A stretch of DNA of 64,000 bases from Macrostomum lignano (GCA_002269645.1 NIVC01001399.1:1-64000); one strand, 5' to 3'; positions 1 to 64,000 are shown, counted from the stretch's first letter. Notes: generated from the sequence alone by a model not told the origin. Numbers and translations: made by a program.

Positions 1-186
1 GATACGGGAAACGAATTCACCCTTAGAAACCTGGTTCACCAAAACTGAAGTTATGATATATCATGTTTCTTTATATAAGCCGTAAAATTGGTTTTAAAAT
101 GTGGATGAAAGCTGCTATGTGGAAAAGATCCCTATCTTAGCTACGTTCGTACTGCCGCCATAGATACACAAATGCATCATCCGTAC

Positions 187-14591
<14,405 letters not shown>

Positions 14592-15927
14592 GCTGAAAAG
14601 AATTAATAGATTATGTTATCATTTTAAATAGTATATGGTTGACAGAATCAGATGATTCTCACTTAATCAAATAAGATTACGACTTTGGTGTTGGGATTTA
14701 TATTGAAAAGATTTTTAATATAATATACAATTTGTACGCTCGTACTTTTTATTATACTATACAACATATGGCTTTCCGAAGAAAGCACATATTGTTGGAC
14801 AAACATTAAACAATAAAGCAGATTTTAACAGCTTTTGTACGTTATATCTTTTAGAAAGTATATGACTACATCTTTAGATAACTATGCTGACACATGAAAT
14901 AATAAGAGAGTCAAAAGAAGCAAATAAAAGGAATTTAATATTCGTGTACGGTATACACTATACTATAATATAATATACTATTATACATGTGTTAAACATG
15001 TTTAGATACTCCCATTTTTAACAGTCTAAAAGATGTAATAATAAGGTACTAAAATTGGAATATACTGCTGATTAATTTTCAAATTCCTGAATGGAAATTC
15101 CATGAAAGTCGAAGAATATACTCGGTGTGTCAAAAATGAAAATGGAATTGTAAGTTATAATTGCTAGGCATACACAACTTAAAGTTATAAAGCCCTCATG
15201 ATTTCAAAACATTCTTAAAAGTGTTAATTTTTCTTTGTTATTCAATTTTGCTACATAACAGTAAAGCTAAATAACAGAGTTCTTTTAAAAACTTTGTTTG
15301 AACAAAATTCTTTCTTATTTAATTTAAACGGACAAATTCAGCCGACTTTAATTTCATAATATTTTGTATTGCACGTATAATTTTTGGTTTTGCGTTTGCA
15401 ATCGCTCAGCCCGCTCCTATTTCGGTTTCATTTATTAAAATTAGACTATGTTTAGAATTAGAGATAGCCCCCCCCCCTCTAGATCTAGAGCCTAGCCTAG
15501 AGGGGCTCAGCCTTGACTGAGTACACTAGTGTTTTGTTAACTAGGCCAGCCAAACCCAAACCTAGGCCTATTCTTACTTATTGCATGAATGGGGTAGCAT
15601 AACATCTATAGCCATAGGCATAAGGTCTATAACTAGGCCTAGTCAAGCTTTTTGTTTTAATAATTAGGCCTATGAAATTCATTAGTAATAGGCAGTTGTT
15701 ATTTGTCCTGTTACCAGATAAATAGCCATTTCACTATTCGTCTGGTTAAATAGATATTACTACTTATACATGTATGTATACATTTTTATGAATATGGTAT
15801 TCCAGGATTTTAACTTTAAAGGCTTTTTCCTATCTTGATTAATGTTGTTATACTACTCTAGAATACATCAGGAGTCTACACAGTCTGACTGATTCCTGTC
15901 TTATCGGCCCCTACTTGTACCCTTCTA

Positions 15928-16495
15928 CCATAGTCCGGATCATGGCAGGGTATATGCCAAACTAAAACTTGATGGATCCACAGTTTGTACGCCAATGTAT
16001 GCCAATTTTTTTCTGCCTTCCCTAACTATATGCCACTTTTGTTTTACAGACTAGGCCTAGTACAAATTTCCTATTTTGAAATCAGTTAATAGTTAACAAA
16101 AAATGGAGCATATCGCAATTTAAATAGTTACACCTATGTTATATATATCCCTGTTATACTGCAAGCAAGTAAAATATATATTATGCCTCTAGCAGCAGGT
16201 TTTATTAGAATATTAAAATGATTCAATAGAACAATAGATAGGAATATATTTTGTTAAACTGAATGTATTTCTAATATAAATTCCATTTTTTAAATTATTG
16301 TGCAAATTCCTAAAAAATACCGATGTTTTATGTACATTACATTGCAAGTTGCAATAGCAACAGCATGTATGCCACTTACACCAATAAGTAGGGCCCATTT
16401 TCTTTTGGTTGTACCCCAATGTATGCCTATAGGGTTAGCAAAGGGTGACTATATGCCAAATTAATTTGGCATATAGGCCATGATCCTGACTATGG
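15928..16495. mobile_element. Non-autonomous DNA transposon (MITE) with 8-bp TSD, hAT/P-like
   Basis: Left TIR CCATAGTCCGGATCATGGC...TATATGCCAAA, right TTTGGCATATAGGCCATGATCCTGACTATGG; perfect flanking CCCTTCTA at 15920-15927 and 16496-16503. Confidence 0.85.
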
Positions 16496-18399
16496 CCCTT
16501 CTAAGCTGAACACCTTTTATGAGGCAAAGTACAGAGAGGAAACATGGCATAAAAATCAGACTAAACAATAAGAAGTTTCAATAATCATGCAATCAATATG
16601 CAAGTGATTTTTTAAGCAAGTTAGGCCCTAGCCTAATTGTATAATATATTAATATTATATACATATAGCCGGTAAGCTATAGGCTTATACTAATATAACA
16701 AAATCAATGTTGGTAGAAATTCAGAATTGAACTGTCCCATTTTATTAGTGGCAGCAAATCACTAACCAAGGGCAGCAGAGCCTAATATTTGAAGGGGGCA
16801 CCCGGCATAGGGCAAAGGGGCATAGGTACCTTATTTATAAGCTGCTAATTAGTACCTAAAATCAGAAAAAGCACTAAAAATTACCATGTGGACTCATTTT
16901 CTAGGGAGGATAGGGGGGGGGGGCATGTGCCCCCAGTGCTGCAAGCTCCTGCTGCTTATGTCACCAAGCAACCAACAAATTTTTTTCTATGTCCTTACCT
17001 CAATATTATCCATTAAAATTGTTCAAAAAAGTGTTGTGTTAAAACAAAGTGTTTATAGTAATTCTGTTTTTAGTTTTACTATTGTATAATAAAATTAGAT
17101 AATAAAGAAAAATATATAATTCTAAAAATGTCTTTAAATTATAATTTTGAATTGTGCATACCTAGCAATTATAACTTACAATTCCATTTTTTTGACACAT
17201 TGAGTATATTTTTTTACTTTTCATGGCATTTTTATTCAAGAAGTTGAAAATTAATTAGCAGTATATTTATAATTTTTAGTACTTATTATTATGTTTAACC
17301 CATGTATAATAGTATATTAATAGTATATTATAATATATTTAGTATCTATAGATTAAATTCTTTTTATTTGCTACTTTTCATTCTTATTATTTAATGTGCT
17401 TATATAGTTATCTAAAGATATTTTTAAATACTTTCTAAAAGATATAACATATAAAAGCTATTAAAATTTGCTTTATGTTTTATTGTCTAACAACATGTGC
17501 TTTCTTCAGTTATTCAATTTCAGTTTCTTTACTAGCACTTCTTATTTGTCTGGCAAATGCAACTGGATAGATAGCAATGTGGTTATTTGTCTAATTAATA
17601 CTAGACTAATAGCCATTTTGGTATTTGTCTAAAGTCTAGTTAAATTAGGCTTACTAATAGGCCTCTACAAGTATTCTACTTCAAAGTATTTGATAAGAGA
17701 ATAATATTCAAGACTTTTTAAATTTTAAGACCGTTTTTCCTATCTTAATTAACATTTTGTACCAATAAATCTAGAAAAACCCAATTGCGAGTCAAGTTGC
17801 AAGTCAAATCTCAATATGTTTTTCTTGAATATTTCATCTGCCGGGTCCTCAATTCTAGGGGGAAGGTAGTCACTGTTGTAGTCAAGCAGTCTTTGTAAGC
17901 ATGGTTATTCAGTTTGGGTCGACAGACACCATACATTTAAGATTTGCTAATTTGCTAAGTTGGTTACATTCAGTAAAATAGCACTACTACCATTGTAGTT
18001 ACTTATTACAAAACATTAAATTCTCAAAACTTGCTTGGAGTTGTGATGAATTGGTTATTTTATGTCTTGCGGGCAAATGACTCAATGTGAAGCTATGGGC
18101 TTCAATTAATTAATGAATATAAATATTGGTTTATTAAGTATTGTTGAATAAATATAGTTTAAATGGTTGTAGTCTATGAATGAGGGCTTTGGCTATGCAG
18201 TGATGCAATATAAAGCTCAACACTTTTATGTGCTTTACACTTTTTTATTATTAATAAAAGCTAAATAAGTCAATATGGATAAATTTCAAGTGTATATATA
18301 GTTAAAACAAACTAGTCAAGCAAGGTATTAAAACAAATGCAATAAAATATTTAAATTAGCAAGGGAGGAGAGAGGCATAAGAATGGTATAGCCTGGACT

Positions 18400-19350
18400 A
18401 GGCTATATAAATAGTAAGCAAAACATTAGAATCAACACATAGGGCAACAGATTAGGCAAGATGGGGCAAGCACAGGGGCAACAGGTGGGACAATAGATAG
18501 GGCTGCCTGCAGAAAACTCAGAACAAACAAAACAAGGCCAACAAAGGCCAAGAAACAGAGGCCAAGGATAGGGCAATGGATGGGACAGGGGAAGGCTACT
18601 AGAAGGGACAAGTGATGGAAAATATGTTATGCAAATGTCTATTAAATAACCAGTGATAGTTTGCCCTACTACAGGCGCAAGGGTGCCATGCAATGGCAAA
18701 CAAAGACAGTATCTTGGCTGTTACTGGCGTCAACTACTGCAGGATGAGCCAGAGACATGTTTGCTGCAGCCAGACAAGTAAGATTTGTGCTCTGCCTTGG
18801 CTATACTGTCCACACTAGGTGGCTCACTCAGGAAGTACATTTGGCCATCTGTAAACTGCAGCCACTCTAGGCGCTTGCTGATGGCACTGTCACAGAAGTG
18901 TCTCAGCAGTGGCGGCCATCTATCCTGAAGGTGATTGGCTTCCCTGCTTCCTTGGCAAGTGTTACAAGTAGCGCCAAAGCAGGTCAGGGTCAATTGCCAC
19001 CCTGGTGGTAGGCCTCCTCTGCACACTGGAGCAGCTCATCCAGGATATTGCGGGTTGACTCCAGGGGCATCTAGCTGCAAAGGGTATACTATTGCATATC
19101 AACCTTACTCAGCCTTGCCTAGCAGACTGATGGAGAGCGTCATCCAGCACTCACTACAGGTGTGCGCAAGCCAGTTTGGTGCCTGATGCCATCGCAGTAT
19201 AGGTGTGCAAGTTCTTGGCTTCTCCTAGCCAAAGCCAGGAAACTTGAGCCATTGGGGCTATTGGGTCAGGCACCAAAGGGCTTGCTGTTCCTTTAACTGT
19301 AGGCTTGTCATTCATGGCAGCAAAAATGTTGTGACCAAACTTGATTTAAA
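18400..19350. pseudogene. Heavily decayed coding-like sequence, probably old transposon ORF(s); family unidentified
   Basis: GC-richer island in AT-rich DNA; long frames interrupted mostly by TAG/TGA at plausible CAG/CGA positions; no diagnostic motif recognised. Confidence 0.3.
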
Positions 19351-22300
19351 ACAATGGGCAAAAATATCCATAGAGCAGAATTGCAAAATTCAATTGCAAT
19401 AAACAAGCAAGAAAATGGGGCCTTGAATACTTTACAAGCTACACATCCAATGGACAAAGCCATCCAACCAATGGTACAGGACTATTATCCCCATACATTC
19501 TATTTAGGCACAAGGAGATGGGATGGGTAAGTGAATCTCAGAGTAATAAAACTTTGGCCACAATAGGGGTCCAGAGCCTCCTATCTCAGGCCAAAGGTGG
19601 TAGTGTCATATCAATTCAAAATTGGGATGCCTAAATGGCTTATGGGTATGCAGTTGAAAAGGCTGAGCCTTGCAAAAATTATTAGAAAATATAATAATAA
19701 TAGTAAAAGGCAAATGCGGCTCCTCCTTACTAGAGTTATAATAATGAACAAATAATAGTGTAGTGACCAAGTTATCAAATGGGGATCTCTAGTAAAAAGG
19801 GCCAGAGAAAAGGCACTAGGAACTAAGCCAAACTAGGGCTTTTACAAAATTTCCCAGGCTTGACCTAATCAGAACAAAGAATAAACATGGGGGTCAGTTT
19901 ACCTTGGATGCTCTCCGCTGAGAACAAGGCCTAGAGCCAGGGTTGCTTGACCTAAGCAAGGTAAAAAAAAATGCTAGACACCTTAGTAAAATGATTCACA
20001 AAAATTGAGAAAAAAACCTTCAGTTTGTGATTAAGACTGAAAGGTTCACCAATTATTCATTGCTTTTTTCCTGAAATTATAATTTGAAGAAATAGAAGAC
20101 TTTCCACACTTTGACAGCATGCTAGGAAAGTTTACAATTGATTAGGGTTTTGCAAAGAAATTAAATTTAATTGAGCAGTGGTTTTTTGTATCATATGCAT
20201 CTAAGGCTAAATATCAAAGCGCAGATGTGTTGGCTTTTGATTTTTGATTGATTGATTGGCATTTGATTTTTTCATTGTTTGAAATTTTATAGAAGCATAC
20301 TAACCCCCCCCCCCTGATAGGCTTTCATATTCAATATTCAAACATAAAGAGCATTAAAAAATTTTTTTGTTTTATATATAAATTCTTTAAATAATTTTGA
20401 GAGTTATAATTGAGCCCATTAGCTACTATCCCTATCTGCAACTACACTACCCTCTGTGTTATAAATAACAAACAAGATCAAAGAAGTTTAAGCATTAATG
20501 AAAAAAGACTTTGTTCATACACATTGCATTTTAGGCCAGCTTTAACCCCTTTTCTTTTATTAATCATCTATTAGACTGGTTGGTAAACAATATTAAAATT
20601 AAATAAACACCACAAACTGCAAGCCTGTTGTGCAAAGGGTCATAAAATTGCTCAACTTTATTTTGAATATATATTCTACATTGTACATTGGCCAAAAAAG
20701 GCCTAAATAGTTCAATTTAACAATTGAATTTAGAAATAGCACCTATTAGAAATGTTGAAAAAACATTGTTTTTTGATATTTTACCCATTTCCAAAACTCT
20801 ATGTTAGAAAAATAAATTATGTATCATCCCTAACTAAAAATAATTTTTAAGCTAATTTAAAAAAGATTAGCTAAATGGTTCTCAAAAAATCAATAACAGA
20901 TAGATAGACAAACAGCGCAAAATTAGTATATAGATTTGTATAGTTTTAGCAAAATAAAAATATATAGAATTACATGATTACAAAGAAAATGATAAATGTT
21001 TTAGTGGTTGTGGAAAGTTCTAGGGTCTTATCTGATTTAAGGATATCACTAAATTTGTTATAGGGGACTTGAAAATTTCTTGGAACTAGGAAAATATCAT
21101 TATAAGGAGTATACTTCAACAATACTCCTAGTATTAGTGTCCAAGTAGCAAGCAGTATCTAATTAAGATAAATTCCATTTAGGGAAGAGGGGGAAAAGGC
21201 TACACAATAGAACAGAGTTGCCTAGGAAATGGAATACACTTATCCTGAGGGAATTCTGATTTCTAATAAGGAATTTTTGGTAAAGAATGTAGAATACCTA
21301 ATAGGGAATTGGATAAAAAGGCAGGAAGCCTAATAACTAAGGAGGATTTTAAGGGTTAGGGATAGGCAAAACATATGGGAGACAGAATGTCTAGAGTGGG
21401 GTAGGAAGGCAGTATACCTAAAGGAGGTAGAAAGTCTAGAAAGGGGGTAGGGAGACAATATGCCTATCAAATATTTTTAAAGTAGAAAAGGGAGAGGCAT
21501 AGGCAAAGCACCTGGAGAAATGCTTTATACCTGACAGGACATAATAAAAAACTTTTTAATAAAAATAGACAATACTGTAATAATAAGGTGAATAATATTT
21601 GATTAATAATTGTTTATAAGAATGATTGTATTTTTTTAAGTTCTTTTTGCAAACTAAGGTTTGTGTTATATATGAATAAAAAGGCATTCTTTAATAAGAC
21701 AAATAATCTGCACAATAATAAGTATTATAAACTACCAAAACATATACTAAAAATATTACTACCTTATATGCTACTAAAATATTTTGTTTAAAAGCATTGC
21801 CTTATCTATCATTCTTTAAATGAAATTTTAAAACTCATTTACAGATGAAAATTTTAATAAAAAAGCAAGGCAAGCTATCTACATATAAAGTTTAATATAG
21901 TCCTTATAGTTCTCTTGGATTCAATCAGAATAGGACCAGCTGCATTCCTGACCTATCCACAAGGCTTTTGTCTTAGTGTTCTCTTGGTTTAAGCAGCAAA
22001 CATCCCAACAGAGGTCATGTACCACATGTGTGATATTGCATTGCCATGCAGCGATGGCTTAATCAGGCCACATCCTTTGTAGCTTATGCAGCATTGGCCA
22101 AATCTCTAAGCAATAATGAATTGGCAATGGTATAATATCTAGCCAATATTGTCCTACTTAAACAAAGTTAATTTTAATGATATTTATATGGCACAAGTAT
22201 CCTGCATAGAGCTTCTTAGGCAGTTCATTGATTATCTTGCAAGTCTCTGTCAATCTCTTGCAGTTGTATCTTTATCAGAGGCTCTGGAGTGATCTCAACC

Positions 22301-23988
22301 TCTATTGTTGGCTTATTAAACTCCAAAGGTTGCAAATTTAGTGTCTAATTGGCCAAATATCTCATCCTTGGCAGATGTTTAGGCAGGAAATTATAATTAG
22401 GTAGCAATATCATGAATTGCTGTTTTATAATTATATGTGCAGGTGACCTTGATATCAACTGCCTACTTAGCCTAGGATCTTATAGTAGCAAATGAGACTT
22501 TCTGGCCTATAAACCAAGATAGTTTAAAAGTTGAAGGCTAGGCACCTGTTGTATTGATAACATTATTGCTAGTTGGGCTCCTAGTGACTACCATTGAGCA
22601 ATCTTAAGGCTGTTATTTATAAATGCTTCAGTCTATCATTTTAATAATTGCTTTTGCTCCTGGAATGTTATATTCACTGGGTGAACAATTATTGAGGCTA
22701 ATTTAGCCCTGAATCCAAGGGGGTAAGGCTGGGTTTTTTATACTTGAAAGCAGACAACTTGCCTTCTTTGGTTTCCTTGTGATCAAATTTGTCATTGTTG
22801 TTATCATTAAGCACTAATTCATCTTGCAAATGATTTATTTCCTCTTTTTTAAGATCTATAGCACTAATTAAAATGATTAAAAAGGAAGTAAATATCAAAA
22901 CAATAGTATTAGGAGTTTCTTAGTCAGAACAACTAATTCAAGCAAGATTTGATTGTTTAAACTTTGCTTGTTTAACTAAGAGATAAAAGTCTTCCTAGAA
23001 AAAAGAGGAAACTTTTGTGTATTGCTGAGTTTATGTGCATAAAGTACAATACATTTGATGACTAATGATAGGTTTAGTAAAAACTTAATAGGAACTTGAA
23101 TATGCATATACAGTAATACTTTATTGCCTATATTCTAACATACTTAGTACTCTACTATATATAACAATTAACAATAATATGCATACATGCATATGTACAT
23201 GTCTATTTAATAAATATAATATATGTATATTTAAAACAAATTAGCTCATTTAATCAATGAGCTAATCAATCAAGCTATCAATCAAGCTATCAATTTAATC
23301 AAAGGTAGGTATACTCATACTATACTTTTTAATGCTATATGAAACAAGTAGCAAATAACAATGACATGTGTGAGTTATAAGTGAAAAAGTACAAGCAATA
23401 TAATATGCTTAAATATACTATGTACAGAGTAAAGATGCAAAAAGAAACATACATATCCTATAATGCTATACATGTACATGAGCCAAGTAGGTATAGCAAA
23501 TGTAAATTTTCTTGGCAAGCAAAATTAATCATAAAATCATGTAAGACTTATTTGCCTATTATAATGGGCAGAAGCAAATTTATAAACATAACAGTTAAGA
23601 TCAATTCCTAAAGCTCTTTTGTTTTCAATAGACAAAAGAAGCAAATGTGAAAATCAAGAAGATGACATTTTACTTCTCAAGTATGTCTTGATTAAATGCA
23701 TTTTAAAAAACTGCACTCCATTTATGTTGTAGTTACTGGAATTGTCAAGCATACTTGTTTATTATTGTCAACCATACATGCGCAACAGTCGGCCGAGTCG
23801 GCCGATCCGGCCGACCGATTTGGCGGCCAACCAAGTAAGTCGCAAAATTGATTAACCGCCAAAAAAAACGAAAAAACAAAAGACGAAAAAGGGGAAAGGA
23901 AAAGGAAAAAACGAGAAAAAGGGAGCAAAGAGAAAGAGAAAAACACAAAAAGAGTTGTAAGTGCTGTAAGTTGCAGCACTGAAGACAA

Positions 23989-24785
23989 GGTAAGTCGCAC
24001 CGAGGGCGAGCTAAGTCGCACCGAGGGCGAGCTAAGTCGCACCGAGGGCAAGCTAAGTCGCAGCAGGACCGAGCTAAGTCGCATCGAGGGCGAGCTAAGT
24101 CGCACCGAGGGCAAAATAAGTCGCACCGAGCGAGAGCTAAGTCGCAGCAGGACCGAGCTAAGTCGCACCGAGGGCGAGCTAAGTTGCAGCAGGACCGAGC
24201 TAAGTCGCACCGAGGGCGAACTAAGTCGCACCGAGCGAGAGCTAAGTCGCACTGAGGGCGAGCTATGTCGCAGCAGGACCGAGCTAAGTCGCACTAAGGG
24301 CGAGCTAAGTCGCACCGAGGGCAAAATAAGTCGCACCGAGCGAGAGCTAAGTCGCAGTAAGTCGCAGCAGGACCGAGCTAAGTCGCACCGAGGGCGAGCT
24401 AAGTCGCAGCAGGACCGAGCTAAGTCGCACCGAGGGCGAACTAAGTCGCACCGAGCGAGAGCTAAGTCGCACTAAGTCGCAGCAGGACCGAGCTAAGTCG
24501 CACCGAGGGCGAGCTAAGTCGCACCGAGCGAGAGCTAAGTCGCACCGAGGGCGAGCTAAGTCGCAGCAGGACCGAGCTAAGTCGCATCGAGGGCGAACTA
24601 AGTCGCACCGAGCGAGAGCTAAGTCGCACTAAGTTGCAGCAGGACCGAGCTAAGTCGCACCGAGGGCAAAATAAGTCGCACCGAGCGAGAGCTAAGTCGC
24701 ACTGAGGGCGAGCTAAGTCGCAGCAGGACCGAGTAAGTCGCAGCAGGGCCGAGGTAAGTCGCAGCAGGACTGAGTTAAGTCGCAG
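23989..24785. repeat. Subterminal about 21-bp tandem array of the hAT element (GAGCTAAGTCGCACCGAGGGC)n
   Basis: Tandem units visible; core TAAGTCGCA also recurs near both TIRs (about 23836, 29931, 29955). Confidence 0.9.
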
Positions 24786-25134
24786 AGCATCTTTAGGATT
24801 ATTAGGATAGGATTAGTTTAGGATGAATTTAATGTATCACTTACTAGGGTGTAGGCTACGTGTGCATTAACGCATCAATTTGAAAAATTAAGAATTACGA
24901 AGCCAGAAATGGCTAAGGAATAGAAATAGGGATAGAATAACTTATAAGCAGTAATTTTTCAGCCCTATTACAATTGCAAATCATACTTTTAATAATATTT
25001 AATTAGCAAATTAAAACTGCAAGATTCTAACGGTCTTATATATGAACTTAGAAGAACTGTAGTCTTAATGATTATGCATGTACCATTGTAATAATTGATT
25101 AAAATTGTAGCAGATTAAAACTGATAAAAAACTT

Positions 25135-28100
25135 TCAAAATAGTCCACTTAGCAAATCAGAATCAGAATCTTTAATTTCCTCGTCTACGTTGGATTCTTT
25201 TTGCCGTTGACCTCCAGGAGCATCAGAACGCCAGTGTTTTTTCAGCCAATCATTGACATAAATATCCGGCTTAAATTTCATCAGCGGAGGCCCATTTATT
25301 CGAATCCGTAGTAGATGCTCCAATGTTTTTGGTGCCAAGCGTGTTCTCCTGTCATAGGCAATGTGCTTATAGATAGAAAACCCTCTTTCAGCCTCAGCTG
25401 ATGATATTGGCAAAGTTAACACAACCATAATTAGATTCTTTATTCTGGGCAGCCATTCAACAGTTCTTGTCTCTAGAAAGTGATAGAAAGTGACTCCAAA
25501 ATTTCACCGGACCTTTGCCTTTGTAGGCACAGAAGTCAACACTATGCGAAGTGATCAAACTTTTTAGGAGTAGACCGAACTGACCAGAGATTGTCCTTTC
25601 TGTAGCGCGTTCTGAAGCATCTGCATCTCTAGAGTCTGAATCAGAAAGATGGTCCTCTGTTTCAGATTCAGAGCTGTCATCTTCCATTCCAAACCGTCTA
25701 GCAAGAGGTATGATTCTCGAACTGTATGTAAAGACAGTATGTAATGTTTCAGCATTAGGCAATAACACTGGGTTGAGCACATTAAATATTGAGTAGTCAT
25801 CCTCAGGAAAATAATTACGCAGCTGATCAATTATGCTATCAATGATTCGACTGCGAATCTCATCCAGTGCTGGATAAGCTCCCATGTCAACAACACTGCC
25901 ACGTCCACTAGCATCAAATAATCTATTTCTTAGAGATCTGTCTGCAGCAGAACCTGGTTGCTTCAACTCAAACCTCTCTGTTGGATCGCTGCTTCCAGGG
26001 CCGGAAGGACAAGCAAAGTTAGAATAAGATAGGTCTCTTGTGTGACATCCTGAATGGTATTCCAGCTGCGGATATCCATCTGCAGTTCCCAAAACTCGAC
26101 GACACTTGCAGGAAGCCAAAAAGTCCACAATGCGAGGACCATTGTTCGTTTTTAAGGTTTCTAGTGAATGGATAAGGTTAGTGTGGCGTTCTTGCAAGCC
26201 AATAAATGTACCCTTGGCTCTTTGAAACTGCAAGGACTCAAATTCCAGTAATTTTAGAATGTCCATGAGAAATAGATGTAATGAATAATACCGGACATTT
26301 TGCAATGTTTTCAATAATCCAGAGGCAGTTGCTTTACTTTCGTCATCAAAGCCTGAGGAAGGTGATTTGATATTTTCTAAATTTGTCAGAAGCAAGTAGT
26401 ACGACTTTCGAATCACATCAAGAGCAGACACTTCCGATGCAACCCACCTGATGCGATATATTCTTTTTAATTCATAGAAAACCAAGTTGAGTGCTTCCGA
26501 AGTTTGTGCCAAAGATGCCTTACGTTTAACAGTGTGGCTCATATAAAATTTGTGTAGAGAATTTATATTCTTATCGAGATGTTGCATAAATGGGAAGATT
26601 GCAAAGGCATGATAGATTGAAAGTTCTAACTTATGCGCTGCACAATGGTGCTGAAAAAATTGTTTGCTAGCCCAAGGCCTCAGTTGACTTATTAATCCCA
26701 CTCGACTTCCTGTCATTACGGATGCACCATCAGTTGTCACCCCCATAGCCTTCGTTTGATTTCATCTTCTAGCTTGTCATCCGAAAATAAACGGATGAGA
26801 AGTTCATAAATGCTTCGTCCAGTCTCTACTTCAGTCAGACGTTTAAACCGATAAAAAAACATCAAAGGTTGGCTGTTTTCAAGAACTCTGAAGTATATCA
26901 TGACGTAGCTGTTTGAATGAATATCAGACGTTGTATCTAGTACAATAGAAATCGGAAGATTGTCAGCACTTTTAATGTAATTCACAAATGTCCGATGCAT
27001 TGTATTACTGATTGATTCCACCATTGCTGCGGCACTTTTGCGATGCTTATGATGGCTCCCCATATCCAACCCATTTTTTACTTGTAAATCAATCATATTT
27101 GGATGAGCACTGAATGGAATATTAGATTTGACTTCGGCATAAACTGTTGTCAAAACTCGGGCTGTTATTTCATCTCGTTTAGTTTTAGCTAGTCTAGCGG
27201 CCTCATTCATCTGTTTGAGTTGCTTTGCAAGAACTGAAGTATGTTTTTCCTTCATCCACTTTATGGCGTCACTGTAAAGTGTATTTGATGAATGTTCCTG
27301 TAGTTTTCTTCGTACGCTATCTTTTGCATGACCTTTGGGAATGTAGCCTTGTTCTGTTGCAAAAGTTAACTTACGTTGGCTCTCTAGATTTGTCTCCTTT
27401 TTCTTATGTGCATTCAAAAATTTTCTGCAGATCCGACATTGTATTCCAGATCTTGATAGATCTTCGGTGTTTTGAACATATTGAAACCATGTCTTCATTT
27501 CTTGTGACACAAATTTTCTTGAAAATGATCTGCAATGGTCAAATTAGAGAATATTTTGGGATTTGGACTATTTGTGAGTATCTAAAAGCAATATGCTAAT
27601 AAGTGCAATACACAGTACACTATACATTAATTTATAGTTCGTCAGTTTCCATTTACTTACTGTGACTGGTGCATCTCCAAAGAATGTAACCACTCCTCTC
27701 AAAAACCAGATGTATCCTCCCAGTCCTTTTTAGGGAAAACTTCAATATTTTCGCCCATCATAGAGGAAGACGAGGGCTTTGATGCTGAAGTGGCTAGACA
27801 TGCGTCTGCAGATGTGCTTATGCATGGTATTTTTCTTTGCGATGGCCCTGCTTCTGCAGTATTTACTTGTACTATTTCAACATCACCTGAACCCCTTGAG
27901 TCGCTCGAATCTAAATCAACAATAGGACTTTGGCAAAGTGATCGTTTCGTTGATTGTCTTTGAATATTTACTTGCCTAATAATTTCCACTTGTAGTTTGC
28001 TTGTTTGCTGGTCATTCTCCAACAACTCTCTTCTTTCCTGTACATTTGCAGCAGAGCAAAAATTAGAAGTTTCTGCAGCAGCAGTTTGAACAGCATGATC

Positions 28101-29288
28101 TCGATTAGCTGCTATTTGCTCTGAAAATTCATAGGACCTGGCCAATTCACTACGGTGTGAGCTTTCAGAACATGGAGCTGGAGCAGGAGCTAGTCGCATT
28201 TCGATTCTTTCTGTTGCTGATGAAGCAGATGCTAATGCTGAGTCTGCCAATGTACCTGCTTCTCTTGAAGGTGTATTTATGATGGCTTCAATATTGTCCT
28301 CTAAAATCCAATGAGCACCTGAGCAGTCATTTTCTCTACCTGGAGTCAACTGTCCAAGTTTCCACCTTGTAAAAAGCAAAGGCTTTCGTAACTCACTGCT
28401 GGATTCAGGGCACCGGTTTATTGAATAGTCCTCATGACCAAGTTCATCCCATTCTCTTGCTGGCTTTAAGATGTAGTTGGGCTTGTCTCTTAGCCTATGA
28501 TAAATGGACTCAAAAAATGTGCACCTGTTATTTTGTGTACTTCGTGCATAGATGATCATGTCATGCACATTGTTCCTAATAATTTCAGCTAATGAGTTAT
28601 CAATGATAATTTTATCTTCATAAACAGGTCTTCTTTGTGTTGCATGCATTTTAGCTAGTCGCAGTTTTCCAATGCTACTGGCAGTTGTGGAACTTGAACT
28701 GTCCGATTCTGATCTAGAAAAGTCTCGTTGATACAAGAGAATAATGGCCATAGCACTTTTACCATTCCCATTCTTTAATGCATTTGGTTCTGTTGGAATT
28801 GTCTTACTAGCAGACTTGAAAAAATCAATGATGGATGACTGCGATGATCCACTAGGAGCGGAACTTGGCAGCCCATGTCTAGTTTTTCCCTGATACACAA
28901 TAGATGTATTGGTAAAAAACATATCTGCTGCTTCCTGCTTCTCTTTTGATGCAATAACAAAGAAACTGCTGTCCGTTTTGAAGCCCGAGGACCGATAGAA
29001 GTCAGCAGAAAATGAAACCACAGGTCGTCTAAAATCGCCGCTATATTCTTGAACTCCAATCAGAAGAAAATCACGGAGTCTCACTGGCACTGATCCTAAT
29101 AGCATTGCAGTTGTGGAACAAACTTTCTTCAGCTCAATGAACTCTGAAAATTCTTGAGATCCAATATTCGGCTCATCAGTATTTAACTCATTTATAACAA
29201 TTGAGCACTCACTCTCAGCTAGAATACCATTGATAGCTAGGATGCCACTTAGAATCAGTAGGCAAAGACAACTAAGGCTGTACATCAT
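25135..29288 (-). pseudogene. Disrupted hAT transposase with N-terminal signal-peptide-like and lamin-tail-domain-like module (about 1340 aa when repaired)
   Basis: ATG 29288 after a 5'UTR intron (29290-29383); phase-2 intron 27530-27660; motifs CRIC, SIVLDTTSD, GVTTDGASVMTG, HHCAAHKLEL, RIRWVAS, LPISSAEAERGFS. Lesions: TGA 27699-27701, 1-nt frameshift near 26740, 10-bp duplication 25474-25493. Confidence 0.85.
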
Positions 29289-30854
29289 TCTGTAAAAGAT
29301 TAAGTCGAGTATATGATTTTGGTGATAAAATAAAATTGATTTATGAGTATTACTATATAAATAAAACATTTAAAAGCCCTTACCTTTACCAATTCATGTA
29401 CAGAAAGTAAGTGTAAATACAACCAATTGCCTTGCTAGTTTAGTTATATGCTCGTATCAGATGCAGGCAGACAGCATAGGCTGCCAAGGTGCTATAAGTT
29501 AAGGTTAACTTTCACTATTTGGCTTTACAGACTGCTTTTATCGCTGCATGCATTGACTTAGCCTTAGCTTGTGCCATCATACTCATACAGCTATATATAC
29601 ATATGTATCTCTGCCACTCCCCACTTTTGCAACCTTACACTGTACAATCATGCCTAAAACACTCCGTGTCAAGTGTACTGTTCTAGTGCCACATGGGGTA
29701 CAAATACGATTAGGAATGACAAGAGTCAAAACCATACATGCACAATAGTTGGCCGATATGGACGACTGATTTGGCGGCCAACCAAGGTAAGTTGCAAAAA
29801 TGCCCACCCAAATAAATACCAAAGTAGTATTAAGTAGCTGACGAAGCATTTTGCCTTAATAAAGACAGTCATAGTTACTCCTGCCGTTTACCCAAAGTTG
29901 CGTTAATTTTGCTTTCAGGTTTTTTTCATGTAAGTCGCATTTTTGGCCGAAAACTAAGTCGCACGGCCGACCAAATTTTGGAGGTTGCGCATGTATGTTG
30001 TCAACAGTGCAATGGCTTTTCCATATCTATTTGTTCTCTGCCATGTCAGATGTTCATTATTGCCAATACAGCTGCTACCACTAAGAAATTGTGAAACTTT
30101 TGACAGCCTCCCACTCTGTCATGTGCATTTTCAGGATAGAGATAGTTGCAATCTCTTCCATGTGCTTGGCAGGCTTCTGACCTCTGTGCATCTTTGAGAT
30201 AGCAGCTGAAACAAATAAGTGTTACCTAAGTAGTAGTGTAGGAATATTGTCTCACTTATACAATAGGCTAAGTATACATATATGGTTGATGGACAGAACA
30301 ACTGCCTAATAACTCTGCTTTAATAACAGTTAGCAAACAGTTGCTTATAAGACTAAAAGCAATGAGAATTTTTTCCCAAATATATCCCCAGCAACATTGG
30401 AGCAGACAAAGCATAAGATAATAAAGCGACTAAATCTGCTAAAAGCAAGCTTTCACAAACTAGAGCAGCCTTTCAACTAGGAGGGGTACCACCCCCTTCT
30501 TTCAGATTCTTGGCTTTTGTCAGGTAGATAAATGACTAGTTATCGTTTTTTTTAATTCTAAAACTATGAAGTTAACTGTGTCAGTTAATGAGATTTCAGT
30601 TCTTGCAATCAAGATTTTCTGTGTTTTATAGAGTCAAGCACTTTTTAGCAAGCAATTGCTTCCATTCTTTTCCCATATGGCATTTACCTTGTAATCTTTA
30701 TTAAATTACTGTGTTAAACTTATGACATCGAAGGTTGATAAAGTCACACACTTAATAAAAACTGATATATTCTTTGCATTTCCCACAGCAATTGGTCATC
30801 AGCATTAAGAGTTTTTAGACTGTCCAATATAACCAATAAGTGCATCAATCAGCC

Positions 30855-33800
30855 ATGTTCCACCTGAGTAAGACTCATCGTCTAGGCCTGATGATAATCA
30901 TGGCTCTAGCCTATTTTGCTGTAGAATTAGTTGTTGGCCACCTGTGCGACTCGGTCACTTTGGTTGCCGATTCGTTTCACATGCTGTCAGATGTGCTAGC
31001 ACTGATTGTTGCTCTGGGGGCTGTTCGGGTTGGCAAGAAGCCAAGAGATGGTCGGCATACTTACGGCTTCCAACGTGCTGAAATATTGGGTACATTGGTT
31101 AACACTGTCATGCTAGTGACTCTGTGCTTCACTATCATTATTGAAGCTGTTCAGAAGATTATTGAACCGCATCCGATGAAAGATCCAAAACTCATTGTCT
31201 ATGTTGGCTCTGGCGGCCTGCTCATTAACCTGATTGGTATTTTGCTATTCTGCGGTCACAGCCACGGGCATGGCGGCCATGCATCTGAGCATTCGGTAAT
31301 TATTAATTGCTGTTTTGCAGTTATTCATGTAGCACTAGTCTCCCTTCATCTCAATCACTGTTTCACATCATCTCAATCACTGCCTCCCTTCATCTTGATC
31401 ACTGTCTCCCTTCATCTTGATCACTGCCTCCCTTCATCTTGATCACTGTCTCCCTTCATCTTGATCACTGTCTCCCTTCATCTTGATCACTGTCTCCCTT
31501 CATCTTGATCACTGCCTCCCTTCATCTTGATCACTGTCTCCCTTCATCTCAATCACAGTCTCCCTTCATCACAATCACTGTCTCCCTTCATCTCAATCAC
31601 AGTCTCCCTTCATCTCAATCACAGTCTCCCTTCATCTCAATCACTGTCTCCCTTCATCTTGATCACTGTCTCCATCTTGATCACAGTCTCCCTTCAGCTC
31701 AATCACAGTCTCCCTTCATCTCAATCACTGTCTCCCTTCATCTTGATCACTGTCTCCCTTCATCTTGATCACTGTCTCCCTTCATCTTGATCACTGTCTC
31801 CCTTCATCTTGATCACTGTCTCCATCTTGATCACAGTCTCCCTTCAGCTCAATCACAGTCTCCCTTCATCTCAATCACTGTCTCCCTTCATCTTGATCAC
31901 TGTCTCCATCTTGATCACAGTCTCCCTTCAGCTCAATCGCTGTCTCCCTTAATCTTGATCACTGTCTTCATCTTGATCACAGTCTCCCTTCATCTCAATC
32001 ACAGTCTCCCTTCATCACAATCACTGTCTCCCTTCATCTCAATCGCTGTCTCCCTTCATCTCAATCACATATGAATTCCATACCCAGTCTCCTCAGATCC
32101 CATACCCAGTCTCCTCAGATCCCATACCCAGTCTCCTCAGATCCCATACCCAGCCTCACCAGAGTGTCAATCAGTCCCAGCTGATTACCTTTCTCATTCC
32201 CAAAGCACCAAGCGGAGCTGCTGATGCAGCACAAATCGGTGGAATTTCTACCAGAGGAGGCTCGGCCAATGGCGCAGGCCGCGGCAGCAGAGGCCGGTGA
32301 CGAGCCAATGAAAGTCGAGTGCATGGATGAGCAAGACAATGCCAGTCCAAAGCGTGCGACCGCCGGCGCTACTGCTGCTGCTGCTGCTGCTTCCGGTGCA
32401 GTCGCAACAAGTTCCGGTGAGCTATTTAATGATTCGCTGTAAATAAACTTTTTGTCTCGGTTTTGATTCCTTAAACTGTTTAATAAATTTAATTTAATAT
32501 TGCTTTAGCTAAATAAACTTTGTGGTTTAAAAAATTGCTGCATATAAATATACTTATTATTCAGAAGTAAATGCTAGCTGAGGCAGTGACCTCTCCAACC
32601 TGTCTCCTTGTATTTACTCTACGTAATTATAGTCTCCCACTCTATTTATCTCTACCTCTCCATCTCCCTCTCCTTGTCTCCCTCTACCTATCTACCTCCC
32701 CCTGTCTTCCTCTTCCTGTCTCCCTCTCCCTGTCTCCATCTCCCTCTCCTTGTCTCCCTCTACCTATCTACCTCCCCCTGTCTTCCTCTTCCTGTCTCCC
32801 TCTCCCTGTCTCCATCTCCCTCTCCTTGTCTCCCTCTACCTGTCTCCCTCTTCCTGTCTCCCTCTCCCTGTCTTCCTCTCCCTGTCTCCCTCCCTCTCTA
32901 CCTTTCCCTGTCTCCATCTCCCTCTCCCTCTTACGTCTCCCTGTCTCCTTCTCCCTATCTACCTCTCCCTGTCTCCCTCTCCCTCTCCCTGTCTCCATCC
33001 CCCTCTTTGCCTCTCACTGTCTACCTCTCCCTGTCTCCCTCCCTTTCTACCTCTCCCTGTCTCCATCTCCCTCTCTACCTCTCCCTCTTACGTCTCCCTG
33101 TCTCCCTCTCCCTATCTGCCTCTCCGTCTCCCTCTCCCTGTCTCCCTCTCCATGTCTCCATCCCCCTCTTTGCCTCTCACTGTCTACCTCTCCCTGTCTC
33201 CCTCCCTCTCTACCTCTCCCTGTCTCCATCTCCCCCTCTACCTTTCCTTGTCTCCCTGTCTTTGTCTCCCTCTCTTTGTCTCATTCGTCTCCCTCTCCAC
33301 CTCTCCCTCTCCCTTACTCTGTCTCCATTTCCCTGTCTCTCTACGTGTCCCCCTCTCTTCACCTCATCCTTTCTCCTCTTTCCTCGTATCCGGTCACTAA
33401 CTTGTGTTAACCTAAAAGGAAAAACTACGTTTTACTCTGCATAAACAGCAGAAGTAAAATTACTTTGATTGTATTCGTTGCATAAGCAATACTGTTACAT
33501 TTGTATTTGAACTGTTATATTAGAAAGGCTAAGAACTTTCAGCACCCCATGGCCTAGGGTGCAGTTAGCTGGAAGGTATGCGCATTCTGTGAATATTTTT
33601 CACATTTCTGCTGCGACTCCTTCGCCTTGGCTCCTTCCCAGTTGAAAGCTTCCTTATTTAGGGTTGATGTCTGTCCTTTAATGCGTTCTCTTTCTTTGCA
33701 GCTGCAGCTGCTTCGATTATTCAGACACACACGAACTTTATTTACAAGCGGTTAATTGTATCGTGTTTGCTTCACAATTTTTTAAGGGCCAACTTGCAGA

Positions 33801-36800
33801 AACACTTATTTTATATTTCTTTCGTTGATCTTTGTCCTCTCATCTCTCTGTCCCTTCCATCTCCCCCTCATCTCCCTCCTCTCTCATCTCCTTACTTCCT
33901 CCTCTCCCCCTCTTATCTCCCCTCCCCCTCTCTCCTCTCAGCTTTTCCTCTCTCCCTTCCCCTCTTCCTCATTTCTCTCCCTCACTTCTTCCCTCCCCCC
34001 GCTCTCTCTCTCTCTTTGTCTCCCTTCTCCATCTCTCTCCCCTCCCCCAGTGACCTCTCCAGTCTGATTCCCCTATGTGTTTTAAAAACCCATATTGTAT
34101 TATTCGTAACAGTTTGGCAGTTAAGCAATTTCGTTAACCAGGGACCATATAAGCGTGTTATAAATTTATAGTGTTTAAAAGCGGTACCCATAGGCTCTGT
34201 TTTGGTTTAAGTTGTTATTCTTTAATTTTTCGATTTTTTCTACGCAAATTACACATACACTACTTTTAGTAAGTATCTTCATTGATTATTTCTGAACTTT
34301 TCTATCCCTTTTGACTAATATTTCTGTGAAGCCGCCGTGCCGATTCTAATTGAGCAAACCTCGCCGGCCGCCTCAACCTCCGCTGCTCATCCAGTCGCTC
34401 CAGCTTCCGATAGGGCTTCATCGCCTTCGCTTCTGGCTGCCGTTGAGCACAGCGTTGCTAGTTTGCGCCGAGGCTCGCTTGGGCCGTCCTGGCTGCCTAA
34501 CGCTCTGCCTAGGCCGTCAGAAATTGACGAGGTTGATCAAGGCGAAGGCGATGATGTCGCTTTGGATGCTGGAAGCGGCGGCGGGGGCGGCGGAGGGCAC
34601 GGACACAGCCATGAGGTTGGCGCGTCTCGCGGTAAGGAGTCGGATTTTCCTCAATCAGTGGAATTAACCCGATCGTGGAAGCTTTTTAAATGCCATCTTA
34701 CTCTTAATTAGTATTTTGTAAGATTTTAGCCACTCGGGTTATTTTGCGTCATGCTAGGTCGAGATAGGAGGTTTCGGGTCAACGTGGGTTATGCTAGGTC
34801 AAGATAGGAGCTCTTGGGTCATTGTGAGTCATGCTAGGTCAAGATTGTAGCTGTTGGGCCAATTTGGGTCATGCTAGGTTAAGATGGGAGTTGTTGACTC
34901 TATGTGGATAAATCTAGGTCAAGATAGGAATTGTTGGGTCAATGTGGGTCATGCTAGGTCGAGATAGGAGTTGTTGGGTCAATGTGGGTCATGCTAGGTC
35001 AAGATAGGAGTTGTTGGGTCAGTGTGGTCAGAGCCAAATACTTGCCTTAGTATTATAGTTCAGTTCTCCACAGTCCATATTAACCCGTAAAAAGAAAATA
35101 TAAACTTTTTTACTGGTACTTTCTCTCGATGTTTCTTGCCTATCTGCATGCTCAGTTGTACTTTTTGCGTGGTTATTCTCACTTTCTCTCGGCCTACTAC
35201 CTAATAACCTTGCTAATTTGAGGTGACGTTGCTTAGAGTAGAACTGACCCACTTTTTCATTGCGAAATCTCTCGACTTACTTAACTCGTTTCAAGTCATC
35301 AGTATGACTCACTTCCAGTCATTAGTATGACTCAGTTCCAGTCATCGGTATGACTCACTACAATTCATCAGTATGACTCACTTCCAGTCATCAGTATGAC
35401 TCAATTCAAGTCATCAGTATGACTCAATTCAAGTTATCAGTATGACTCACTTCAATTCATCAGTATGACTCACTTCAATTCATCAGTATGACTCACAGTC
35501 ATCAGTATGACTCACTACAATTCATCAGTATGACTCACTTCCAGTCATCAGTATGACTCATTTCCAGTCATCGGTATGACTCACTTCAAGTCATCAGTAT
35601 GACTCAGTTCCAGTCATCGGTATGACTCACTTCAATTCATCAGTATGACTCACTTCCAGTCATCAGTATGACTCACTTCCAGTCATCAGTATGACTCATT
35701 TTTTTTCTAAAAATAGAATTAATGATTTAAACAACATCGCTTTAAGTTGACCGAGAAGACGCGCAGCTTATTGACATCAAATGCAATTTTATTAATTTGA
35801 TTTTGTGTCTGAAATTTATTTTTAACGTTTTAAAAGTGGCGTAGTACCTCGTTTTGGTTTAATTAATTAACTATCACTTGTCTGTTCAGTCATTTTTGCT
35901 CTTTTTAACTCAACACACTGCGCAAGTGTTTTTTATCATGAGTATGAAAAATAAGCCTGACTCGCTGTCATTGTTACTGCCTACAAAGAGTCAGTAGTAT
36001 TATTATAGTTTTCTATAGAATTTTCTGTTTGTATTGTGCATTTATTTACTCATTATTAAACCTACATTGCATTAGTATTTCCGAAGCCGATATGTATCGA
36101 AAGTATTTATAAAGATGTTTTGCCTCTATGATACATCCGCAGGCTCTGGTCACATGAACATGCAGGCGGCATTTTTGCATATCATTGGCGACACCCTTGG
36201 CTCAGTGATTGTTATTGTATCAGCCGTGACTCTCTGGCTCGCTCCGCCTGGCTATTCGCTCGACCTGTACGAGGCCAGGGCCGTGTTGCTAGGCAATGAC
36301 ACCTGCTTAATTGAGGAGCCAGGACGGCGTTGGCAGACTTATATCGATCCGAGTCTTAGTTTGCTGCTTGTCGCCATTATGTTGTTCTCTACTATACCAT
36401 TGTGTAGGTTTTCCGTTTGATGGATTTCCATTGCTTTTTCAACTGTTGTTGTTTTAAGACAGTTAGTCTTAATGACTGATGGGTTGTCAGATTGACTGAT
36501 GGATTTTCAGATTGGCAAATGGGTTTTCAACTTGGCAAGTGGGTTGTCAGATTGACAGGTAGAAAGTGAGACCGACAGGTAGATGGTGAGACTGACAGGT
36601 AGATGATGAGACTGACAGGTAGATGGTGAGACTGACAGGTAGATGGTGAGACTGACAGGTAGATGGTGAGACTGGCAGGTAGATGGTGAGACTGACAGGT
36701 AGATGGTGAGACTGGCAGGTAGATGGTGAGACTGACAGGTAGATGGTGAGACTGACAGGTAGATGGTGAGACTGGCAGGTAGATGGTGAGACTGACAGGT

Positions 36801-38951
36801 TAGATGGTGAGACTGACAGGTAGATGGTGAGACTGACAGGTAGATGGTGAGACTGACAGGTAGATGGTGAGACTGACAGGTAGATGGTGAGACTGACAGG
36901 TAGATGGTGAGACTGACAGGTAGATGGTGAGACTGACAGGTTAGATGGTGAGACTGGCAGGTAGATGGTGAGACTGACAGGTTAGATGGTGAGACTGACA
37001 GGTAGATGGTGAGACTGACAGGTAGATGGTGAGACTGACAGGTAGATGGTGAGACTGGCAGGTAGATGGTGAGACTGGCAGGTTAGATGGTGAGACTGAC
37101 AGGTAGATGGTGAGACTGACAGGTAGATGGTGAGACTGGCAGGTAGATGGTGAGACTGGCAGGTAGATGGTGAGACTGGCAGGTAGATGGTGAGACTGAC
37201 AGGTAGATGGTGAGACTGGCAGGTAGATGGTGAGACTGGCAGGTAGATGGTGAGACTGACAGGTAGATGGTGAGACTGACAGGTCGATGGTGAGATTGAC
37301 AGGTAGATGATGAGACTGACAGGTAGATGGTGAGACTGACAGGTAGATGGTAAGACTGATAAATGCTATAGTCAAATCAATCAATAAACAGCCTAATCTT
37401 TGCTCTCTAAATAAATTTCAGTTCTAAAAGCGCTCAACATTCTGATGCAGACGGTGCCTAAAGAGATCAAACTCGACGATTTGCAGAAGAGATTGGAAAA
37501 TGTTTGTCATTTTGATTTGCAATAGCAGATTTTCTATTGTACTGTAAGTAGCAATTATAGTTTTTTTCTACTCAAAATTTGTAGCTCGATGGCATCCTAC
37601 AAGTGCACGATTTGCACGTGTGGCAGCTGCAGTCAGATTGCTATATCGGCACCGTGCACATCCGCTGTCGGGATCTGCGTGAGTAGCTAAGAAAGGGAGA
37701 GGGAGACTGGAAGGGAGAAAGAGAGACTAGGAGAGAGAGGGGAGAGGGAGACTGGAATGGAGGGAGAGAGGAAGACTGTGAGGAAGGGAGAGAGGGAGAC
37801 TGGAAGAGATGGAGAGAGGGAGACTAGGAGAGAGAGGGGAGAGGGAGACTGGAATGGAGGGAGAGAGGAAGACTGTGAGGAAGGGAGAGAGGGAGACTGG
37901 GAGGGAGGGAAATAGGGAGACTGGGAGGGAGGGAGAGAGGGAGACTGGGAGGGAGGGAGACTGGGAGGGAGGGAGACTGGGAGGGAGGGAGAGAGGGAGA
38001 CTGGAAGGGAGGGAGAGAGGGAGACTGGGAGGGAGGGAGGGAGAGAGGAAGACTGGAAGAGAGGGGGACTGTGATGGAGGGAGAGACTGGGAGGGAGGGA
38101 GACTAGGAGAGAGGGAGACTGGGAGGGAGGGAGAGAGGGAGATTGGGAGGGAGGGAGACTGGAATGGAGGGAGAGAGGGGGACTGGAATGGAAGGAGAGA
38201 GGGAGACTCTGAGGGAGGGAGAGAGGGAGACTCTGAGGGAGGGAGAGAGGGAGACTCTGAGGGAGAGAGAGAGAGGGAGACTCTGAGGGAGGGAGAGAGG
38301 GAGACTCTGAGGGAGAGAGAGAGAGGGAGACTCTGAGGGAGAGAGGGAGACTGGAAAGGAGGGAGAGAGGGAGACTGGAAAGGAGGGAGGGAGAGAGGGA
38401 GACTGGAAAGGAGGGAGAGAGGAAGACTCTGAGGGAGGGAGACTGGGAGGAGACGTAGATAGGGGCAAGGTGACATGTGAGACTAGAAAGCATTTAGAGT
38501 AAGATTTAGAGTACGACAGAGTGTGAGAAGTACTACACAGTGGTTTAGTTTTGCCACAGCTTGAATTCTGCAATATTTGCATTTAATTTCCAGCCGAATA
38601 CATCAGCGTGTCCCGAGCTGCCAAGCACATATTTCACACTTTCGACATTCACTGCACCACTATTCAGCCTGAGTTCAACGAGGCAAGTCGACATTTAAAA
38701 AATCCTTTTTAACCTACAAAAATCAATAGTTTAATTTATATTGTGTCGCACCACTCCAGCACACAACTCCCCGTTTGGGTGGCAACCACACCAGCGGCAG
38801 ATTTGCCAACAACCCCGGCTGTTTTATCAACTGCGGCAACAATAAATGCGCTGCTAGGTCGAATTGTTGCGCCGTGAAAGGCGGCGGCGGCGGGGACGCG
38901 GCGGAGGCTGCTTCAGGAGAGGGCGGTCATCAGGCTGCTGACTCCGTGTGA
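30855..38951 (+). CDS. SLC30A1: ZnT1/SLC30A1-like cation diffusion facilitator zinc exporter, 555 aa
   Basis: Exons 30855-31295, 32206-32416, 34332-34631, 36143-36403, 37422-37501, 37585-37678, 38594-38682, 38760-38951, phase consistent, total 1668 nt. CDF motifs ADSFHMLSD, TYGFQRAEILG, HSHGHGGH loop, NMQAAFLHIIGDTLGS, YIDP, VHDLHVWQL, IHCTTIQPE and Cys-rich tail CFINCGNNKCAARSNCC. Confidence 0.93.
31345..32150. repeat. 22-bp minisatellite (TCACTGTCTCCCTTCATCTTGA)n followed by three 22-bp CCATACCCAGTCTCCTCAGATC copies
   Basis: Directly visible, ZnT intron 1. Confidence 0.9.
32630..33385. repeat. CT-rich low-complexity repeat
   Basis: Directly visible; a second tract at about 33840-34060. 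Confidence 0.9.
34748..35030. repeat. 40-bp minisatellite, about 7 copies (GGGTCAATGTGGGTCATGCTAGGTCAAGATAGGAGTTGTT)
   Basis: Directly visible, ZnT intron 3. Confidence 0.9.
35293..35700. repeat. 23-bp minisatellite, about 18 copies (CAGTCATCAGTATGACTCACTTC)
   Basis: Directly visible, ZnT intron 3. Confidence 0.92.
36555..37360. repeat. About 20-bp minisatellite (GACAGGTAGATGGTGAGACT)n
   Basis: Directly visible, ZnT intron 4. Confidence 0.92.
37690..38452. repeat. GA-rich low-complexity repeat
   Basis: Directly visible, ZnT intron 6. Confidence 0.9.
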
Positions 38952-39154
38952 TGTTGTGTGCTAGAAATCGGGTATTAATTAGGTTATAATGCCACAGTAT
39001 AGACATCACAGGCTATGGGATTAGAGCTTTTATTGTGCGGTAGTTTTAACTTAAAAAATTTTATACGTTTAGATAGCTTACTGACTGTTGTAGTTTGCTT
39101 GCTGGTGACCTTTGCGCCAAGAAGCCTCTTCGTTTTGTTGCACTGGATTCATAC

Positions 39155-39284
39155 GGACAGACAGGCAGGCACACAGACAGGCTGATAGACAGACACTAAG
39201 ATAGACAGACAGACAGACAGATAGACAGGCAGACAGACAGACAGGCTGACTGATAGATAGACACAAGATAGACAGACAGACAGG

Positions 39285-39315
<31 letters not shown>

Positions 39316-39387
39316 TAGACAGATAAACAGACAGACAGACAGACAGGCTGACTGATAGATAGACACAAGATAGACAGACAGACAGGC

Positions 39388-39433
<46 letters not shown>

Positions 39434-39700
39434 TAGACAGATAAACAGACAGACAGACAGATAGACAGATAGGCATACAGACAGACAGACAGATAGGCAG
39501 ACAGACAGACTATCGATACAAGTCATCGATATGTATCGATAGCAAGACAGACAGACAGACAGACAGGCAGACAGACAGACAGACAGACAGACAAACAAAC
39601 AGACAGACAGACAGACAGATAGACAGGCAGACAGACAGACAGACAGACGGATAGACAGACAGACAGACAGATAGACCGACAGGCGGACAGACAGACGAGC
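39155..39700. repeat. (GACA)n microsatellite
   Basis: Directly visible downstream of the ZnT stop. Confidence 0.95.
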
Positions 39701-41769
39701 AGGACACTGACAAGGTAAACAGTTGAAAGCTTCTATCCCTAATCAAACATGGCACATTGGTGAAAAGAGCTTTATTGATGAATATTTTCGTCCCTCAAAC
39801 TGATCTCAAGAAGCGAAAAAATGGCTTTAAATGAAGCTACTCTACAAAACAATGCGTTTGTCATGTGAATTTTGTACATGTATGTGGCATATTAAACAGT
39901 ATCTCTGCTGATTTTCCAACACTACAGATGGGTATTGAATTGATTGATATTAGTAGCAACTCGATTTATTGTGGATTTTATACGCATTAACGCATTATGT
40001 GTTTGTTTACTAGTACTAGTATAGAAATTTGACGATTACTTGCCTATGTATAAATACAAAACTGCTTTTCTTTCATTTGTGTCGTGATTTAGTTAACATA
40101 TGCGTACCTTACTACTTGTGATTGTCAATTTGTGTTTTCTGTCTGGTACCTTTTAGATAAATTATTTTGCAGCTTCACGTTCTTGTTTTATTATATTTTC
40201 CATTTTGTTTGTTTGTCCAATTATAGAGGTTAAGTTTTTAATAAAATTTAATTTAGAAAGTTTACGATGTGTGTCGAGAATAAATTACCTGACGTTTTGT
40301 ATTATTAATATATTTTTAACCGATATGTATCGAAAAATAAATTAAGTGACATTTTGAGAATTAATACATTTCAGCCGATATGTATCGAAATGAAAGTTTT
40401 TCGCTACTAATTATTACGATATTCATTTAAAAAAGAGAGAGAAATGCTCGCGTTTCCTGCTGCAACCAGAGAGACGCACTGCCATATTTTCATGCAGCTG
40501 TAATTGCTTTCCCCCTGATCTACTCTGGCTGCCGATGCCGCTTCTTTAATTTTGTTTTTAGTTTTTATATCGACAACGTGATGCTTAAATAAAATCTTAT
40601 TGCAGCGAAATAGGTTTTTTTCATTTTTAATAATGGTTTTTCTCACTGCTTCATTAAAAGTTACATAAATAGTTGCGTTTCAACCGTAGAGCTAAATGGT
40701 TCTTTTCCCGTATCTATCTTGCTTTTTATTTGATGTTTTCGCTAATGAGCCCTGTTGTCGTGTGTGCAGTTAATCAAATTTTATACAAAAAATATAAACA
40801 AGAAATCTGAATTTTTAAACAAGTCCTGAGTTTTCGTTTGACTGCACATCGTATTGAAAAATAGAAAAATATTGTTAAGCCTTGTTTTCTCACTTACTAT
40901 GAGTAGAAGAAATGGCGTTTTTTGTATCTTTTGTTAGATAGAAAAGATTTAAACTAAATTTAAATACAAAGTCAGGCTCTGTATGTATAAAAATGCGAAT
41001 CGTATCGATTTTGAATTAATAAAGTTGAGATTAAAACTTTAGACGTAAGCCATTTGTTTCTGTAGAAGTTTATTAATTAATGAGAAGATGTATAAAGTTT
41101 GCCGATATGTTGAGTAAATAAGTTAATAAATCAGATAAATTTCTGTGTTTAATTATCCCGACCCTGGCATGCTTTTAATTAACAATCACGAGTCTTGCTG
41201 CATATTTGTGGTTATTGGTATTATTCATTAGTTTTTACGGTCTTGTGGTGTCTTATTTTCTTATTTGTTTCATTTGCACGTGAATAGACATCATATCTAT
41301 ATATACTCCTATTGCTGTGTTGTGTAATATTTTGTTTTATTACACCCCCGTGTGTCTTTTATTCATTTGGCAAATTAATTACAATTAACAACCAGCATGT
41401 CTTCTTAATGTTCCCTATTAATAAATGCCCTCACCTGTATATCTTGTCCTATATGAACAACTTACAGTAATTTTTTTTCTATTACTAACTACTTCGAAAA
41501 TTTACTAATAATTAGTAATTCGCTTCGAACGCACAGGGAAATATTTATAATTTTCTTTTTTTTTAAATAAATTTATGCCAGGACATGGAATACAGTATGT
41601 TTTGACCGACGATTGACTGATGAATTGTGCGTCGGTTTGTATATTTTATAGCGGACCTACCTGTTAGTTAAGGTGTTTTTTCTTGAGAGTTTATTGATGC
41701 TCTAAAAAGGGGATTTCGGCTCTATGGGCCCATGGTTGACTCTTGAGATTGGCGCTATTACTAACAATT

Positions 41770-42120
41770 TGGCTTGTGGCGCCATTTTTAACTCTTGGGG
41801 TTGTGGCGCTATTGTCTTGACGTTGTGGCCCCATTATCTGAGGTTGTGGCGCCATTGTCAGAGGTTGTAGCGCCGTCGTCTTGACGTTGTGGCGCCATTA
41901 TCAACTCTTGAGGTTGTGGCGCCATTGTCCTAATGTTGTAGCGCCGTCGTCTTGACGTCGTGGCGCCATTATCAACTCTTAGGGAGAGTTGTGGCGCCAT
42001 TGTCCTCATGTTGTAGCGCCGTCGACTTGACGTTGTGGCGCCATTATCAACTCTTGAGGTTGTGGCGCCATTGTCCTAATGTTGTAGCGCCATTATCGAA
42101 TCCAGTTTGTGGCGCCGTTG
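41770..42120. repeat. Degenerate tandem repeat with GTTGTGGCGCCATT core
   Basis: More than ten copies of the core visible. Confidence 0.8.
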
Positions 42121-42874
42121 TCTTTAGGTTTAGCGCAATTGTCTTGAAGTTGTTGGACACTTATCTCTTGCTGTTTTGACATGCTTTTGTTTTTCTTACT
42201 GATGGTAAAACCGTGTTTTTTAATCTCAGCTCGTACCTCGTGTATTGTCTCATATTGCGAGTCTAATTCGCTATGATTTATACTTTTTTACTGTTCATAC
42301 GGATCCGAGTGTGTGGGCGTTTGATCGAGAATTTTTAATGGTATTGACGAGACAGTCAAACAGAACGATGAACAGTTAGTAGTCTGCACCATCCGAGCCC
42401 CTTGAAGACCTTGATGCCACTTACTCTACCTTGCTATTGCAAAATAAATTGCAGCTCAGCTTCGCGACAAAAGCGGCCATTCAATCGTTTGTTCGCGTAG
42501 CTCAGAATCTCGTAGTGGAGCGTGATAGGTAGCTAGACAGGTTGATTGACTGATATTGAATAAGTAGTCCTCTTTTCAATGCCGGCATCAAGCTGCAGCG
42601 TGGTGCTTTTAATTGCTCCACAGTCAGCCGCTTTTTGTTCCTGGGCTTCGCTGTCTCCATTATGCCGCTCACGCACCCTGCCGTGCGTGTGGAAAAGGCG
42701 TTCGTTTATAATTGAAAACTGAAAGGCGCGGTTAATGAAATGGAGGAGGCCGGTTTTAGTGCTCAGAACTTGCAGTTTTTTATCCTTATGACCGGTTTCA
42801 TCTCGCTTCTTGTCTTCTGCTGCGGCTTTTGATGCTGGCTGCCTTGAGTAGCTTCTGTCTTTGTCTCAGTGTTC

Positions 42875-42893
42875 TGTCTGTCTGCCTGCCTGC

Positions 42894-42928
<35 letters not shown>

Positions 42929-43126
42929 CCTGTCTGTCTGTCTGTCTGTCTGTCTGTTTATCTGTCTGTTTATCTGTCTGTGTGTCTCTGTCTGTCTGTC
43001 TGTTTATCTGTTTATCTGTCTGTTTATCTGTCTGTGTGTCTCTGTCTGTCTGTCTGTTTATCTGTTTATCTGTCTGTTTATCTGTCTGTCTGTTTATCTG
43101 TCTGTCTGTCTGTCTGTCTTTCTGTT

Positions 43127-43197
<71 letters not shown>

Positions 43198-43324
43198 TTG
43201 TCTGTTTGTCTGTCTGTGTGTCTCTGTCTGTCTGTCTGTTTATCTGTCTGTGTGTCTCTGTCTGTCTGTCTGTTTATCTGTTTATCTGTCTGTTTATCTG
43301 TCTGTTTGTCTGTCTGTCTGTTTA

Positions 43325-43380
<56 letters not shown>
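42875..43380. repeat. (TCTG)n microsatellite
   Basis: Directly visible. Confidence 0.95.
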
Positions 43381-43383
<3 letters not shown>

Positions 43384-44084
43384 TACTATCTTTCCTAGTA
43401 TCTGCCTCGCTGTTTCTCTGTCTTACAGCCTAGATATATTAGTGTCTGTCGTAGCGTCTTCTGACTGTCTTAAATATAAAAAATCTGCTAAACAATGACT
43501 CGCGCCGCATGTCTTATTGCTGGCATAACTAAGTGAATCTATTGAACTCGGATTTCATTGACCGAGGTTAATTTGAAGCGAGCTTGCAGCAGAAATTTCA
43601 AAATTTACTTATAGTTGATGCGGTTTTCTAGTTTCCAGATGTCGCCTGACGTGGCGGATCAAATTTCAATTGAAATGCCACAAATAGAAAGTTTATTTAT
43701 AGAAAGAAACAGAGCTCGGGAATAATAATTCATCTCTGACTGAGTAGGGCCGATAATAAAAATAATGATGCGCAGCTGTTGACGCCCACGCTCGACCTTG
43801 ACCTTGATTGACCTCGCTCTCGTGCAGCTCCGCCAGAAAACACTACTGGCTTTCAACTAGATTGCCTGTGCTTGCTTGTGAGGGTAATAATTCTTAGTTC
43901 GAAGATGATTTAATGATGTAATAAATGTATAGGTGTTTAATTAAAAGTTGACACTAACCCAACTGAGACTTCTTGTAGGGAAACATTTTAGCGAGTAAAT
44001 TTCACGAATTGATTTTTCTCTAATTTGCTAAAATCTAAAATTTAGATAGCGCCCACTTACACGAATATTTTGAACTGATTGATC

Positions 44085-45113
44085 CATGATCAATTGACTG
44101 ATTGATTGACTGATTGAGTGATTGAGTGATTGATTGATTGATTGACTGATGAATTGATTGATTGATTGCTTGACTGTTTTATTGATTGATTGATTGACTG
44201 ATTGATTTATTGATTGACTGATGGATTGATTGATTGATTGACTGATTGATTGATTGATTGATTGATTGACTGTTTTATTGATTGATTGATTCAGTGATTG
44301 ACTGACAGATTTTTTGATTGATTGATTGACTGATTGACTAATCGACTGACTGATTGATTGTTTGACTGATTGATTGGTTGATTGATTGATTGATTGGTTG
44401 GTTGACTGATTGGACAGTTGATTGATTGATTGACTGACTACCAGTTGATTGATTGATTGATTGACTGACTACCAGTTGATTGATTGATTGATTGACTGAC
44501 TACCAGTTGATTGATTGATTGATTGACTGACTACCAGTTGATTGATTGATTGATTGACTGATTACTAGTTGATTATTTGATTGATTGATTGATTGATTGA
44601 CTGACTACCAGCTGATTGATTGATTGATTGACTGACTACCAGTTGATTGATTGATTGATTGACTGACTACCAGTTGATTGATTGATTGATTGATTGACTG
44701 ATTACTAGTTGATTATTTGATTGATTGATTGATTGATTGACTGACTACCAGCTGATTGATTGATTGATTGATTGACTGACTACCAGTTGATTGATTGATT
44801 GATTGATTGACTGATTACTAGTTGATTATTTGATTGATTGATTGATTGATTGACTGACTACCAGCTGATTGATTGACTGACTACCAGTTGATTGATTGAT
44901 TGATTGATTGACTGATTACTAGTTGATTGATTGATTGATTGATTGATTGACTGACTGACTGACTACCAGCTGATTGATTGATTGATTGATTGATTGATTA
45001 ACTTACTACCAGCTGATTGATTGATTGATTGACTGACTACCAGCTGATTGATTGATTGATTGACTGACTACCAGTTGATTGATTGATTGATTGATTGATT
45101 GACTGATTACTAG

Positions 45114-45149
<36 letters not shown>

Positions 45150-45267
45150 CTGACTTCCAGTTGATTGATTGATTGATTGACTGACTGACTACCAGTTGAT
45201 TGATTGATTGATTGACTGATTACTAGTTGATTATTTGATTGATTGACTGACAACCAGCTGATTGATT
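44085..45267. repeat. (TTGA)n microsatellite with interspersed CTACCAG units
   Basis: Directly visible. Confidence 0.95.
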
Positions 45268-46034
45268 CACGCAGCATAAAATTTCACAAGCCCAAGTGAA
45301 TGAATTCAGTAAATCTCCCGCGTGAGTCGGCCAGGTGACCGAGAAGATGAATACTCGTAATTATTCTGGAAATTTCACTCGCGCCCGTCAGTCACTGTGG
45401 ACGAGTGTTGAACCACAGCTGTTGGGCATCCTGTGTTTCATCCTGTAAAGTAGGCGAATCTCCACTGCCCCACTTCCTGTGTCTTATAATATCGTCTGCT
45501 CACCCCACACACACAATATCCTTATATGGCTGGGTTATTGCTTGTCCATGGCCATCTAGAACCTACAGATCTGGATTGGAAACAGGTCATTTGTTATAGT
45601 CAGACGCTAAAAATATAAAATGTGTCATTCCAGCTTTCGGTTCATTTGTTTACCTCTTAATTAGAACTATTTTTTTAAATCTGCTAAAAATGCGCACGGC
45701 CTGAGATAAAAAAGTTATAAAATTGATCCTTTTTTGCAGGCACACAAACTGCAATCTCATCTCCAGTGCATTGTGGCTGTTTCGGCAGCTCATTAGTTGA
45801 TTAAATCTGTCGTTTTGTTTCCGCTTGCATGAAGAAAGACAGCGTGCCCCAGAGCTGCTGCGAATATCTCATAGCCTACATTTTACTGCCATATTGCTGC
45901 CGTGTCATCCTCAGGTCGTCCCGTTTCACTTCTGCTTTCCCATCCGGCCAATACAGCTCTTGCTTGTTCCCCTCAACCTGCAGTCTCAGTCCACTTCATA
46001 ACAGCTCAGCTCAGCTCGCTTATGTGCGTGCAAT

Positions 46035-46520
46035 CTCACCTCATCTCACCCTGTCTCATTTCATCTAACCCCATCTCACCCTATCTCATCTCACCTCATC
46101 TCACCCTGTCTCATTTCATCTAACCCCATCTCACCCTATCTCATCTCACCTCATCTCTCCCAGTCTCATTTCATCTAACCCCATCTCACCCTATCTCATC
46201 TCACCTCATCTCACCCTGTCTCATTTCATCTAACCCCATCTCACCCTATCTCATCTCACCTCATCTCACCCTGTCTCATTTCATCTAACCCCATCTCACC
46301 CTATCTCATCTCACCTCATCTCTCCCAGTCTCATTTCATCTCACCTCATTTTACCCAGTCTCCTATCTAACCCCATTTCATCCTATCTCATCTCACCTCA
46401 TCTCACCCTGTCTCATTTCATCTCACCTCATTTTACCCAGTCTCCTATCTAACCCCATCTCACCCTATCTCATCTCACCTCATCTCACCCTGTCTCATTT
46501 CATCTCGCCACATCTCACCC
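46035..46520. repeat. About 54-bp CT-rich minisatellite (TCTCACCTCATCTCACCCTGTCTCATTTCATCTAACCCCA...)
   Basis: Directly visible. Confidence 0.88.
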
Positions 46521-46942
46521 CAATCTTCATCCTAATCTTGCTCCAGCTGCACCCTAGTCTCACCTCAATGTCACCCTTTCTCACCTTATTCTCACAAAGC
46601 TGACCTTTCACAGCCCATATCTCACCCAATTCTTCAAATCTCTCTTGATCCATGCCACGCTGAAAGAATGTCACATTTACAGGTTTACAAGAAATTTTCA
46701 CATTTTCCCACCGTAAAATGTATCAGTTCTCGATAGTTTCTTTCCCAAATCCCAACAAGAGAATGACGGTACCTCGAATCCTCACTGGCCAAGGAGAGGT
46801 GAGGAGGGGGGCGCGGAGGTGGGGAAGTCTGAGCGCTGCATCCCACACGCTGACGATCCAAAATTGGAGAAAGGGAAGAGTCAAGGGGACGCGGACTAGC
46901 GACATCCCATAAGCCGGGCCGACCCCCCCCCCCCCGAATCCC

Positions 46943-46951
46943 TATATAAAA
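46943..46951 (+). promoter_or_regulatory. Candidate TATA box of the NPF gene
   Basis: TATATAAAA about 120 nt upstream of the ATG, a GC-rich stretch before it and an Inr-like TCATTT about 28 nt downstream. Confidence 0.6.
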
Positions 46952-47064
46952 GCGGACGAATCCCAAAAATCATTTTGCTTCTTTTAATATCGATACACAC
47001 GGGCCTCTGAGAGTCAATTTAATTGGTCTGTATAAACTATTAAGAGAATAAAGAAGCGGACAAT

Positions 47065-55911
<8,847 letters not shown>

Positions 55912-56831
55912 TTGCTGGCTGACGGCATCTCGAACTGAAATAATTGCGGACAGCAGTGTGGCCGGGATTATTTGTCAAATCTTATCTTATCATATTCACG
56001 ATCGTATTTATAGCTTGCGAGACTATAAATCTGACGTTTTGGCAGTAATGTGACACACTTGAAAGCAAAGCGGCTCGCTAATCAACAATCTAATTTATAG
56101 TTGACAATTATAGTAGTTTAATAACGACGTTAATAATATATATATTCAAAATCTGGCATTATAATTTTGCTGTTATTGTCTAATTAATCATGCAATATAA
56201 TTTAGTGTATTATAATGTATTGCACTAATAATGTATCAATCGATTTTAACAAAAAAACGGTTACCAGGCTAGTAAAACAAGTCGAAGATTTTGTTTTACC
56301 CTACCTTTGGTTTTGGCGTAATTATAAAATAGAATTACGGCATGTATACTTAACTGGAAAAAACTATTGATTATTTTTAAGATTGACATGCTGTTTCGGT
56401 TTTTCTCTTTCAAATTCAATAATTTTCTCGCAAAGTATTGATTAGGAAATTGCTATAATACGCGTACTAACGTTAATTGATTGGGATTTTTGGAGCCTGC
56501 ATCTCGATTGATAAATAAATAAAGCTAAAGGAAAATAATGCTATAGTAGCCGAGTAACTGTTTTTCGTCCTCGCCTAACTGTTGGCTGATGGACAAGGAT
56601 AGCAAAAGATTTTCTTGCTAATTTCTTTTCTTTTTAATTTTTGCAAGTACGAGAAGATTTACTTGAATTCTGTCAAAGACGGTTAAGGATAAGGATAAAA
56701 AGCCGCGGGCAAGATCGTCGGCTTAGCCAAGAATGCGAAATTCACTTCTTCGCTTAATTTAGCGTCAAAACCATGTCGACATCGTCGTTGGTAGTAAGAA
56801 TCGGAGCAATCCGCAGCACCCAGTAATTAAT

Positions 56832-57670
56832 TCAGTTCGATGCGGTCAGCGATTGGAAGAACATTGTCAAGACATTAACTGAAGTGTCTAGTGTAAACGC
56901 TAGTGTACATGTACATGTGTATCTTCCTGGAGCATCGCAGAGGATCGAATGTCTTGGAAGAAGTTGAAGATAAGCTGTCTGGTAACTTCCGGTATCTGCA
57001 GGGGCATCGACCGGCCGGCGCATGCTGCAGCGAAGAGGCAGAGGAGACCGTACCCCATGCATTCCGCTAGGCTAGCTGATGGCGACCAAAAGGAAAAGGA
57101 AAGCTGAGTCACTCAGAGGGGGTCGGTCTCGCCTGTAGCGTGGTGTGCTCCCCCGGCGGTGCATGGTGGAACAACTCGATCGGCTCCCCCGTGTCTCTGG
57201 GGTACCGCGGGCGAGAAGAGGTATGCTCTCGCGGGCCTGCCAAACGTCGTGGGGAGAACCGGGTAATTGGCTCGAGGTGAATGAGCCTGGCCCTGCTAGA
57301 GCACGTGTTGGAGCACGAGACCCTGACATGCGAGTAGTTGAGTTAATGCCTCTTTAAAATCTATAAGACTAGCTATTACATGTACACACATGTACAATAG
57401 AGATCGAATGGCGTATCCTTGACATCCTTCTCGAAAACTTGAGTGAGGATTCGTGCGAAATCCTAGAATCTTTGGTTAGAGACAGTCATTTGCAAATTGT
57501 AAGCTACACGTGGGATAGGCCGCCCTCGAACAGCGAAGAGAGCGACCATCGTAAAAGGTAATTTTTAATTGCATAGTTGACAAAGTGAGTACCTGCTGCT
57601 TTGTGGATCTCCGGATTGGCCATAAAGTTGACGAAGTGACCATGCATGGACTCCACTTCACTCGCTTCAA
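56832..57670 (-). CDS. Tentative spliced gene of unknown function, convergent with NPF
   Basis: GC/CpG-rich blocks bounded by AG/GT: 57593-57670, 57396-57462, about 57111-57322, about 56914-57066. They chain in open, phase-consistent frames; no homology recognised. Confidence 0.3.
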
Positions 57671-59199
57671 CTGCATGCACTCTTCTTGTTTTATACAGTT
57701 ATTAACAAATAATCATGCACTGAGACAGCTTATATTACATGCATATAATATAGCATGAATCTAGGACATGTCACATGATCGATATGCATGTACATAAAGT
57801 CTTAATTGACTATTTAGCCTACTGTTTAAATTTGCAATCAAGAACTATAAACATTATTATTTTAAACATAATAATACATTAGAAGATAACCCTGCGTTAC
57901 CGTCAATTCACTGGACTATTACGCATCCCTTAAAGAATTTCGTCTGCTCTTTACACAGGTCAATCTTCTCTATAAAAAGGTCAGGAATTTCGACCAATTA
58001 CTTTTTGCTACTGTATATTGCTTCAGTCAATGCACCGTTCAAATTTATTCGTTTGTTATAGTAATTTAATTTTTAAAAAAGATTATTCGATGAACTCACT
58101 GGTGTAGCTAAAATATATAAAGTCATGAATAGCTAAAACAGTTAAACAAACTGAATCAGATACATTAGCAGTGTAACAAATCCGCTTTTCAGTTGTTTAT
58201 TCATTTACTGTCTTTTTTAATTCCCTATTTAAATCGTCGTTACTCGTTAAACGTAAAGTTCCTTCGAAGTATTGTTTATGTTCGCTTTTTCACGCTTTGA
58301 AATGTCACGCGCTTTCAAAAATACTACATCTTTTTTTACAAACTCGCTTACCAAAGTAATCTCGCAATTAAAATTAAAGCTATACCTCGTAATTTGTACT
58401 CATTTTTGTATTAATATTTATACTCGTTGTTAGTTGTTAGTCGTCACTTTTCGTCCAAAAATACCGTAAAAATTCTGGCGCGCTTTCAAATACTTTATCT
58501 TTTACAATAACTCGCGGCAAATCGTCTTTATAAACTTCTATTTCGAAAACTTTTCCAAATACATAGCTCTATAATATATTGGCCAAACAGGCTAATCGCC
58601 TGAGCCAAATTCTCTCTTACTTACTAACTTTTTAAAGATTAGCTCAGCTCACTGAGCTCAGCAGTAACAGGCACAGCTATCTATCTATGCAGAATGTTTG
58701 CAATTTAGTTTACATTTTATTTTTGGATATTAGGAAATAACCAACTTGAGGTCAATGTCCAATAGGCCCAACTGGGGCATTAATTCACCATATTTGTATT
58801 TAGAAACATTTGAAATTATTCCTGACTTACTAATTTTATATCCTTTAAAAGCATTTAATAGGCCTAGGCCTACTTTATTTCTTAATTTTGTTTTTTTAAG
58901 TTAATTTTTAGATACATTTAGGCTAGGCCTAATCTCTTAAGAATTGTTTTTATCATTTTTTCACTACTTTTATTATTTTTTAGGGATTAAAATATTCAAC
59001 TTGTAACACCACAAAAAGTTAGGCCTAGGCCCTAGACCTAATTTTTGTACATTTTTTGCTTTTTTATCATTTTGGCCTCTTGCTAAACGTCTGGTAAAAG
59101 TTTTAAAGAAAAAAAAAGATTTATTTTATATACTTAAAGTTCAAAAAGTCTTAGGCCTATATGGAAATCTAGACATGTATCTTAATAAATGAATTTGAC

Positions 59200-59340
59200 T
59201 TGTGACAAAAAAGTTAGAGGTTCAATTCTCAACTCATTTGAAACAATTTGTGTCTTTGAGCAAGACACTTGACTCTGCATTGCTTTAGTTCACCTAGCTA
59301 GGGCCTAACAAAGGTGCTAACATTTGCTGGGGTAATTGAG
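59200..59340 (+). mobile_element. Decayed tRNA-derived CORE-type SINE remnant
   Basis: B-box-like GGTTCAATTC (about 59219-59228) followed by GTGTCTTTGAGCAAGACACTTGACTCT (59250-59276), resembling the CORE/MIR consensus GTGACCTTGGGCAAGTTACTTAACCTCT. Confidence 0.5.
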
Positions 59341-59356
59341 GGTAGGCCCTATATAT

Positions 59357-60040
59357 GGTCCGCGGTCATTTCGTCTGCCGCCTTTTCGTCTGCCAAAGAA
59401 TTTTAGCAGACGAAACGACTTTTTTATTTATGTTTATTTTGGTTCACTTATTTCGTAATTTTTATGTAGGGAATTAAAATAAATTAGTATAAGCAAGTTT
59501 TAAGTATGTTTTCTTATTTATATTGATACATTTTGTTTTTCTTCATTTTCTACGAAACCTAACTTACCTTTTTTTAACACTTTGTGCATTTAAGCTACTT
59601 GTATTCGTGAATAAATTGCATATGAGTTTACATTTTCTATGCCTACAATTTCGATTGCTCCTTACATTTTACACTTTGTGCATTTAAGCTACTTGTATTC
59701 GTGAATAAATTGCATATGAGTTTACATACACGAAAAAAAAGTAAGAAAGAAAACTAAACGGTTGGAGCTTGGAGATATTTGCTTCTGGCTTTGTGTATTT
59801 ATATATATGCAACATATTAGCTCCGGAACTTGCAGAAAAATCCTAGCATTATAATAAATTAGAATTAATAAGACATTTACATTACACTTCCATGCGAAGC
59901 TTGATGACATAATTAGTTATTCCGATTTATATATTATATATATTGGCAGACGAAACGACTATATTGTATATTGGCAGACGAAAAGGCGGCAGACGAAAAG
60001 GCGGCAGACGAAAAGGCGGCAGACGAAATGACCGTCAACC
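59357..60040. mobile_element. Non-autonomous DNA transposon (MITE), 684 bp
   Basis: TIR GGTCCGCGGTCATTTCGTCTGCCGCCTTTTCGTCTGCCAA vs revcomp GGTTGACGGTCATTTCGTCTGCC...; TSD CTATATAT at 59349-59356 and 60041-60048; internal about 55-bp direct repeat. Confidence 0.85.
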
Positions 60041-60069
60041 CTATATATAGCAACTCCCTTAGTCTAGAC

Positions 60070-63000
60070 TAGAGGTCGGACGGGATCCCGATCCCGATCC
60101 CGAAACCTCGGGATCCCAAGGAAAATTGGATTCCCGCGGGATCGGGATCCCGACCCTAAAAAAAACGGGAATCGGGAACAGGTCCTTTGGTTCCAAATTT
60201 GTAGAATTGATGATTGCTTTTATGCATTTTGTTTTACTTGTACTTGTTACATCGTTACTTTTTTGGTTACAAAACTTTGCATTCATTCTCTCGTGTTTTA
60301 CCTCTTGATCTTAACATTGTTAAAGTTATAAATATTCCATTGATATTTACAAACTTTGTAGAACATATAAATCAAATCGGATTAGTACGCATGGTTGCGC
60401 AATGATTAGTGAATAGAAATTACAGAAGCTCAATACATGCGCAATCTTTGCTGCGATTAAAATTTGATCACTCCCTTTTCACTCCATTATAAGAACACAA
60501 AAACTTTTTTTTCTCCCTTATTTTAGCACGTCTAGGCCTGTGATTGTGTGCGCAAAGGTTATATAACTTGCGCAATCGTTTATTAATTTATTTTCACTGT
60601 TTCAGTTTCATCATTTTTGGGCGTGAAATCTGAGGAGTGAATTCAGTAGTTAGTGTTAACACATGCTGCTTGTAATGTTGTATCTTAAATAGCTTTTTAC
60701 TTTTTGTGTAATGTAAATAATGTTTTTTTTAAATGTTATGATCGTTTGTTCTATTTTTAATTGCTAAAATAAAATAAATAAACCAAATGTCTTTAGACAG
60801 GATTTACATCAATATTTTCCATTCCAAATGCTTTCCAATTACTTAACAAATCACTTATCAAGTCATCATTAATTCATTCATCAGTCGTTGTGCAGGTGGA
60901 AAGTTGCAAACTTCTGTTGTTTATTTCTCAATAAAAAGGCAGTTGGTGGATGCTACAAAAATGGTACATGTACATTTACAAGTGTAACTTCCTGATTTGC
61001 CTCACAGAGATGGAGATCTTAGTGATATGGATAACGTGAGTGCCATCGGCAGAAACTGTTCGCTTTAAACAAGCAACAAAAAACAGGATATAAGAAAGCA
61101 CAACAGCAGACAAAGTAGGCAATATTTTACTTTTGCACGTTTAATTATTTTACTTTGAATTAGTGTTGAAGTAGGACATCGTGATCCACCTTACAAATAT
61201 AGATAAATTGTGTCATATTTTAAAAGGCTAAAATTTCATATCACTTTCTATCAAATCTACAAATTTGTTAAATGTTTAAGGAATAAGGTCCTCAGGGATT
61301 TTATATTGCTTTTTATAATGTGGATCGCAACTTCCCTTTTAGCGCCAATCTAAATTGAAAAAGTAACTGCGTAAGCCATAAAGTAAAAAATGCCTAAAAA
61401 TCCGTAACAAACGTCTCTAGCATTGGCAAAGTGCATCTTCGAAATTATTTTCCGGCATTGAAGTCAACAAATGGCAAATTAATCTTACACAAAACAATCT
61501 TTTCTAGCAAATCAGGTGACAGAGAAGCCCGCCTATCTGAGAAAACATTTCTAGCAATACTAAATAGCCTTTCACTAGAAACGCTAGATGCAGGAATGCA
61601 AAATAGTTTTTTCACTAAGGGAATAATCGAAGTCCGAAGCCTTTCATTTGCCTTTGTAGACCAGTAGATAAGTGGATCACTACTGGCTGGCTCCAGTTTT
61701 GAGGTTAGAAACTCCGTCAATAGCTCTTCAATGCAGCTGCTGGGCTGCAGCACTGAGTTGGCATTAAAATTACTGAACAGATCGTCCAGAAGACGGCGCT
61801 TTGGAGGAGGGGGCTGGTCTAAAGCTTCCCTCGTGCATTCATCATCCTCTGGAGAAGGCGAACTTGCAAAGTTGCCATTGCCAGAAGTTACTTCTTGTTC
61901 TTGTCTACTATTATGACCAGTGACAGTAGTAGTCGTAGAACAGAATTCTAACACAATCTTCTTCTTCTGGTCTCTCTCAGCAGCAGGGAAAAAAGCAAGC
62001 TTGTAACGCGGATCTAGGGCTGTTGCCAGGATGCAGTCCAATCTGATAGGGATGTCAGAAAATCGCGAATTGACACCACGTACCAGTGAATCAAACAGCG
62101 ACCTCACACCCAAAATTGCATCCTTATCAAGTGCTGCTTTTTCGAGAAACTTTTGCAACAGTGCAACCATTGGAATCAAATATGAGATGCTGGTTGACTC
62201 TTTGCTAACTTCCAGAGTTAGCTCTTCAAAAATTGAAAGCAGATTAACTACTTTTTCAATTATGGTAAATTCATTGCTCGAAATTTCTTCGAAATCCGAT
62301 CGATCAGCAACGAAGGCAGAGATAGCACTTCACTATTCCAAAACTCTTTGCAGCATGTGTAATGTAGAGTTCCAACGAGTTGGAACATCACACTTGAGCT
62401 TGTGCTGTGGCAGCTCCAATGCTTTCTGAAGCTTTTCAAATCGGCCTTGAGATGTTGTTGAATGGTGCATGGAGCTAACAAAGTGTCGGCATTTGCCTAT
62501 AATTGCCTCAACACACGGTTGCTGCTTTAGTGCATCTTGCACAATCAGATTCAACTTGTGAGCTGTACAGCTCACACTTCCTCCGATATTCTCCGAGAAA
62601 TTGGAGTCAGCAGTAGCACCATTGGCTGAAGAAGGTAGCATTGTGCGCACTGCCTTCAGCATGTTAGCAGCATTGTCAGTAACAATTGCTATTGTTTTAC
62701 TTTCGATACGCCAGTCAGCGAAAATCTCAGTCAGCACATTTGCAATGTTAGAAGAAGTGTGAACTTCAATCAGATGTTGCATAGCCAGTGTTGTGCTAAA
62801 TCTCTCTAGCTTGCAGACTTGAGCTTGGGTGTTGTCGTTGCAACAATCAGCCTCAGAGACGGAAAGCATTTCTTTGATTCCGTGGACTGTGAGTCCAAGG
62901 AAGGACAGGCCTTTTTCAGACCAAATGTCACAGGTAACTGCCACTGAGGTCAAGTCGTCAAGCTGCTGCCTGATGTTCTTCTTGGCACAGTTGTACACAT

Positions 63001-64000
63001 CATTGAGCTTTTCGCGGTAAAATTTTTCAGACTTAATTGTATACTGTGGTGATGCAATCTTCATCAGGCCTTGAAATCCTGCTTCTTGAACCATGGTCCA
63101 TGGTTGACCATCCAACAATATCATACAAACAATTGCTAAGTCAAGTTCCTTTGACCTGGAATCCTCGATGTCCCATGGACGGCTTTTCTTAATTGATTGT
63201 TGCAATGTTGGCTGGAAAAGCCCTTCAGCTTTTGAGCTCTCCTTCAGTTTCTGGCTGTCTCTCTGCTGTTTAATTTGTTGGAGCTCTTCATATAAGTCCT
63301 TATGGCATGATTGTAAATGGCGAAGAGCCCCACTTGTAGATCCAGTGGAACACAGTAACATTTTTCCACAACCTGGGCTTAAGCATTTAGCAAAATCTTG
63401 TCCATTGTGCACTTCCTTTTTAAAAAAGCGCCAGACTGGACTTGAGTTTATACCAGACATTAGGTTGATAACTTGATGTTAATTTGACTTGTATATGGTG
63501 TAGCACTTGTGCTGAAAATGGAAAATGATGAAACATTAGTTATACATGTTTACAATCTACATTATAAGAAAATATATAAAAAATATAGGCACCTAATGGT
63601 TTTAGAATTATTTTTATAGTTTGTTATTGAAAGTACTAAACATAAACAGTTTAAATCAAATGGCAATAAACTAGGCCTATTTAGTGACTAGTAATGATAA
63701 TAAGATAATAATAGCAAGTTGATTGTTGAATAATAAAAAATTCACTGAATTATTTGAATAAAAACTATAGATTGAAAAATGAAATAGCATGCTAAGCTAG
63801 GATATTCAATGCCTATGCCCTTATTCACTTTTTTTTCAATAAGATTTTTAGAGACATTAAATACAGGACAAAGGCCTAGTATTATTCTAAGGAATAGGCT
63901 AGATTACATTAAAATCAATTGAAGAATTTAATTACAAAAATAATAATCAAACTGAACTCCTAACTCTATTCTATTAAATAATTCTTAATATTGACTTGAC
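60070..64000 (-). mobile_element. hAT (Ac/ZBED-type) transposon; other end outside window
   Basis: Starts TAGAGGTCGGACGGGATCCCG with multiple GGGATCCCG subterminal repeats after GTCTAGAC (NTCTAGAN-like hAT target); contains a transposase frame. Confidence 0.8.
61445..63460 (-). pseudogene. BED zinc-finger hAT transposase (ZBED1/4-like), 671 codons, two adjacent in-frame stops
   Basis: SPVWRFF...C...C...ALRHLQSCH (BED), VAVTCDIWS, IVTDNAANM, CTAHKLNLIV, DVPTRWNST, IPASSVSSERLFS. Both ORF pieces share one frame, broken by TAG TGA at 62330-62335. Confidence 0.9.

Follow-up and report, generated by a model that had tools for sequence, protein, structure and literature searches.

A hAT transposase headed by a signal-peptide-like leader and a secretory-type lamin-tail domain homologue

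A stretch of 64,000 nucleotides of Macrostomum lignano DNA (GCA_002269645.1 NIVC01001399.1:1-64000, referred to here as the window) contains a broken copy of a multi-copy flatworm hAT "cut-and-paste" transposon. In this family, and in a large and deeply diverged set of relatives, the transposase gene begins with a signal-peptide-like leader and an extracellular-type lamin-tail domain (LTD). This is an odd arrangement for an enzyme that must work in the nucleus, and no description of a hAT transposase bearing an LTD or a signal peptide was found in the literature that could be searched; one hit on lamin tail domains in flatworms concerned an intermediate-filament protein and was irrelevant. An earlier note, made from the sequence alone, had described a hAT element bounded by terminal inverted repeats (TIRs) and a target-site duplication (TSD), in which a frame with a signal peptide-like start and an LTD-like module reads through a TGA and a phase-2 intron into a Zn-finger/DDE/hATC transposase. 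That observation is confirmed in full, on the minus strand of the window.

The element occupies 23773-29997 (minus strand) and is 6,225 bp long. Its 14-bp TIR, CATACATGCGCAAC, lies at 23773-23786 (+), the 3' end in transposase orientation, and as an exact inverted match at 29984-29997 (-), the 5' end. A search with this pattern gave 4 matches at up to 2 mismatches against 0.24 expected by chance. The TIRs are flanked by the identical 8-bp TSD TTGTCAAC at 23765-23772 and 29998-30005. Three more M. lignano copies, at the loci L011, L012 and L010, have the same TIR and their own TSDs, GCAACTAG, CTTGGGTT and AATTTAAA, and homology to L011 and L012 begins and ends exactly at the TIRs. GCA_002269645.1 contains 18 near-identical annotated fragments. 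A search for other copies of the element inside the window found none.

The reading frame opens at ATG 29288 and reads MMYSLSCLCLLILSGILAINGILAESECSIVINELNTDEP...EFSEFIELK...DYSINRC...WKLGQLTPGRENDC. Immediately before the ATG lies a putative 5' intron (GT..AG, 29290-29383, minus strand) or trans-splice acceptor, recognised from the sequence alone, and in its spliced reading an in-frame TAA lies just upstream, so that M1 is the start. Exon 1 encodes the leader MMYSLSCLCLLILSGILAINGILA (29217-29288, minus), the expanded LTD of some 300 aa (28323-29207, minus; aa 28-322), with conserved cysteines at 28, 256, 293 and 322, and a linker (27702-28322, minus; aa 323-529). The linker holds conserved CSS and RD.AV motifs, a basic cluster QRKIPC (27822-27839) and the motif WEDTSGF (27702-27722). 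An in-frame TGA at 27699-27701 (minus) is followed by a phase-2 intron running from GT (27660) to AG (27530), and splicing gives REEWLHSLEMHQSQ|SFSRKFVSQEMKTWFQYV, which is colinear, residue for residue, with the intronless homologous proteins P0008 and P0016. The same intron is present in L011, L012 and a further, 95%-identical locus, L001.

Exon 2 begins (26737-27529, minus) with a Zn-finger region (WFQYV...CRICRKF) and the putative first catalytic Asp (IVLDTTSD), colinear with proteins P0007, P0008 and P0040. The central transposase segment follows (25457-26746, minus), with the putative second catalytic Asp in GVTTDGASVM, the HCAAHKLEL motif and the insertion domain; it is 98% identical to the M. 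lignano protein PAA56523.1 (P0006), which carries PF27073 and PF05699. These catalytic assignments were made by reading motifs in a conceptual translation whose frame is broken in this copy. The last coding segment (25135-25428, minus) comprises the hAT C-terminal dimerisation region (SSAEAERGFS...) and the stop codon, and matches hATC (PF05699) at E 2.6e-7 with 30.8 bits against a cut-off of 21.4, together with a weak phmmer match to the same region of Hermes (E 0.012). In contrast, hmmscan detected neither DUF4371 (PF14291) nor PF27073 in the window protein, although the latter profile seems absent from the Pfam copy used. Precomputed hits to PF27073 are on record for P0006 and P0007, and to both PF14291 and PF27073 for P0008 and P0009, and it is on these relatives that the placement of the transposase in the Buster/ZBED5/FAM200 clade largely rests.

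The window copy is dead. The TGA is a nonsense mutation of CGA (Arg), which is the codon found in L012 and in L001, whose protein P0001 has Arg here, whereas P0002 has Lys and L011 shares the TGA. Two further frame breaks, overlooked by the earlier note, mean that this copy cannot make a transposase at all: (i) a 1-nt deletion in a G-run (5 G, where L011 and L012 have 6; + strand CCCCC 26740-26744), which shifts the frame at RRLWG|VTTDG and could also be an assembly error, and (ii) a 10-bp tandem duplication, TCACTTTCTA x2 (25474-25493, minus), which shifts the frame before the hATC region, is also present in L011 and is absent from L012 and P0006, which read KFWSHFLETRTVEWLP. Two of the three lesions are thus shared with a copy at another site that has a different TSD. 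The copies L011, L012 and L010 are also defective, so that among the four M. lignano copies examined none is intact and an autonomous source is assumed rather than seen.

What is the module at the head of this protein? No Pfam match at E <= 1 was obtained by hmmscan for the 529-aa N-terminal product, nor for the relatives P0036, P0042, P0059 and P0064. A search of PDB sequences with the module profile gave only chance matches to designed ankyrins. Nevertheless, hhalign aligned the module with Pfam-certified LTD repeats of secreted or membrane proteins at 98.3% probability and E 2.3e-14, over template columns 1-181 of 181, and the compared repeats themselves score PF00932 at E 7.5e-95. The module profile also hits multi-LTD proteins at E 1e-45, and those proteins are PF00932 hits at E 1e-95 to 1e-101. 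The module is therefore a real, if remote, LTD homologue of the secreted, cysteine-bearing type, although its membership rests on profile-profile homology. A first AF2 model from 10 sequences was poor (pLDDT 62.6), and a second from 143 sequences was confident (pLDDT 82, pTM 0.81) and beta-rich, but Foldseek searches of PDB and BFVD gave nothing significant with either model, only weak matches to antibody-type Ig domains (E 0.02-0.2) and no lamin tail, so that the fold search neither proves nor disproves the assignment.

The fusion is a family feature. A profile search with the module found 415 clusters at E<=1e-3, on contigs that for the most part come from metagenomes and SRA assemblies. Of the 48 proteins with a tail of at least 130 aa, long enough to judge, 32 continue into the transposase, and 6 of the rest are multi-LTD host proteins. 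The architecture is seen, for instance, in P0001, P0002, P0004, P0008, P0016, P0036, P0038 and P0040, and single ORFs reach 1,249 aa; the intact 1,147-aa ORF of P0040 sits on a contig bounded by a 43-nt inverted repeat, whereas the TIRs around the P0089 ORF at locus L013 were not convincing. The module evolves under purifying selection (dN/dS 0.19 and 0.18), and the linker is itself constrained in frame (dN/dS 0.29-0.36). The four cysteines are conserved in 77/96, 107/117, 105/109 and 100/100 sequences, and a basic cluster lies upstream of W-E-D-T in 20 of 22 relatives. The window leader has a maximum Kyte-Doolittle (KD) hydrophobicity of 2.89, and 58 of 81 leaders have KD >= 2.0. A position profile over 62 family members places the h-region at -24..-15, polar residues at -9..-7 and Cys at -6 in 48 of 62, an n-h-c layout also found in secreted LTD proteins. 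By these heuristic criteria alone the leader looks like a cleavable signal peptide, and it is conserved family-wide.

The interpretation offered in the earlier note is partly supported. The hAT element, the LTD-like module and the leader hold, and of its two alternatives the obligatory fusion, as an ancient and selectively maintained family feature, is supported, whereas a secreted product ending at TGA 27699 beside a separate transposase is not, since the TGA is a mutation that occurs together with other inactivating lesions. Its suggestions that a secretory tag relates to cell-to-cell or horizontal movement, or to autoregulation by ER sequestration, remain conjecture.

The reading that best accounts for these data carries a probability of about 0.6. 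The analysis itself establishes a defective copy of a young, multi-copy hAT transposon of M. lignano or a very close relative, with the shared lesions described above, and the order of leader, single LTD enlarged by two insertions, linker of 130-200 aa with a basic cluster and W-E-D-T motif, and Zn-finger/DDE/hATC transposase, with the module under purifying selection within the transposon lineage. The rest is inferred, including translocation, cleavage, disulfide formation, DNA binding and catalysis. The copy was probably mobilised in trans by an intact relative, and the leader plus LTD was probably captured once from the 5' end of a host gene for a secreted or membrane LTD-repeat protein, where a signal peptide abuts the first LTD in the same way. 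The favoured mechanism, tentative and on its own less likely than not, is that the leader is a real but incompletely efficient ER signal, such that the protein has two fates. One fraction would enter the ER, where the four conserved cysteines can form disulfides, and be kept from the genome or exported. The fraction escaping translocation would be imported into the nucleus through the basic cluster to carry out cut-and-paste transposition, with the Ig-like LTD serving as an accessory binding module for DNA, chromatin or a partner. This dual fate is an assumption made to resolve a paradox, as a functional signal peptide with no stop-transfer segment would put the whole transposase in the ER lumen. 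Moreover, the basic cluster often reads RRKR or RKRK, which could be a proprotein-convertase site rather than an NLS.

Of the alternatives, the one that survives best, though unlikely, is that two separate products are made, with the leader-LTD-linker part secreted on its own, the transposase made from an internal AUG, an alternative promoter or SL trans-splicing at the acceptor of the 27530-27660 intron, and the long ORF only a packaging convenience. In its favour, an intron separates the two parts in M. lignano and ATGs follow it (LEMHQSQ, SQEMKTW), NCBI gene models start the transposase at MKTWFQY (P0007), and many relatives end exon 1 right after W-E-T-T-K-Y-F. However, beyond the mutational origin of the TGA and the constraint on the linker, frame and colinearity are kept across the junction in every lineage, and at least 17 clusters have uninterrupted ORFs of 1,000-1,250 aa with no Met conserved at the junction, P0008 and P0040 having none.

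Less likely again is that the hydrophobic N-terminus is a membrane or structural element, such as a nuclear-envelope tether or an oligomerisation helix, with the LTD working in the nucleus much as the lamin tail does and the cysteines binding metal rather than forming disulfides. The window leader has about 20 hydrophobic or neutral residues, long enough to span a membrane, AF2 models it as one helix (residues 4-25), and lamin tails bind DNA and chromatin. Against this, the h-region across the family is only about 10-14 residues and is followed by a polar c-region, the flanking charges (acidic after the h-region) favour an N-in/C-out orientation that would put the LTD in the lumen, and the closest LTD relatives are secreted or type-I membrane proteins with the same leader-LTD junction.

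Similarly doubtful is a fully secretory transposase, in which the whole protein, or a convertase-released transposase, leaves the producing cell and acts after uptake by others, for example from soma to germline or between organisms, which would favour spread. The classical n-h-c leader with its short h-region, the extracellular-type LTD with four conserved cysteines and the RRKR and RKRK motifs that fit furin-type sites in many members are consistent with this, and the Buster clade includes elements noted for horizontal transfer (SPIN). Yet no known route takes a secreted 1,100-aa protein into another cell's nucleus, the transposon DNA is not carried along, the M. lignano family has only a weak basic motif (QRKIPC or QRKRPC), and the idea is without any experimental support. 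The evidence does leave room, although this too is improbable, for a widespread, old clade of hAT transposons whose transposase truly passes through the secretory pathway, with a cleaved signal peptide, a disulfide-bonded LTD and perhaps convertase release in some lineages. Transposase dose or location would then be controlled by ER export, or the enzyme could even act in cells other than the one that made it, and this would be the first DNA transposase with an obligatory secretory step. Finally, a one-off nested insertion or exon capture peculiar to this copy, or an artefact of reading through unrelated ORFs, has nothing but the oddity of the architecture to recommend it and is refuted by the same architecture in three further M. 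lignano copies and in lineages down to 29-34% identity, with continuous ORFs and purifying selection.

With the Buster-clade hAT transposons and their domesticated derivatives (TcBuster, AeBuster1, SPIN; ZBED5, FAM200A/B, ZNF862, SCAND3) the element shares the 8-bp TSD, short TIRs beginning with CA, the C-terminal hATC region, a FAM200-ZBED5 RNase-H-like core (PF27073) and DUF4371 on record for relatives, and a W...C..C zinc-finger region before the core. None of those is known to carry a hydrophobic leader or an LTD, and the LTD-less relatives found here (P0010-P0015) are only 22-27% identical. The four TSDs do not show the nnnTAnnn preference of Buster, but four is too few to judge. With the secreted or type-I membrane LTD-repeat proteins of invertebrates (e.g. 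P0049, P0067 and P0129 with an Fz domain; PF00932) the shared features are a signal peptide abutting an LTD with the motif order INELN.D.P - E(F/Y)IEL - FVIGS - NG..A(V/I)(A/I)L - D..VY(S/A)R - S(L/I).RC - TPG..N.C, and the Cys pair in SxxRC and NxC. Those proteins have 3-13 tandem repeats and a C-terminal TM segment, whereas here a single LTD is enlarged by two insertions (about aa 128-172 and 190-230), carries two extra conserved Cys (28 and 256) and is fused to a transposase. Bacterial secreted LTD-nuclease fusions of the ExeM, Xds and NucH type also place a signal peptide, an LTD and a DNA-cleaving enzyme in one polypeptide, which suggests that the LTD can accompany DNA-processing enzymes, but their catalytic domain is EEP or another nuclease rather than an RNase-H-like DDE transposase, they are truly extracellular, and no homology of the enzymatic parts is claimed. 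Proteins with a competing signal peptide and NLS, such as FGF3 and PTHrP, have the layout of an N-terminal ER signal plus an internal basic nuclear-import motif seen here, but are growth factors with no enzymatic or mobile-element role, and dual targeting here is only a hypothesis.

As far as is known, DNA transposases are nuclear enzymes, and the retention of a signal-peptide-like leader and an extracellular-type domain under purifying selection, across lineages that share under 30% identity, implies a step in transposase biology not described for hAT elements. This could be targeting, dosage control, folding in the ER, or a new DNA or partner-binding module. If the capture occurred as inferred, it is also a clear case of a transposon taking and keeping part of a host gene, the reverse of host-transposase fusion genes. 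Should the LTD prove to bind DNA, this would also bear on the unexplained pairing of LTDs with secreted nucleases in bacteria. M. lignano is transgenic-tractable and intact single-ORF relatives exist, which makes the question open to direct test.

The ends of the element have features of their own. An internal copy of the element's other terminus (CATACATGCACAAT..., 29733-29810, +) forms, with the outer TIR, a 265-bp MITE-like unit (29733-29997) inside the 5' end. A separate MITE insertion was considered, but the inner flank does not repeat the outer TSD and the unit is present in all copies, including L011 and L012, which share the same ORF there, so it is an ancestral part of the element. 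Near the other end TRF identified a subterminal tandem array of about 37 units (23991-24785, +), with a 21-bp unit and the core TAAGTCGCA, which occurs 40 times inside the element, all on one strand, and 0 times in the other 58 kb; it is a candidate array of transposase-binding sites, a role that is inferred. A 204-aa ORF at 23722-24336, considered as a possible gene, is just this tandem repeat read in frame.

The element lies on the minus strand and is delimited by an exact 14-bp inverted repeat, CATACATGCGCAAC, found at 23773-23786 and 29984-29997, a pattern that gave 4 matches at up to 2 mismatches in the window against 0.24 expected by chance. Each arm is flanked by the same 8 bp, TTGTCAAC, at 23765-23772 and 29998-30005, and the unit is therefore a 6,225-bp element with the hallmark 8-bp target-site duplication (TSD) of hAT transposons. 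Reading from the 29997 end, the first 265 bp (29733-29997) look like a complete miniature element, in which the outer terminal inverted repeat (TIR) is combined with an internal copy (29733-29746) of the opposite terminus, roughly 80% identical by eye (CATACATGCACAAT...TTGGCGGCCAACCAAGGTAAGTTGCAAAA). As this stretch is present in all of the full copies examined (the genomic copies L011 and L012), it represents an ancestral composite end and not a private insertion. There follows a possible 5' intron or splice acceptor (29383-29290), in the spliced reading of which an in-frame TAA lies just upstream of the ATG at 29288, and then a 529-codon open frame (29288-27702), a TGA (27701-27699) with 13 more in-frame codons after it, a GT..AG intron in phase 2 (27660-27530) and finally the transposase, which is read in three frame-shifted pieces (27529-26740, 26746-25460 and 25428-25138).

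Beyond the coding region is a 0.8-kb array of a 21-bp repeat (23991-24785) with the core TAAGTCGCA. This 9-mer occurs 40 times in the element, always on the + strand, with 37 occurrences in the tandem array, one near the 23773 end and two near the 29997 end (positions 23836, 29931 and 29955), and it is absent from the remaining 58 kb of the 64-kb window. The length of the array differs between copies, being much longer in L011, and these repeats are candidate subterminal transposase-binding sites. A purine-rich (A/G) low-complexity stretch, for which tandem-repeat analysis (TRF) calls periods of 17 and 31, lies between the terminal region and the array (23866-23952).

The element is a real, recently mobile transposon of Macrostomum lignano. 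The transposase pieces are 98% identical to the M. lignano protein PAA56523.1 (P0006), whose 90% identity cluster holds 18 annotated fragments on many scaffolds of GCA_002269645.1. The two full genomic copies, L011 and L012, are about 98% identical to the window element, their homology starts and stops exactly at the TIRs, and they have their own 8-bp TSDs, GCAACTAG and CTTGGGTT. A sister family whose transposase is 70% identical, represented by L010, uses the same TIR and has the TSD AATTTAAA. Pfam finds the hAT dimerisation domain in the last coding piece (E 2.6e-7). Placement of the enzyme in the Buster/ZBED5 clade rests on its relatives, which carry PF27073 (FAM200-ZBED5 RNase-like) and PF14291 (DUF4371); PF14291 is not detected in the window protein itself.

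This copy is dead, and the TGA is a mutation. At 27699-27701 the window and L011 have TGA, where L012 and the 95%-identical L001 (a genomic locus, with its protein P0001) have CGA (Arg) and the related protein P0002 has Lys. The window also has 5 instead of 6 G in a homopolymer at 26740-26744, which breaks RRLWG|VTTDG, although this could be an assembly error, and a 10-bp tandem duplication (TCACTTTCTA x2, 25474-25493) that breaks the frame before the hATC domain and is shared by L011 but lacking in L012 and P0006. Of the other copies, L011 has an additional stop inside the N-terminal module, L012 has a 36-bp deletion and a frameshift, and L010 lacks the 5' half of the module. The window copy and L011 thus share the same nonsense codon and the same duplication yet sit at different genomic sites with different TSDs, from which it is inferred that an already defective progenitor was probably moved in trans, although no intact M. 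lignano copy was seen.

The fusion is a feature of the family. A search with the first 360 residues found five proteins, of which P0001 (95% identical) reads ...WEDTSGFREEWLHSLEMHQSQ up to the same intron and P0004 (45%) reads straight through into the Zn-finger with no intron, whilst in the genomic locus L006 the module is followed by an ORF that carries PF27073. A search with the repaired transposase found P0008 (34% identical, 1,009 aa), which carries the C-terminal half of the module, the linker and a complete transposase in one ORF, with upstream exons in its locus, L008, supplying the leader and the first half of the module. An exhaustive profile search of 1.84 billion representative proteins returned 415 clusters at E <= 1e-3 and 198 at E <= 1e-10. 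Among 143 retrieved members, 48 extend at least 130 aa beyond the module, and of these 32 match a transposase profile, 6 are multi-LTD host proteins and 10 are unresolved; 17 of the 32 are about 920-1,250 aa long and match most of the transposase profile. The relative P0040, with 1,147 aa in one uninterrupted ORF from leader to hATC, lies on a contig whose two ends form a 43-nt inverted repeat. The splice proposed in the earlier note restores exact colinearity with the intronless relatives, with 35 residues between F(R/K)E and the WL/WF..Y motif. Nei-Gojobori dN/dS for the module is 0.19 against L001 (dS 0.12) and 0.18 against the locus L005 (dS about 1.6), and for the linker it is 0.29-0.36. 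The module is therefore maintained by selection within the transposon lineage.

Pfam does not recognise the module directly. Its profile, however, hits proteins such as P0049, P0058, P0067 and P0129 with 3-13 matched stretches, which Pfam calls Lamin Tail Domain (LTD) with E from 1.3e-31 to 1e-101 across the four, and P0129 also has a Frizzled CRD. P0049 consists of a signal peptide, then eight LTD repeats, then a C-terminal TM helix, and each repeat has the same motif order as the whole 300-aa module. Profile-profile comparison of the module with the eight repeats gives 98.3% probability and E 2.3e-14, covering template columns 1-181 of 181 and module residues 30-322, with two insertions in the module at about 128-172 and 190-230. 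AlphaFold2 with the 143-sequence alignment predicts a confident, beta-rich single domain (pLDDT 82.2, pTM 0.81), for which Foldseek finds only weak Ig-like matches in PDB and BFVD, such that the fold evidence is compatible with an LTD but not specific for one. Four cysteines are conserved across cluster representatives, namely C28 in 77/96, C256 in 107/117, C293 in 105/109 and C322 in 100/100, where C293 and C322 correspond to the SxxRC and NxC pair of the extracellular repeats.

The segment that precedes the domain is signal-peptide-like. In 58 of 81 members with a plausible Met start it has an 11-residue Kyte-Doolittle maximum of at least 2.0. When 62 members were aligned on the invariant Glu of INE, the mean hydrophobicity was 1.8-2.9 from -24 to -15, fell from -14 to -10 and was polar at -9 to -7, with Cys at -6 in 48 of 62. 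As judged by this heuristic alone, the arrangement is the n-h-c layout of a cleavable signal peptide with a core of about 10-14 residues, although the leader sequences themselves are not conserved. The host LTD proteins show the same leader-LTD junction.

The linker contains conserved CSS and RD.A(V/I) motifs, and in 20 of 22 members a basic cluster lies 15-45 residues before a conserved W-E-D-T-x-x-F motif. The cluster reads RRKR, RKRK or KKKK in many members and KRxC in several, whilst the window copy has QRKIPC, and it could be a nuclear localisation signal or, in some lineages, a convertase site. In one subgroup of relatives (P0061, P0064, P0074, P0087, P0105 and P0138) it reads N-R-R-K-R-(K/R)-L-S about 20 residues before W-E-T-T-K-Y-F, a sequence that fits both a monopartite NLS and a furin-type R-x-K/R-R site, and in these relatives exon 1 ends right after the WETTKYF motif.

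What the analysis establishes is that the element is a hAT transposon, that leader, LTD, linker and transposase are arranged in one frame, that this architecture is old, widespread and under selection, and that the present copy is non-functional. How the protein came about and how it operates are matters of inference. The leader plus LTD would have been captured once from the 5' end of a host gene for a secreted LTD-repeat protein, and the leader is inferred to have a function, since a relic would not keep its hydrophobic layout across lineages that share under 30% identity. The simplest such function is ER targeting, but there is no second hydrophobic segment and complete translocation would therefore remove the enzyme from DNA. 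For this reason a dual fate is favoured, with a probability of about 0.3-0.35, in which part of the protein would enter the ER, where the cysteines can pair, and part would escape and be imported into the nucleus through the basic cluster, with the LTD acting there as an accessory binding module. Of the alternatives, the production of separate products by internal initiation or trans-splicing is unlikely but survives best, a membrane-tether or structural helix combined with a nuclear LTD is more doubtful, and a truly secreted transposase is, by a small margin, the least probable.

The enzyme, as placed by its relatives, is an ordinary Buster-clade hAT transposase and the head is a divergent member of the LTD superfamily of the secreted type. 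No hAT, or any other DNA transposase, with this head is known to us, and full-text literature searches, which did not extend to Repbase reports, found none. Such an architecture would surprise a transposon specialist and is open to direct testing, but the key point, whether the leader is used, rests on heuristics. The observation made in the earlier note, of a hAT transposase fused in frame to a signal-peptide-like leader and an LTD-like module, is confirmed. Its interpretation is only partly upheld, in that the fusion, the LTD and the secretory-type leader stand and the idea of two products separated at the TGA does not, whilst its functional ideas remain hypothetical.

In the surrounding DNA, the gene next to the insertion encodes a cation-efflux (ZnT/CDF) transporter exon (30840-31442, + strand; PF01545, E 3e-32), and the right TSD of the element lies about 830 bp upstream of this ORF. 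A second, unrelated hAT-type gene is found at 61445-63460 on the minus strand, where a 375-aa ORF with a BED zinc finger (PF02892, E 2e-4) is followed by a 244-aa ORF with the hAT dimerisation domain (PF05699, E 1e-11). This gene has no LTD head, and a TIR-like AATACATGCGCAAT, with 2 mismatches to the TIR of the element studied, lies at 60432-60445.
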